Below, in pieces: positions 1 through 64,000 of a stretch of DNA of 64,000 bases. The notes below the pieces were generated by a model, which searched no databases, was not told where the DNA came from, and saw only the letters and a program-made list of their open reading frames with translations. Where the stretch lies: positions 112,964,001-113,028,000 of the forward strand of contig NC_042997.1 of assembly GCF_006345805.1 (NCBI RefSeq), written 5' to 3'. This DNA is from Octopus sinensis (lineage: Eukaryota). Made by a program: the position numbers and the translations under genes. Position 1 is the stretch's first letter; every line of letters begins with the position of its first letter.

Positions 1-299
1 CATGATCTTTACCAGCGTCACCCTACTGGCACTTGTGCTGGTGTGCAGGTGGCACGTAAAAAACACCATTTGGGCCTGGCTGCTGCCAGTACCGCCTGAC
101 TGGCCCTCATCTTGGTGGCACGTAAATGCACCCACTACACTCTCAGAGTGGTTGGCATTAGGAAGGGCATCCAGCTGTAGAAACTCTGCCAGATCAAGAT
201 TGGCTCCTGGTGCAGCCATCTGGTTCGCCAGGCCTCAGTCGAATAGTCCAACCCATGCTAGCATGGAAAGCGGACGTTAAACGATGATGATGATGATGA
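1..299 (+). mobile_element. SINE family A (ggttggcgttaggaagggcatccagc core, (GAT)n tail)
   Basis: Conserved block repeated more than 15 times in the window. Confidence 0.8.
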
Positions 300-364
300 T
301 AACATGGCAGTCCTGGTTTACAGCAACATTCATCCTAAACCAGGACTGCCATGTTATGTTGGCT

Positions 365-442
365 AATGGGTATCTTTTAATGAAAATTCAGTTTACCTAC
401 ACTACTTTACCCAACCTCGACTTTGTTTCCTCATAACTTCCA
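365..442. repeat. Left arm of a perfect 78-bp inverted repeat (partner 2250-2327)
   Basis: aatgggtatc...cataacttcca is the exact reverse complement of 2250-2327. Confidence 0.9.
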
Positions 443-770
443 AAATGTTTTATGTTATTTGAAAGAGAATTTTTTGCTCTACAAGATAGTGTGCTTTGAT
501 TTTAAAAAATTTTATTGATTCTTGTGTATTTTCAGGCCATTAAAATGGAATGTCAAGTGGGCATTTTCGACACCATTTGCTTTTTGCAGTTAATCAAGGT
601 ATTACACTCACTGAAGCTGCTCATGAGATTTGTGCTGTGTATGGAGAAGGAGCAATGCCTCATAGTACTGTCTGCCATTGGTTTCCATGCTTCAAAAATG
701 AGAATTTTAGCCTCAAGGCCAGATCACACACCGGTCAGCCAATTGAGTTCAATGAACCTTGCCCATTGAG
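443..770 (+). mobile_element. Mariner 5' fragment (HTH region), decayed
   Basis: HFRHHLLFAVNQG...EAAHEICAVYGEGA...CHWF..FKNENFSL...G(R)P motif of mariner transposases. Confidence 0.75.
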
Positions 771-809
771 TGAAGGTGGTTCACCATAGTTTTTTTTATC
801 ACAATCCAT

Positions 810-1192
810 CTGCTCCACCAATTCTCTGATCATTTGACATGAATTTTTGTGAAGTTGATCCAATGGATCTTCATCGAACTCAATTGGTTGACTGGCGTGT
901 GATCTATCCATGAGGTCAAAATTCCCATTTTTGAAGCACGAAAACCAACAGCAGGCAGAACTTTGAGGTATTGCTCTTTCTCCATAAACAGCACAAATCT
1001 CGTGAGCAACTTTGGCAGACTTAACACCTCAATTAAATGTGAAAAGAAAATGGTGTTGAAAATGCTCAGGTTTGTCCACTTGACATTCCATTTTAATGAT
1101 CTGAAAAAAAAAAAAAAAAAAAAAAAAGCAAAAATCAAAACACACTATTTTGGAGAGCAAAACATTCATTTTCAAATAACATAAAACATTTT
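810..1192 (-). mobile_element. Mariner 5' fragment, inverted relative to 443-770
   Basis: Same family on the minus strand (MECQVDKPEHFQHHFLF...), diverged from the + copy. Confidence 0.75.
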
Positions 1193-1339
1193 GCCATTGC
1201 ATTTTATTTCTGTATGCATTTTTAAATTTGAGAAAAAAAAACACTCATGAATTATTCCTCAACCCAATATACACACATATTTTACATGAAGCAGGATTAA
1301 AAAGATATCCAGCAATTTCAATGAAAAGAAATATAGTTT

Positions 1340-1622
1340 TCGCTTTTGGATTGCAAGATTCTTTATATGAGTTCGTGTGTTGAAGCATATTCTGTTGTGT
1401 CTGGGGAGAGTCATTTTCTTTTTGTGTCTTATAATTTAACAGACTCACCTGTAAAATTTCCACTTTTTTTTCTTCTTATTTTTATTGTCCTAAAATTTTC
1501 GTTGCATCTTGCAACCTTTTCAATAGTTTTGAAGAATAAAAATAAGAAAAAAAAAGTGGAAATTTTACCATTGAGTATATTACATAAGGCACAAAAAGAA
1601 AATTATTCTCCCCAGACACAAC
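1340..1622. mobile_element. Fold-back (asymmetric inverted) insert with 12-bp TSD, Penelope-pLTR-like
   Basis: TSD gaaatatagttt at 1328-1339 and 1623-1634; empty site present in the paralogous intron near 33880; inner arms tgtgtctggggaga / tctccccagacaca. Confidence 0.75.
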
Positions 1623-1661
1623 GAAATATAGTTTATTTAAAGCAACGAGAAGAATACAAAC

Positions 1662-1827
1662 CTGTAATAAATAGCACCACCGTAACAACGTCAGCGATAA
1701 TCCACAACAACCATAGTTTGTTGATGTATGTAGACAAATAAACATCTAGAAATCCCATCTGAATGATCAGCAAAATGATGCACAAAATACGCAATGGTAT
1801 GGTGAAGAGTTTCTCACAAAAACCCAT
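1662..1827 (-). CDS. Paralogous copy of TMEM121-like coding exon 1 (second gene continuing out of the window, or an orphan exon/pseudogene)
   Basis: 160/166 nt identical to 33685-33850, with intact ATG, upstream acceptor (exon start 1870) and donor ACAG|gtttgt. Flanking intron homology covers about 1268-1923. Confidence 0.7.
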
Positions 1828-2249
1828 TTTTGGAGAAGTGGTGTTGGATTTTCAAGCAAGGAAATACAAACTGAAAACAAATGATATTAAATCGAAGTGT
1901 AATTAAGCAATTGAATTAATATACTGTACAATTCTTTACTGAACATATTTCATGATTGGATAAACATTACAGACTTGTTTAATATTCAATAGGAAAACAG
2001 CAAGACACTAAACATAAGAAGAAGGAAACCTAGTTTGAAATAGTGCAAGCTTATGTGATGATCTTTGTGGCCAACCGATAAGAGTACCCAAAGTTTCTGT
2101 GTTCAGCATACCTACACGACTGTACCCACCACCGACTTGGTTTCCTCATAACCTCCAGAAAAACGACTATTTTTTAATGAAATTTTCTACATATACACTT
2201 CAGATGGTGTAGATTACTGTTATATCAGAATTTGTTGTGAAAATTTTTC

Positions 2250-2327
2250 TGGAAGTTATGAGGAAACAAAGTCGAGGTTGGGTAAAGTAGTGTAGGTAAA
2301 CTGAATTTTCATTAAAAGATACCCATT
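2250..2327. repeat. Right arm of a perfect 78-bp inverted repeat (partner 365-442)
   Basis: Exact reverse complement of 365-442. Confidence 0.9.
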
Positions 2328-2481
2328 TTCCTGAAAATTATGAGGAAAAAAAGTTGGCTCAGATGAATTTTCAGAAACTCTTCTCCCTGTTAAAAAGTAA
2401 CCATTTTTTTAAAAAATTATGATGGAAAAAGTTTGGAGTGGGGGGATCACTTCTATAAGAAAGCCATGTATATATATATAT

Positions 2482-3005
2482 CATCATCATTTAGCATCCG
2501 TTTTCCATGCTAGCATGGGTTGGACGGTTCAACTGGGGTCTGTGAAGCCAGAAGGCTGCATCAGGCCCAGTCTGATCTGGCAGTGTTTCTACGGCTGGAT
2601 GCCCTTCCTAACGCCAACCACTCCGCAAGTGTAGTGGGTGCTTTTTACGTGCCACCCGCACAGGAGACAGACGGAGCTGGCAAACGGCCACAAACGGATG
2701 GTGCTTTTATGTGCCACCGGCTGGCACGGGGGCCAGGCCAGGCTGGCAACGGACACGAACGGATGGTGCTTTTACGTGCCACCGGCACGGAGGCCAGTCG
2801 GGGCAGCGCTGGCAACGGCCACGAATGGTTGGTGCTTTTTACGTGCCACCGGCACAGGGGCCAGGCGATACTGGCAATGGCAACAAACGGACGGTGCTTT
2901 TTACGTGCCACCGGCACGGGGGCCAGGCGAGGCTGGCAACGGCCACGAACGGATGCTGCTTTTTACGTGCCATCCGTTCGTGGCCGTTGCCAGCCTCGCC
3001 TGGCA
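2482..3005 (-). mobile_element. SINE family A with internal tandem array
   Basis: Conserved core plus about 7 units of ggtgcttttacgtgccaccggcacg. Confidence 0.8.
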
Positions 3006-3164
3006 TTATATATACACACACGCAAGCCTATCTATTTTTCTATCTATATATATATATATATATATATAATGGGAAGGTTTACGAAAATAAACAAAAGACG
3101 AAGGCAGGTGGAGTACAAACAAACAATGTATTAGTATGGCGCTCAGGAATAGAAATAAAACAAG

Positions 3165-3202
3165 TCTTTTACATTTCGAGCCTACGCTCTTCGACAGAAA
3201 GA
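3165..3202 (-). ncRNA. Hammerhead-like motif in a Penelope-like repeat (repeat spans about 3070-3240)
   Basis: Minus strand tcttt-CTGTCGA-a-GAGC-gtag-GCTC-GAAATGTA-aaaga; non-canonical core; related decayed copy at about 38011-38047 on +. Confidence 0.35.
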
Positions 3203-3630
3203 TACACAGAAACAAGGAGAGAAAAAATTGCGTGTAGGGGCTAATGGTGTGTGTGTGTGTGTGTGGAGATCTTTTGCAGAAAATATATCAAAAGTGAAAG
3301 TATTCAACAATTTACGTAAGAATTTTTAGGCGATTCAGTAGAATTTCAGTTAAAAAATTCTGACTGTACACATCTTAAACTCTGAATAAGAAAATGTTCG
3401 AAAGAGAGTAAAACTTTCAGGATTTATTGTGGGGTGGGATGGGGTTAAGAATTAAAAAAAAATTTTTTTCATAATCATATGAATTCCCATGTGTAGAACA
3501 CAAGTTCGCAAAATCTTCTGAACATTCCAAAAAATAAAAAAAAATTATGAGGTCCTTAAACCAGAATTCCGCTCAGTTTTTATATATATTACTTACATAA
3601 TCAGATTTATTATTGCTTATATATATATAT

Positions 3631-4214
3631 CATCATCATTGTTCAACTGTGGTCGAGACAATGGAATTTGCTATGTTACGCCAGACTTCACAGTCCATCA
3701 TAGCATTACGGAGGTCCTGTTGCTGGATGCCTCTATCCCTGGAGATTACATCAGGGTAGGAGAGTGTGCACCCTCTGGTATCGCTCTTAAATATGGTTTC
3801 TGATTACAAATATCTTGGGTCATACATATCATCATCTGAAAAAGATTTTCTAATTAGAAAGGGTATGACCTGGTCAGCCTGTAATGATATGCATAAGATC
3901 TGGTCATCAAATCTAAGAAGAGATTTCAAACTTAAAATCTTCAAAGCCACAGTCAAACCAATTCTACTATATGGGTCAGAAACCTGGACATTATCAAAGA
4001 AGCTTGAGAGGCGGTTGGATGAAACTTACACTCGCCTCCTTATGAGACCTCAAAATCTCTTGTGGAAGCGTCATCCAACCAAAGTACAAATATATGGGAA
4101 ATTACCACCTGTATCATCTCTTGTGAAAGGTAGAAGAGTCCAATTTGCTGGACATTGTTGTAGAGCTGAAAACGAAGTAATATCAACTCTTCTCCAATGG
4201 AAGCCATCTGCTCG

Positions 4215-4219
<5 letters not shown>
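3631..4219 (-). mobile_element. RTE-like LINE 3' fragment with a twin-priming inversion
   Basis: 3785-4219 encodes YKYLGS...LLYGSETW...FAGHC...WKPSARD on +; 3631-3784 encodes its continuation (RDTRG..YPDVISRD..WRN) on - with a (tga)n tail; flanked by (TA)n. Confidence 0.8.
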
Positions 4220-4251
<32 letters not shown>

Positions 4252-4802
4252 CAATAATAAATCTCTGAACGAGAAGTAAACAGTAGAAGCACCACCAATG
4301 TTTCCTGCATAAATGTCAGCTTGGAGATATTCATCACGATGAAAACATTCACGAAGAAATTTAACTTTCACTTTCGGTTTTATATTAACTCTCACTTAAC
4401 AATGTCACATACATGGCTCCGTACACACCTGCAATTTTAAAATACAGGCACACATGCATGCATCAACCGGTCCATTCATCCAGTCATCACAGTATCACAG
4501 TTTTGACCAGACTATAGCACGTTGTTATACATCACTGGTCACAATATGCTTTGCATTGTTTTTTAGCTTTCAAATGATGCCCTCCCCCCACTGGTTGGAT
4601 AAGTAGGCCAGCCTATATACCCCCCCCACCTCGATCGGAAGACTAGTCCATTGCAGGGTGGCCCATTTACAGGTGAGTGGACTGGACAACGTGAAATGAA
4701 GTGTTTTGCTCAAGAACACAACACACTGCCCAGTCCAGCAATCAAACACATTATCTAGCTATCGTGAGTGCAAAAACCTTAACCAATGGGCCACGTACCT
4801 GC

Positions 4803-4835
<33 letters not shown>

Positions 4836-5272
4836 TGCACATGTGACATTCCGTCGGTTATGATGACGAGGGTTCCAGTTGATCCGATCAACGGAACAGC
4901 CAGCTCGTAAAATTAACGTGCAAGTGGCTGAGCATTCCACAGACACATGTACCCTTAACGTAGTTCTTGGGGAGATTCAGCATGACACAGAGTGTGACAA
5001 GGCAGGCCCCTTTGATATACGGATACAACAGAAACAGGAGGAAAGAGTGAGAGAAAGTTGTGGTGAAAGAGTACAGCAGGGTTCACCACCACCCACTGTC
5101 AGGGTATTGTGGAGATTTAAGTGTTTTCATTCAATAAACATTCACAACGCCCGAAACCGTGATCCCACAACTGCGAATCCGCTTCTCTAACCACTGGGCC
5201 ATTGCGCCTCCACACACACACATACGCGCACGCGTCGTATAAATTTCTGAAATAGAATTTAAATGTAATTAC

Positions 5273-5536
5273 AGCGTGGAAGGGTGCTTATAAGCCATTA
5301 AAAATCAAAAAACACGAAGAACTTTTAGATTCACTTCAACATTTAAATTTAATTCGTGTCAAAATATTTTTGTCGCTTTGAAACCGCGACCTGTTTTGTT
5401 CATTGACAAAATTTCGTGCTACATCAGTGAACAGGTCGCGGTTTCAAAGCGACAAAAATATTTTGACACAAATTAAATTTAAATGTTGAAGTGAATCTAA
5501 CGGTTCTTTGTGTGTTTTTTAATGGCTTATAAACAC
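5273..5536. mobile_element. Fold-back repeat (about 110-bp inverted arms), Penelope-pLTR-like; single-arm copy at about 56005-56145
   Basis: ttagattcacttcaacatttaaatttaatt...gtcgctttgaaaccgcgacctgtt followed by its reverse complement. Confidence 0.65.
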
Positions 5537-6633
5537 TGAAATTGATTTTGTTTCAGTGCACGATCTCAGATCAAGTCATTTCCTATGCAAGTACATTTCC
5601 ATATTATAAAAATATAGTTCACTAAAAATTTCTCGTTTTAAAAGCAATATTTTTTTTTTCTGTCATTACTTTTTCATAAGTTTAAAGACATGAAAATACT
5701 TAACGAAATCGATAAAGACCAATAAAAATTCTGTCAAATTGATAATATAGTCCGAATATGAAATGTGTAGTAGTATTAATTGCTACATCTATATTTAGGG
5801 GGATAGCAGTGGGTTATTAGTTTCAGTTTGCTTATAATTCAGCACCCTTAATGCTCAAAATCATTTCAGGTGTTTATTGACCCCTTGGATAGCCACATAG
5901 ACCTGGCAAGGGTCAACACAGACCATTTTGCCAATCCGTTGTTTAGAAGTACATAGTGGATATTTTTTATATATATATCAGAGATTGAATATTCCCTTAC
6001 AGACATCAAACATTCTAGACAGCACTGAAAAAAAAATATTTAAATTGCCTAAATGGCATAAATATGTCTATCGAAACTATGTCTTTTATGCCTTAAAAAA
6101 AAAGGGCTCTGATTGACAAACCTTTGTTGAATAAATAAAATGTAAAATGCAGAGTATCACCATTTCAAAGGTTCCAGTTGTAAATAAGGAAGCTGATTTA
6201 CATTTCGTCATTATGTCACGATTTTCTAAAACCATCGCTGCTTACATTACTCCACTAACCATTGACTTGTAAGATACACCACAAGATGCCAAAAAATTCA
6301 CAAATAATTATATTTTTTAGTTACAATTTTCATGTTTCGTGCAAACAAATAATTTTAAGTCAACATCACAAACACAACTCTGGTAATATCTTACACACGG
6401 TATATAATAAATCCCTCGTAACTCTTGAATTTTTGCGAATTTATGTTCTACATACAGGAAATCATACGAGTATGCAAAAACAAATTGGTGATTTAAGGGG
6501 TATCTAGCTGTTATTTTTAGCACATCTCACTACCTCCTCTTACCGTCCTCGTTTCTCACTATGACAATATTTTTCTATTGCTAGGATTTAGGCAGAAAAA
6601 TCAGACTGTCCGTATTTTGTATACAATAATTTC

Positions 6634-6673
<40 letters not shown>

Positions 6674-8010
6674 TAAACTGTGATTTTAAATAATTCGAAA
6701 AATTAAAATACAAAATTAAGAACTCGACTTTCGCGTGTCAAGCTAACTTTGGCTTGTGGATTCTGTAACATTTAACTCCAACTAATTAAGAAACCCCGAC
6801 TTGTGGACCAGTTAAACCCTTTTAAATCGCACTTTAATTGTTCATTTCTGCTACAATTAATTGTTTATAAATGAATGTTTAGTTAATTAATGTGTAATGG
6901 GTCATGTTAGGGTTGCAGTTTCGAAATAGCTATTTGTAAACTGTCCGATTGTTAACAAATTCCATCTCAATATATATGAAACTTGTAATTAAGCAAAGGA
7001 TGCCAATTAAGTTTAGTCAATTTTTATCATAGCATCTGTCCGCAGACTGTGATCGGCAGACTTTCAGAAAAGCTGTCACTACCTTATGGAGAAGGAATTT
7101 CCTGTCCAAAAAATGTCATCTTTTACTTTTATAGCGCCGATTTCTTTCCCTTTCCCGGTAAAACTATTATTATATCCATCTCATGAGACTGGTGTAATAA
7201 AATAACAAACAACCCTAAGTTCTAGGCGCGATGTAGAGAGTTTAAGCTGTTCGTAATTAAAGCAATTAATTATGTAGCTTTCAGTTTGTAAATAAAACGA
7301 GGATTATATTTATATAAGATTAAACTTCGTCAGTTGTTCATGTTTATAAGAAAAGGACAAGTTATTTCGTTATGGTAGTGGAACAATGGAAGTATTTTCA
7401 CGATTATTAAGGACTACGTACCTCTTTACAATATAAGCAATGGTAGTTGAGTAGCGAGGTGTTTTATATAAAACATTCAGGGTATTTGTAACACCCGCAG
7501 TCGATGGTTGGTGTCGGCAGTTTTGATAAATAGCAGAACTTGTAGGAGGAAATTATGGAAGGTGATTCGAGCTTTGATGGGTGGAGTCGAGAAAGAACTA
7601 CATTAGTGTCGGAGGAAGCAGGGCTTCGTTCAGATTTGGTTATGGACTCGAATATTCTGGGAAGACTTGGGTTTTATCCGGAATTGCTAGGTGACAAAAG
7701 AATTTGATATGTAATCGATCAAATAGAATGCAGTTTATTTAGACAAGAATTACGAACGTTTTAAAGTTCACAACACCATGAAAACAACCATAAAACAGAA
7801 TTTGTATTTTAATAAAAAAAAAGGAGGGGCATAAACCCCTAAACAAAATAACAAACTGCACAGAGCCTAAAACCAGACAGTGAGCTGCACACCTAACCCC
7901 AAAACAAAGGAGCATAAATGAAGACAGCAAAGGGCACAGATTAATAAAATAAACTGTAGAAACATCAAAACAAACAGAAGTCTGAAAAGAACTAAATAAA
8001 ATGCTTCAAA

Positions 8011-8194
8011 TATTGGCACTACTTAAATACAGAGGCCCCGATGCGTCTACGTAACGATATGAAGGGGAGGATTAAGGTTAGGGCTAGTTTTAGGGTTGAG
8101 GTCTACACAGCGCACATTTAAAATGTTTTGTATGTAACACCTGTATTTAAGTAGCACCGTTAAGGGACCTCAGTATTTAAGTAGGTGCGAAATA
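8011..8194. mobile_element. Short MITE with imperfect TIRs
   Basis: gcactacttaaatacagagg / cctcagtatttaagtaggtgc; internal ttaggg-like repeats. Confidence 0.55.
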
Positions 8195-8254
8195 TTTACA
8201 TGTTGCATTTTGTACAAAAACATAAAACTGTTTATTTTTTTAATGAATTTGTGT

Positions 8255-8530
8255 TGTAAGATTCCTGATGCGAAACCGTGTGTTAAAACAGATATTGTTG
8301 TATTTCGGTATGGTTACTTTCTTCTTCCTTTTTTTGCCAAATAAACACACGTACTACATATTTGTTCTTCGCTCGTTTATTATACTTCTTATTCTAATTC
8401 GTGTCCAATGTCCAGAAATCTTTCGTCACACATCTGTGCACTGTAATAAACGAGTGAAGAACGAATGAGAAGTGCGTGTGTTATTCAGCAAAAAGAAAAA
8501 AACAAATGACCGTCCCGAAATACAATATTT
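8255..8530. mobile_element. Fold-back repeat, Penelope-pLTR-like; related copy at about 63770-63895
   Basis: Partial inverted arm aataaacgagtgaagaac...ccgaaatacaa mirrors 8295-8385. Confidence 0.55.
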
Positions 8531-8789
8531 AAAAAATATTTGTGAAACTCTCGTCCAACTTAGTTCATGTCTATGAAAATATTGGTTTCAAATTTTGGCA
8601 CAAGGCCAGCAATTTCGGGGGAGAAGCTAAATCGATTACATCGATCCCAGTGCTAATCGGCAACTTATTTTATCCGATACAAAAAGATGAAAGACAAAGT
8701 CAACCCCCACCTACCCACCAAAAAAAGAAAGAAAGAAAGAAGGTACTTCATTGGATCGCAGATTCTATCACACAACTTGATCTGACTGA

Positions 8790-9020
8790 CCTATTTCTTT
8801 ATTACCCATAAGGGGCTAAACATAGAAGGGACAAACAAGGACAGACATAGGTATTAAGTCGATTACATCGACCCCAGTGCGTAACTGGTACTTAATTTAT
8901 CGACCCCGAAAGGATGAAAGGTAAAGTCGACCTCGGCGGAATTTGAACTCACAACGTAACGGCAGACGAAATACGGCTAAGCATTTCGCCCGACGTGCTA
9001 ACGTTTCTGCCAGCTCGCCG
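8790..9020 (-). mobile_element. SINE family C, CpG-intact
   Basis: Homology to 13825-14057. Confidence 0.8.
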
Positions 9021-9535
9021 ATTCACACACACGCATGCGCCTTTGATAACCTTTTTTTTTTTAATAATAAACTTATCTGTTAAGCTTATGAAGTTCATAG
9101 ATAATCGCACTTGTTATTTTATATTCATTGTATAATTCTTTTGTCATTGTTTAGTCAAAGGAAAACAGATAACTTACATGGTTATTATCTGAGCTTCTAA
9201 AACTGGAAAGAGGCTGGCTGGAATTTTTTCTGGAACTGGAGAATTGGCCTAAATATTTACTACTTGATTAGTTAAGTGGATTAAGTATATAAACAGATTA
9301 CAAACATGACTTTCATATGACAAATAACATTGGCAGTAAACTTTTGCTTTTCTGAGTAATATCAGGAAATCTGGTAGACATGCAATGGTTTAAATTCTAT
9401 TAAATTCTTTTGTGCTCATTACTAATTGGTGAAATCACTCCAAGAGTATAATTGGTGATTTTACATGACACCAGCATAGATGCCATCTAAAGGGTACTCC
9501 TAAAGTCTTGTTAACCCCTACTGAAAAATATTAAG

Positions 9536-9890
9536 AATAAAAGCACTCAGAGAGTGCAAATCTCTGCCAATGCAACACCAATGTGCTCTCAACGATTAGG
9601 CAGAGATGGTTTTTAAAATGAGAATTTCTGAAATAAACTCGACTGCTCTCACAAACGAGAATACTAAAAATGAAGTCTGACTGCTCTCAAAAATTAAGTT
9701 AAAAAAAGCAGGAAGAATAATCCAGAATCCTTGTCTGGTACTGGATTGATCACAAAATCTAAGCAGTTTGTGCCAATCACATGGTCAAACATCCCTAAAA
9801 GTTTCATCCAAATCCATCCAGCGGTTCTTCAGATATCTTGTCCATGGACAAACAAACATACTAACAAATGCAACTGAAAACAATACTTTG
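9536..9890 (+). mobile_element. Non-autonomous Helentron/HINE-like repeat, family 2
   Basis: Reverse-complement homology to 36625-36980; 3' acaaac repeats then aaaacaatac. Confidence 0.5.
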
Positions 9891-10047
9891 CTAATGTTTT
9901 ATGAATACAAGGAATAGTTTTATTCATCAAAGTATGCACCCATATTATGAATACACTTTTGCCATTTCAGCAGCAGCTTGTCCAGCCCAGAACTATAAAA
10001 GCCTGGCAATCTAGAGTCAATAAAATCTTGGAAGGCCTGTTTTACAG

Positions 10048-10460
10048 CATCATCATCATCATCATCGTTTAACATCGGCTTTCCATGCTAGCATGGGTTT
10101 GACAATATTGACTGAGGGCGGGTGAACCAGATGGCTGCACCAGGCTTCAATCTTGATCTGGCAGAGTTTCTACAGCTGGATGCTCTTCCTAATGCCAACC
10201 ACTCCGAGAGTGTTGTGGGTGCTTTTTACATGCCACGGGCATGGGGGCCAGTCAGGCGGTACTGGCAATGACCTCACTCGAATCTTTTTACACATGATCA
10301 CGCTTGAATGGTGCCCTTTTACGTGCCACTGGTACAGAAGCCAGTTGGCTGCTCTGGCAACGATCACGCTCAGATGGTGCTCTTGGCACCCTACTAGCAC
10401 GGGCACAAGTGCCAGTAAGGCGATACTGGTAATGATCACACTCAAATGGTGCCCTTTTAT
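10048..10460 (-). mobile_element. SINE family A
   Basis: Conserved core and tail. Confidence 0.8.
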
Positions 10461-10464
10461 CATC

Positions 10465-10760
10465 GGAATTAAATTTTTTCTTATCAAAACGTTATCCAAA
10501 TTCTGGAAGTAGTAGTAGTCAGCAGGGCAGCTTGTCACAAACTGAAGAAGGTCTGGAACTCCAAATTGCCCAGGCAAACCAAAACCATGCTGTTCATTGC
10601 AAGTGTCGAACCAGTGCTCTTATATGGGAGTGAAATTTGAACACTAATATCAAATAGGCTAAATAGATGTTACACAAGGATGCAACAAATGGCCCTAAAT
10701 GTAAAATGGCAGCAACATATGACAAATGAATGCCTTTATGGAGTCCAGGCAGTTAAGTAA
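10465..10760 (+). mobile_element. RTE-like LINE fragment
   Basis: VEPVLLYGSE..., CYTRM..MALNVKWQQHMTNE remnants. Confidence 0.55.
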
Positions 10761-11479
10761 TCCATTACCATAGCACGGAATGCATTGACGAAGGAAAGTT
10801 CATTATTGTTTGGTGATCCACAATTCCAATGTTATCTAAAGAAGAATGGGATCTTAAGTGTGTCATAGAAGTTTTGAAGGTCATGGTCTCACACCAAAAC
10901 CATCTAATGATGACTCTGTTCAGAAGGCTGTAATATGTCATTCGATAAAGAAACACAATACAAGGAATTCATAGAACAAAGCTGTAACTTTAAATACTTT
11001 TACTCTTGGTCTCAGATTTATACAAGTTGAATGATAATGGAAAGAGTTCATAAGTGAAGGGCCATGTTCATCTTCTGTGTACCACTTCACGCCTGCTAGC
11101 TGTCTGTGTTTGTGTGAGAGCCAGCTAGGTCATGTCTTTACAGTCTGGCATCTTGATGAGAAAGAGGGAGTGCGAGGGCTTAGTGTCTGAACCTTAGCAC
11201 TGTGTGTGCCCTCTGGTGGCCTGCTAATTTAGGCAGCCACCATCAGGGGAGATAACTGTGCCTACAGAAGCATAATAAAAATAAACGAATGGCTTATCTG
11301 ATACTGTTACAGTTGTGTTATTAAGAGTCTTTATTGTGATGTAAACGGGGCACAGCCAGGTATGCTTATATGTGCAACATCCATAAAAATATGTTATGTA
11401 ACTCTCAACACATCAGGTTTACCAAATATTCAAGCAAGCAGTGACATGCCGATGAATCAGCAGTTTATCAACAAGTGAA

Positions 11480-12076
11480 GTTTTGGCCAATCCACGCACA
11501 ACTGTTCAAGAGCTTACTTCTGTATTAGATGTAACTTATACGACAATTTCCAACCACTTGAAAGAGACTGGAAAAACACAAATACTTGAGAAATGGGTGC
11601 CGCACATATTGAATGACACCCCCTGCCCCCCCAAAAAACGATGTTTTGAAGTGTCGTCTTCCCTTCATTTACGCAACAAGAGCGACCCGTTTCTCGACTG
11701 GATTGTGACTTGCAATGAAAAGTGGATTCTTTATGACAACCGGTGATGCTCAGCTCAGTGGTTGGCCACCAACGAAATTCCACGGTATTTCCCAAAACCA
11801 AAGTTGCACCAAAAGAAGGTCATGGTGACTGGTGATCTGCGGTCAGTCTCATCCATCACAGCTTTTTGGATCCAGGCAAAACCATTACGGCAGAGAATTA
11901 CTGTCAGCAAATGGAAGAAATGCATAAGAAACTACGACAACAACAGTCAACATTGGTCAAAAGTGTGTTGATTCTGATGGTGTTTATTTTGATTAATAAA
12001 GTTTCGTTTGAGCCGAGATATGTGCATCTGAATTTAAAGGTTAAAAACCGCAAGAACTTTCTTGACGACCTAGTAC
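11480..12076 (+). mobile_element. Mariner transposase remnant, internally deleted
   Basis: WVPH, VTCNEKWILYDN, PKPKLHQKKVMV motifs with frameshifts; 3' TIR-like end ...cttgacgacctagta. Confidence 0.8.
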
Positions 12077-13311
12077 AATTTAAAGATGCAAATAAGCTTT
12101 TAAATTTGATTGGCTGATTGATTTTCAAAACATAACGGTGTAATCTCTATATAGAAGGATTACACCATTGGCAGTAGGCGAAAATTTACAGAGACATGTA
12201 AAATGAGGCGAGGAAGCAACTGGACTAGGTTAGCAATCTCCATCTCAAAAGCTATGGTTACTAGGGCAACAAAACCCGTTTTCGATCGATTCTACAAGCT
12301 GTGGAGGTCATGTTTTGTGGGCGATTTTAATAAAAGGCACATTTGCGTAATCTACAGGTTCTGTTTAATAATTCGTTGATTTTTTGTGGAAATTGTTGTT
12401 TAAAAGAAAAGATTTTATGAAGAGATTGTGAAAAATGGGAAGGGTGGACTGGCATGTGCAACCTGATCACTTCTGCCACTCAAACTCCCGACTCATGCGT
12501 TCACGTTGCAACTCTGATTCTGAAAAATTGAGTTGGATGTGAGTAATCGCTTTTGAGAGGCTGAATTGTCTATTTGCATACTTGTCTTATTTCAATCAAT
12601 TTTTTAAATAAACTTTCTGTAACAGGATGAGAGGTCCCCGAACTGGATTGGGTGCAGCTCACATCCTTTACATTAAAAACATTAATTGAAGGAAAGAGTC
12701 AAGATTTCCGATTAACTTCAACAGTATAAATATTTATTTCTTGATTCGCAATATATACATTCTTCTTTCAGGGTGAATCGGCAGCCTAGGAGCTTATCGC
12801 AGTGGTCAAATGGAGTGAGCCAAATCCTGTCTGTTCAAGCATAGCAGAGATATGCCATGAGGTAACAGCTTGAGAGAACTGATATAACACGACTGTCCTG
12901 TTCAGCAACTGGCGTTCAAGAGAACGGTATGAGGAAATTTTGCTGCTGCTAGTTTTCTGCACATGCGCATGAGGGAACTTCCGGCAGGCCTCCCAGATGA
13001 ACCCAACTCTGTGCATGCATACTGGAGATTTCCAAGATGGCATCACTACATTTCCATTATTCTTAAGGACTTTTCATTTTTTTTAAATGTGGCCGTTCAA
13101 AAATAGACCCGAATGAAATTGGGTCAAAAAGCTAGTATTTGTTTACAAGCTGGGTGTCTGGTGGGGTTTGAAAATTACCAGTAAGGTACAAATATAAATA
13201 TAAATATTATAAGATTGAGAAAAGTCCTCGCTTAGAATGGTGGGGAAAGCCCAGAAAATAATTAATTAATTGACAATAATTAATAGTGAAATCGGATTGC
13301 AAGATGGATGT

Positions 13312-13540
13312 TTAACCCTTTTATTACTGTATTTCTGTTGAGATGCTCTGTGTTTCTTTCAATTACTTTAAATATAACAAAGAATTTAGTAAAATAACTT
13401 AGTTATCATTAAGCTAGTGTTAGGAACATAAATTGCGACTAAGGTTTAGCGGAAGATTTTAATTCAAAACTTATGCAAACAAGACATTTGTACTACAGAG
13501 CCAGAGCCAGTTTCAGCTGGGTTGGTATCAAAGCGGTTTT
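13312..13540. mobile_element. piggyBac-like MITE (TTAA-CCCTTT end); inverted copy at 57263-57490
   Basis: ttaaccctttt start; homologous copy bounded by ttaaccc...aggttaa. Confidence 0.55.
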
Positions 13541-13824
13541 AAAAATGAGATAAAAATAAATGATATTAAAGTAAATAGAAAATGCAATAACAAATGGACA
13601 ATTTTTCAGCTTCAATAAAAGCATATTGCTCTACCTTCTGTATTCGAGTACTATTTTTTCCATCTTGTTTTGCATTTATGTACTCACCTGTGTGTACATA
13701 TACAGGATATCCTAAAAGGCACTAATGAGTTTTAATTTTTAATAACTTCCTTAACTTTACAAATAAATGCATGAAATTTTGATGCAATATAAAGGACATA
13801 ATGGAAATTAATACATCTTAAAAA

Positions 13825-14057
13825 AGGCGGCGAGCTGGCAGAAATGTTAGCACGTCGGGCGAAATGCATAGCCGTATTTCGTCTGCCATTACGTTCTGAG
13901 TTCAAATTCCGCCAAGGTCGACTTTGCCTTTCATCCTTTTGGGGTCGATAAATTAAGTACCAGTTACACACTGGAGTCGATGTAATCAACTTAATCTGTT
14001 TGTCTGTCCTTGTTTGTCTCCTATGTGTTTAGCCCCTTGTGAGTAATAAAGAAATAG
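13825..14057 (+). mobile_element. SINE family C (Nin/Deu-domain-like gcctttcatcctt..ggggtcgataaattaagtaccag)
   Basis: B-box-like gagttcaaattc; many copies in the window. Confidence 0.75.
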
Positions 14058-14214
14058 GAAATTAATATGTCCAAGTCAAGTTTTGCAACACCACTGTATC
14101 AAATATGAAAAAGGACATCACTTAAATGGCAACCATTTTCGGCTTTACACGGCTGTACTCTTTCCAAAACTTGCTCCATAACACCCTCAAGAGTTTCAGA
14201 CCCTGCTTCTTTTA

Positions 14215-14660
14215 TTTTGCTATTGATGTTGGATTGTACCTTGGATCGTAGGGTGACCTGCTGTGCTTGAGGGGACCTATTGAGTCAAGTACATCAACAT
14301 CAAAATAAATATCAAATGGAAATTGTAGTTGTGATACCTGTGCTGGTGGTACGTAAAAAGCACCATCCGAACGTGGCCGATGCCAGCCCCACCTTGACTG
14401 GCTTCTGTGCCGGTGGCATGTAAAAAGCACCAACCAATCATGGCCGCTGCCAGCCTCTCCTGGCACCTGTGCTGGTGGCACATAAAAAGCACCCACTACA
14501 CTCACGAAGTGGTTGGCGTTAGGAAGGGCATCCAGCTGTAGAAACACTGCCAGATCAGACTGGAGCCTGGTGCAGCCGCCTGACTTCCCAGACCCTGGTC
14601 AAACCGTCCAACCCATACAAGCATGGAAAACGGACGTTAAACGATGATGATGATGATGAT
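14215..14660 (+). mobile_element. SINE family A
   Basis: Conserved core and tail. Confidence 0.8.
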
Positions 14661-15699
14661 GTTTTCCTTCAGTTACACTAGGGTCTCCAGTTTGTTGACA
14701 TAAACCCTCTCTTTCAGGTATCCCCACAAGAAAAAAATCTGGGTTAGCCAAGTCATTCATGTATTTGTAAAGTTAAGGATTTTATTAAAAATTGAAATCC
14801 ATCAGTGGCTTTTGGGACACTCTGTATGTGTGTGTGTGTATAAGGGTGCATTGCTGTGAAGGTGCATGGCTCAATAGTTAGAGCATTGGGCTCACAATCA
14901 CAAAGTAATGAGTTCCATTTCCACACCGGGTTGTGTGGCGCTCTTGAGCAAGACACTTTATTTCACATTGCTCCAATTCACTCAGCTGTAGAAATAAGTT
15001 GTGATGTTACAGGTGCCAAACTGTATTGGCCCCTTTGCCTTTCCCTTGGATGACATCAGTGGCGTGGAAAGGGGAAGTTAGTATTCATGGGCAACTGCTG
15101 GTCTTCCATAAAACAACCTTGCCCGGACTTGTGCTTGGAGGGTAACTTTCTAGGTGCAATCCCATGCTCATTCATGACTGAAGGGATCTTTACCCTTTTA
15201 TATATATATATACAAATGGCTGAATGAATTATCCTTTGTTTACCGTTAACATGGAAAATTCAATAAACAGCTACCAGGGTAGCAAAATTCATGCAAGTAA
15301 CAAAGATGTAGTGACCTATTCAAAGGTAGAAACTCCGGATTAATGTGCAGTAATTTGTGTAGTATAAGTAAATAAATGGAGTTGAATGCAGACGCTATTC
15401 AAATTCTTTTACTTTCAACATATGTTTCGAAAACAATATTGGTTTTATTCTAAAGGAATAAACGGTGTAAAATGCAATCTTCTCATCAGGAAAGAGAGAG
15501 AACCTATCTCTACAAGACATTATAACAATTTTGATGACTGCATATATATATATAATATAATATAATTTGGGTAGTAATCTCAAAACGTGCATTTCAAAGT
15601 TCTTATACAGTTCTTGGTTACTCTATGCCATCATTAAGAGCAGTGCTGTCAAAGTCACTCACTCACTGTTGCTTTTTTTTAAAATTTTTATCGAAGCAT

Positions 15700-17500
15700 C
15701 ATCCAGTGAGGCTGATTGCTTGGGCCAGCCTGACTACCCCTCTCCATCCCTCCTCATCCTCCATTAATGTTTTTAGGTCTTCAACTTGACATCCAAGATC
15801 TTCTGCAAGCTGTTCTATATATACTCTTCCGTGGTCTTCCAGCTGCTGTGGTACCATGATTTGGTGTCCACAGCAACACATTATTCACAAGTTCTTCACT
15901 TCTTCAGCAGTGGCCAACAAACCTCAATCTTCACTCTTGGACGGCTGATGAGAAACATTCCCTTATAACCGTGGTTTTATTGGGTGCTCCTTCCAAGAGA
16001 TGTTGAGCACTGCATGTAAGATTCTGGTGTAGGCACCGTCCAGCATGCACCTATGTCTCTTGGTGAGAGTCCAAGTCAGAGATCCATATACAAACACAGA
16101 TTCAACAACTGCTCTGAAAAATTGTCTTTCAATTTATCTGGTAGGGTTGATTTCCATATTGTTCTAAGACCATCTTTCGCTGCCCAATATTGTTCTAAGG
16201 CCATCTTTCCATATTGTTCTAAGACCATCTTTCCATATTGTTCTAAGACCATCTTTCGCTGCCCAAGCCTTAGCAATGCAAGATTTAATATCTTTTTCAG
16301 GGGACATAATATTGCTGCCATTTTTCAAGGGCTTCTGTTTGATGTTCCTGATTTCACCTGATGTGTTCAGGGTGATAAACTCTGTTTTCTTTTCATTCAC
16401 ATATAGTCTTATATTTGCAGCAGCATTTTCCAGGAGATGGAGTAAATGTTCAGTAGCTTTTGTGCTGTCTGTGAAGAGCACTCTGTCATCAGTATAACTG
16501 GTATCACTCAAGCAGGCTGCTGGATATTTTCTGCTTCTAGACTTTTGTAAAGTGAAACCCAGATCATTGTGTTAATCTATTGGGGTACACAATACTTAAT
16601 CAAGACACAGGATGAACAAGTAAGGAGCTACTGTGCCACCCTATAGTACTCCTGCATGAACATCAAGGGAGTCAGCATTTCCATCTGGTGACTGCACTTT
16701 TGCTTAGGTGTTTTTATACAGCATTATTACTACATTTATTTTTCGTTTTTGGATTTGGTTTGCAAGATTCTTTATATGAGTTCGTGTGTTGAAGCATATT
16801 CTATTGTGTCTGGGGAGAGTAATTTTCTTTTTGTGCCTTATAATGTAACACACTCACTGGTAAAATTTCTACTTTTTTCTTATTTTTATTGTCCTAAAAT
16901 TTTCGTTTTTGTTGCATCTTGAACTATTGAAAATGTTGCAAGATGCAACGAAAACGAAAATTTTAGGACAATAAAAATAAGAAAAATGTAGAAATTTTAC
17001 CGGTGAGTGTGTTACATAATAAGGCACAAAAAGAAAATTACTCTCCCCAGACACAATAGAATACTGCATTTATTGTTTCGTCAGGGATTCCATATTCCGT
17101 AATGATTTCTGCCATCTTATCTCTGCGTACAGAGTCAAAGGCCTTGGAGAAATCAACAAAGAGCAGAACTGCATTAAGGTTTTTGGCTCGTACTCCTTCC
17201 AACATCCTCCTAACTGTGAGAATTTGACCAGATGTAGAGCGGGTCTTCCTCAATCCATTTTGATTTTTCTTAAGAACTCTTTCAATTTGAGGTTGGATTC
17301 GATTGAGTAGAAATGCATTATAAATCTTCACTACAATTGGTGTTAATGTAATTCCTCTGTAGTTCATTGCAAAGCCCAGATTCCCTTTTTTGAGGAAAGG
17401 CAGAATACATCCTTCTGTCCAGATTTTTATCTCACTTTGAGAAGAATGTCTTGAAATTGCTGGTTTTCTAGACTCCAGGAAGGATGTCGTCCAATCTTGC
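15700..17500 (-). mobile_element. RTE-like LINE ORF2 remnant (RT and 3' region)
   Basis: NYRGITL...QNGLRK.RST...FVDFSKAFDSV and YTDD; frameshifts; short tandem expansion at 16176-16260; interrupted by the fold-back insert. Confidence 0.85.
16741..17061. mobile_element. Second fold-back insert of the same family, inside an RTE remnant
   Basis: TSD tactacatttatt (16728-16740) / tactgcatttatt (17062-17074); long left arm followed by a shorter inverted arm. Confidence 0.75.
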
Positions 17501-19394
17501 AGCTTTTTGAATATAAAACTGGAAAACTGAAAGTTAAAGCCAAAACTGAAAGTTAAATTTCCTTGTAAATGTTTACATCATGGTGAATACCTCCAAGCTG
17601 GCATTTATGTAGAAAACACTGGTGGTGCTGTTGTTGAGTGAAATGGCTCCTAGGAGAGGTTAATGAAAACTCAAGTGTTATGTATAAATGCAGGCTACAT
17701 CCTGTAGGTTTCTGTTATACTTAAATCATATGGTATATTAGAATATTTAAAAGAGCAGAGCATTAATGTTGCAGTCCATTGAATAAGGTACTGTTTAGTA
17801 TTTTTTAAATTATCAATATATTTTTTCATTACTATATTTCTGACCAAAATACACCCCTCATGAGTTTCAATTAAATTCTAAAATAATCATGAATTTAGGC
17901 TTGTTTCATTAAATAACTCTAACTTTTTTACTTTTTCTCGATATCTCCCTATTTTCCGTAGAAAAAGCTTTAAATTTGGAATCAATGCTTAATAACATGA
18001 AACTCCTATCCATTTTCAAAGTTGAAGAAAAATCGTTGCCGAAAAAAATGTGGAAAAAAATCTCCCAAAATTCACTGAGTTGAGATATCACTTCAAGCAA
18101 TGTTGGATACTATAACCCAACTATTTACAAAGTGAAATCACATGTTTTAACAAATGTACCAATGAGATTTGGGTTCAAATTTACATTTAAATAACAATAG
18201 GTTCTCTTGGCCGGTTACGGCCGGGTTGATATTATGAACCAAAAAATTTTTCGGCCGGGTTGCAGTTTAGAACTTTTTCTTTTCTCTGTTTCATAGTGCA
18301 TGTTCTGTCTTTGAAATGCAAGAACTACTTGTTAACAAGAATGCATGGTGCCATACTAACATCGTTTCCTTCGTTCCTTTTATTTTCACTTTGTGAAATA
18401 AACTAATAGGACATTATGAGGTAATCTAAGCAGATTTTGGTTTGAAAGAGAAAGCCTTGCTTCTTAGATATATTTTGGTGTTACATATTCTACACTTTCA
18501 CAACTGGAACTGGAACTGTTAAAGAGGCTGCATTGTGAGGTGTGTTAATTCAACGAAGGTTTCTTTATTTAAATTTTATTTTTTCAATGCAGTCAACAAT
18601 GTTTGATGCTTGTAGTGGATGTTCAGCCTCTGATATGCAAAAAATATTCACTGTGTACCTCTAAACTAGGGGCTAGCAAAATAGTCAGTGTTGACCCTTG
18701 CTAGGTCTATGTGGCTATCCAAGTGAATTGATCTTAAACATTCTACTTATTCTCAACAACTAAAACCTTTAAAGTACCCAGGTCCTGGCAGTGTCTTTAT
18801 TCAACAAAGGTTTGTCAATCAGATTCGCTACACTCACGGAGTGGTTGGCGTTAGGAAGGGCGTCCAGCTGTAGAAACACTGCCAGTTCAGACTGGAGCCT
18901 GGTGCAGCCTCCTGGCTTCCCAGACCCCGGTCAAACCGTCCAACCCATGCTAGCATGGAAAACGGACGTTAAATGATGATGATGATGATGATACCTTTTT
19001 TTTTATATTGTTTTCCAATTTTCTTATCTTTTTCATGTTGTCTTGAGTAATTAATATCAGTAACAGCCACTCTGCCTCTCATAATACAAACAGGTTAACT
19101 TGTTTTTTTTCTCAGAAGTTGTGTCTGTCTTAAAGAGAAGTCCTTTCTTTTCAAATACAGTTTTTACTGTATTGTGAATAGGTTTGTTGTAATGAGGGAT
19201 CAACGGAAAGTGTAAACCCTTGCTTCTGGAAACTTTATAAAGGTTTTAAATTGTAAATTACTATAAATTAATTAACCATCTTTAATTTTTAGTACCTAAT
19301 GATTACTTATAATTCTGTTTAAGAATGGCAACCAGTTCAATAGTAATAGTGGGGAAAGGAGTTCGGAAAATTCACAAAATCTGAGTTTTTCCTT

Positions 19395-19805
19395 TACTCT
19401 TTTACTTGTTTCAGTCATGTGACTGTAGCCATGCTGGAGCACTTCCTTTAGTCAAGCAAATCAACCCCAGGACTTATTCTTTGTAAGCCTAGTACTTATT
19501 CTATTGGTCTCTTTTGCTAAACCGCTAAGTTACGGGGACGTAAACACACCAGCATCAGTTGTCAAGCAATGATGCGGGGTGGACAAACAGACACACAAAT
19601 ACACACACACACATATATATATACATATACATATACATATATACGACGGGCTTCTTTCAGTTTCCATCTACTAAATCCACTCACAAGGCTTTGGTCGGCC
19701 CGAGGCTATAGTAGAAGACACTTGCCCAAGGTGCCATGCAGTGGGACTGAACCTGGAACCATGTGGCTGGTAAGCAAGCTACTTACCACACAGCCACTCC
19801 TACAC
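19395..19805 (-). mobile_element. SINE family B
   Basis: Homology to 45800-46195. Confidence 0.8.
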
Positions 19806-19969
19806 CTTCATAACTTTTAGGAAAATGGGGTTTTTTCAATGAAATTTTATACAAATACCTTTCAAACAGCATATATTACAATTATAAACTAATTTGTGGG
19901 GTAAATCTTTTCCCAGGGGTGGGGAGAGGACTTTGGAAAATTCACAAATTCGAGTTTTTCCCTCATAAC

Positions 19970-20018
<49 letters not shown>

Positions 20019-20123
20019 GTGTATGTGTGCGTATGTATATATATATGTAAATATGTATGTATATAATATATATATATATAATATATTTATGTATGTATGT
20101 ATGTATGTATCTATCTATCTATC

Positions 20124-20181
<58 letters not shown>

Positions 20182-20554
20182 GACAGATAAAGTAATAATG
20201 ACTGCATGAGAATAACGACGAAGGGTTAAAAAGCATAAAAATAATTGAAAATGAAACAAAATTGAAGGCAAAACACTAAAAATTATTGAAAGTGGGTAGA
20301 AATAAACACTAAGTAATGTAGTAGTACTATGCTAGGGTATCTGTAGAAAATTGAATGGGATTTCGGAATATAACAATGTAAAATTCGGATCTTGGGAATT
20401 TTCTGAAAGTCCGCTCCCCACCTCAAGATTCTCCCCACTAATTTCTTTATAATCGTAATGTGCGTCAGTTGAAAGGTATTTATATAAAATTTCATTGAAA
20501 AAAAAACGCCATTTTCCTAAAAGTTAGGAATTTGTGAATTTTGAGTGGTTAATT

Positions 20555-20820
20555 TTCTGAACTCCTCTCCCCACCCCATTGGAAAAAGTTTTCCACACAA
20601 ATTTCTTTATAATCGTAATATATGCCGTTTGAAATGTATTTCTATAAAATTTCATTGAAAAAACCCCATTTTCTTAAAAGTTATGAGGGAAAAACTCAGA
20701 TTTTGTGAATTTTCTGAACTCCTCTCCCCACCCCATTGGAAAAATTTTTCCACATAAATTTCTTTATAATCGTAATATATGCCGTTTGAAATGTATTTCT
20801 ATAAAATTTCATTGAAAAAA
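20555..20820. repeat. Tandem duplication of about 160-bp period
   Basis: ttctgaactcctctccccaccccattggaaaaa...aaaatttcattgaaaaaa occurs twice. Confidence 0.75.
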
Positions 20821-21451
20821 AAGCTCATTTCAATAAACTGTCCATCACTTAACTTTTGGCACCCTTTTTAGAGTTGCTTTGTATTATTGCTAAAATGAAG
20901 AAAACATTTCCTGCCCTTTATTTTCAACACATTTTCTCCCCCTTTGTGCTCATCACATTTACAACAGGACAAAAACATTCAGATGTCTTCTCTGCTTTTT
21001 TTCTTCTCCCATCCTTTCCCCCATTCAGTTTCGTTATTTCATTTATAAAGCAGCATCTCCTTTAAAACATTTGACCCGAATGGATATTGGCATTTTTTGT
21101 TTTTGCCTTCTGAAGTACTTCAGCATTCAAAAGTAACTTGTATTTGGAAGTGAAGTGCTAATTGTATGTATGTGTGTATGTATGTATGTATGTATGTATG
21201 TATGTATGTATGTATGTATGTATGTATGTATGTATGTACGTACGTACGTACATACGTATGTATGTATGTATGCATGTATGTATGTATGTATGTCGTTATT
21301 CAGTTTACTTCAAAATTTTTTTACCAATAGAGAAAGAACCAGTTTCTAACCTAGATCCAAGGTTCCTTCATTGGAATTTCAACATCAACAACTGGGTATT
21401 TTTGTATGTATGTATGTGGAAATTTGTATGTTTTATCTATGTATTCTCATG

Positions 21452-21780
21452 CATCATCATCATCATCACCATCGTTTAACGTCCGCTTTCCATGCAGGCA
21501 TGGATTGGATGGTTTGCCTGAGGACTGGCAAGCCAGAAGGCTGCACCAGGCTCCAATCTGATCTGGCAAAGTTTCTACAGCTGGATGCCCTTCCTAATGC
21601 CAACCACTACAAGAGTGTAGTGGGTGCTTTTTACATTCCACCAGCATGGGAGCCAATCAGGTGGCGCTGGTAATGACCATGCTCAAATGGTGCTTTTTAC
21701 GTGCTACTGGCATGGGAGCCAGTCAGGCAACACTGTAAATGATCATGATCGAATGGTGCTTTTTACATGCCACCAGTTGG
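21452..21780 (-). mobile_element. SINE family A
   Basis: Conserved core and tail. Confidence 0.75.
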
Positions 21781-24620
21781 GGTGCTGGATGGACCATAGG
21801 CTTTTGTGTGCTAAGGTGAATTCTGTTGCCAAGCCTAAGGTTAGAGCAAACAAGGACACGTTACCTAAACGAATCGATGTCAGTAAACTTAAGATTCCGT
21901 CAGTACAGAATGAGTTTGTGAGTGAGATAAATAATTTGCCCTGTGAGGAAAATTGTAATTTGTTCAAAGAGTCAGTCTATGAGATTTGTAGTAACATTCT
22001 TGGTTTTGTCATGAAAAAGCACCAGGATTGGTTTGGTGATAATGAGGAAGAAATTGATCTTATCTTAGAGGAGAAGCAAAAGGAATTCAACATGTTGTAA
22101 AATGCTGACTTTTCAAGGAACAAGGACAATGGTTACACATTTCAAGGCAGTAAAAGCAACAGTACAGAGGAAGCTGAAGATGATGCAGAAAAATTGGTGG
22201 AGTGATAGATGCGATGAAATCTAAGAAGCTTCAAATGCTAATAATTCCAAGCGTTTTTACTCTCTCTTGAAAAAAGTTTATGGTCCAACTTCATCAATGG
22301 TTGCTCCACTTTGAAGCAAGGATGGCACAGAATTATTAAGAAATCCTAAAGATATTGTTGGGAGATGGAAAGAGCATTTTGATGAGTTGCTCAATAGATC
22401 CACTGAAGTTGATTACTTTGGTCTTGATAATATATCTGGAAGACCAACAAAGCATCCTTTAGCAGAGGTTCCAAACCTGATGGAAATAAAAGCTGTGATC
22501 GGAAAATTGAACAATGGAAAGGCTCCTGATATGGATGGATTAGGTGTAGAGATATAGAAACACGGTGGTGAACATCTCTATACAATGTTGATTCAGAGGG
22601 TTTGATATAGTGGATTCTCAGGATTGGCATGGTGCAATAATGGAGAGACTCTATAAATCAAAAGGTGGAAAGGATCATCATCATCATCATCATCGTTTAA
22701 TGTCCGCTTTCCATGCTAGCATGGATTGGACGATTTTGACTGAGGGCTGGTGAACCAGATGGCTGCACCAGGCTTCAATCTTGATCTGGCAGAGTTTCTA
22801 CAGCTGGATGCCCTTCCTAACGCCAACCACTCCGAGAGTGTAGTGGGTGCTTTTTACGAGCCACCGGCATGGGGGCCAGCCAGGTGGTACTGGCAATGAC
22901 CTTGCTCAAATCTTTTTACACATACCACTAGCGCAGGTGCCAGTAAGGTGACGTTGGTAACGATCACGCTCGAATGGTGCTCTTTTACATGCCATCAGCA
23001 CGGGGGCCAGCCAGGCAGTACTGACAATGACCTTGCTTGAATCTTTTTACACATGCCACCAGCGCAGGTGCCAGTAAGGTGACGTTGGTAATGATCACGC
23101 TCGAATGGTGCTCTTTTATGTGCCACAGGCATGGAAGCCAGTTGGCTGCTCTGGCAACGATCATGCTTGGATGGTGCTCTTGGGACCCTACTTGCATGGG
23201 CACAAGTGCCAGTAAGGCAACGCTGGTAATGATCACACTCAAATGGTGCCCTTTTATGTGCCACTGGCATGGAAGCCAGTTAGCTGCTCTGTCAAACGAT
23301 CACACTCGTATGGTGCTCTTTGCACCCCGCTAGCACGGATGCCAGTCATCAAATTTGATTTTGTTCCATGGCATCTGTCTGTTAGCTGTCATTAGAAAGG
23401 TCCTTTGTAGAGTAATGCTGGATAGATTCTGCACATTGTTGATGACATTCTACCAGAATCACAATGTGGGTTTAGAGGTAGTAGGAGTTCTATAGATATG
23501 ATATTTTCAGCTAGACACTTACAAGAGAAGTGCATTGAACAGGATACAGACTTATATAATTGATCTGACGAAAGTGTTTGATTCTGTCTTTAGAGTTGGA
23601 CTTTGGAAGATCCTGATAAAGCTAGACTGTCCTGAAAAATTTGTGAGAATGCTTAGACAATTTCATGACAAGATGGAAGTGAGAGTTAATGTTGGAGGTA
23701 CCTTCTCAGATGTAATTTCTGTAGAAAATGGTGTAAAACAAGGTGACAGTCCTGCTTTTACATTGTTTGTTTTGTATTTTGCAATTGTCTTTCAAATAGC
23801 TTTTGAAGATTGCACTGAAGGGGTCTGCATAAGATATAGGCCAGTAGGAAAACTTTTCAACCTCAAAAGACTTTATACCAAAATGAAAGTTCTTCATTCT
23901 CTCATCACTGAGTTCTTGTATGCAAATGATTGTGACCTGTTGGCACATTCCCAGGAAGATGTGCAACACAGGATAAATGCGATTTCTGCAGCATATACAG
24001 CTTTGGGCCTTATAATCAACTTGAAAAACATTTTCTAATCAACCAGCTTGCCCCTTTTAAGCTTTATGTAGAATGTTCTATAACTGTGAATGGTCAAAGG
24101 TTGGAAGTTGTAACTAAATTCATTTATTTAGGAAGTACTTTGAGCATTGCAGGTCTTGATGATGAAATTTCATACAGACTCAGCAAGGCTGGTAGTGCCT
24201 TTTGTATGCTTGACAGGTGCCTCTGGTCATGCCATAGTATATTTTTCCAAATTAAAATTAGGGTTTATAACACATGTGTCCTGCCATCTTTTCTATATGG
24301 AAGTGAGACCTGGGTTGTTTATCCTAGGCATTTAAGGCATTTGGAATGATATCATTAATATTGTCTTAGGAAAATTCTTGGAATAAATTGGAAAATGGCC
24401 ATCAGTGATGTGGAGGTAGTTGAGAGAAGTTGTAGTAGAAATGTAGAATCAATGATTCTGCAAAGTCATTTGAGGTGGGGTGGTCATCTGGTAAGAATCA
24501 ATGGTGGAAGACTTCTCAAGCAACTTCTGTATTGTGAGCTGGAAGATGTAGGAGACCAAGACATGAACTCAAAATGAGGTTCAAGGACTGCCTTTTCAAT
24601 TGTTGATTGGGAGCGGGAAG
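21780..24620 (+). mobile_element. RTE-BovB-like LINE ORF2 remnant interrupted by a SINE (22676-23365)
   Basis: DLTKVFDSV, GVKQG, LYANDC, FIYLGS, LYGSETW, LRWGGHLVR motifs with stops and frameshifts. Confidence 0.85.
22676..23365 (-). mobile_element. SINE family A with internal repeats
   Basis: Conserved core and tail; interrupts the RTE. Confidence 0.8.
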
Positions 24621-24632
24621 CACAAGACCGAG

Positions 24633-24699
24633 ATGTTTGTGTATGTATGTACATGTGTGTGTGTGTGTATGTGTGTGTATGTATGTATGTGTATGTATG

Positions 24700-24731
<32 letters not shown>

Positions 24732-25460
24732 CATGTATGTATGTATGCATGTATGTGTGTATATGTTTGTGTATGTATGTACGTGTGTGTGTGTATGTGT
24801 GTGTATGTATATATGTATGCATGTATGTGTGTATATGTTTGTGTATGTATGTATGTGTGTGTATGTGTGTGTATGTATGTATGTATGTATGTGTGTGTAT
24901 GTATGTATGCATGTATGTGTGTATATGTTTGTATATGTATGTATGTGTGTGTATGCATGTGTATGTATGTATGTATGTGTATGTGTGTGTATGTATGTAT
25001 GCATGTATGTGTGTATATGTTTGTGTATGTATGTATGTATGTGTATGTGTGTGTATGTATGCATGTATGTGTGTATATGTTTGTGTATGTATGTATGAGT
25101 GTGTGCGTGTGTATGTATGTATGTGTATGTGTGTGTACGTATGTATGTATGCATGTATGTGTGTATATGTTTGTGTATGTATGTATGTATGTATGTATGT
25201 GTATGTGTGTGTATGTATGTATGCATGTATGTGTGTATATGTTTGTGTATGTATGTATGTGTGTGTGTATGCATGTGTATGTATGTGTATGTGTGTGTAT
25301 GTATGTATGCATGTATGTGTGTATATGTTTGTGTATGTATGTATGTGTGTGTGTATGTATGTATGTATGCATGTATGTGTGTATATGTTTGTGTATATAT
25401 GTATGTGTGTGTGTATGTATGTATGTATGTGTATGTGTGTGTATGTATGGATGGATGGAT
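24633..25460. repeat. Compound (TG/TATG) microsatellite with a higher-order unit
   Basis: Recurring gcatgtatgtgtgtatatgtttgtgtatgt anchor about every 60 bp. Confidence 0.9.
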
Positions 25461-25989
25461 GTAGGTATGCGTATAAACTGATGCCGTATGTATAAGCACA
25501 CCCACAAACTGTCATAAACTGAACCACACCAACCAACCAACCAACCAACCAGCCAGCCAGCCAGCCAGCCAACCAATGACTATATACATCATAATTGTTT
25601 CGTCTTTATTGATACTTTTAAAACCACATCCCATTGCATGATAGACCGGGATGTGCGAGTTCAACTAATGCCTGGCAAAAACCATTATTACCCCGTGCAT
25701 GTAAGGGAAAGCAGGATATTGCAATCACTTAAAATAATATAATAATGAAATTATTGTATACAGTGCTCATGTGCACTACAACTTGTCAAAAGTGCGTATG
25801 ACAAGTCTTGTTTGTCTGTGTTTGCAAAATTACTAGAATATGACTGAATGGATTTTTTACCCAGTTTGGCAGAAATAATCATTGGGTGAGTGACTTGAAA
25901 TGACAAACATTTGGTTTGATTATCTTTAAGGTAAAAAAAATTTTTTTTTAATTGAACTTACAAATTTACCTATAAGCAAGTAGTCATAT

Positions 25990-26529
25990 TATTTTGTTCA
26001 CTTTCTTTTTCATATGAATTGGCCCTCGTCTGTGTGTGTATAGATCATGGTATACCTCTGCCAGTAGACACATGTGCGTACAAACATGCATACACAGATA
26101 TGCAACTGTATGTGTGTATACATGTGTGTGTGTGTGTTTGTGTGCATGTCTACACTGATGGATTCAAGGGTTTCATTTATTTATGAGTCGATTTCTTAAT
26201 TTCACTGGAGTATAAATACTTAAAATGATATTTAAAAAAAATATTTAGAAGCAATTTGGGTTTGCAAAATTTCCTGATAAGCAAGTGGTCATATAACCTA
26301 CAATGCCATCATTGAAAGACGTTGAAAGCACTTAGATTCTATGCAATACTCTCTCTAAGTATTTCATTTTGTTCACTTTCTTTTTCATATGAATCAACCC
26401 TCATCTGCATGTGTATAGATCATAGTGTACCTATGCACGAAAACACGTGCGGCTACATACATACATACATATATCCATCCATCCATACATACATCTATAC
26501 ATAAATACAAACATAGATATGCAGCTGTG

Positions 26530-26584
<55 letters not shown>

Positions 26585-26690
26585 AACAGTGATGGATTCG
26601 AGGGTTTCATTTATTTAAGAGTTGATTTCTTTATTTCACTGGAGTATAAATACTTATATATATGTATAAATATGGTGATACTTAAAAAGA
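25990..26690. repeat. Diverged direct duplication (about 25990-26240 and 26365-26690)
   Basis: ttttgttcactttc..catatgaat and tttcactggagtataaatactta occur in both. Confidence 0.7.
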
Positions 26691-26816
26691 AAAAAATTAA
26701 TACAGTTCTATAATTGAGAGATGAGGAATTATGTACATTATTTACATTTGACGTAATAGTTTAAGAGCACGGGCTACTAACCCCAAGATTCTGAGTTTGA
26801 TTCCAGACCTGAATGA

Positions 26817-26850
<34 letters not shown>

Positions 26851-27249
26851 GGTGGTGGTGGTGATGATGATGATGATGATGGGAGCATCATAGCCATGTA
26901 TTGAGAGGGATTCTTTGGAGTTTGAATAATTCACCTCTGAAAACATGGAAACATGTTTAACATCCTTAAACAACCCTTATTCAGGGGCCTTTTGAGCAGG
27001 ATGGGTTACTCGACCAGAAGAAAATTTCAACTGGGCCCCACCTGCAAGGTCATGCACTGTTTATCTTGATATGAGATCACCATGTCGTGCACATATGGTG
27101 GTGATGCAGGTGCCTGGTGTACCCTTATCAGACGGGTAGTCATGATGGGTATACTGGGATTCGCATATTTTACCCCAGTGTCACTTTGATGGCATGCACT
27201 GCTCTCTCACTCAACAACAACAACAACAATAATAATAATAATAATAATA

Positions 27250-27292
<43 letters not shown>

Positions 27293-27330
27293 GATAATAA
27301 TAATAATCATAAGCGACACCATAACAATAT

Positions 27331-27870
27331 AGCCAGGCTTGACCATTGGACACTTTGCAACAAGTATGGACTTGACAGAGCAAAAAATTGGTACGACCAC
27401 AAACCTGAAGGCATCGTCGAAAATAGAAATGCAAAGATCCTATGGGATTTTATGATTCAGTGTGACCATGAGATAGAGAACAGGAAGCTAGAGAAAGAAA
27501 ATAAACTATGCTGGATCATAGATATAGCATGCCCAGCTGACAACAAGGTATGCATTAAGGAAGAAAGAAAAGTCGAGAGATATGACAGGTTAGCTTGGGA
27601 AGTTAAGCAGTTGTGGTCGATGAAAAAGGTAGCAGTAGTATCAAAAATTGTTGAAGCCTTGGGAACAGTGATCAAAAATCTAGAGAAGTATGTGGAACAA
27701 ATAGGGGCTGCAATAAGGGCAAAGCACTTACAGAAAACAGCGCTGCTTGGAACTGCTCGAATACTCCAGAAGGTGCTCGAAAAATAAGGGGTGTTACCTT
27801 AGTTCACTGGTAGTGAACAGCTGACACTGTAGTACATCTCCAGCATTAGAGGCTGTTCAAAGGCAATGAT
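27331..27870 (+). mobile_element. R4/Dong-like non-LTR 3' fragment (RLE domain)
   Basis: KILWDFMIQCDH...IIDIACP.D...KVERY..L..EVKQLW...ALG; (TAA)n tracts on both sides. Confidence 0.8.
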
Positions 27871-27955
27871 AATAATAATAATGATAATAATAATAATAAT
27901 AACAACATCGGAAAAATACCTTAGGAATGAGAACCCAGGTTCAAAATTCTTCCAG

Positions 27956-28001
27956 GACACCTGACAAAGGCTGGAGAAAATATCAGCCGAAACGTCGTGT
28001 T
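27956..28001 (+). ncRNA. Degenerate minimal hammerhead ribozyme in a Penelope-like pLTR remnant
   Basis: gacac-CTGACAA-a-GGCTG...CAGCC-GAAACGTC-gtgtt; stems I and II pair; core G8>A probably inactivating. Confidence 0.45.
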
Positions 28002-28134
28002 AGCAACAAACAAGATGAGGACAAATATCCGTCAAATGCAAATAATGTAAATAATGTAAAAAAAATTAATTCCTTTCAATTAAAAAACATGGGTAAGCAA
28101 TGCATTATAAGCCACACTATAATTTATTCTTTTA

Positions 28135-28347
28135 TTCTTTTATTTGTTTCAATCATTTGACTGTGGCCATGCTGGAGCACCACCTTTAGTCAAGCAAATT
28201 GACCCCAGGACTTATTCTTTATAAGCCTAGTACTTATTCTATCGGTCCCTCTTGGCGAACCGTTAAGTGACAGGGACGTAAACACACCAGTGTCGGTTGT
28301 CAAGCGATGTTGGGGGGACAAACACAGACACACAAACGTACACATAC

Positions 28348-28413
<66 letters not shown>

Positions 28414-28419
28414 AACACA

Positions 28420-28496
<77 letters not shown>

Positions 28497-28655
28497 ATGG
28501 GCTTCTTTCAGTTTCCGTCTACCAAATCCACTCACAAGGCTTTGGTCAGCCTGGGGCTATAGTAGGAGACACTTGCCTAAGTTGTCACGCAGTGGAACTG
28601 AATCCGGAACCATGTGGTTGGTAAGCAAGCTACTTACCACACAGCCACTCCTGTG
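28135..28655 (-). mobile_element. SINE family B
   Basis: Homology to 45800-46195. Confidence 0.8.
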
Positions 28656-29105
28656 CCTGCAAAAACTTTCATCTGCATTCAGGGTATGCATCATTCCTCC
28701 AAAGCCTTTCTGTTAACATTATGTTTATGTAATTTCTCTTTATTATTGCTCATCAATGTTAGTGACAACGCAAAAAACAGAGATGGTCATTGACACTTCC
28801 ACATTGATTGTCACAATTTTCCACTCACTCTTTTAATTAACACCCACGTATTTATATAACACTCATGTATCCTGTTTATCATTACTATTATGATTCAAAA
28901 GGCAGCAATTTGCTAGAATCATTAGCATACAGGCGCAGGAGTGGCTGTGTGGTAAGAACCATGCTTCCCAACCACATAGTTCCGGGTTCAGTCCCACTGC
29001 ATGGCACCTTTGGGCAAGTGTCTTCTACTATAGCCTTGGGTTGACCAAAACCTTGTGAGTGGATTTGGTAGACATAAACTGAAAGAAGCCTGTTGTATAT
29101 GTATG

Positions 29106-29158
<53 letters not shown>

Positions 29159-29167
29159 GCGTGTGTG

Positions 29168-29425
29168 TGTGTGTGTGGAGGCTCGTAGCTTAGTGGTTAA
29201 GGTGTCAGCATCATGATAGTAGGATTGTGGTTTTGATTCGTGGACCGGGCGACGCGTTGTATTCTTAAGCAAAACACTTAATTTCACGTTGCTCCAGTCC
29301 ACTCAGCTGGCAAAAATGAGTGATGCTGCGATAGACTAACGTCCTGTTCAGCTGGGGAACACATATGCCATAAAAACCAGGAAACCTGGCCCATGAATCT
29401 GGCTAGGCTTTAAAAGGGCACATTT
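29168..29425 (+). mobile_element. tRNA-derived SINE family D; inverted copy at 55260-55510
   Basis: gtagcttagtggtta A-box and ggttt(c)gattc B-box-like motifs. Confidence 0.7.
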
Positions 29426-30504
29426 ATTTATTATATATATATATATATTACAGTTTGTTGATCAAGCTTTTAAAGAGATTAGTGCACTTCAGAAGAGAAC
29501 CTAGAAGACTGTGTCACGGGACCTTATCAGAAGGCTGCAATTGGTTGGTTTACACATTGGCACGAAATAAAGTAAGAGACAAACTGCACCAAAACCAACC
29601 AATTGGAGTAGTGGACACAACTGGGCCTGAGCAGCTGAAGGCCAACTGTCATCCACCACGTCTGCACTTGTATCACATATCTCAGAGAGAGAGGATGTAT
29701 TTCACTACAAACTCAATCTATGTAAAAGATGACAAAAATATTCAGTATTAAATACTGTGAAGTGGTTGGGTTAAGAAGGGCTTCCAGTCGTGGAAGCCAA
29801 GTGAAAGCAGACAACAGAGCATAATGCTGTCTTCAAATCAGTTGGATGCTGTCAAATTGTCCAACCCATGTGGCCGCCATCGCCGTCGCTTAACATCCGC
29901 CTTCCTTGCTGACATGGATGGGATGGGTTCACAAGCCTGCACCGGATTTCTGTGACTATTTTGGCAGGATTTTTACAGCTGGATTCCCTTCCTAATACCT
30001 ACCATTCAGCAGAGTGGACTTAGTGCTTTTAATATGGCACAAGCACAGGTGAGGCCAGTTGTGCTTTTTTATATGGCACATGCACAGGTGAGGTCAGTTT
30101 TGGCAAGGTTTTCACAGCTGGATGCCCTTCCGAATACCAACCACTTTACAGTGTGGACTGGGTGCTTTTAAGTGGCACCTGCACTGACAAGGTCACCAAG
30201 TACTTTGCAAGACAAAAACTGTTAAGAAGGAAAGAGGCATTGGAGGAGGAGATGATGAAAAAGTTGTAGTGAGACAGATGCAGGAAGTACAAGGTTACCC
30301 GGCCGGAGAGAGAGATCCTTTGTTTCTATTGCTGATGATGATAATGATGATGGTATTGATGATGATGATGATGCTAATTGTCCAGAATTATAATAACATG
30401 AAATATCAAACGTCAATATTTGCAACATAATCAACAAAGATCCACAGAAATTAGCACCAATGGAGGTCATCCTGAAAGACTACAAAGCAAATTCCTTCGT
30501 CTTT

Positions 30505-31000
30505 CTTTTTTCTTTTACTTGCTTCAATCATTTAGACTCTGGCCATGCTGGGGTACCACCTTGAGGAATTTTTGTCAAACTCATTAACTCCAGTACTTAT
30601 TGTTTTAAGTCTAATACTTGTTTTATTGGTTTCCTTTTTGCTGAACTGCTAAGTTACAGAGACATAAACACACCAATGCTGGTTGTCAAGCAGTGGTGGG
30701 GGACAAACCCAGACACACACACACACACACACACATCCTTTTGCCAAACCACTAAGTTACAAGGATGTAAACAAACACTTGTTATTAAGCAGTGGTGGGA
30801 GACAAACACAGACATGCATGTGCGCATGTGTGCATGCGTGCGTGCACACACACACACATAATAGGCTTCTTCCAGTTTCCATCTACCAAATCCACTCACA
30901 AGGCTTTGGTCGGCCTGAGGCTATAGTAGAAGACACTTGCCCAAGGTGCCATGCTGTGGGACTGAACCTGAAACCATGTGGTTCTTACCACACAGCCACA
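30505..31000 (-). mobile_element. SINE family B with internal duplication
   Basis: Homology to 45800-46195. Confidence 0.75.
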
Positions 31001-31099
31001 ACTACACAGCAAAAATAAATATTCCCATAAATAAATAAAAATGAAGAGCACCAAAAAATAGTGAAGTGATAAGATTACAACAACAAAAGGTTCAATGAC

Positions 31100-32050
31100 A
31101 TGAAAACGTCCGCTTTCCATGCTGGCATGGGTTGGATGGTTTGACTGAGAACTGGCAAGCTAGGAGGCTGTCCCAGCCCCCTATTTGATTTAACAAGGTT
31201 TCTTCAGCTTGATGCGCTTCCTAATGCCAACCACTCAGAGAATGTAGAGGGTGCTTTTTACGTGGCACTGGCATGAGGACCAGTCAGACGGGCCTGGCAT
31301 CGGCCACGTTTGGATAGTGCTTTATACGTGCTACTGGCATGGGAGTCAATTGGGGGTACCAGTATCGATCATGTTCAGATGGTGATTTTTATATGCCACC
31401 AGCACAGGAGCTAGTCAGGCAGGCCTGGCATCGATCACATTCGGATAGTGCTTTATATGTGCCACTGGCACAGGGGCCGGTTAGGGGGTACTGGCATCAG
31501 TCACGTTTGGATGGTGCTTTTTATGTGCCACTGGCATGGGAGTGAGTCAGGCAGGCCTGATATCGATTGCATTCAGATAGTACTTTCTACATGCCACTGG
31601 CACAGGAACCAGTCAGTGGGTACTGCCATCAGCCTTGTTTGAATGGTGCTTTATTATGTGTCACTGGCCAGTCAGGTGGGCCTTACATCAATCACGTTCG
31701 GATAGTGCTTTTTACATGCTACCAGCACAGGAGCCAATCAGAGGGTACTGGCATCAGCCACGTTCGGATGGAGCTTTTTACATGCCACTGACACAGGAGC
31801 CAGTCAGGTGGCTCTGGCATTGATAATATTCAGATGATGCCTTTTATGTGCCACCAGAACGGGAGCCAGTCAAGGGGCACTGGCCACAGCTACGATTTTA
31901 GTTTTACTTGACTTAACAGGTCTTCTCAAGCATATCATATCACCCAACACTTCAAGAGTACTCTTAAGTGGGCCAGACATACAACACTGGCATCGGCCAT
32001 GGCTGCGATCTCACTTTAGTTGCCGGGTCTTCTCAATTACAGCATATCTC
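31100..32050 (-). mobile_element. SINE family A with a long (about 60-bp unit) internal array
   Basis: Conserved core followed by about 10 degenerate units. Confidence 0.75.
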
Positions 32051-32299
32051 CATTGTAGAATTCAATCCATTAATTTGAAACCCCTCTTAATTTCAACAAT
32101 GAACTTTATAAACTGATTCACCACCATCAGCTAACTGACCAACAGATTAGTAACTAGTTGATAAGTGACCACTGAATAAATACAATGACACACTCACAAA
32201 GTCCCTCGGTTTTACTTCCTTTTACCTGTACTGAGTAAAGAAATTAGATATCTTTTCAGTTTAAGCTTAGGATATGACAATGGAATGGAGAATGGAAAC

Positions 32300-32570
32300 T
32301 AGCAGGACACTAATTGTTCTGACTGGACATGTTGCTGCTCTCCAGGAAGGCAAAAGACAATCATTGTGGCCAAACTCACAGTGCCCTGGGAGGAAGCAGG
32401 TGAAGAATTTGAAATACCAGGACTTTGTTGATGAGGCCCTCATGAAAGGCTGGCAAACAGTCTCATTCCCCATTGAAGTCGGCTGCAGTGAGTTTCCATC
32501 TAGATTAGCACACTTTTTCTAGCAGAAAATAGGTCTGGAACATAAACAACCGAAGAAAGCCATCAAGGAA
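32300..32570 (+). mobile_element. RLE-type (Hero-like) non-LTR fragment
   Basis: LTVPWEE, KYQDFV..., FPIEVGC remnants. Confidence 0.55.
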
Positions 32571-32574
32571 ACAG

Positions 32575-32800
32575 GTACAAGTCAGTAGCTTGCAGATTTT
32601 TCTGTCAATTTTCATTATTTCACTGGTATTCCAGTTAAGCACATTGAAGCTATAAAGAACAACTGGGACTGCTAAGGAATTTATAGCTAACACCTTATTA
32701 TATGCATTCAACTCAGACTTCAGGACTGCTCGAACTCTTCTATAACATTCATTCCTAACCTTCTCTTTCATGCTTGCATGCTGGATACCAGAGCCTTCAT
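32575..32800 (-). mobile_element. R4/Dong-like RT fragment
   Basis: RRVRAVLKSELNAYNKVLAINSLAVPVVLYSF...W...IDRK. Confidence 0.7.
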
Positions 32801-32819
32801 TATTATTATTATTATTATT

Positions 32820-33350
32820 GAGTGAGAGAGCAGTTCATGCCATCAAAGTGACACTGGGGTAAAATATACGAAGCCCAATATACCCATCATGACTACCCGT
32901 CTGATAAAGGTACACCAGGCACATGCATCACAACCATATGTGCGCGACATGGTGATCTCATATCAAGATAAACAGCACATGACCTTGCAGGTGGGGCCCA
33001 GTTAGAATTTTCTTCAGGTTGAGTAGCCCATCCTGCTCAAACGGTCCCTGAATAAGGGTTGCTTTAGGATGTTGAACGAAACACCTATGTTTCCAGAGGT
33101 GAACCATTCAAACTCCAAAGAATCCCTCTCAACACATGGCCATGATGCTCCCCCACTACTTCTGCTCGTGATCAGAGATGCACATATCGTCAGCCACTAA
33201 GGGACATGCTCAACTGGTTAAGGTCAAACAACTGACAAGCAAATCTGTGGTATTGAGCAGAATATTTGCTGTAGCCCATCTTTTATACCAAGACAAAACA
33301 ATGTACATGATAACACTTCCAATCAGTTAAGATCAGAAGCCATGAGAGCC
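32820..33350. mobile_element. Interspersed repeat family E; copies at about 26755-27215 and 43440-43885
   Basis: Three homologous copies next to (AAT)n or (GAT)n tracts. Confidence 0.7.
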
Positions 33351-33389
<39 letters not shown>

Positions 33390-33402
33390 TCTTCTTCTTC
33401 TT

Positions 33403-33433
<31 letters not shown>

Positions 33434-33684
33434 TCATTATCATCATTATCATCATCATCATTCCACTGAGGTTGGCTTTTCTTTTCATCCTTTTGGGGTT
33501 TGATAAAATAAATACCATTAGCACACTGGTGTTAGCAATTTTTCTCCTCCCCTGATTTTGCAGGCCTTTTACCAAAATTTGAAACCAATATATTAATTCA
33601 ATTGCTTAATTACACTTCGATTTAATATCATTTGTTTTCAGTTTGTATTTCCTTGCTTGAAAATTCAACACCAATTCTCCAAAA

Positions 33685-33850
33685 ATGGGTTTTTGTGAGA
33701 AACTCTTCATCATACCATTGCATATTGTGTGCGTCATTTTGCTGATCATTCAAATGGGATTTCTAGATGTTTATTTGTCTACATACATCAACAAACTATG
33801 GTTGATGTGGATTATCGCTGACGTTGTTACGGTGGTGCTATTTATTACAG
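33685..33850 (+). CDS. TMEM121: TMEM121/CECR6-family multipass membrane protein, coding exon 1 (exon probably begins at 33642 with 5' UTR)
   Basis: Acceptor tttgttttcag|33642, ATG at 33685, hydrophobic ORF MGFCEKLF...VVLFIT and donor ACAG|gtttgt at 33850/33851 (phase 1). Joins the next exon in frame. Family assignment is from recognition of the protein pattern, not a search. Confidence 0.8.
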
Positions 33851-33954
33851 GTTTGTATTCTTCTCGTTGCTTTAAATAAACTATATTTCTTTTCACTGAA
33901 ATTGCTGCATATCTTTTTAATCTTGCTTCATGTAGAATATGTGTGTATGTAACA

Positions 33955-34230
33955 CCATCCTCCCCCTCTTCCTCCTCCTCTTTCCCCGCCTCCTCCTCTT
34001 CCACTTCTCTCTCCTCTCGTCGTCGTCGTCTTCGTCGTCGTCGTCGTCGTCTTCGTCGTCGTCGTCGTCGTCGTCGTCGTCTTCGTCGTCGTCATCGTCG
34101 TCTTCGTCGTCGTCGTCGTCTTCGTCGTCGTCGTCGTCGTCATCATCATCATCATCATCATCATCATCCCCATCCACCACCTCATACTCCTCCTCCTCCC
34201 CTCCCCTCCTCCCCTCTCCCCCTCCTCCTC
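33955..34230. repeat. (TCG/TCA/TCC)n microsatellite in the TMEM121-like intron
   Basis: Direct inspection; source of the poly-S/D/R ORFs. Confidence 0.9.
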
Positions 34231-34307
34231 CTAGTTTATACTGTAAAATGATAAGACACTTAAATCTTTATATGACTTTTACAGCTTCATAAATATCTAT
34301 GTATATA

Positions 34308-34473
34308 TACCGTATTTTAACATGTATCAGGAACCCTCTAATTTTTAGGGTTTAAAATTTGGAAAAAGGTTTTGTAAAGGATTATAACATTATCCATGTA
34401 TAAGAAATTCCCATATTTTTTAACCTAATTTTTGACAAAAAATGGGTTCCTAATACACATTAAAATATGGTGT
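34308..34473. mobile_element. Tc1/pogo-type MITE in the TMEM121-like intron
   Basis: taccgtattttaacatgtatcaggaaccc / gggttcctaatacacattaaaatatggtg. Confidence 0.55.
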
Positions 34474-35058
34474 ACACACACACATTCTTGGTTAACAAGA
34501 ACACAGTCTGCTAACATTGACTTTAACTATGCCTTATAAATATATCATAAGATCAGCAGAAAGTTTCTCCAGAACTTTCTTTTTGTATTTCAAATAATTT
34601 ACTCTCATAGAAAACCAAAAGCAATATTAAATGGTTCCATAAGGTGGCACGTTGGCTGAATTGTGTACACTGAGCAAAATACTTTGTGACATTTTGCCCA
34701 TCTTTACATTCTGAGTTCAAATTCTGCTGAAGTTGGCTTTGTCTTTTATTTTTTGCAGTCAAGAAAATAAGTACCCGTTAAGCCCAGGGGTTGAAGTAAT
34801 TGTCTTGATCCTTTCCGCAAAACTGCTGGCCTTGTGAAGCCAAAAATTTGAAACTAATGTTAAAAGGTTCCATAAATTATACCGACTTTATTGCAATGTT
34901 GCTAGTTCTGTCTTCAGCCAACATTCATTAGTCTCATCACAAATAAACTACTTTATCTCTTGTATTAATAAGTGTTTCTATTAATCCTTCATTTAAAATT
35001 TATTGTTTATAAAACAGATTTCACTTTAGTTCTAAATGTGTTATCTTTTATTTTTCAG

Positions 35059-35792
35059 TGTTGGTTTTTTCATACATTTACAGTCGCAGAGAAAACATTG
35101 AACCACAAAACTTCCAAGTAATTTCAAAAGTAGAAAAGCTCCCTCTTATTTGTATTGCTTGGGGAGTTTATTCCATTGTACTTTTTCTAAAAGTGTTGTT
35201 TTGCTTTGAGAACTTTTCTGTCACATTAGGCAAAAAGGATAATTTGGGTCCAAATATCCTAAAATTAACGCTTGCACTTTCTGCCCCGCTCTTTCTAATT
35301 TATTTGCTGTGTCAGGTCAGCACCTCTCCAGACAATGAGAATAGGAGATATATTGACAGAATAACATCAGGTGTTACCATTGACATTTTTGACACAGTTG
35401 ACTTTTTGGACATCCTTTTTGTTCACCAGTCCAAAGTACTTCTGTCATTTGCAATGACAAAAACGATCTTAGGTTTTTCTTTGATTAATATATTTATGCC
35501 TTTAATTCCTCTGTTTCTTGTTAGTCACTCGCATTATGGTAAAATCAAATTAAGAGACAATTTTATGAACCTGTACCGCATTTTAATGATAGTGATAATC
35601 AATGTTCCATATTTGGTTATTCGTTTACGCTTAATCCATATCTATGGGCACAATATGTCTATATTCCTGATTAAGAATTTCCTTTCAATCTTTATTGCTT
35701 TTATTAATATCTATGAGAGAAAACAACAGCAAAAATTTGAAGAAATTCCCACCAGAGCTGCCGAAGGAAGTACCACTCAGGATAAGGTATAA
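35059..35792 (+). CDS. TMEM121: TMEM121/CECR6-family multipass membrane protein, coding exon 2 (terminal)
   Basis: Acceptor ttatcttttatttttcag|tg completes GTG (Val) and is followed by an open frame to TAA at 35792; spliced total 299 aa. Several TM helices, plus DIFDTVDFLDILF and INVPYLVIRL motifs like those of the TMEM121/CECR6 family. Confidence 0.82.
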
Positions 35793-35854
35793 TTTAAAAT
35801 GATAGAGAAAACACAAGTGCCAAGCTCTGATACAAGATTTGTGTTCTCCTCTGC

Positions 35855-35860
35855 AATAAA
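35855..35860 (+). promoter_or_regulatory. Candidate polyadenylation signal AATAAA of the TMEM121-like gene
   Basis: AATAAA 63 nt after the stop codon. Confidence 0.45.
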
Positions 35861-35879
35861 TATTCTTTTATTCAATTAT

Positions 35880-36270
35880 TCTTTTACTTGGTCCAGTCAT
35901 TTGGCTGTGGCCATGCTGGATCACCGCCTTTAGTTGAGCATAAACACACCAGGGTCAGTTGTCAAGCGATATTGGGAGGGACAAACACAGACACACAAAC
36001 ATATACAGAAACACATACATACATACATACATACATACATACATAAATACATACATACACACATACACACACACACACACATACATACATATATATATAT
36101 GTATATATATACACATATATGACGGGCTTCTTTCAGTTTCCGTCTACCAAATCCACTCACAAGGCTTTGGTAAGCCTGAGGCTATAGTAGAAGACATTTG
36201 CCCGAGTTGCTACGCAGTGGGACTGAACCCAGGACCATGTGGTTGGTAAGCAAACTACTTACCACACAGT
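35880..36270 (-). mobile_element. SINE family B
   Basis: Homology to 45800-46195. Confidence 0.8.
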
Positions 36271-36624
36271 CACCTTTTTAATCTTCTAAACACACTGATT
36301 ATAGTTTTTCAACAAGAAATTCACACACGAATGTTTTGAAGTTGCAAAGTTCTCTAACTGCATGCAAAATGTTTATTCCAGAATCATGTCTTCAATATTC
36401 ATAGAAAAAGAATCTCATTCCAAGCAAGATTAATGGACAATCTATTGATTGTAGTTTGCAAATTATGGCACAGAGTGGTAATTTTTATAGAAATTTCTTT
36501 TCTTTGAATTTTACTCAATTATAAATAAAGAAAAAATTTTTTTTTTCTTTTCGAAATATAAAACTGAAGAATATGCTTTAACCCTTTTAATTGTCCCTAG
36601 TTCTGTAACAGATTTCCTATTTCA

Positions 36625-36980
36625 AAGTAGCGAAGGCGGATGTATTGTTTTCAGTTTTTTTTGTTTGTTTCTGCACGAACAAGATATCTCAAGAACCACT
36701 GGATCGATTCAGATGAAACTTTCAGGAATGTTTGGCCTCATGACTGGCACAAACTGATTAGATTTTGGGATTGATCTGGTACCAGACAAGGATTCTGGAT
36801 TATTTTACCTGTTTTTTTACTTTATTTTTGAGAGCGGTCGGGTTCCTTTTTAGTATTTTTCGTTTATGAGAGCAGTCGAGTTTATTTCAGATATTCTCAT
36901 TCTAAAAATCACATCTGACTAATTGTTGAGAGGACATTGGTGTTGCCTTGGCAGATATTTGCGCTCTCTGAGTGCCCTTA
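36625..36980 (-). mobile_element. Non-autonomous Helentron/HINE-like repeat, family 2
   Basis: Homologous to 9536-9890. Confidence 0.5.
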
Positions 36981-36983
36981 TTA

Positions 36984-37041
<58 letters not shown>

Positions 37042-37044
37042 GAT

Positions 37045-37555
37045 TCGATGACTGGCATCCATGCTAGCGGGGTGCAAAGAGCACCATACGAGTGTGATCG
37101 TTGACAGAGCGGCTAACCGGTTTCCATGCCAGTGGCACATAAAAGGCACCATTCGAGTGTGCTCATTACCAGAGTCGCCTTACTGGCACTTGTACCCGTG
37201 CTAGTAGAGTGCCAAGAGCACCATCTAAGCGTAATCATTGCCAGAGGGCACCATTTGTGCGTGATCGTTACCAGCATCGCCTTACTGGCACCTGTGCCAG
37301 TGACATGTGTAAAAAGATTCAAGTGAGGTCATTGCCAGTACTACCTGACTGGCCCCTGTGTCTGTGGCACGTAAAAAACACCCACAACACTCTCAGAGTG
37401 GTTGACGTTAGGAAGGGCATCCAGCTGTAGAAATTCTGCCAAATCAAGATTGGAGCCTGGTGCAGCCATCTGGCTCGCCAGCCCTCAGTCAAAATTGTCC
37501 AACCCATAGAAAGTGGACATTAAACAATGATGAGGATGATGATGATGATGATCGT
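37045..37555 (+). mobile_element. SINE family A
   Basis: Conserved core and tail. Confidence 0.8.
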
Positions 37556-38495
37556 CGTTGTTGCTGCTGCTGCTGCTAATATTGCTGCCACCGCCACCAT
37601 CTGGTTGATAATGTTTACAGTACTAGTGCTGCTTTAAATTCATATCTGAATTGATTCTTACGTAAGCATCAGTGAGTCATACCAGTAAGCGGTTTTTACA
37701 CTATTTGCATATAGTCATGGACTAGAGATTCAGTTAGCTTCCAGTTCAGTTCAGGCACGTGATGTAGACAAGCCACTAAAACGATGAAACACTGATGTCC
37801 ATCACTCCTGAATGGGATTGGAGGTGACTTATCTTGCCTCTATGATTTTCAGGTGTTTTAACACCCAGCGCTTTGAATGAGTCATCTCTACTGTACTAAA
37901 CTGCATCATACTGGCAAACAAGCAGGGCGTATGCATTGATCATGTGCAGTCAGACTGCCAAATTCTACACAGTTTTTTTTGTCCGCTCTCCATTTTTTCC
38001 CTTTTATTCCTTTCTGTTGATGAGCATAGGCTCAAAGCATAAAAGACTTTTCCATTCTCTCTGAGCGTTAAACTAATACATCTGTTTCTTGTTCCTATAC
38101 CTGTCTTCATCTTCTATATTTTTTTTGTAAATTTGGATTATTTATATATATATATATATATATGTACATATATATGTTTATTTACCCCACCCACAAAAAT
38201 GAGCACTTACATCCCCTTAGATTTTTCTACTTGTTGATTCATTCACAAACTTCCATACTAGACCATGGACTAAAATCTTCTTAAGAAAATATGAAATTAC
38301 AATAATTTCAATGTCATGATTATCAAAATTGAAACCGGTCGACAAACACAATACTCTTCCATTTAAAATATATTAAAACTTTGTAAACTATGTGCATTTT
38401 CCTTCTTTTTATTTTATAAAGGTATATATTTTGCATTAAAACTCACCACATGAGGATAATTGAAATTCTCCGCCTAATCTTATTGTGTATGTGTA

Positions 38496-38538
<43 letters not shown>

Positions 38539-38844
38539 TTTATATTCATTTAAAGAAGAAGAAAATGGGGATTCTGAAGTTAATAATTGTTTATTATTAA
38601 CAGTAAATTGGTTGTAGTAAAGAATGTTTGCCAACTTAACATGGCAGTCCTGGTTTAGGACTAATGTTTCTGTAGTTTAGCCCCAGGAGACATTGTCTCC
38701 AGCTGGCTATATGACTCAATCTATGTCCTTATAAAAAAATTAAAGGACACATGCAGGAAATAAATAGACACCTTTAATTTTCAAAATCTTTTATTTAATA
38801 CACAAAGCGAACAATTGAAATGTAATCAATAGGTAGGACTACAT

Positions 38845-39330
38845 ACTTTAGTATTTAGTTGACATCCCCTTTACAGTTTTTAATTCAGAAACTCTTTTTG
38901 GCATTGAACTGATGAGCTTTGTGATTGTCTCTTGTGGAATTTCTGCCCACTTTTCATGCAACAATTGAAACAATTCATCTTTAGATTTAGGTTTCTGTCG
39001 AGTTTTTCATATAGCTCTAACTAGTTTCACCAAAGATTTTCAATTGGGTTCATGTCAGGAGATTGGCTCGGCCAAGGAAGCTTTTTGATTCCATTTTTAG
39101 TCAACCATTGTTGATTCCTTCTCACTGTGTGGCATGGAGCCCCATCTTCCATGAATAAAAACTAATTTTTCATTATGTTATTGTGTGAATACATTGGAAG
39201 TAGTCCTTGCTTAAGTATTTTGGTGTATTTTTCAGAGTTTATAGTTCCAACACATTCAATCAGCTCAGAACGACCATTGCTAGTGATAGCTCCCTATAAC
39301 ATTACAGAGATAATGCCATGTTTCAGAGTT
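38845..39330 (-). mobile_element. Tc1 transposase 3' remnant (DD34E)
   Basis: Minus strand FMEDGAPCH...WPSQSPDMNPIENLW; 34 residues between D and E by manual count. Confidence 0.8.
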
Positions 39331-39504
39331 GGTTGGAGTTGTTTCAAATCAAATTCTTGATTGGGAAGCCTCCAGACCCAAACACGTCCATTGCCTGAAA
39401 ATAATGCAAATCTGGATTCATCTGAGAAAACCACTAATGAAACAAGCGAACACACTCACAACATTACCACAGACAATAGCTGGGCCAAGGCACTGGAACA
39501 GACA

Positions 39505-39735
39505 AAATACCTATTTCTTTACTACCCACAAGGGGCTAAACACAGAGGGGACAAACAAGGACAGACAAACAGATTAAGTCAATTACATCAACCCCAGTGC
39601 ATAACTGGTACTTATTTAATCGACCCTGAAAGGATGAAAGGCAAAGTCGACCTTGGCGGAATTTGAACTCAGAACGTAACAGCAGACAAAATGCCGCTTA
39701 GCATTTCACCTGGCATGCTAACATTTCTGCCAGCT
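39505..39735 (-). mobile_element. SINE family C
   Basis: Homology to 13825-14057. Confidence 0.75.
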
Positions 39736-40500
39736 CATCGCAGAATACCATCATGGATATCACTTGACACCTCAATAAGGTGAGCTGCCAATGATAATGA
39801 GAACTTTGCTGTTAACGCCACAGGCTGGAAGGGATAGTTCACTGACAGGTCCTGGTACTTAAGAATTTTATTCCGTTTGGCTATGGAAGCAGTGATCCTC
39901 CCATTTACTGCAGCATCCAGGATGTGGGATGGAGCAAAGGAGTCACAAACTGTGGCATCCCAGATGAAGCACCTACCTGTTATCCAGAGACAGACGGTAA
40001 GACCATCTAGTCTCTTCCCATCACTTCTGGATAATCCCACTGGCTCTAAAACTGAGGGGATATTAACCTGAGCCAAGACCTACTTAGTAATGAAGTTTAG
40101 CTCAGTGTGACGACTGAAACAACCAACATTTAGACAGCAAGACAAGCCATGAAGGCCTGTGGAGTTGAGAGGCCTACCACAGCAATATCTTACCCCTCCC
40201 CAGATGTTGGTTCCCACTCTGAGTGCAATGGAGATGTGGAGCTCATCCAGACTCAACAGACCACAAATGTTGGCCACAGGCAGGACATTAATCCAGTTCC
40301 CTGAGAATATCCCACTTGTAGAAAGTAGGCAACACCTTGAAAATTGATCTGATTGATCAAAGAGAGAGAGTTGAAAGTAGCACCTGAGCATAGATTGTCT
40401 CACACTCTCTGCTTCCATCTTTCCTTAGCTGTATCAAGAACTGACAATCCCAGCTCTCTCCACTATAACAGAGCTTCATCCATCTCCCTGTTGGAACTAG
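39735..40500 (-). mobile_element. CRE-like non-LTR remnant (zinc knuckle and RLE)
   Basis: HGLSCC...RH..LN, EPVGLSRSDGKRLDGLT...WDATVCDSFAPSH. Confidence 0.7.
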
Positions 40501-40541
40501 TCCATGCTGAAAAGGAGAGGATTCGATCCCAGTACTCCATC

Positions 40542-40945
40542 TTCATCACTTAACGTCCGCCTTCCATGTTAGCAAGGGTTGGACGATTTGACTGAGGTCT
40601 GGCGAACCAGACTCCAATCTGATCTGGCAGAGTTTCTACAGCTGGATGCCCTTCCTAACGCCAACCACTCTGAGAGTGTAGTGAGTGCTTTTATGTGCCA
40701 CCGGCCATGCCCAAATGGTGCTTTTTATGTGCCACCTGTACAGGAGCCAGTCCAGTGGCACTAGCGACGACCTTGCTCGAATGTTTCATGTGCCACCAGC
40801 ACAAGTGCTTGTAAGGCAACGCGGTAATGATCACGCTCAAATGGTGTGTTTAACGTGCCATCGGCACAAAGGCCAGCTTGTTGCTCTGGCAACGATCTCA
40901 CTCGTATAGACTTAGCGCTCCACTAGCAACAGATGCCAGTCACCG
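40542..40945 (-). mobile_element. SINE family A
   Basis: Conserved core and tail. Confidence 0.75.
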
Positions 40946-41239
40946 AGTTTATTGTATAGGTCACTTTTGTCAAGCAGCTAAGTTAAAGGAATGTAACAAA
41001 ACCAACACCTATTGTCAAGTGGTGACGGGGACAAACATAATCTCTCTCTCTCTCTCTCACAAACACACACACACACACACATGACGGATTTCCACACAGT
41101 TTCTGTCAAACAAATTCCCTCATAAGGCATTGGGCAATCCCAGGTTATGGTAGAAGATACTTAACCACGGTGCCACTGAGTGGGACTGAACTCGAAAGCC
41201 AGTGGGTGCAAAACAAGCTTCTTAACTAGAAGCGAAAAT

Positions 41240-41622
41240 ATTCTTTTCTACTCTAGGCACAAGGCCCGAAATTTTGGTGGAGGGGGCCAGTCGTTTAGAT
41301 AGACTCCAGTGCGCAACTGGTACTTAATTTATCGACTTCGAAAGATTGAAAGGCAAAGTTGATCTCGGCGGAATTTGAACTCAGAACGTAAAGACGAAAT
41401 ACCTATTTCTTTACTACCCACAAGGGGATAAACACAGAGAGGACAAACGGATTAAGTCGATTATATCGATCCCAGTGCGTAACTGGTACTTATTTAATCG
41501 AACCCGAAAGGATGAAAGGCAAAGTCGACCTCTGAGGAATTTGAACTCAGAACGTAACGGTAGACGAAATACCGCTAGGCATTTCGCCCGGCGTGCTCAC
41601 GTTCCTGCCAGCTCGCCGCCTT
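41240..41622 (-). mobile_element. Two nested/tandem SINE family C copies
   Basis: Homology to 13825-14057; flanking agaagcgaaaatatt is duplicated. Confidence 0.75.
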
Positions 41623-41685
41623 CAGAAGCGAAAATATTGTAATTCGGAAATAACGGTGAGTAAAAGTTATCTCCCATCAAAACGC

Positions 41686-41700
41686 CGTTGCCTAGCAACG
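41686..41700. promoter_or_regulatory. RFX X-box-like palindrome CGTTGCCTAGCAACG, candidate promoter element
   Basis: Matches the RFX consensus GTNRCC(N0-3)RGYAAC; lies in CpG-retaining unique sequence with a donor-like AAG|gtaaaa near 41733 and an ETS-like CGGAAG near 41964. Confidence 0.45.
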
Positions 41701-42063
41701 TAGTTTGAAGAGTGACTTGTTATGATCCTGAAGGTAAAATATTCTTTTGGTCTTCATAGGAATGTCATATCAAGGTATACGGAACACTTCAATATTCTTA
41801 ACAAATCTCGTATCGTATCCTAACAACTTGGTAGAACCCAAGTTTAGTGTTCTATACAAACACCATATGCCCGTCTCGAACCCTCGACACACGAGTTTGT
41901 TGTCCAATATTTGACCCTTCTGTCCAGTTTACCTGCGCTTGTGTTAGATGGCAGATTACAAAACGGAAGAGGAAATCTGGAACAGCAATCGACGAAAGTA
42001 ACGTATCCTTTAATTACATTTATCCTTTAAGTATGTCTATCCTTTAATTACATATATCCTTTA

Positions 42064-42420
42064 ACTAGCAGTATCGCCCGGCGTTACTCGGGTTTGTTTC
42101 GACCCTTTAGAATTGGAATTTTTGAAAAGTAAAATTTTTGCTTTATGTAGCTTGTTATTCTCTTTAAGTGAATATTTTTCTGGTTGAAATACACCGAACA
42201 ATGGCGACACAGCAGTCAAAAATCGTAAAAAATAGGGATTTTCATAGAAAAAAAACCCATCTTTTTGGTGTTAATATGGTCCGATTTGAATTTTTCTTCT
42301 ACGGAAGGAAGAGCAAGCCTTCTTCTATCATACTCTCAATTTTGGTCTCGGAGGAGATAGTGTTAGTTGAAGGCTACCAAACCTGCCATACACAGACAAC
42401 TTCAGCTTCATATATAGAGA
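42064..42420 (+). mobile_element. Helentron/HINE-like non-autonomous element, family 1, copy 1
   Basis: Starts actagcagtatcgcccggcg, ends cagacaacttcagc..tatatagag; three similar copies in the window. Confidence 0.65.
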
Positions 42421-42659
42421 GGTTACGTTCTATGAAACAAAGGTAAAATAAGGAAAATAATAATAATAATCTGATTTTTGATGATTTTTTAAACGAATGT
42501 GACCATCAAAACAGTTGAAAAGTCACTCGGTCTTCACCTAAAATTCCACCTCCTTTCAAAATCGTAATTTCCGTTCTATGAAATAAGGGAATACTCAAAA
42601 TTAAAATTAGTAAAATAGTAATAAAAGAATAATAATAATAACCATCGGATTCCGTGTCC

Positions 42660-42910
42660 GTTTTAAGCAGCAGAAGATAGTGGTGGTGGAGAGTAAGGGG
42701 TTGTATACCTTAGAACAAATGCCGTGCCTCATGGACAAAACTGTAAAGGCGTTGTCGCGGAGAATGGCCATCGCCATCGCCATCGCACGGTACTCATTTC
42801 TCAAACGGGCCACAGCTATCCCGATTTTGTGGCGGAAATCAGCAGTGAAGGGGCCAAGAATGTTTGAGGTCTCAACGGTGGCCGGCACAAATTGAAATTT
42901 ATTCATGAGA
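42660..42910 (-). mobile_element. CRE-like non-LTR 3' fragment
   Basis: FQFVPATVETSNILGP...AILRDNA. Confidence 0.55.
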
Positions 42911-43889
42911 CTCCATGTACAGATATTTCGTTATAGCATTTGGTTTACATGGTTCTTGATGTGAAAACGTGTGTTGAAACAAATTTAGTTTTATCTCAAG
43001 AGCGTCATTATGCCAATAAGAAACACACTTATTATTTATTAGTCAATGAACTAATTAATCATTTATTTAACCAATTAAATAATCAATTGTTTGATTAATT
43101 GTTTTCAGTCCAATCAACCATTCAATTAGCTAGGTTGATTAAAGTCCTGTTGTCGCCAGGGTGTGTCATTGATGAAGTTGAGAGTGGCGACGAAAGGACT
43201 TTGATAAATAAACAAAGCTAATTGATTGATTGACTGAACTATTCATTGAACAGGAACCTTGAGGGACAATATCAGAAGGTATCATAAGAAATATAAAAGA
43301 AATGGGAATTTTAGCAAAACCTGGGTTAGAAGAAGAAGAAGAAGAATGATGATGATGATGATGATGATGATGGTGATGGTGATGGTGGTGGTGGTGGTGG
43401 TGGTGGTGATGATGATGATGCCGTCACCGCCCTGATGCAGTATCAGCCAGTGGCTCTTATGTCTTCTGATCTTAACTGATTGGAAGTATTATCATGTACA
43501 TTATTTTGTCTTAGTATAAAAGATGGGCCACAGCAAATATTCTGCTCAATACCACAGACTTGCTTGTCAGTTGTTTGACCGTAACCAGTTGAGCATGTCC
43601 TTTAGTGGCTGAGCATCATAGCCATGTGTTGAGAGGGATTCTTTGGTGTTTGGATAATTCACCTCTGGAAACATGGGTGTTTCGTTCAACATCTTTAAAC
43701 AACCCTTATTCAGGGACCTTTTCAGTGAGATGGGTTACTTGACCAGAAGAAAATTCTAAATGGGGCCCCACCTGCAAGGTCATGTGCTGTATATCTTGAT
43801 ATGAGATCACCATGTCTTGCATATATGGTTGTGATGCATGTGCTTCGTGTACCCTTATCAGACGGCTAGTCATGATGGTTATACAGACC

Positions 43890-45430
43890 ATCCAAAACGG
43901 GCGATCTGCGACTTGTGCAATCGCTTGGCACATCCTGTATTTTAGAGGCTGTAATCAGCTTTTCACAGAATCTTGCATCCATCACTGAGAGCCATGGTAG
44001 GCCGTCTAGATACAAAGGAAAGTTTGCTACTGTTGTCGACCCATCACCCTCCTCAAACAACCATACAAAGTGCTGCTGGTAAGCCACACACATCTGCTCA
44101 AAACTGAATAGCAAGCGAATAACATGTCAGTCGTGATGCCTTTACTAATAGCCTCTTCTAGCTTGCTAACTTGTTCTCCCTCTAATCTATTTCTTTCTAT
44201 TATCAATTCTACTCTAATCGCTCTCTTCAGAGCAATTCACCACCGGTTGTTGATGACAACCCCCGTGAATTACCACTTAACTAGTTCGCTAATCCGGTCC
44301 CTGTAGTCTTTGTGAGCTGGTAAGGACGCATTCAACTTCTAGTACAGGTTCTATCTAAATCGACCGAGCATATCACAAATTTGTGATCTGTGTAACCAAC
44401 CAATTTAAATTGTGGACAGTCAATGCTATCCCTATCCTCTGATCTAACAAATACTCTATCTAAATACGATCTGGATGACCCACTGGGGTTGCTCAATAAC
44501 GATTCCATTTATTTGTCACAAGGGCAAAGGATGAGGGGGATAATACAGAGACAGACATAAAGTGTTGGGGTTTACATATAATAATGAAATGATAAAAAAA
44601 AGTATATATGGTATACACTGGAAAAGAGGGGACATACGCATAGCATACAAAGGTAAAAAAAAGTCGGGGAGGGTGATAGAGATGTGGCCCTCCTGACACA
44701 GGAATGCCCCTAGGGATAATAGAGGAATGCCACTGTCCAAGATTTCCCTGAAACCCTATGAGCAAGTGCCCTCTCCAATTCCTTCTCACTGACTCACAGG
44801 TCTACACTTAGAAAGGTACCATCCACTCTTACCATTTTCGCAACTTTCACCCACCTTTCAATAAACTCACTCGAGGACAGCACCTCCCTCTCCACTCTTA
44901 TTTCCCTTTTTTTCAAGTGAAACTTGAAGAAGTCAATGATAGCTCTACCAAAGAGGAACGTATCTGTCCTCATGCCTTTCAGCCTTGACCACCAAACCTC
45001 TTTCGCCACAGCTACCAATCAAAAGAAAACTGCCTTGCCTGTCCGATTGAAGGAGAGCAGTGATGTAATCATCACTACAGACTTGGCCAACAGACGGATC
45101 CTTCCCACACATGACAGCAGCTGTTTGACATAACCCCACAAGGGCAAAGGATGTGGGGGGCAATACAGAGACAGACATGAAGTGTAGGGGCTTACATATA
45201 ATGAAATGATTAAAAAAAAGGGTAATAATGATGATTTCATTTCTTTGCTGCTAGGGCGAAGGACGAGGGTGGTGGTGGCCGGGCAATACAAAACATAAAG
45301 TGTAGGGTAGTTACATATAATGAAATGATAAAATGAATAAACAAAAATCAGAGAAAGTATACAAGGTATTCAGTGAAGAGGAAGGGAAATATACAAAGGA
45401 TACAAAGGTAAAAAAAAGGTGGGGAGGGGG
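43890..45430 (-). mobile_element. L1/Tx1-like LINE remnants, rearranged
   Basis: Minus strand SYLDRVFV..TDHK..KLNASL (APE end) at 44300-44490; 3' ORF remnant at 44790-45130; duplicated 3' UTR-like blocks. Confidence 0.6.
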
Positions 45431-45799
45431 CAGATGATGGAGATAATAACAACAGCAGAAGTGAAATAGAACGAGTGTGTGTTTCTTAGCATTATGACCT
45501 TCTCAAGGCATATATAGAGATGTACAGTAAAACTTCATCAAATATTAATTTTTTAAAAACTTTTCTGATTTCTAGTATGTTTCAAACAATTATCAATCTT
45601 TTTAATTACTAATTGATACTTTAGAGGAGATTGCTGTTGTAATTGTTGTTGTTGTTCACGTGGTTTTGATCAGGCTTTTTTTTAGCGAGTCTAGTCGTAC
45701 CTTTACTTTTACTGGCACGCCGTCGGTCACAACGATGAGTGTTCCAGTCGATCTGATCAATGAAACAGTGTACTCATGAAATTAACATGCAAATGGCCT

Positions 45800-46195
45800 G
45801 AGGTGCAGGAGTGGCTGTGTGGTAAGTAGCTTGCTTACCAATCACATGGTTCTGGGTTAATTCCCACTGCATGGCACCTTGAGCAAGTGTCATCTACTAT
45901 AGCCTCAGGCCGACCAAAACCTTGTGAGTGGATTTGGTAGACGGAAACTGAAAGAAGCCCGTCATGTGTGTGTGTGTGTGTATGTATGTTTATATTTGTG
46001 TGTCTGTGTTTGTCCCCCAACATCGCTTGACAACCAATGGTGGTATGTTTACGTCCCCGTAACTTAGCGGTTCGGCAAAAAGAGACCGATAGAATAAGCT
46101 TCCAAAGAATAAGTCCTGGGGTCGATTTGCTTGACTAAAGGCGAAGCTCCATCATGGCCACAGTCAAATGACTAAAACAAGTAAAAGAGTAAAGA
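45800..46195 (+). mobile_element. SINE family B (tRNA-derived head, CORE-like accttgggcaagt block, internal microsatellite)
   Basis: A/B-box-like gtggctgtgtggt...ggtt(c)a..ccc; many copies in the window. Confidence 0.8.
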
Positions 46196-46710
46196 AAGAG
46201 TACTCCACAAGCATGCGTACCCTTAACCTAGTTCTCAGGGAGATTCAGTGTGACACAAAATTTGAAAAGGCCGACCCTTTTAGGTATAGTTACAACTCGT
46301 TTTTGCCAGTCTAATGCACTGAAATAATGTGAAATAAAGTGTCCTGCTCAAGGAGGCAATGCACCGCTGAGAATGGAACTCACACCCTTACAATCGTAAG
46401 CCAAATACACTAACCTCTAAGCCATGTGCCTTCACTTCTCATACATTACTGAGTTGTATGGAATCTTATGACCGGACTTAAAAAAACCAACAGGATCTTT
46501 TAAGAGGTTTACCTTGGCAGTTATTTAACTGAGAATTAGGCTGGAAACCTAAACAAGTGAATTTGGTAAGACTCTGTGTTGATGAAGATGTGAGAGATGG
46601 TTTCAACTCTTTAAATGTCTTTAATCAATCACTTCAGGGACGTTTATCTTGAGGAATATAAATCAATACTGGAGACAGAGGTAAAGGGCATGGACCCTTC
46701 TTTCAGTTAT

Positions 46711-47706
46711 ATTTTTGGGGGTTTCTTTTTTTTTTTCTACAGAAACCCACTTGGATCTTTTCGGTTTGAACAGCAGTCTTTTAAAATAATTTCCACGTAA
46801 CTAAACACTTTTAAACTTCGTATACTGGTAGAATGTGTTTATAAAACATCTTTTTCTCTTGGCTTTATTGAGAAAATTCTATAGTTTGTAAGATATTTGT
46901 TGTCTTTTTTCTTCAATTTCTGCAATTTCAACCAATCAATGACGTCTATTGAGGTAAAAAAAACATTCTGTGCCGTATGAATATGTCCCTCGTTTAAGAA
47001 ACAGATTGGGTTTATTTACATTTGTGAAGAAAAAAAGATACCCTTCCTCCCACCCCCACCCCTAACCCTAAAACAGATTGAAATGCAATAGATCGATACT
47101 AGGGTCATAATTATGGGTGTCAATTTCATATGACACCGCTAGAAAAAACTACCGTTCAAACCGAAAAGATCCACCCACTTTTTCGATTGCAGAGATTCCG
47201 AATCTGCAAAAAAAATAAAATCGGCATTTCGAAATGTTACCTCCCCCATCCCCTCAACCACCAATTTTTCACATTTTTTAGAAATTATTTTGGCCAAATA
47301 CATAGAAAAATGCGGAAATTATGATTCTGAAAAAGAGATTTTGTAAAATTTCAATTTTTCAAAGAAAATAATAATAATTATAAATGAATAAACAAATAAA
47401 TAAACACCCCTCCCCACCCACTAAAATAGCAGACGTAAAAAGAAATGCTGGAAATAGCAGCTAAACAACTAGTCACGTGTTCAAAATTTTTATTTCCCTC
47501 ACCCTCTTTTTTTCTTTGCCAGAGGAGTTGAGAGGGGGAAAAATAAAAATTTAGAAAACGTGTTTTGGGGATTTTCAAAATCTTCCATTTTTAAGTACGC
47601 TCAAATCGGAAATTTTGAAATGCCGTTTTTTTTTTGTTTTTTTTTGCAGATTCGGAATCGCTGCAGTCGAAAATGGGGGTCTCTGTAGGAAAAAAAAACC
47701 CAAAAG
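46711..47706. mobile_element. Outer long-IR (fold-back) element hosting the Merlin-like MITE
   Basis: ...tttcgattgcagagattccgaatctgcaaaaa mirrored by tttttgcagattcggaatcgctgcagtcgaaaa... Confidence 0.6.
46753..47172. mobile_element. Merlin-like MITE, 19-bp TIRs, 8-bp TSD
   Basis: TIR ggatcttttcggtttgaac / gttcaaaccgaaaagatcc; TSD acccactt at 46745-46752 and 47173-47180; the superfamily call is inferred from GG ends and the 8-bp TSD. Confidence 0.75.
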
Positions 47707-48066
47707 AGTTACCACCGCCATACTGTATGGTCATAATTATGGAATCGAAGAACACCTTCATTCCTAGCAACGGTTTAAATTGAGAGAAGGAAGTGGAATA
47801 AAAAGTAAAAAAAGAAAAAAAAGATACCGCTGATAAAGGGGAACAACTCTGATTGAGTTATTCTTTTATTCTTTTACTTGGTTCAGGTATTTGACTGCGG
47901 CCATGCAGGAGCACCACCTTCAGTCGAACAAATCGACCCCAGGACTTATTCTTTGTAAGCCTACTATTTATTCTATCGGTGTCTTTGCCGAACCACTAAG
48001 GTACAGGGACGTAAACACACCACCATCAGTTGTCAAGCGATGGTGGTGGGGGACAATCACATAAAT

Positions 48067-48099
<33 letters not shown>

Positions 48100-48514
48100 C
48101 ACTCCAAACTATTAAAGACAATGGTGTTATTAATAGCCATTCCTACCATTGGTACAAAAGTAAATTTTTTTTGTGTGGTCTCCTTTGGTTACATGGGTTA
48201 CTTTTGGTCCTTTGTCTTGCAAATTACAAGGCAATCTGAACAAGTGTTGGTGGCACAGAAAGAAACAATCCTGCACTCTCTGTAAAGTAGTTGGTGTTAG
48301 GAAGGGCATCCCAGCTGGACAAAAGCCCTGCTGAAGCAGACAAATTGGGTTTGGTGCTGTCCATGAACTGGTCAAGTTCTCTTGCACCATCTAACCATGT
48401 CAGCATGGAAGATGGACATTAAATGGTGATGATGATGATGAGGGGGATGAGGGGAGTGAGAGGGGGTAATAACGTTTCTTTAATTGTAGTGACCCAGGCA
48501 AGGGATTAATGTCA

Positions 48515-48850
48515 ATCAATGCTACAGAGATTGTCACTCATCACTCATGGTACCAACACTACAGAAGTTGTGTCACTCACCATTCATAGTGCCAGGAGAG
48601 GTTGTATCACTCACCATTTATCATGCCAAGAGAGGCTGTGTCACTCATCATTCATAGCACCAATACTACAGAGGTTGTGTCACTCATCACTCATGGTATC
48701 AACTCTCACCAAGAGAGGTTATGTCATTCAAAATTCATGGCACCAACACTACAGAGGTTCTATCGCTCATCATTCATGGCCCCAACACTAGAGAGATTGC
48801 AGCACTCATCACTCATGGCACCAACATTAGAGAGGTTGTGTCACTCATTA
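48515..48850. repeat. Minisatellite, about 39-bp unit
   Basis: gtcactcatcactcatggcaccaacactacagaggttgt-like unit, about 8 copies. Confidence 0.8.
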
Positions 48851-49154
48851 TTCAGCAAAAGCTCCTTAGTGATAGTACAGGGGATGGAGGGGAGGGGGTC
48901 TTGTACTCAGTCAATGTAGAGAGAACTCAGTGACATAAGATGTATAGACCCAGGAGGGGAATAGGAGAGAGTGAGGGATGACAGCAGGTAGGTGGGGTTA
49001 TATACTTTTTGAATAAGAATATATTTTAATTTCATTTTTGTGTTTGCTTTGCAAGGTTCTTGATGTGAATTTGTGTGCAAAAACACATCTTGTGTTTTGG
49101 GGGGATCATTACACGACGAAAGGACTTTGACAAACAAACAACCAATTGGTTGTT

Positions 49155-49440
49155 TACGAACGTGGGTGATGCCAGCGCCGCCTTGACTGGCTTCTGTGCC
49201 AGTGGCACGTAAAAAGCACCAACTGATCGTGGCCGCTGCCAGCTTCATCTGGCACGTAAAAAGCACCCACTACACTCATGGAGTGGTTGGCGTTAGGAAG
49301 GGCATCCAGCTGTAGAAACACTGCCAGATCAGACTGGAGTCTGGTGCAGCTATCTAGTTCGCCAGACCCCGGTCGAAATATCCAACCCGTGCTAGCACAG
49401 AAAAACGGACGTTTAACGTTGATGATGATGATGATCATGA
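49155..49440 (+). mobile_element. SINE family A
   Basis: Conserved core and tail. Confidence 0.75.
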
Positions 49441-49618
49441 TGATTAAACAAACAATCGATTAATTAACTGGTTAGATGTTTAACCAACTGACTAACAATA
49501 AAGAAGTAATTTTGAACTAGTGTGTGTGTGTGTGTTTATCATTATTGGTGTTATGACTGTCCCAAGACACAACAAGATATGCTTTAAGAATCAAAATTTT
49601 CCACTTCTTTTTCTGAAG

Positions 49619-49750
49619 ATTAAGTAATTATCTGGAGAAGAAGAATAGCCGAGGAAGAAGCAGTGCAAGTGATGAAGGTGGCAGAAATCCATTCAGCCAT
49701 CCCCGTTTTGGTAAATACAGACCAAACAGGACTCTGTCACATCCTCCTTT
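49619..49750 (+). CDS. Candidate exon of an unidentified + strand gene (phase 2-2)
   Basis: ccacttctttttctgaag acceptor and TT|gtaagt donor; open frame LSNYLEKKNSRGRSSASDEGGRNPFSHPRFGKYRPNRTLSHPP; joins 51850 in frame. Confidence 0.5.
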
Positions 49751-49999
49751 GTAAGTTCTGGGGTCTGTCTTTTATTTTTTATTTGTTTTAGTTATTAGAC
49801 TATGACGATGTTGGAGTAGCACCTTGAAGAATTTGTTTTAGCTGAGTGAATCAACCCTGGGACTTTTGTTTCTTTTTTTAACCCTGGTACTTATTCTGTT
49901 CACCTCTTTTGCCAAACCACTAAGTTATGTGGGATGTAAACACACCAACACCGGTTGCCAAGTGGTGGTGGGTGACAAAAGCACACACACACACACACA

Positions 50000-50118
50000 T
50001 TATTCTTAGACATGAATGTTGTTGACAGTGACTTCAAAGTTTTGGCCAGCTAAGCCATTGTTGAACTGGCCGAAACTTTGAAGTCACTATCAATAATATT
50101 CTTGTTTAAAAGCAATAA
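50000..50118. repeat. Short fold-back hairpin (about 50-bp imperfect arms)
   Basis: agtgacttcaaagttttggccag / ctggccgaaactttgaagtcact. Confidence 0.65.
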
Positions 50119-50220
50119 ACTTGTACTCTACAAAAGTATAGAAAGACCCATCAGATTAATGTAAAATTGATTTTGTTACAACTGAACATAAAAATAAAAA
50201 ATTAACAATAAATATATATG

Positions 50221-51452
50221 CAGGAGTCGGACATAGCATCATAATTTTGAAATATCTATAAAACCGTCAAAAGTTTGTTTATTTTTATGTTTCTTGATTT
50301 ATTATTAGTGTTGCTTGATATGTTTTGCTAAAATTGCTATTTCTTTCCGGTTATCACCAGAAAAAGGTAATTAAAATTCATTAAAATGACAGATCTATCA
50401 GACTTTCAAAGAGGTCAAATTGTTGGTGCTCGTATGGCAGGCCTTAGCATAACAAAAACAGCCAAAATGTTTGGTGCACCAAGAAGTACTGTCTCGAAAG
50501 TAATAACAGCCTTTGAGAAAGAGGGAAAAACCTCATTGGAATAAAACTCCAGAAGAAAACCAAAACTTTCAGATAGGGACTGTTGGACTCTCATGCGGAT
50601 TGTTAGAAAAGATCACAAAAGTACAGCTCCCAAATTACTGCAGAGCTTAATGACCACCTCCACAAAAAATGTTTGCCAGGAGCTGCACAAAGCCGGATTT
50701 CACAGGAGGGCTGCAGTCAGAAAAAACACTGCTTTCAAAAACAAATGTTGCAAAGTATTTAGAGTGGAGTTAAAACCTACCGAATTGGTCCCTAGAGCAG
50801 TGGAAGAATGTTATTTTCTCGGATGAGTCATCCTTTACCCTACTTCCGGCTACTGGCCAAGTATCCATGTGGAGACAGCCAAAAGAAGCAATTGACCCAG
50901 ACTGCCTTCTTCCAACTGTTAAACATGGGGGAGTATCTGTGATGATCATGGGGGTTATATCTTGGAAATCTGCTGGCCCAATGGTTTTCCTTCATGGCAG
51001 AATTAATAGTCAAGACTATTTAAGCATTTTATCTGATCAAGTTCATCCTATGGTTGCAGAATTATTTCCAGAGGGAAACGCAATCTTTCAGGATGATAAT
51101 GCACTAATTCACACAGCTAAAGTTGTTACTGAATGGCTTGAGGAACATTCTAGTGAAGTTGAACATCTTATCTGGCCACCACAGTCCCCAGATCTAAATA
51201 TTATTGAACATTTATGGTGCATTTTAGAAAAACAAGTAAGGAGTCAATATCCTCCACCATCATCACTACAAGAACTGGAGACTGTTTTAGCTGAAGAATG
51301 GGGGAAAATTCCTTTGGAAACAATTCAGACTTTGTACAAGTCCATACCTCGTAGAATTCAAATTGTAATTACTGCCAAAGGCAGTCCTACCCCAAATTAG
51401 AATAAATTTGTTTGAAATTTTAAGTTGTTTCCATTATTTTGTCCAACCCCTG
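50221..51452 (+). mobile_element. Near-full-length Tc1-family transposon with DD36E spacing (Incomer-like), transposase frameshifted
   Basis: Ends caggagtcggaca / tgtccaacccctg-TA; N-terminus MTDLSDFQRGQIVGARMAG; FQDDN...SPDLNIIE with 36 residues between D and E; about 1.23 kb. Confidence 0.85.
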
Positions 51453-51849
51453 TATATATATTATAATAATATGAGGGAATATTATTCCAAACTTACAGGG
51501 AAAATTCAATTTAGAAATACTAAATCAAATTTCACAAAATACAATATATATATATGAATTAGAAAAAAAAAACATATATATATAAAATGATGGGTTCTTC
51601 CAGTTTCCATATACCAAATCCCGAATCCATTCACAAGGCTTTGATTGGCTTGAGGCTATAGTAGACACTTGCCCAAGGTGTCACACAATGGGACTGAACC
51701 AAGAACCATGTGGTTGGGAAGCAAGCATCTTACCACACAGTCATGTCTGTAGTTATAATTGTTTGTATTAGAAAAAAGAAAGCAAAAAAATAAATAAACT
51801 GATTATGCCTGTATTGAATCGGATGATGGATATTTAATGTTGTTTGCAG

Positions 51850-51981
51850 GGGTCACACATTTCCCAGTGTAAATTGTTTGCGTAAGGAGGAGCCTTCTAA
51901 ATACAGCCAGCGGCACACACAGCATCGGAACTCTACATGGCCTTATGGATATAAAGTTCTTCCATCGCCACAAACAGCCAG
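51850..51981 (+). CDS. Candidate exon of an unidentified + strand gene (phase 2-2)
   Basis: gttgtttgcag acceptor and consensus CAG|gtaagt donor; 132 nt; only one open frame (GHTFPSVNCLRKEEPSKYSQRHTQHRNSTWPYGYKVLPSPQTA). Confidence 0.55.
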
Positions 51982-52025
51982 GTAAGTCCTTTCACTGCTT
52001 GAGGTAAGGTGCAATGATTGTTACG

Positions 52026-52056
52026 CTGATGATGCCTAATGAGGCAGAAACATGTA
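52026..52056 (+). ncRNA. Minimal type I hammerhead ribozyme core (Penelope-type)
   Basis: CTGATGA, stem II TGCCT-aatg-AGGCA, GAA, palindromic ACATGT, GUA cleavage triplet; stem I weak. Confidence 0.5.
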
Positions 52057-52309
52057 CTCTCTTGTGCCCCAGACAATAAGCTTGTCTTATTCCTGGCATA
52101 CCTATCCAAGTACCCCCCACTCTGTGTAAATTGTGAATAGATCAGAATTTAATATGCAAAAAAACCCCAAAATATATAAAAATAAACTATGTCCATACTG
52201 ACTCACATCTCATATATCTACAAAATGAAACTTGGAAGTTTCAAAAAATTCTGATGTGTGTGTGTGTGTGTGCTCACCATTTTTCTTTTCACATCAAACT
52301 CTGATATTT

Positions 52310-52496
52310 TCTTTTATTTATTTTGGTCATCTGATTGCGGCCATGCTGGAGCACTGCCTTTTGTCAAGCAAATCGACCCCAGGACTTATTCTTTGTAAGT
52401 TTCGTACTTATTCTATCGGTCTCTTTTGCCAAACCGCTAAGTTACAGGGACATAAACACACCAACATCGGTTGTCAAGCGATGGTAGGGGGACAAG

Positions 52497-52577
<81 letters not shown>

Positions 52578-52584
52578 GTATATA

Positions 52585-52622
<38 letters not shown>

Positions 52623-52645
52623 TATATATATATATATTATATATA

Positions 52646-52680
<35 letters not shown>

Positions 52681-52840
52681 CGATGGGCTTCTTTCAGTTT
52701 CTGTCTACCAAATCCACTCACAAGGCTTTGGTTGGCCCAAGGCTATAGTAGAAGACACTTGCCGAAGGTGCCACGCAGTGGGACCGAACCTGGAACCATG
52801 TGGTTGGTAAGCAAGCTACTTACCGCACAGCGACTCCTGC
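52310..52840 (-). mobile_element. SINE family B with expanded (TA)n
   Basis: Homology to 45800-46195. Confidence 0.8.
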
Positions 52841-52990
52841 ATAATTTACAAGTGTATCCACTCTGAAATATATTTGTAGAGAATTTCATTTAAAAATACC
52901 CATTTTTCTGAAAGTTAGGAGGAAACAAAGTCAACTCATGTGAAAAATTTTTCACAACAAATTCCGATCTATTATAATCAGAATCTACAC

Positions 52991-53566
52991 CGGTGGTTCT
53001 CAAACTGGAGTTCCCTAAGGGACCACAAAACGAATTTAGAGGCACCACAAAGGGACACTGAAGTATTGTGAAAACAGGGTGGTGACTTCAGACAGTTAAC
53101 TTTAAAGATTCCAAGACTTTCAATTTTTCACATGCTATCATCCTTTTTTGTCATTGACCTCAAAACCCTGCGCCTCTCCTACACACTGATTTGCTAATCA
53201 CACTTGTTGTACATCAGGTGTGATTAGCTGATGGAAAATATGCAGGTATAATTGTTGATTGCGCATGTGATGTTGGTATTCTACACTCACATGATTCACC
53301 ACTCTGCTATTGCAATCCACATGTTTGCATGTCTCTTACCATTGTTATCTGTATTGGTGCATGTTCCCACATTGTATTGGTGCATGTTCCCCTTTGCCAG
53401 ACACCCATTCTCATCCCAGTTCGTAGTCCAGAAATTAGGGTACACGAATGTATATCATTTTTTTTTTCATGTTAATTATCCTGCATTTTATAAGGAACCA
53501 CAAATCATTGATAAAAGTGTAGGGAGACCGGCACGTAAAATTCTTTGAAAAGTTTGAGAACCACTG
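52991..53566. mobile_element. hAT (Charlie-like) non-autonomous element
   Basis: TIR cggtggttctcaaact / agtttgagaaccactg; 8-bp TSD atctacac / atctgcac. Confidence 0.8.
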
Positions 53567-53798
53567 ATCTGCACCATCTGAAGCATTTTAGGAGATAATT
53601 TCATCAGAAAGTATCCATCTTTTTGGTAGTTATGAGAAAACAAAGCCGGTGAGGTCTATTTGTGTAGATATATCCTTTTCCTTAACCTTTAGCACACTGC
53701 ATTTTCTCTAGAATTGTCTCCCCTGGAACTATCCTGTTACTACAGGGGAGAAAACTCACAGTGACATGATGCACATACAGTGTGTTAAATGTTGATGG

Positions 53799-54316
53799 CT
53801 TCCACATTGGGCCCTCGCAAAGAGTGAGATACTGTAGCAGAACCATAAGAATTGCCAGATCTGGGTTGTCATAGGATATTTGTACAGGCACGGTAAGGTA
53901 GAGGTAAGCAGATTCTTCTGAACCGATACCGATAATCACATGTGGATTGGGAATTGCCTCAAGTGGCTGGATATACTCTGATGTGCGCCTTAAGAAGGGT
54001 CTTGATTTATCAGTACATTGTTCACAAGAGTCAGGTATAAATGTTTTCCATGGCTGCTCTGGTGGCACATCAAGTTTCAACAACTTCAGGTTAGCAGTCA
54101 TATGGATACACAAATTATCACCCTTCGTCAAAACTGAACGAAGTTTCTCCATTTTCTCAATGACACCATCAGGATTGGTGTCTAGCTGGGCCAGCACATC
54201 AGTGAGGAACTTGCTCTGTCGCAGCATACTAGTAACCGATATGTTGGAGTCTCTATTGTACAACAAGCTATAAAGAACAGTTCTGACTACAGCTGGACCA
54301 CGCCGTTTCAACATAG
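53799..54316 (-). pseudogene. Intronless fragment of an M16C/presequence-protease-like (C05D11.1-like) metallopeptidase gene
   Basis: About 172 uninterrupted codons with GIGSEESAYL, YDNPDLAILMVLLQYLTLCEGPMW, resembling the C-terminal part of C05D11.1-like proteins. Recognisable homology stops after PMW; no introns; no complete gene. Confidence 0.7.
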
Positions 54317-54434
54317 GAACAGCGTGGTCCAGCTGTAGTCAGAACTGTTCTTTATAGCTTGTTGTACAATAGAGACTCCAACATATCGGTTACTAGTATG
54401 CTGCGACAGAGCAAGTTCCTCACTGATGTGCTGG
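54191..54434. repeat. Perfect 113-bp inverted repeat (arms 54191-54303 and 54322-54434, 18-nt spacer)
   Basis: Base-by-base reverse-complement match ccagcacatc...ggaccacgc / gcgtggtcc...gatgtgctgg. Confidence 0.95.
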
Positions 54435-54467
54435 AAAAGTCTTGTGATTATCTCCCCTTCTTATAAG

Positions 54468-54545
54468 CTTGCTCCAATTGCCATTTGGGAATTATGCCAC
54501 ATCTGGAGATCTACCATGGATGATCCATTATACAAATGTTTGAAA
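54468..54545 (+). CDS. Weak candidate exon (phase 0-0)
   Basis: ccccttcttataag acceptor and AAA|gtaatc donor; open frame LAPIAIWELCHIWRSTMDDPLYKCLK; phase does not match 51981 directly. Confidence 0.25.
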
Positions 54546-55707
54546 GTAATCTTAAATTAGACCCCTTTTTTTTATGATTCTTTTAATGTTCATTTTTCTG
54601 TCCTTTTGTATTTTATTCTGTGTATTGTGAATGTATCTCTTATCTTTCATTGCGGAAGAAGAAGTTGTTAATGTTTTCTCTTTCTTCTTTTAACCTTCTC
54701 TGACATGTTGTATTCTGTCTTATTGTTGACGTTGTCGTCACCACCGCCATCATCATTGTCATTGTCATCACCATCATTATCATCATTATCATCATCATGG
54801 TTTGCCACTGTTGCCACCATCACTACTGCCACCAGCACCATCAGCCATTCAAGAATTTGGACCTGCAGATCTCCATTTCCAGCGACTTCGAGGGCCACCA
54901 CCCCATTGGTGTCGGGCGTCAACGAAAAGCCCTCAACTACAACAAGATGACCAAAGTTTTTTTTTCCAAGGTCTGGGGTCTCCCGCCCCTAAGCCCTAGA
55001 CCATCACCTAATCACCCTTACCCGTTTTGTTGCTTAACAACAACAACCAGCACCATCAGCTTCATCATCATCATCACTCATCATCATTGCCACTACCATC
55101 ACTATCACAACCACTACCACCATCTTCATCGTCATCATCATCTTTTAAAGTCCACTTTTCCATGCTTGCTTGGGTCAGACGGTTAATTGAGGCAGATGTT
55201 TTTTAGCTGGATGCCCTTCCTGTCACCAACACTCACTTGTTTCTATAACAATATAATAAATGTGCCTTTTTAAAGCCTAGCCAGGCTCATGAGCTCAGTT
55301 TCCCGGTTCCTATGGCATATGTGTTCTCCAGCTGGACGAGACACCAGTCCATCATAGCATTACTCATTTTTGCCAGCTGAGTGGACTGGAGCAACATGAA
55401 ATGAAATGTTTTGCTCAAGAACATAATGTGTCGCCCGGTCCAGGAATCGAAGCCACAATCTTATGATCATGGTGCTGACACCCTAACCACTAAGCTACGC
55501 GCCTCCACCACTTGTTTCTATGCAAAGTAATATTTCCTTATGATGTTCCATCATTGAGATGTTGATGGTAGTGTTAATAGTGGCACCAATGAAGATGATG
55601 ATGAGTAGAAGGAGGAGGAGGATGGGGAAGAAAGGAGATGAGGAAGAGGCTGTCAATCTTTCCTCCTGTTTCAAATTTGCATGATTTCTAACGATTACTT
55701 TTGCCAG

Positions 55708-55905
55708 AGATCAAAGTTTGCTATTGAACCTTGTGATTGGCAGTTTAGTAATATCTTAAATGAAGTTGTAGATGTGATGATAACCCAACTTGTGAAAAAC
55801 CTGCTGAGGTACCAGACTTATATTCAATATTGTAGAGAAAAAGAAGAAGAAGAAGAACTGACTCATCGTAAAACCGATAAAGGAACCTTCCAAAAGAATA
55901 ATGAA
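55708..55905 (+). CDS. Candidate exon of an unidentified + strand gene (phase 0-0)
   Basis: ctaac branch-like motif with ttacttttgccag acceptor, GAA|gtaagt donor; 66 open codons RSKFAIEPCDWQFSNILNEVV...FQKNNE. Confidence 0.55.
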
Positions 55906-56442
55906 GTAAGTATGATTAAAGGAAAATTAAAAGAATTTATTATCGAGATGTACTTGCATAGTATGTGACCTGATTTGAGATTGTGTGCTGGAACGAAAAC
56001 AATTGCAGTGTGAAAGGTGTTTATAAGCGATTTAAGAAACACACAAAAGCCGTTAGATTCACTTCAACATTTAAATTTAATTTGCCAAAATATTTTCGTC
56101 GCTTTGAGACCACGACCTGTTCACTGACAAAATTCCATGCTGCATCAGAATTTAGTCTGAATGATAATCTCTTTTCTACTGAAATTTGTGGGGAGGGTAC
56201 TAGTTGATTACATTGACCCCAGTGTATAACTGGTACTTATTTCATTGACGCCCCCCCCCCCTTCGAAAGGATGAAAGGGTAAAGTCAACCTTACCAAAAT
56301 TTGAACTCAGCAACAGTTGAAATACTGCCAAATATTTCACCTGGTGTGCTAACAATTCTGCCAGCTCACAACCTTAAGTCTGAATAATAATAATAATAAT
56401 AATAGTAATAATAATAAAAATAATATGTGATAAATAAGAAAG

Positions 56443-56745
56443 AAAAGTCGAGAGATATGACAGGTTAGCTTGGGAAGTTTAGCAGTTGTGGTTGATGAAA
56501 AAGGTAGCAGTAGTACCAATAATTGTTGGAGCCCTGGGAACAGTGAGTAAAAATCTTGAGAAGTACGTGGAACAAATAGGGGCTGCAATAAGGGTGGAGC
56601 ACTTGTAGAAAAAACAGCACTGCTTGGAACCGCCCGAATACTCCAGAAGGTGCTAAAAAAATAAAAGGTGTTACCTTAGTTCTCTGGTAGTAAACAGCTG
56701 ACACCATAGTACATCTCCAGCGTTAGAAGCTGTGCAAAGGCAATG

Positions 56746-56750
<5 letters not shown>
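56443..56750 (+). mobile_element. R4/Dong-like 3' fragment, same family as 27331-27870
   Basis: High similarity to 27563-27870; flanked by (TAA)n. Confidence 0.8.
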
Positions 56751-56783
<33 letters not shown>

Positions 56784-57262
56784 AATATTAATAGTAGTAA
56801 TAATAATAATCATTCTTTCTACTATAAGCACAAGAAATTTTGGTTAAGGGAGGAAGTTAGTTACATTGAGCCAAGTGCTTAACTCGTCCTTGTTTTATCA
56901 ACCTGGGAAGGATGAAAATATTGACTCTGGTGGAATTTGAACACAGAATGTTAAGAGCCAGAAGAAATACCTTTAAGCCATTTTTCTGATGTGCTAACGA
57001 TTCTGCCAGCTTGATGCCTTAAGGATAATAATAATAATAATCCTTTCTAGTATAGGCACAAGGCTTGAAATTTTGGGTGAGTGGTGTTTAGTCACATCAA
57101 CCCCAGTGTGCAACTGGTATTTGTTTCATTGACCTCAGAAAAATGAAAGGCAAAGTTGACCTCAGCAGAATTTGAACTCAGAACATAAAAAGCTGGAACA
57201 AATGCCATTAAATATTTAGTCCTGACAATTCTTCTAGCTTGCTTAATAGAGATGGTAATGAG

Positions 57263-57490
57263 CTTAACCCTTTCATTAGCAACCCAGTTGAAACCAGCTC
57301 TGGCTCTGTAGTACAAATGTCTTGTTTTCATGTTTTGAATTAAAATCTTCCACTAAACCTTAGCCACAATTAATGTTCCTAACACTAGCTTAATGATAAC
57401 TAAGTTATTTTACTAAATTCTTTGTTATATTTAAAGTAATTGAAAGAAACACAGAGCATCTCAACAGAAATATGGTAACAAAAAGGTTAA
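57263..57490. mobile_element. piggyBac-like MITE
   Basis: ttaaccctttc ... aaaaaggttaa; reverse-complement homology to 13312-13540. Confidence 0.6.
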
Positions 57491-57566
57491 TGTCTACAGT
57501 GGTCAGGTGCACTACAACCTGTCAGAAAAGGTTAAAAGAGGAGAAAGAAAGCAGACATATTACTAA

Positions 57567-57960
57567 ACTAGCAGTATCGCCTGGCGTTGCTCAGGTTTGT
57601 TTCGACCCTTTAGAATTGGAATTTTTGAAAAGTAAAAATTTTGCATTATGTAGCTTGTTATTCTCTTTAAGTGAACATTTTTCTTGTTGAAATACACCGA
57701 AAAATGGCGACAGAGCAGTTAAAAAATCGTAAAAAATAAGGATTTTCATAGAAAAAAGCACCTTTTTGATGTAAATAATATTTGGTGTTAACATGGTCCA
57801 ATTTGAATTTTTTTTCTTCTGCGGAAGGAAGAGCAAGATTTCTATCATACTCTCAATTTTGGTCATCTTGCGCTGCAGCGTCTCGGAGGAGATAGTGTTA
57901 GTTGAAGGCTACCAAACCTGCCATACACAGACAACTTCAGCTTTATATATATAGAGAGAT
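57567..57960 (+). mobile_element. Helentron/HINE-like element, family 1, copy 2
   Basis: Homologous to 42064-42420. Confidence 0.65.
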
Positions 57961-58139
57961 AAAGACAGCAATGGAAGCCAGAAGTACAATACACAATACA
58001 AAGACTAACTAGCATCTGTCAGTTGTGATGATGAGGGTTCTAGTTAATCTGATCAATGGAATAATTTTTTGTGAAATTAACGTGCAAGTGGCTGAGCATT
58101 CCACAGACACGCATGCTCCCAATGTAGTTCTCAGGGAGA

Positions 58140-58380
58140 TTAAGCATCTCACATCAGCCCATTTGTATTTCAGATACAACTTGTATATAGATGAGGACAG
58201 CTGCATAAAGAAGTGCCAAGGTCTAAATGTGGACGGAACCTGTGGAAGGGGTAGACTCAGAAAGATGTGGGACAAAGTGGTGAGAAAGGATCATTGGACG
58301 CTGGGCCCCATTTGGGAAATGCCAAGGGACTGGGAGATGTGGAAATTTGCTGTACTTGACAAGATATGTCAAGCTAAGTA
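58140..58380 (+). mobile_element. RTE-like 3' fragment
   Basis: GTCGRGRLRKMWDKVVRKD...DWEMWK. Confidence 0.5.
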
Positions 58381-58539
58381 AAATTGCTGTTTTCCACATA
58401 TACAGGAAAAGAATTTTCCCTCCAGTCATTGGACATGATCAAACCAGCAACGGTTTTGCTCTTTCATATTAGGGAGCCTAGTTTTTCCTGTAATTAGTTC
58501 GTTGCTTACCCTGCCATACATCTTTTTCCTGTATATGTG

Positions 58540-59435
58540 TAAAAAGATTCGAATGAGGTCAGTGCCAGTACCACCTGACTAGCCCCTGTGTCGGTGGCAC
58601 GTAAAAGCACCCACTACACTCTCGGAGTGGTTGGCGTTAGGAAGGGCATCCAGTTGTAGAAACTCTTCCAAATCAGATTGGAATCTGGTGCAGCCATCTG
58701 GTTCGCCAGCCCTCCGTCAAACTGTCCAATCCATGCCAGCATGAAAAGCAGGCATTAAACAACAACTACGATGATGATGATATATAAGGGCATCATTCGA
58801 GTGTGATCGTTACCAGCGTCGCTTTACTGGCACCTGTGCCAGTGGCATGTCTGTGTAAAAAGATTCGAGCGAGGTCATTGCCAGTACCGCCTGACTGGCC
58901 CTCGTGCCGGTGGCACATAAAAGCACCCACTACACTCTCGGAGTGGTTGGCGTTAAGAAGGGCATCCAACTGTAGAAACTCTGCCAGATCAAGATTGGAG
59001 CCTGGTGCAGTCATCTGGTTTGCCAGTCCTCAGTCAAAATCGTCCAACCCATGCTAGCATGGAAAGCGGACGTTAAATGATGATGATAATGATGATTGGC
59101 CTCTCTTTTCAGGTGTCGGCGCCACTTTAAAAGGACCCATGCTGGAGCTGCATTAACGCACCATGCCAGTGCTGTGTCAATGCACACATGCCGTTACTGC
59201 ATTAATGCACCCATGCTGGAGCTGCATAAACATACCCATACCGGTAGCATGTAAAAAGCACCCAGCACATTCTTGTTAAGTGGTTGGCATTAGGAAAGAG
59301 ATCAAGCCGTAGAAACCATGCCTCAATAGACAGCTGGGGTCTGGACAGCTCCCCTGCTAGCCAGCTGCATGTCAAACCTTCCAACCCATACCAGCATGGA
59401 AAGTGGACGCTAAATGACGATTATGATGATGATGA
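58540..59435 (+). mobile_element. Three adjacent SINE family A copies
   Basis: Three cores, each ending in a (GAT)n tail. Confidence 0.75.
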
Positions 59436-60011
59436 ACTCATTTTTGCCAGCTGAGTGGACATACACAACATGAAATAAAGTGTCTTGCTCAAGGACACAT
59501 GTCACCGGGAATTGAACTCACGACCTTACAATCGTGAGCTGAATATCCTAATCACATAGCAATGCACCCCCATAGCACACAGAATAAAACACAGAAAGAG
59601 AGAAAGTGAACATTAAAAAGAGTCTTAAGAGAAGAAAGGGTGGATAGGCATGGCAGAATAGGCATGTTGGTGAATTTTGGGAAATAGGGAATTTTTGAAG
59701 CATGCCAGGTCCTAACAAATTAACAAACTGATGTGGGTAGTTTATTCCATGATTTTGCAGTTCTGAGTGTGAAAGAATGTTTCTGAAAGTCATGGATACT
59801 GAACAGAGTGACACCAGAAATGTATCTTCATTATTACAAACCTGTTGTTTTTATATTTATTATTTTATTGTTACCCGTCCCCTCAGTTGACTCATCAAAT
59901 CTTGTTCACTGCGGTTCTAACAAGGGAGGTAAGTTAATATAGTTACGTCCCTTGGAGATTATAGAAGTTACCTCCCTTATCTATTAGATTTCCGTCCCGT
60001 AATTTGAAGCT

Positions 60012-60410
60012 ACGAGCAGTATCGCCCGGCGTTGCTCTAGTTTGTTTTCTTTTCGACCCTTTAGAATTGGAATTTTTGAAAAGTAAAAATTTTGCCTTAT
60101 GTAGCTTGTTATTTTGTTTAAGTGAGCATTTTTCTGATTGAAATACACCGAAAAATGGCGACAGCAGTAAAAAAATCGTAAAAAATAGAGATTTTCATAG
60201 AAAAAAAGCACCTTTTTGATGTAAATAATTTTTGGTGTTAACATAGTACAATTTGAATTTTTTTCTTCTACGGAAGGAAGAGCAAGCCTTCTTCTATCAT
60301 ACTCTCAATTTTGGTCAACTTGCGCCGCAGGGTCTCGGAGGAGATAGTGTTAGTTGAAGACTACCAAACCTGCCATACACAGACAACTTTAGCCTTATAT
60401 ATATAGAGAT
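60012..60410 (+). mobile_element. Helentron/HINE-like element, family 1, copy 3
   Basis: Homologous to 42064-42420. Confidence 0.65.
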
Positions 60411-61069
60411 TAACAAGCACGTTTATAATTAGTTGAAAGGCAGAGAGAGAGAGAGGCAGACAGACAGAGTGGACATCACATGGAATAGTATGGCAGGGTG
60501 AGCAACGAACTAATTACATGAAAAGCCAGGCTCCCTAATATGAAAGAGCAAATCCTTTGCTGGTTTGATCATGTCCGATGACTGGAGGGAACTCGGTTGC
60601 TAAGACAAATACTCGTTTATTGTTGTCTGATGGTAAAAAGATATCAGAGTAGATGACAGCAACGGTTCCTTTCCTCCAACAACACCATCTCGACACTGTT
60701 ACCAATACTATGCCTTCATAACAGCCACAACTGCCACCATCTCTATCGGTAGCATCACTGACACCTCTGCCACTACATGCTCTATGTCCATTCTGCCATC
60801 ACCACTACTACCACCAGGACCACCACTGCCGCCACCACCATCACCTCTGCTACTGCTACCTCCACCACTACCACCATCACTGTCACCATCACCAGCTCAG
60901 ATCTGGTAGTAACTGTTTCACTGATGAGGTCCAAATAGATTGAAACATATCTACAGTTGTCTTCCCCAACTGCTAAGAAATTTGATTCACTCCTCCACTT
61001 TCTTCTATCTCTAATTGCTTTTAATTCTGGGGCAGGTAGTGTCTCTTACTTTTGTTAACCAGGGTTGTC

Positions 61070-61792
61070 GACAGCGATTTGCGTTGGACAAAACACATTG
61101 CTAAAATTGCCACGAAAGCTGAGGGTGTCTTGGCATCATTTACCAAGTCCTTTGTCAGTCACTCACCGGCTATCTATCTGAGGCTTTATATAGCTATGGT
61201 ACGACCTCACCTGGAATTTGCATCAATGATCTGGAACCCCTATCTTGCCCAGGATATTAATCATCTGGAAACTGTTCAGTGATGTGCAACCAAGAGAATA
61301 CTCACCATCAGGCATTTGCCATATTCTGAACGCCTTACTTCCCTGGGCATGGATACATGGAAACTCCGACGTCTGGCAGCTGACTTGGCAGACACCCATT
61401 AAATTATCAACCATCTTACTAACAATAACTCTGAGCACCTTTTCAAACTCCACCTATCTAACACCCGTGCACATGTTTTCAAAGTCAGAAATCAGCACAG
61501 CTCCCATGACTTTTGGAAACATTTTTTCATGCTAAGAGTTGCTGAAGTATGGAACAAACTGCCAGCATCAGTTGTTAGTTGTCGGAGCACTGCATCCTTC
61601 AAAACTTCCATGCTTCCTGAGATTCGGCAACGCTACACCTGATTTTCTCCCCTCCATACACATGCAAGCATGTATCTGACTCATACACTGTTCACTTTCC
61701 AGAAATTTGTACATTACTGCATATGCTTTATACGCACTTTTGACAAGTTGTGGTGCACCTTAGCACTGTATACAATAATTTCATTATTATTA

Positions 61793-61830
<38 letters not shown>
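61070..61830 (+). mobile_element. CR1/L2-like LINE 3' fragment with (ATT)n tail
   Basis: DSDLRWTKHI...VRPHLEFA..WNPY...LETVQ..ATK; RVAEVWNKLP. Confidence 0.8.
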
Positions 61831-61934
61831 ATCTTTAAAATCATTTATCACTCAGCTGTTTCTATCATTAGATTGCAGCTTTTTTTAAGCCTGATGCTTA
61901 TATATATACATACATGTATATGTATGTATATATG

Positions 61935-61979
<45 letters not shown>

Positions 61980-62239
61980 AATGGGCTTCTTTCAGTTTCC
62001 GTTTGCTTAATCCACTCACTAGGCTTTGGTTGGTCTGATGCTGTTTTAGAAGGCACTTGCCCATGGTACCACGCAGTGGGACTGAACCCATAGCCATGTG
62101 GTTGGATAGCAAGCTTCTTACCACACAGCCGGGCCTGTACTTGAATTAATTTTCTGTGCTCTTCACTGTGAGTTTGCTTTTAATTAAGACCCCTTGATTA
62201 GTCATTGCACTATGTGTGAGAAGCCAATTTAGTGTAAGG

Positions 62240-62600
62240 GATTATGAAGATTACAAAAATTAAGTTGAAAGGAATTAATTTACTTTAGACTTGAAAGAGT
62301 TGAGAGAGAGGAGAGCAATGAGTTGGAAGAGAGTTCCAAAGTCAGGCAGTTTGAGGGGAAAAAACTGCGACTGTAGAAATACATCCTCATTTATGGAAGC
62401 CCAACATTTTGATGAAGACATTGTGGGTTTTGAGTCAGGTGAGGTGGCACAAAGTGTTCTGGAACTAAGAGAGAAAGTTCATGAGATCATTTCCTGTGGC
62501 AATAACGAATAGAAAATACTAAGACTGGCAACGACAGATCAATGTAACAAGGGGATTGTGGGGCTGAAGCAAGAGAGGGATCGGTCAAATAGAGGATCCG
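62240..62600 (-). mobile_element. LINE 3' remnant (Jockey/Daphne-like)
   Basis: Minus strand SFFP...LWNSLP-like remnants. Confidence 0.45.
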
Positions 62601-62839
62601 CTTCTGAACCCAGTCGTGGACATCCAAGTGACAAAATGGTACCCCTGCTCAAATATTTGCTTCTGAATTGAGTATTCCACAGGCACATGGGCCCTTTATG
62701 TAATTCCCTCTGTAGAATCAGCAAAACATAATGTGACAAGCTGTCATTTAAATTAGAATTTATCACACAGGCTTCTGTACAGTTTCCTTTCACTCAAATT
62801 CACTCACAATGTTTGGATCAATCCAATCTTTAATCTTTT

Positions 62840-63200
62840 ATATTTTACTTGCTTCAGTCATTATATTGCGACCATGCTGGGGCACTGCCTTGAAGAAGTT
62901 TAGTTGAACAAGTTGACCCTGTTATTTTTTTTTTAAAGCCTGGTGCTTATTCTATCTGTCCCTTTTGCTGAACTGCTAAGTTATGGGGATGTAAACAAAC
63001 CAACATCGGTTGTCAAGCATTGGTGGGGAGCAAACACAGCCACACACATACACACATATATGATGGGTTTCTTTCAGTTTCCATCTACCAAATCCACTCA
63101 CAAGGCTCTGGAAATCCTGGGTCTATAGTAGAAGACATGTGCCCAGGCTGTCATGCAGTGGTCAGGAAGTAATTTCTTACCACACAGACATGACTGCACC
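62840..63200 (-). mobile_element. SINE family B, decayed
   Basis: Homology to 45800-46195. Confidence 0.7.
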
Positions 63201-63429
63201 AAAGGCTAAAAAAAAATTGATACTTGTCCAAAATGCCATACAGTAAGATTGAACCTGTGACCCCATGGTTGTGAAGTGAACTTCTTAACCATTCATCCAT
63301 CTATACTGTGCCTGAACAGGAAGTCCTTGCTTATGGTTTGTTAATAAATGAACCAGTCCCCATAATTTACTATTTAATGATGTCACAATTTAAAGTCTTG
63401 TGCTAATGGAGGTTTACATATTCTTGTAG

Positions 63430-63570
63430 GAACAGATTAACAGAATTATCTGCAAAGAGATTTTATATGAAGACATCCTGCATCCAGTCATTTCAGACAT
63501 GTTATATGAGACTGCTCACTGGACATTGCAGTTCTATGCTCAGAAATTCTACAGGAGAGACTTAAATGAG
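63430..63570 (+). CDS. Candidate exon of an unidentified + strand gene (phase 0-0)
   Basis: attcttgtag acceptor and GAG|gtttgt donor; 47 open codons EQINRIICKEILYEDILHPVISDMLYETAHWTLQFYAQKFYRRDLNE; phase-compatible with 55905. Confidence 0.55.
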
Positions 63571-64000
63571 GTTTGTAAGCTCAACATTCTTTCACTAAAT
63601 ATGTAAAATCATGTCCCATCATTTACCATTTTGCTTCATCTAATAATTTCTGATTTTCTTCAGCCAACATTTACTATTTGTTAGTTAATATTGGTTTCAA
63701 ATTTTAGCACAAGGCCAGCAATTTCAGTAGGGGGCAGAATGTAAGTTGATTACATCAAGCCCAGGTATCAGGGATGTGTAACAAAAGATTTCCAGACAAT
63801 GGACATAAGATAAATTAAGAAAAATAATAAACGAGTGAAAAATGTAATGCATGTGTTTATTTGGTAAGAAAACATAGAAAATGACCGTTCCAAAATCATC
63901 ATCATCATCATCATCATTTAACGTCCGTTTTCTGTGCTTGCATGGGTTGGACGGTTTGATCGGGGTCTGAGAAGTCAGGAGGCTACATCAGGCTCAAGTC

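What the first reader, a model, noticed from the sequence alone, without database searches (positions are those of the whole stretch)
53799..54434. Intronless host-gene fragment capped by a perfect 113-bp fold-back hairpin inside another gene's intron
Seen: about 172 open, intron-free codons on the minus strand, whose 5' end is copied back as an exact 113-bp inverted repeat with an 18-nt spacer, no poly(A) and no clear TSD. Perfect arms imply a recent event. Knowledge: the peptide resembles M16C/C05D11.1-like metallopeptidases; long perfect hairpins are ADAR and Dicer substrates; Penelope-like elements leave asymmetric inverted ends. Inference: an mRNA fragment was reverse-transcribed and inserted by the fold-back mechanism seen in the Penelope-like inserts of this window. 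Transcribed within the + strand pre-mRNA, it could give hairpin siRNA or antisense RNA against the parent gene, and it ends 33 nt before a candidate acceptor (54467).
Basis: partly seen in the sequence, partly recalled or inferred. Interest (0 to 1): 0.75.

Follow-up and report, generated by a model that had tools for sequence, protein, structure and literature searches.

The report
Fresh mRNA copy with hairpin end
A 524-base piece of a peptidase gene's spliced messenger RNA has been copied into another chromosome of an octopus, where only some chromosome copies carry it, and its end likely folded back during insertion to leave a perfect hairpin; nothing found shows that it is transcribed or does anything.

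Summary
Real and recent. Window 53798-54321 (minus strand) copies four exons of a C05D11.1-like M16 peptidase gene on contig C3, crosses 3 exon junctions and differs at 1 of 524 bases. Arms 54191-54303 and 54322-54434 are exact (113 bp, 18-nt loop). Public DNA runs show the empty site: 10 target bases were lost, with 2-bp and 3-bp microhomology at the ends; run X1 holds both alleles, X2 and X6 only the empty one. Both ends lie inside exons; the target matches the mRNA 9 of 10 only at that junction, so priming was likely homology-guided. This is a class-2-type templated insertion polymorphism with a snap-back-type 5' end, both known. Not supported: a host intron, the 54467 acceptor, any transcription. 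Perfect hairpins are common here (6 in 724 kb). Penelope-type copies in this genome do show the same topology (4 of 28, against 0 of 20 LINE copies; not significant), but the 30 short Penelope-like inserts checked mostly carry target duplications, so the enzyme is unresolved. The scan noted a Penelope fold-back scar before in another genome. Interest 0.35.

The parts
53798..54321 (-). Retrocopy of an internal 524-nt piece of the spliced C05D11.1-like mRNA (parent G000:C3:97570978-97574565); exon joints near 54252/3, 54163/4 and 54001/2; both ends inside exons
   Evidence: four exon matches, 99-100%; three RNA-like contigs match the whole piece colinearly
54191..54303 (+). Arm 1 of the hairpin, part of the long (direct) copy
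54304..54321 (+). 18-nt loop, continuing the direct copy to its 5'-truncation point; its last 5-6 bases can pair weakly back on 54305-54309 (one G-T pair, terminal mismatch)
   Evidence: the free cDNA end does not fold stably on its own
54322..54434 (+). Arm 2, exact reverse complement of arm 1, spanning the 54252/3 exon joint
   Evidence: right junction inferred in X1 from bin depths
53798..53799 (+). Left junction: 2-bp microhomology between target and mRNA; the 10 deleted target bases plus the next 3 resemble the insert's first bases
   Evidence: an X1 contig spans 53770-53827
54432..54434 (+). Right junction: 3-bp microhomology (TGG) shared by arm 2 and the target
54009..54009 (-). Only difference from the parent (C to T on the mRNA strand, synonymous); not an A-to-I type change
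53682..53795 (.). Older multi-copy element with inverted ends (MITE-like), ending 4 bases left of the insertion; not part of the insert
   Evidence: many copies, 83-91%; loose ends at 53682 and 53793
54466..54467 (+).

Best explanation
This is a recent, still polymorphic copy of an internal piece of a spliced peptidase mRNA, likely reverse-transcribed from a broken or nicked chromosome end that had paired with the mRNA, and whose new DNA end likely folded back and copied 113 bases of itself before joining the other end; it is probably a functionless insertion scar. Shown: spliced origin, empty allele, 10-bp target loss, 2-bp and 3-bp microhomologies, no poly(A). Inferred: (1) the + strand target end paired with the mRNA through a 9-of-10 match and primed cDNA internally, about 630 nt before the end of the RNA contigs; (2) cDNA ran 522 nt and stopped at 54321; (3) its 3' end snapped back on 54305-54309 and was extended 113 nt; (4) the extended end joined the right target end by TGG. 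The enzyme is not identified; my odds are LINE RT 0.45, Penelope-type RT 0.35, a repair polymerase such as Pol theta 0.2 (recalled knowledge).
For: Four exons joined at 3 junctions, 1 difference in 524 nt, no second copy found in G000. Empty site with 10 other letters in 3 of 4 DNA-type runs laid (X1, X2, X6). X1 also has contigs across the left junction and two exon joints at depth 2.9-4.4, against 2.8 for the empty joint; bin depths leave a residual of about 2.8 across the right junction. The 10-base target stretch has one match of 8 or more of 10 in 2907 nt of parent exons, at the junction; 13 of 2599 sliding positions reach 9 under a looser null. The loop belongs to the long copy, as self-priming predicts. 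Snap-back junctions followed by joining to the target are described for R2 insertions (PMC11371274, PMC11204384). L1 twin-priming overlaps are short: median 12 bp, quartiles 4-17 (PMC12016303); 1-10 bp (PMC11702581).
Against: No X1 contig crosses the turn at 54321/2, and the parent contig runs unbroken through that point, so arm length rests on the assembly. The free cDNA end has no stable fold (0 to -1.9 kcal/mol): the snap-back would use only 4-5 pairs and a terminal mismatch. By duplex energy the junction is only tied fourth among mRNA sites. The product keeps the mRNA letters, not the target letters, across the paired stretch, which needs an extra trimming step. Two Penelope-type copies with the same topology have the loop in the inverted copy (L109, L113), which simple snap-back cannot give.
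Confidence: 0.6

Rival explanations
1. Two-end (twin) priming: both broken target ends primed cDNA on the mRNA, the right end internally through TGG, and the two overlapping cDNAs annealed near the RNA's 5' break. A Penelope-type RT is the natural agent.
For: Gives the same final sequence. A lizard PLE protein cleaves and extends both strands and starts inside its RNA (PMC11167929). In G000, 4 of 28 young RT/GIY-YIG copies carry 5' inverted duplicates of 90 to over 300 bp, against 0 of 20 LINE copies with a visible 5' end. The short family at window 1340-1620 has fixed outer ends and a variable turn in the 30 loci fetched. Of the 5 other perfect hairpins in 724 kb, 2 adjoin GIY-YIG-type ORFs and none adjoined a recognised LINE ORF.
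Against: 4/28 versus 0/20 gives p = 0.13, and 0.25 without the query copy. 17 of 30 short Penelope-like inserts have a flanking duplicate of 10 or more bases in AT-rich DNA; this site lost 10 bases. Published PLE mobilisation of a host gene kept introns and needed pLTRs (PMC3846280); neither applies here. A 113-131 nt overlap needs two RNAs or long strand displacement.
Confidence: 0.27
2. The insertion is real but the second arm or its length is an assembly or chimeric-read artefact.
For: No short-read contig over the turn; arms are perfect; the right junction is inferred from depth arithmetic, not listed.
Against: The sequence returns to the correct right flank at the point where X1's flank contig begins (54432), and the residual depth there equals that of the other single-allele junctions. 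Hairpin tips are often lost in short-read contigs (own knowledge).
Confidence: 0.06
3. The hairpin is transcribed within a host transcript and yields siRNA or antisense RNA that lowers the parent mRNA.
For: Arms are identical to the parent mRNA and fold at -241 kcal/mol. Pseudogene-derived endo-siRNA is in print (search listing and abstract start of PMC3616710). One 153-nt contig of depth 3.9 in RNA-like run X10 covers flank 54632-54700.
Against: No host exon found. The three RNA-like runs show only the parent mRNA, with no arm 2, junction or exon after 54467, though their donors may not carry the allele. The allele is polymorphic and such hairpins are common in this genome.
Confidence: 0.07

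Closest known systems
Class 2 templated sequence insertion polymorphisms (PMC5110952; first half of the text read)
   Same: Polymorphic insert templated from a distant locus, spliced cDNA among known donors, no TSD, no poly(A), microdeletion and microhomology at the junctions.
   Different: Adds a 113-bp inverted self-copy and an extended imperfect target-mRNA match at the priming end; the parts read describe human cases and no fold-back.
Snap-back 5' junctions of R2-protein insertions (PMC11371274, PMC11204384; passages read)
   Same: cDNA 3' end primes antisense synthesis on itself and then joins the target.
   Different: Those are engineered templates at the rDNA site in cultured cells with a required 3' module; this is a natural, inherited insert of a host mRNA, internally primed.
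Inverted 5'-truncated copies of Penelope-like elements (PMC8557442 passages, PMC3846280 passages and Discussion, PMC11167929 main text)
   Same: Long copy, loop, shorter inverted duplicate at the 5' end; reverse transcription starts inside the RNA with no poly(A).
   Different: No pLTR, tail or element sequence, introns removed, target deleted instead of duplicated, start site homologous to the target (the lizard PLE start site is not).
L1 processed pseudogenes with 5' inversion by twin priming (PMC12016303, PMC11702581; passages read)
   Same: Spliced mRNA copy with an inverted 5' piece and microhomology at the outer junction.
   Different: Those mostly have poly(A) and a TSD, and the inverted piece overlaps the direct one by about 12 bp; here it is wholly a duplicate of 113 bp.

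Membership tests
Retrocopy (processed pseudogene fragment) | Crosses exon junctions of a parent elsewhere in the genome | tested here: met
   3 junctions, parent on C3; colinear with RNA contigs
Class 2 TSIP | Presence/absence polymorphism with intact donor | tested here: met
   Empty joint in X1, X2, X6; filled junctions in X1; donor intact
Class 2 TSIP | No TSD of 5 or more bases, no poly(A); microdeletion and microhomology | tested here: met
   10-bp loss, 2-bp and 3-bp microhomology
Class 2 TSIP | Patch of a pre-existing double-strand break rather than an endonuclease nick | not testable with these tools
   Junction features fit but do not show the origin of the break
Class 1 TSIP / canonical L1 processed pseudogene | Poly(A) tail and TSD | tested here: not met
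   3' end is 34 nt inside an exon, about 630 nt before the end of RNA contigs; target deleted
Snap-back junction | Inverted piece duplicates cDNA next to the 5' end, loop in the first strand, then joins target | tested here: met
Snap-back junction | Turn confirmed in reads independent of the assembly | tested here: inconclusive
   No X1 contig over 54321/2
Penelope-mediated insertion | 5' inverted truncated duplicate | tested here: met
   Same topology as L109, L113
Penelope-mediated insertion | pLTR or tail sequence in the insert | tested here: not met
   All 637 inserted-region bases map to the parent mRNA or its reverse complement
Penelope-mediated insertion | AT-rich target with TSD | tested here: not met
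   Target lost 10 bases; 17 of 30 local Penelope-like inserts show duplicates of 10 or more bases; PMC3846280 also reports PLE inserts without TSD
Hairpin endo-siRNA locus | Long perfect stem matching a target mRNA | tested here: met
Hairpin endo-siRNA locus | Transcribed and diced into small RNAs | tested here: inconclusive
   0 of 3 RNA-like runs hold arm 2 or a junction; contigs only, carrier status unknown, no small-RNA data

The most novel reading that the evidence does not exclude
A Penelope-type reverse transcriptase, needing no poly(A) or pLTR, copies spliced host mRNAs at sites chosen by RNA-DNA pairing and caps them with an inverted duplicate, so that octopus genomes gain ready-made hairpins against their own genes in a single step. 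This allele would be one caught before fixation. Probability is for the Penelope origin with homology-guided priming; that the hairpin also silences its parent is about 0.05.
Probability: 0.25. Interest if true: 0.7.

Novelty: new member of a known kind. Interest (0 to 1): 0.35.

Why it matters
It is a clean record of how an RNA copy enters a cephalopod germline without poly(A) priming: donor, empty site and filled site are all readable, and one animal seems to carry both alleles. It gives a search image (spliced fragment, target loss, terminal inverted duplicate) for counting such events and asking which reverse transcriptase makes them. A carrier-versus-non-carrier comparison would test directly whether a newborn hairpin can touch its parent gene in an animal with heavy A-to-I editing (recalled). 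As it stands it is one insertion scar with no shown function.

Tried and rejected
DNA-level copy of one exon: rejected, 3 junctions crossed. Host gene: Pfam scan of 144 open frames (93 in the window, 51 of the 135 listed downstream ones) gave transposase-type hits, one zinc-finger frame 68 kb past the window that I read as a LINE end (recalled), and three weak hits below cut-off; a splice-and-codon scan found only upstream exons and recovered 8 of 22 parent exons as control, so absence is weak. Lack of RNA cover over arm 2 and after 54467 is a hole in contigs, not proof. Run X3 showed neither the empty joint nor the insert junctions: uninformative. Pfam on the fragment itself: no hit. Rfam on 7 hairpin-bearing loci listed no hammerhead among the 150 of 164 rows shown. 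Pfam and PDB did not name the Penelope-type ORF of L130; the label rests on recalled motifs plus homologues (2 of 120 listed with RVT_1, 1 named GIY-YIG endonuclease). The Atlas could not read that ORF. In one search, 5 of 9 flagged Penelope-type rows and 9 of 9 flagged LINE rows were dropped as microsatellite or flank matches; L160 has a diverged head-to-head LINE neighbour, not counted. Captured A-to-I edits: none among 143 sense-strand A. One search was translated in the wrong frame.

Full report
Observation. The arms are exact over 113 bp (54191-54303 and 54322-54434) with an 18-nt spacer. As RNA the stretch folds at -241 kcal/mol, z = -35, 0 of 200 shuffles as stable. The minus strand from 54320 to 53799 is 174 open codons, identical to residues 676-849 of P0001, a 1017-aa protein that its source names 'uncharacterized protein C05D11.1 [Octopus sinensis]'. 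P0001 has Peptidase_M16, M16C_assoc (below cut-off) and Peptidase_M16_C matches, all before residue 664; the HxxEH motif is at residue 60. The copied piece therefore lacks the catalytic site.

Origin. A DNA search of the own genome found the parent on contig C3 as four separate exon matches and no second copy of the fragment. The insert joins them at three exon junctions and differs at one base, 54009. It starts inside one exon and ends 34 nt before the donor of another; RNA-like contigs of 3 of 3 runs match it colinearly and go on for 630-670 nt 3' of it. So it is a copy of an internal piece of spliced mRNA, not primed at a poly(A) tail.

Empty site and polymorphism. In 3 of 4 runs laid (X1, X2, X6) a contig joins 53799 to 54432 with 10 other letters between. 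X6's contig runs unbroken from 53696 to 54720. X1 also has contigs across the left junction (53770-53827, depth 3.0) and across two exon joints (depth 4.4 and 2.9), with the empty joint at 2.8. Subtracting listed contigs from two depth bins leaves about 2.8 across the right junction (inferred, that contig is among the 11 not shown). X1 is thus probably heterozygous; it may be the assembled animal and is not independent. No contig crosses the hairpin turn. The insertion removed 10 target bases and shares 2 bases with the left flank and 3 (TGG) with the right.

Priming. The last 7 deleted bases plus TGG match the insert's start at 9 of 10. That is the only match of 8 or more in 2907 nt of parent exons; under a looser null 13 of 2599 overlapping positions reach 9. 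By duplex energy, using RNA parameters as a proxy, the site is only tied fourth. I infer that target-mRNA pairing chose the start and that the primer was trimmed back, because the product keeps the mRNA letters. The + strand is then first-strand cDNA, running rightwards to 54321.

The fold-back. The loop continues the long copy, and its last bases can pair weakly on 54305-54309, though the free end has no stable fold. Self-priming followed by joining to the target is the 'snap-back' junction class of R2-protein insertions (PMC11371274 and PMC11204384, passages). Twin priming from both target ends would give the same sequence, but L1 overlaps are short (median 12 bp, PMC12016303; 1-10 bp, PMC11702581; passages). 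The other features fit class 2 templated insertion polymorphisms (PMC5110952, parts 1-2 of 4).

Is it Penelope's doing? In 723,800 bases (window, 260 kb of flanks and parent locus, 40 arbitrary 10-kb stretches) 6 of 139 inverted repeats were perfect, 90 bp or longer, with loops under 100 nt, this one included. Perfect hairpins are therefore common here. Of the other 5, two adjoin GIY-YIG-type frames and three are unclassified and lie among TA repeats. L075 is a 5'-truncated copy of a young RT/GIY-YIG family (label from recalled motifs; Pfam silent) with the same topology. In that family 4 of 28 copies have 5' inverted duplicates; in a young LINE family (RTE-type by recalled motif) 0 of 20 with a visible 5' end do (after dropping 5 and 9 microsatellite or flank rows); p = 0.13, or 0.25 without the query. 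The short inverted family at window 1340-1620 has fixed outer ends, a variable turn, and flanking duplicates of 10 or more bases in 17 of 30 loci, 5 of them in TA repeats (loci chosen by likeness to an inverted query). In two ORF-family copies the loop lies in the inverted arm, unlike here. A lizard PLE protein extends both strands and starts internally at a site not homologous to the target (PMC11167929, parts 1-2 of 4); published PLE transfer of a host gene kept introns and pLTRs (PMC3846280, passages and Discussion).

Host gene and function. The nearest + strand coding frame is a TMEM121-family ORF that stops at 35789; a Rab GDI-like gene ends about 23 kb left of the window. No host exon was found near or past the insert (weak tests), and none of three RNA-like runs covers arm 2, a junction or the candidate exon (carriers unknown). 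A long non-coding intron cannot be excluded. Pseudogene hairpin siRNAs exist (PMC3616710, listing and abstract start only), but nothing here shows transcription.

Novelty. Searches listed no paper whose title or abstract start describes a natural spliced-mRNA insert with a snap-back end, a Penelope-made intronless retrocopy, or an octopus retrocopy polymorphism. The library lacks most subscription papers, and I read no supplementary tables; insertion catalogues there may hold such cases. One earlier AI note (e1-9351275) reports a Penelope insert with a fold-back copy of flanking DNA in another genome; not checked here. Verdict: a real, recent, polymorphic retrocopy fragment of a known kind with an uncommon end; interest 0.35.

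Noticed in passing
window 1340-1620 and 16745-17063; loci L079-L108: Abundant short element with an asymmetric inverted structure: both outer ends fixed, about 45-nt unpaired tail on one side, turn point different in each copy, 10-15 bp flanking duplicates. The inversion seems to be made anew at each insertion. No Rfam hammerhead hit in the one copy scanned (L080).
   Followed up: partly
L075:7478-8139; loci L109-L138: Young RT/GIY-YIG (Penelope-type) family, copies 95-98% alike, with 5' inverted duplicates in 4 of 28 copies; in two the loop is in the inverted arm, which argues for priming from both target ends.
   Followed up: partly
L024:2107-2468, L068:6777-7105, L050:6902-7101, L014:1402-1600: Further perfect hairpins of 98-138 bp; three such hairpins in 400 kb of arbitrary stretches extrapolate to roughly 20,000 in the genome, a large pool of potential double-stranded RNA.
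   Followed up: partly
window 53682-53795: Multi-copy MITE-like element with TTAA-type inverted ends; the insertion lies 4 bases from its right end, perhaps by chance.
   Followed up: partly
window 35013-35789 (+): TMEM121/CECR6-family coding frame (PF14997, E 2e-38), ending in a stop; upstream exons not traced.
   Followed up: partly
L031:6206-6472 (+) and L032:7713-7864 (+): Last exons of a Rab GDP dissociation inhibitor-like gene (PF00996 for the L031 frame; the other by recalled likeness), 23-32 kb left of the window.
   Followed up: partly
run X3 on window 53300-53709 and 54466-54730: Flank contigs are 5 to 13 times deeper than the parent-gene contig, and neither the empty nor the filled junction was listed; unexplained.
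   Followed up: no
loci L139-L168: Very young LINE family (RTE-type by recalled motif), 39 other listed copies 99% alike over 226 bases, ending in GAT repeats: an active reverse transcriptase source in this genome.
   Followed up: partly
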